4,063 bases of DNA. Source: a virus (taxonomy: Duplodnaviria > Heunggongvirae > Uroviricota > Caudoviricetes). Location of the stretch: the IMG/VR virus record IMGVR_UViG_2711768068_000007. One strand, written 5' to 3'. This document shows, one piece after another, positions 1 to 4,063 of this stretch (position 1 is its first letter; every line of letters starts with the position of its first letter). Both the position numbers and the translations under genes were made by a program. The notes below the pieces were generated by a model, which saw only the letters and a list, made by a program, of their open reading frames with translations, did not search any database and was not told the origin of the DNA.

Positions 1-140
1 TCCCGGGCAACCTGTGACGAAGACTGATTAATCGCCGTTGTGGCCACGCGGTTAATGGCCATTGCTGAAGCCGCCGGAATGGCGTTTTTACGAACCCGGC
101 TCAGATTTTCAATCGTCTGATCAAGCCCTTTTATCGCCAT
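1..140 (-). CDS. Z: Minor tail protein Z (lambda gpZ-like), N-terminal ~46 codons only; the 3' end runs off the window start
   Basis: ATG at 140..138 (minus strand). My own translation of 140..1 gives MAIKGLDQTIENLSRVRKNAIPAASAMAINRVATTAINQSSSQVAR, closely matching the remembered lambda gpZ N-terminus (MAIKGLEQAVENLSR...AMAINRVA...QVAR). Lies directly downstream of FII as in lambda. Not in the ORF track because it is truncated by the window edge. Confidence 0.8.
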   Translation of the reverse strand, partial: MAIKGLDQTIENLSRVRKNAIPAASAMAINRVATTAINQSSSQVAR

Positions 141-154
141 AATTCACCCTGCGT

Positions 155-508
155 TTATCGTCGCCGGTTAACTGCGGGTGGTTGCCCACGGTTGAGCCAG
201 AGATAACAACTCCCTCCGTCATCCGGAGAAACACGGTCCACCCAGAACATCTCGCCGTTAATGGTCAGCGTGTCACCACGCCGCACGGCACGCACCGTAT
301 CCGTCCGCACAAATAATGACGGACAGCTTCCTTCAATACGGACCCCGCTACCGGCAAACCCCAGCGACTCCGGATCGTCAAAAACCCCCTGAACTTCGCT
401 GCCACACTGTGCCCCCGAGGTGAACTGCGCACAGAGCCCCATCACTTCAACAATCGTGCTGTCCACCCCGGCAAGGGCAGCATCAAAGGCATTCTGAAAA
501 TCACACAT
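155..508 (-). CDS. FII: Head-tail joining / head completion protein FII (lambda gpFII-like), 117 aa
   Basis: ORF track 155..508 (-). The translation shares long identical stretches with remembered lambda gpFII (GVFDDPE, SPSLFVRTD, RRGDTLTI, FWVDRVSPDDGGSC, LWL.RG.PPAVNRRR) and has the same length. ATG at 508..506; TAA stop at 157..155. Confidence 0.9.
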   Translation of the reverse strand: MCDFQNAFDAALAGVDSTIVEVMGLCAQFTSGAQCGSEVQGVFDDPESLGFAGSGVRIEGSCPSLFVRTDTVRAVRRGDTLTINGEMFWVDRVSPDDGGSCYLWLNRGQPPAVNRRR

Positions 509-884
509 GCTCAGCCGTTCCGTGCTGTATCATGGCTGTCGCCAGTGGTGATGGCACCAGAACACGCATGCCCCGGTACGTCAGTTCAACGGGACGGCCT
601 GTCTCCGGGCAATACCCCATCACATGCAGGCATTTCCGCACACGGACCGCTTTAACATCATCCGTAGCATCAGTGTTGTGCAACTGCTCACCATCGTCTG
701 TGTGATTTTGCTCAGGCCCGCTCTCATCACCAGGCATAATGCCCTCCCGGGAAGCAGCAAGCTCCTCTTCCCACTCAGACACACGTTGCGCAATATCCGC
801 AGCACTCCCCGACATATCCGCCTCGCGCCCCAGCAGGCCAGCCAGTTGACGAAGACGTTTCTGATTTTCTTCTTTTGTTGCCAT
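501..884 (-). CDS. FI: DNA-packaging / head assembly protein FI-like, 127 aa
   Basis: ORF track 501..884 (-). It sits between E and FII exactly as lambda FI does and is of similar size (~130 aa); sequence similarity to my remembered lambda gpFI is only weak, so the call is mainly positional. ATG at 884..882 is preceded by a G-rich SD (AGGGGG) with 5-nt spacing. Its stop (TGA 503..501) overlaps the FII start (ATG 508..506). Confidence 0.7.
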   Translation of the reverse strand: MATKEENQKRLRQLAGLLGREADMSGSAADIAQRVSEWEEELAASREGIMPGDESGPEQNHTDDGEQLHNTDATDDVKAVRVRKCLHVMGYCPETGRPVELTYRGMRVLVPSPLATAMIQHGTAEHV

Positions 885-910
885 ATCAGCCCCCTGTGAA
901 AAAAGACACG

Positions 911-930
911 GGGAGGGGCATTTCGCCCCC
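911..930 (-). promoter_or_regulatory. GC-rich hairpin in the E-FI intergenic region, followed on the mRNA by a U6 tract; possible weak attenuator, RNA-stability element, or SD-sequestering structure for FI
   Basis: On the minus-strand transcript: GGGGC-GAAAU-GCCCC (plus-strand 915..929), then UCCCCGUGUC, then UUUUUU (plus-strand aaaaaa 901..906), then the FI SD AGGGGG and ATG at 884. The C-rich segment could alternatively pair with the FI SD. Confidence 0.25.
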
Positions 931-939
931 GCTCACGGA

Positions 940-1968
940 TTATTTCACCTGCACCACCACAAACTCATCCGGATCCGGCAGCACCATCAGCGGTGCGGAC
1001 TGCGTCATGGTAAATTCACGGGCCGGATCGCCCACGGTCAGCCAGTGTTTCGGGTAACGGGAAGAAGCCACCACACCTTCGGACAACGCCTGCGCATCCT
1101 GAATGGCACCGTAACAACGGATCCCATCTGCAGCCGTATTTCCCAGGACCAGCGTGCCCTCCGGCAGATAACGTTTTTCGGTACCGTCCTCTGCCACATA
1201 AGACGTTTTCGCCACCACAATGGCCAGATCGCCGTAATACCCTTTGAAAGACACCACCGCCCCCAGGTCTTTCACTGCCGTTTCGAGTTGTGAATTTGAG
1301 CCGCGACGGGTATCCAGTTTTTCGCGGAACAGCTTAAAACCATTCAGCAGACGCCAGACAGTACCGTCCATAATGGCAATATTCACAAGACCGCTGGCCT
1401 GATCGCAGTAGAGGTCAATATCATGCGTCGGATCAAACGTATCACGGTCCTGCTCAGACCATTTTTTACCGTCGGCCTGCTCAATGTTATTTCCTTCAGA
1501 GCGTCCAAAATCCACCTCGACAGTATCAAACTGATCCCCTTCCATGGTGTATTTGCCATACAGCACGGCATTCACCGCCTGCATTTCTTCCACCTGGACA
1601 ATGGCATGCTCTTCCTGTTTGAGGTTATCGGTGATGATACGCAGACGACGGTAGGCCGGGTCGTTCAGTTGAGCCGGATCTTCACCGGGAAGACGCTCAA
1701 CCGCCTGCTGGTAATTAAATTCGTGTTTCGGCTTGACGTAGCCCGGACGTAACACGCGGGTTTCACCACCGCGATGACGCAGCACTTTTCCTTCAACAAC
1801 CGGGGAGACATAGGCCGCCACCGGCGTTTTTCCGGTAATTTTGTCCAGCATCACCTCTTCGGTATGGAAATTCACCGTACGGCGGAAAAACAGCTCCAGA
1901 AACAGCGCACGAAATTTCACTTTTTGTTCGGTATAACCGAGTAACTGGCGGGTCGTAAACAATCCCAT
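940..1968 (-). CDS. E: Major capsid protein E (lambda gpE-like), 342 aa
   Basis: ORF track 940..1968 (-). Extensive identity with remembered lambda gpE across the whole length (e.g. PGYVKPKHE, AYRR.RII, QVEEMQAV.AVL.GKYTM, KLDTRRGSNS.LETAVKDLG, GDPAREFTM.QSAPLM.L.DPDEF) and almost identical length (lambda 341 aa). ATG at 1968..1966 with SD AAGGA about 8 nt upstream; TAA stop at 942..940. Confidence 0.95.
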   Translation of the reverse strand: MGLFTTRQLLGYTEQKVKFRALFLELFFRRTVNFHTEEVMLDKITGKTPVAAYVSPVVEGKVLRHRGGETRVLRPGYVKPKHEFNYQQAVERLPGEDPAQLNDPAYRRLRIITDNLKQEEHAIVQVEEMQAVNAVLYGKYTMEGDQFDTVEVDFGRSEGNNIEQADGKKWSEQDRDTFDPTHDIDLYCDQASGLVNIAIMDGTVWRLLNGFKLFREKLDTRRGSNSQLETAVKDLGAVVSFKGYYGDLAIVVAKTSYVAEDGTEKRYLPEGTLVLGNTAADGIRCYGAIQDAQALSEGVVASSRYPKHWLTVGDPAREFTMTQSAPLMVLPDPDEFVVVQVK

Positions 1969-1996
1969 AAATCAGTTCCTTTCATTCAGAAATCAG

Positions 1997-2018
1997 TCAG
2001 GCCACCGCGGTGGCCTGA
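1997..2018. promoter_or_regulatory. Perfect 22-nt palindrome (tcaggccaccgcggtggcctga) in the D-E intergenic region; potential RNA hairpin (9-bp stem, 4-nt loop) or dimeric protein-binding site
   Basis: The sequence is identical to its reverse complement across 1997..2018. It lies between the D stop (2026) and the E start (1968), about 28 nt upstream of the E ATG on the transcript. No U-tract follows it, so it is not a canonical intrinsic terminator. Confidence 0.4.
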
Positions 2019-2025
2019 TAACGTG

Positions 2026-2373
2026 TTACGGCAGCGCCGCGTGACTCAGGGCACTGCCGGCAAAGGCATTTGCCTTTTTGTGTTCATCCACACTGTCAGG
2101 CCAGCGGATTGCCTCCGTCGCAAAGGTCCCCGACTTGTAATAGGTCAGTACCGTCTCTGTGCCTTCAAGCGGCAGTACCAGTATGCCAACTGCACTACCG
2201 GCTTTCTGTCCGTCCCAGACCACCAGTTTCCCGCTGGCTTCATCCAGCATCAGGGGCGTCAGTGCCGGTGTTGCCGAGGAAATCCCGCTGCTGCCTGTGG
2301 CGGTATGAGCCGGATCATTACCGGCAAAAATACGTACTTCCGCACGCTGTTCAGTGATGTTTTTCGTTACCAT
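2026..2373 (-). CDS. D: Head decoration protein D (lambda gpD-like), 115 aa
   Basis: ORF track 2026..2373 (-). Strong match to remembered lambda gpD (DPAHTAT, TPLMLD, KLV.WDG, AVGIL, YKSGTF, AFAG). ATG at 2373..2371 preceded by SD AGGAGG (plus-strand cctcct 2383..2388) at 9-nt spacing; TAA stop at 2028..2026. Confidence 0.93.
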   Translation of the reverse strand: MVTKNITEQRAEVRIFAGNDPAHTATGSSGISSATPALTPLMLDEASGKLVVWDGQKAGSAVGILVLPLEGTETVLTYYKSGTFATEAIRWPDSVDEHKKANAFAGSALSHAALP

Positions 2374-2409
2374 ATTGTAAAAACCTCCTGTTGATGGTCA
2401 GCACTGACT

Positions 2410-3012
2410 TCATGGCATGGCCATGAGCATTTTCACGTCCGCATCACCGTCTGCTGACGTCTGTGGCACGCCACCCTGTACCGCAGCCGGTGAATGGTTC
2501 GCCATGATGCGTTCAAACAGGGCGGTTGTGGATGCAGAGACCGGTTCTGCCTTACCTGATCCCGCAGCCAGCACAGCCCGGGCGCTCTCCACAGTCATTC
2601 CCGGGCAGGCAGCCAGCTGTTCAGCCTGCGCCTCAGCCCCTTTTGCCTCATCCAGTGCCATGATCTGATCACGGAGTGAGGGTCCGGCATCCGCCTGCGG
2701 TGAAGCAGCCAGGATCGGGCGGGCTTTTTCCACCGTCATCTCCGGCATCGCCGCCAGCGTTGCCGCCAGTTGTTCACGACCGTTCGCTTCTTCACACGCC
2801 ATAATGCGATCGGCTTCACTCTGCGTGGATGCCACCGGCTGCTGCGGTGCCGCCGCGGCCAGAATCGCCCGGGCCTGTTCAACGCTCATGCCCTGTTGTC
2901 CTGCCAGCATCGTGGCAAGCTGTTCACGTCCTTTCGCTTCCTGGCATGTCAGGATCCCCATCACTCGCTGGTTCTCCTGCGCGGCGGCTTCCGTTGCAGT
3001 TAATTGCGGCAT
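2410..3012 (-). CDS. Nu3: Nu3-like scaffolding protein, nested in-frame within the 3' part of gene C (200 aa from an internal ATG)
   Basis: Internal ATG at 3012..3010 is in the same frame as the C ORF and is preceded by a strong SD (minus-strand GAGGAGG, plus-strand cctcctc 3017..3023) 4-5 nt upstream. The product begins MPQLTATE..., aligning with where lambda Nu3 starts (MTKETQSTT...) inside gpC. In lambda, Nu3 is encoded in-frame within the 3' third of C (established knowledge). Confidence 0.7.
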   Translation of the reverse strand: MPQLTATEAAAQENQRVMGILTCQEAKGREQLATMLAGQQGMSVEQARAILAAAAPQQPVASTQSEADRIMACEEANGREQLAATLAAMPEMTVEKARPILAASPQADAGPSLRDQIMALDEAKGAEAQAEQLAACPGMTVESARAVLAAGSGKAEPVSASTTALFERIMANHSPAAVQGGVPQTSADGDADVKMLMAMP

Positions 3013-3585
3013 AGTGCCTCCTCTGACATTACTGTTCAGCGCCGTGGCCATCACACTGATGGCATCCGACGCATTGACTAATTCATCCGCCAGCCCGGCA
3101 TCAATGCCGGACTGACCTTCAAAAACGGCGGCCTCTGTTCCCGTGACGGCATCAACAGACAGACCGGTAAACATCGCCACTTTTTCGGCAAACATCCGGC
3201 GCGCCGCATCAATGCGCTGCTGCATGTCCTGGCGAACCTCTGCCGGTAAGGCTTCAAACTGATTGCCATCCACCTTGTGCGTCCCTGAGTAAATCAGCGT
3301 GATATCCACACCGGCCTGCGCCAGATGACCGGCATAGCTGACATGGCTCATCATCACGCCAATGGAGCCGATACGGGATGTCTGGGTAACCAGCCGTCGG
3401 GAGCAGGCCGACGCCAGCAGCATGGCTGCAGAACAGGCCGTGTCATTGCACAGTGCCCAGACCGGCTTCTGCTGACGGAGGCGGTAAATCATGTCAGCGC
3501 AGTCAAACGCGCCGGCGGCCTGCCCGCCCGGACTGTCAATGTCCAGCAGTACGCCCCGCACCTGGCTATCCGCCATTGCCTGCAC
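2410..3585 (-). CDS. C: Head maturation protease C (lambda gpC-like, S49/ClpP-fold serine peptidase), C-terminal portion: protease core plus scaffold domain. Appears to be the downstream piece of a frame-disrupted C gene
   Basis: ORF track 2410..3585 (-), 391 aa, opening at a GTG with no SD. Matches remembered lambda gpC from about ...QQAASDPMVDGILLDMDTPGG onward (here QAMADSQVRGVLLDIDSPGG, AGAFDCAD, KPVWAL.ND..CSA..LLASA.SRRLVTQT.R.GSIGVMM, ITLIYSG.HKVDGN, GLSV, TEAAV, IDAGLADELVN). This frame is open only back to a TGA at 3612..3610, so it cannot be joined to the N-terminal piece without a frame change. Confidence 0.8.
   Translation of the reverse strand: MQAMADSQVRGVLLDIDSPGGQAAGAFDCADMIYRLRQQKPVWALCNDTACSAAMLLASACSRRLVTQTSRIGSIGVMMSHVSYAGHLAQAGVDITLIYSGTHKVDGNQFEALPAEVRQDMQQRIDAARRMFAEKVAMFTGLSVDAVTGTEAAVFEGQSGIDAGLADELVNASDAISVMATALNSNVRGGTMPQLTATEAAAQENQRVMGILTCQEAKGREQLATMLAGQQGMSVEQARAILAAAAPQQPVASTQSEADRIMACEEANGREQLAATLAAMPEMTVEKARPILAASPQADAGPSLRDQIMALDEAKGAEAQAEQLAACPGMTVESARAVLAAGSGKAEPVSASTTALFERIMANHSPAAVQGGVPQTSADGDADVKMLMAMP
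2512..2967 (-). repeat. Three diverged tandem in-frame repeats (~141-159 nt each, 47-52 codons) within the Nu3/scaffold coding region, plus the start of a fourth copy
   Basis: Protein-level repeats seen in the translation: R.MGILTCQEAKGREQLATMLAGQQGMSVEQARAILAAA / RIMACEEANGREQLAATLAAMPEMTVEKARPILAAS / QIMALDEAKGAEAQAEQLAACPGMTVESARAVLAAG, followed by RIMAN. DNA-level similarity is visible on the plus strand (caagctgttcacgtcctttcgcttc near 2917..2941; ccagttgttcacgaccgttcgcttc near 2767..2791; ccagctgttcagcctgcgcctc near 2604..2625). Unit boundaries are approximate. Confidence 0.7.
3017..3023 (-). promoter_or_regulatory. Strong Shine-Dalgarno sequence (GAGGAGG) for the internal Nu3 start codon
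   Basis: Plus-strand cctcctc at 3017..3023 is GAGGAGG on the minus strand, 4-5 nt upstream of the in-frame ATG at 3012..3010 inside the C reading frame. Confidence 0.6.
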
Positions 3586-3859
3586 CCAGCCGGTGCACCA
3601 GCGTGCCGGTCACCGGCAGTACAGCAATACCGTTCACCACCCTGTAAACACGGGCCGGTCGTTTACCTCCGGCCATGTACTCGTCCGTTTCAGCCAGCAT
3701 TCCGGGAGCATCAAACTGTACCTGCTGTTGTGGTACCGAAAGACTTGCTGCCCCCATCTCGCGCCCGAGCGCGCAAAAGAAAACCCGCGCATAGGCGGGC
3801 TCCAGAAGCAGCGGTTCATTGAATGCTGCGGCAATAATGTGTGAAAGATTACGTCTCAC
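3566..3859 (-). CDS. C: Head maturation protease C, N-terminal fragment (97 aa), terminated prematurely by a frame break
   Basis: ORF track 3566..3859 (-). The translation (RNLSHIIAAAFNEPLLLEPAYARVFFCAL...NGIAVLPVTGTLVHR) matches the remembered lambda gpC N-terminus (LRNLPHIASMAFNEPLMLEPAYARVFFCAL...NGIAVLPVSGTLVSR). GTG start at 3859..3857 with SD AGGAG (plus-strand ctcct 3870..3874) about 10 nt upstream; it overlaps the end of B. Ends at TAG 3568..3566 after the non-homologous tail LGAGNGG. Confidence 0.75.
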   Translation of the reverse strand: MRRNLSHIIAAAFNEPLLLEPAYARVFFCALGREMGAASLSVPQQQVQFDAPGMLAETDEYMAGGKRPARVYRVVNGIAVLPVTGTLVHRLGAGNGG

Positions 3860-4063
3860 GTGGTGTTGTCTCCTCTTCCGGCCTGCGACTCTCCGCTATC
3901 TGCTGCTGATACGCCTGCGCTATCCACACCGGACGTGAGAGTCCGGCTTTTTCCCGCTCTGCAGATTCCCTGACCTGCTGGCGGAAAATGTCCTGATAAT
4001 CCTCGCCCATCAGCGCCAGCTCTTTCTCATACGTGCTCAGTCCGGCCTCAATGCGCATCACCG
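3849..4063 (-). CDS. B: Portal protein B (lambda gpB-like), C-terminal ~70 codons; the 5' end runs off the window end
   Basis: ORF track 3849..4061 (-), with the frame open to the window edge. Located immediately upstream of C, with its stop (TAA 3851..3849) overlapping the C start, as in lambda where B and C overlap. The acidic C-terminal tail is consistent with my recollection of the gpB C-terminus, but the call is mainly positional. Confidence 0.75.
   Translation of the reverse strand, partial: VMRIEAGLSTYEKELALMGEDYQDIFRQQVRESAEREKAGLSRPVWIAQAYQQQIAESRRPEEETTPRET

Follow-up and report, generated by a model that had tools for sequence, protein, structure and literature searches.

In the window, that is, the whole 4,063-nt stretch of DNA analysed here, three units of 53, 47 and 52 codons follow one another on the minus strand at 2512-2967, in the C-terminal scaffold part of a C-type head gene. 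The best explanation, to which we assign a probability of about 0.75, is that the window carries a phage 21-type protease/scaffold pair with three ancient duplicates of a foldable docking module. The identification of the region as the scaffold part of a phage 21-type gene 5/6, complete with its Tri boxes, is close to certain, and the role proposed below for the units is considerably less so.

Head module of the window and its counterpart in phage 21

All long ORFs of the window lie on the minus strand and form a head module of the lambda type (Table 1). The synteny of portal, C/Nu3, D, E, FI and FII is present, the downstream genes being recognized by Pfam and the upstream portal gene as annotated in relatives. 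Upstream of the scaffold region, residues 36-183 of the 391-aa ORF matched the Pfam family Peptidase_S49 (PF01343; E = 3e-35), and C matched PHROG 53, head maturation protease, with E = 2.8e-177. The PHROG matches for the scaffold gene were phrog_8399 ('head scaffolding protein') and phrog_8940 ('capsid assembly protein'). The internal ATG of the window aligns with the gene 6 start and ribosome-binding site annotated in two phage 21 records, M81255.1 and OL657228.1 (CPT_21_06). Judged by sequence, 2410-3012 is a Nu3-type scaffold gene with a putative internal start, as in phage 21. The original prediction had put the units into the scaffold (Nu3) domain of C, and this placement is upheld by the S49 domain and by the portal, D, E, FI and FII neighbours.

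Table 1. Features of the window. Amino-acid numbers of the units and of RIMAN are those of the 391-aa minus-strand ORF at 2410-3585.
Feature	Position in window	Strand	Remarks
Portal gene, 3' end (lambda B / phage 21 gene 4)	3849-4063	-	overlaps the start of C
C-type gene (phage 21 gene 5 / lambda C homolog)	2410-3859	-	S49 prohead protease and C-terminal scaffold region
ORFs making up C in the window	3566-3859 and 2410-3585	-	the latter of 391 aa
Shine-Dalgarno GAGGAGG	3017-3023	-	4 nt upstream of the internal ATG; read from the sequence
Nested in-frame scaffold gene (phage 21 gene 6 / lambda Nu3 homolog)	2410-3012	-	200 aa; ATG at 3010-3012; co-terminal with C
Unit 1	2809-2967 (aa 207-259)	-	53 codons; RVMGILTCQEAKGREQLATMLAGQQGMSVEQARAILAAA then linker; core = Tri1 box, 2842-2945
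Unit 2	2668-2808 (aa 260-306)	-	47 codons; RIMACEEANGREQLAATLAAMPEMTVEKARPILAAS then linker; core = Tri (Tri2) box, 2695-2805
Unit 3	2512-2667 (aa 307-358)	-	52 codons; QIMALDEAKGAEAQAEQLAACPGMTVESARAVLAAG then linker; core = Tri3 box, 2551-2664
C-terminal tail	2410-2511	-	33 codons and stop; starts with RIMAN at aa 359
Head decoration gene (lambda D / phage 21 shp)	2026-2373	-	directly downstream of C; Pfam HDPD, E = 3.2e-24
Major capsid gene (lambda E / phage 21 gene 7)	940-1968	-	Pfam Phage_cap_E, E = 6.3e-67; presumed assembly partner of the scaffold
FI	501-884	-	Pfam Packaging_FI, E = 1.5e-14
FII	155-508	-	Pfam Phage_attach, E = 6e-17

In the intergenic segment between D and E, at 1997-2018 on the minus strand, GC-rich arms of 9 bp pair perfectly into a hairpin (TCAGGCCAC CGCG GTGGCCTGA), and a T-rich tract comes next. 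A 'putative rho-independent terminator' is annotated at the equivalent place in N15, and within the late operon the hairpin may serve as an attenuator or influence mRNA stability.

The C region was 98.8% identical in DNA to gene 5/6 of phage 21. As in the window, phage 21 gene 5/6 has an internal start with a ribosome-binding site, three units at equal positions, and portal, shp/D and major capsid genes as neighbours. The gp6 of phage 21 differs from the window scaffold at five amino acids over 200 aa; its gp5 comprises 501 aa (head-tail preconnector gp5, scaffold gp6), whereas the protease part of C is 56 bp shorter in the window. The phage 21 entry M81255.1, 'Bacteriophage 21 head gene operon', contains three repeat_region features within gene 6, which bear the names Tri1 box, Tri box and Tri3 box and the note 'function unknown; putative'. 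When translated, these boxes proved to be exactly the cores of the three units. The triplication was already known, having stood in the GenBank entry of phage 21 since the early 1990s, and the source of the Tri boxes is presumably Smith and Feiss 1993, Gene 126:1. The other phage 21 record, OL657228.1, carries two 'CII binding site' annotations (ttgynnnnnnttgy) at 2409-2422 and 2643-2656, on the antisense strand in gene 6. These look like bare consensus matches, and they do not recur once per unit.

Three diverged units and the reliability of their count

The three consecutive diverged copies that had been predicted at 2512-2967 were recovered with exactly these coordinates. BLOSUM62 local scores between the units were 101, 87 and 91, as compared with shuffle means of 25-28 (z = 15.5, 10.9 and 12.8), and the unit profile gave three matches of 77-87 bits on the window gp6. 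The gap-free 105-nt cores of the units were 66, 58 and 62% identical in DNA, with codon-shuffle z values of 5.9-14.9. The copies are related, as had been claimed, and their core identity of 58-66% is slightly below the 60-70% given in that claim. The longest near-exact DNA seeds shared by the units measured 12-15 nt and were spaced 141-156 nt apart. Tandem Repeats Finder detected no array in 2400-3050, because the copies are too diverged. A recent slippage minisatellite, which would be expected to show a DNA identity of at least about 70% and to be detected by that program, was rejected in view of the core identities and the blank result.

Ala makes up 23% of the scaffold region, in which Gln and Glu are also abundant, and this helix-prone composition, together with the silence of Tandem Repeats Finder, might suggest that the periodicity is a by-product of composition and not of duplication. 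However, none of 2000 composition-preserving shuffles reached the observed unit-pair scores, the codon shuffles agreed at the DNA level, and the unit profile finds the module in hundreds of other proteins; the similarity is significant beyond what Ala, Gln and Glu content yields, and the probability left to the compositional explanation is negligible. Only marginally more probable is that the repeat has been kept for a function of the DNA or RNA, be it binding sites, an antisense gene or a structured RNA. The two CII pattern matches annotated opposite gene 6 in OL657228.1 and several antisense ORFs of 42-103 aa overlapping the region would speak for such a function. Against it, the CII sites are plain consensus matches, and the conservation between units resides chiefly in codon positions 1 and 2, which are 66-83% identical, whereas position 3 is near random at 37-40%. 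A search of Rfam with both strands gave no match, and a promoter and terminator scan found nothing in the repeat and no promoter-like site beyond chance within 2410-3100.

The window is the whole of contig CYFV01000069.1 from the draft assembly GCA_001284225.1, and at two places it departs in length from its relatives. At 3583/3584, C lacks 56 bp as compared with all relatives, so that it is split into two ORFs and measures 1,450 bp with a frameshift, as against 1,506 bp in the relatives. The contig has an N at 3584, exactly at the break, where the window shows A, and the junction created by the gap was absent from 5,426 complete E. coli genomes, from GTDB genomes and from metagenomes. A real 56-bp deletion making C a pseudogene was rejected on account of this N and of the junction being found in no other genome. 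Position 3584 is most likely a scaffold join in the draft and not a real frameshifting deletion, and the organism itself probably has an unbroken protease gene. A second N, at 914, stands within GGGG-N-GGGG at 910-918 (A in the window), where the contig has a 4-bp surplus over E. coli O55:H7 CB9615 between the FI start and the E stop; it is a second assembly join, at which overlapping ends were left unmerged. Both anomalies are read as scaffold joins because the Ns coincide with them. Complete genomes carry up to 5-6 copies of the head module, and the contig ends probably break where near-identical lambdoid prophages made the assembly ambiguous.

Since the window is an entire draft contig with Ns at two length anomalies, one may ask whether the count of three units is itself an artefact, produced by collapse or expansion in a short-read assembly. 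The repeat lies wholly inside the N-free piece 915-3583, and the 721-bp region was matched end to end, at equal length, in 1,865 of the 5,426 complete E. coli genomes, with the phage 21 records matching as well; therefore, the unit count is not an artefact, short of an extremely improbable coincidence. Units that share seeds of no more than 15 nt are, moreover, too diverged to collapse, and the suspicion that the tandem repeat forms an assembly-collapse hotspot is of no concern at the identities observed here.

Unit 3 is the most diverged copy. At 2626-2634 of the window it reads G-A-E, in contrast to the K-G-R-E turn with its nearly invariant Arg elsewhere: the phage 21 type has Ala in unit 3 and Arg is found in all other units, including unit 3 of the Salmonella homologs. 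The loss of Arg may reflect functional divergence of unit 3, which, without this residue, may not be equivalent to units 1 and 2.

The tail that follows unit 3 begins with RIMAN, which had been taken for the truncated start of a fourth unit. The motif is present at that place, but it is not the remnant of a fourth copy: the similarity of the tail to the units was insignificant (z of -0.4 to 0.9), and a like motif occurs in the single-unit protein of lambda. At the RIMAN point, phage 21 has FEHFMANH, the Salmonella homologs FDQFMQLH and lambda LDRLMQGA, and lambda, N15 and phi80 have an equivalent tail after their single unit. The aligned tails identify the helix-1-like motif after the last unit as an ancestral tail feature, because it is already found in proteins that never triplicated. 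The tail is predicted to form one weak helix and then to be disordered (pLDDT 43-60).

Copy number and age of the units among relatives

Three units are the standard state of the phage 21 head module and are not peculiar to the window. Among the 40 matches listed from complete E. coli genomes, all but two consisted of a single ungapped piece, and the three-unit region was found in 19 phage records at a DNA identity of at least 94.8%. When the three-unit sequence was used as a query, 115 phage records gave any match, and at least 80% of the query was covered in 20 of them; among the matches listed, most of the remaining records (lambda, 434, HK630 and Stx1a-converting phages) matched over about 50 aa, while the phi80/mEp237 group matched over about 83 aa in two pieces and N15 over 39 aa. 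Explicit counts gave one unit each for lambda, N15 and phi80, and three each for phage 21, the CB9615 prophage and Gifsy-1. The statement that lambda has about one such unit was thus made precise, since alignment, unit profile and explicit count all gave exactly one.

To place these counts in the wider family, a profile built from 15 units was searched against 1.84 billion representative proteins, and 986 of these were matched at an E of 0.001 or better. A recount of the best 149 of the 986 yielded 137 proteins with one unit, 9 with two and 3 with three; of the recounted proteins of at least 380 aa, 59 out of 60 had a single unit. The median distance from the end of the last unit to the C-terminus is 48 aa in the family. 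Pfam detected an S49 domain upstream of the unit in all of the 10 long representatives scanned, and no Pfam model covers the unit in these or in the scaffold region of the window. The frequencies given here were taken from the representative search, the complete E. coli genomes and the phage records; a word-indexed protein search mostly gave gene fragments and was used for two- and four-unit variants, not for frequencies. The original prediction had been set against the possibility that three units are the ordinary state of this protein family. They are ordinary in the phage 21 lineage, as the 1,865 genomes indicate, but the norm of the wider family is one unit, and by these sequence counts the triplication is a trait of one lineage.

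Rare natural variants with two or four units show recombination at the level of the unit, in line with the view that the tandem units are recombination sites. The protein P0020 has two units, one of them a precise hybrid of units 1 and 2 (…GMSVEQAR joined to PILAAS…), as an unequal crossover at a short shared word might produce. Unit 2 is absent from P0016 and P0021, which also have two units. These natural two-unit variants are mostly fragments, and they suggest that three copies are perhaps not strictly required. P0027 (E. coli, a cluster of 48 member sequences) has four units, with 83-88% identity among units 2-4; this indicates a recent further amplification, unlike the ancient triplication in the window.

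Some unusual proteins came up among these matches. In P0001 (283 aa), the first ~75 residues of C are fused to the end of the protease region (…VYRVV joined to NSNVRGGTMPQL…), with the S49 domain gone and three units kept; it is probably the product of a decayed prophage. In P0135 (582 aa) and P0147 (844 aa), tail protein L or a tape-measure domain is attached to the S49-scaffold protein; both are probably chimeric gene calls or misassemblies and not real fusions.

Lambda gpC/gpNu3, N15 gp5/gp6 and phi80 gp5 share with the window the S49 protease, the nested co-terminal scaffold, the unit and then a tail of 38-45 residues, as well as the gene order. They differ in having one unit instead of three and a low-complexity segment of ~55 residues before the unit, as compared with 13 residues in phage 21. 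Lambda C measures 439 aa, as against 501 aa for gp5 of phage 21, and the DNA identity between these phages and the window is too low for megablast. In contrast, Gifsy-1 (STM2605.Gifsy1) and related S49 peptidases of Salmonella prophages have three units in equal order, orthologous by position to those of the window, at 53-61% identity (53.5% for Gifsy-1), and their unit 3 keeps the GRE that is lost in the phage 21 type.

The start of nu3 in the lambda record NC_001416.1 deserves a remark. RefSeq begins the gene at Met239 of C (201 aa; 2333 in the lambda sequence compared), ahead of which there is no Shine-Dalgarno sequence, whereas Met309 (2543 in that sequence), which would give 131 aa, follows a well-spaced AGGAGG and is aligned with the gene 6 starts annotated in phage 21 and N15. 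From this comparison, the RefSeq start looks doubtful.

When the units of nine multi-unit and single-unit proteins were clustered, all first units grouped with the single unit of lambda, and in every three-unit protein the best match of each unit lay in another protein and not in its own neighbour. Between E. coli and Salmonella, orthology follows the position of the unit. Since the units cluster by position, the triplication is older than the divergence of the E. coli and Salmonella lineages, and the units have not evolved in concert. The clustering further identifies unit 1 as the positional ortholog of lambda's single unit. The claim that the units arose by old in-frame duplications and not by recent slippage is borne out by these same-position relationships and by the low identity at third codon positions. 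An alignment of 20 homologs, with identities as low as 46%, showed an invariant hydrophobic core in each unit and little change in its turn motif, most of which was invariant too, and the pattern of conservation points to protein-level selection on all three.

Predicted fold and possible role of the unit in prohead assembly

AlphaFold2 modelled the 200-aa scaffold with a mean pLDDT of 67 and a pTM of 0.27, from a shallow alignment of 20 sequences. In this whole-scaffold model each unit appeared as three short helices with pLDDT 74-80, and the linkers at 58-63 and 153-159 (scaffold numbering) and the tail fell below pLDDT 50-60. Unit 1 modelled alone, with the unit alignment, reached a pLDDT of 88, with helices at 2-8, 17-24 and 31-40. 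Helical prediction for each unit, which had been suggested as a check, thus returned a small three-helix bundle each time, with flexible linkers between. The units are predicted to be independently folded beads on a flexible string, their mutual arrangement not being fixed. Helix 1 would carry the xDRIMA motif, an exposed E-A-K-G-R-E turn would lead into helix 2 (REQLAxxLA), and a P-G-M-T loop would precede helix 3 (VEQARxILAA), the Pro/Ala/Gln-rich linkers probably remaining flexible. The lambda protein gpNu3 is reportedly of substantial helicity, and it is said to unfold cooperatively at low temperature and to be in a weak monomer-dimer equilibrium.

A sequence search of the PDB with the 200-aa scaffold gave a chance match only (E = 1.3), and Foldseek with the whole-scaffold model found nothing in the PDB below E = 1.6, a blank to be expected because the model is flexible, multi-modular and of low pTM. 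Among the closest known systems are tandem modules of three-helix bundles, namely the staphylococcal protein A domains, the UBA/CUE domains and RuvA domain III. The scaffolding protein gp8 of P22 has a C-terminal helix-turn-helix coat-binding domain, a two-helix hairpin that occurs once, at the extreme C-terminus, and P22 is without a prohead protease. We regard this domain as a working analogy only, in that both it and the unit would be small and helical, with exposed basic residues near the C-terminus of a flexible scaffold; the PDB sequence and Foldseek searches found no sequence or fold similarity between the gp8 domain and the scaffold.

The module, of about 40 residues, occurs once in nearly all other S49 prohead protease/scaffold proteins. 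Nu3-type scaffolds are otherwise diverged, and this module is the only block conserved among them; it always lies in the part common to protease and scaffold. We propose that the unit would dock the scaffold, and the protease that shares its C-terminus, inside the assembling prohead; candidate partners are the major capsid protein, the portal or other scaffold molecules, and the exposed, nearly invariant E-A-K-G-R-E turn would be the likely contact surface. In the phage 21 lineage, each scaffold chain would then present not one docking site but three. The two extra units appear to take the place of the low-complexity spacer of lambda, N15 and phi80 and, therefore, part of their effect may be simple chain length. 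The flexible linkers would be likely cut sites of the prohead protease for the later removal of the scaffold. In PMC3224144, lambda Nu3 is described as interacting with B, C, E and itself (with E by two-hybrid), as needed for portal incorporation, and as a scaffold that is removed by the protease during prohead maturation. Medina et al. 2011, by its title, presents gpNu3 as an intrinsically disordered yet functional assembly catalyst, and the predicted beads-on-a-string arrangement fits this title. We would give docking combined with multivalency somewhat less than an even chance. A more far-reaching version is tentative and, in our estimate, less likely than not: the unit would be a discrete three-helix docking element of lambda-family scaffolds and of the protease tail, whose copy number of 1-4, changed by unequal recombination, would set valency and hence scaffold-to-coat stoichiometry or kinetics.

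The duplicates could alternatively be of little consequence, with only unit 1 at work, units 2 and 3 tolerated as spacers that provide chain length, and copy number of little functional meaning. The missing Arg in the KGRE turn of unit 3 is what one would expect of such a spacer, as is the natural occurrence of two-unit variants (P0020, P0016 and P0021); lambda, N15 and phi80 also have about 55 Ser/Thr/Ala/Gln-rich residues before their single unit, and phage 21 has no such segment. However, a mere spacer should decay to low complexity, as it has in lambda, whereas the hydrophobic core and most of the turn have been kept in every unit down to 46% identity while third codon positions became saturated, and units 2 and 3 of the Salmonella homologs retain GRE. 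We consider the spacer explanation unlikely on this evidence, and prefer the three ancient duplicates of a foldable docking module.

As a discovery, the triplication carries little weight, being the common allele in E. coli and Salmonella prophages. What the survey adds is the one-unit norm, the range of one to four copies, and a small, autonomous three-helix module, as predicted, without a Pfam model. The unit offers a starting point for working out how scaffolds and prohead proteases of the lambda type dock in the prohead, which has been poorly defined so far. If the proposed role is true, the copy number of the unit, from 1 to 4 in nature, could tune scaffold valency and prohead assembly.
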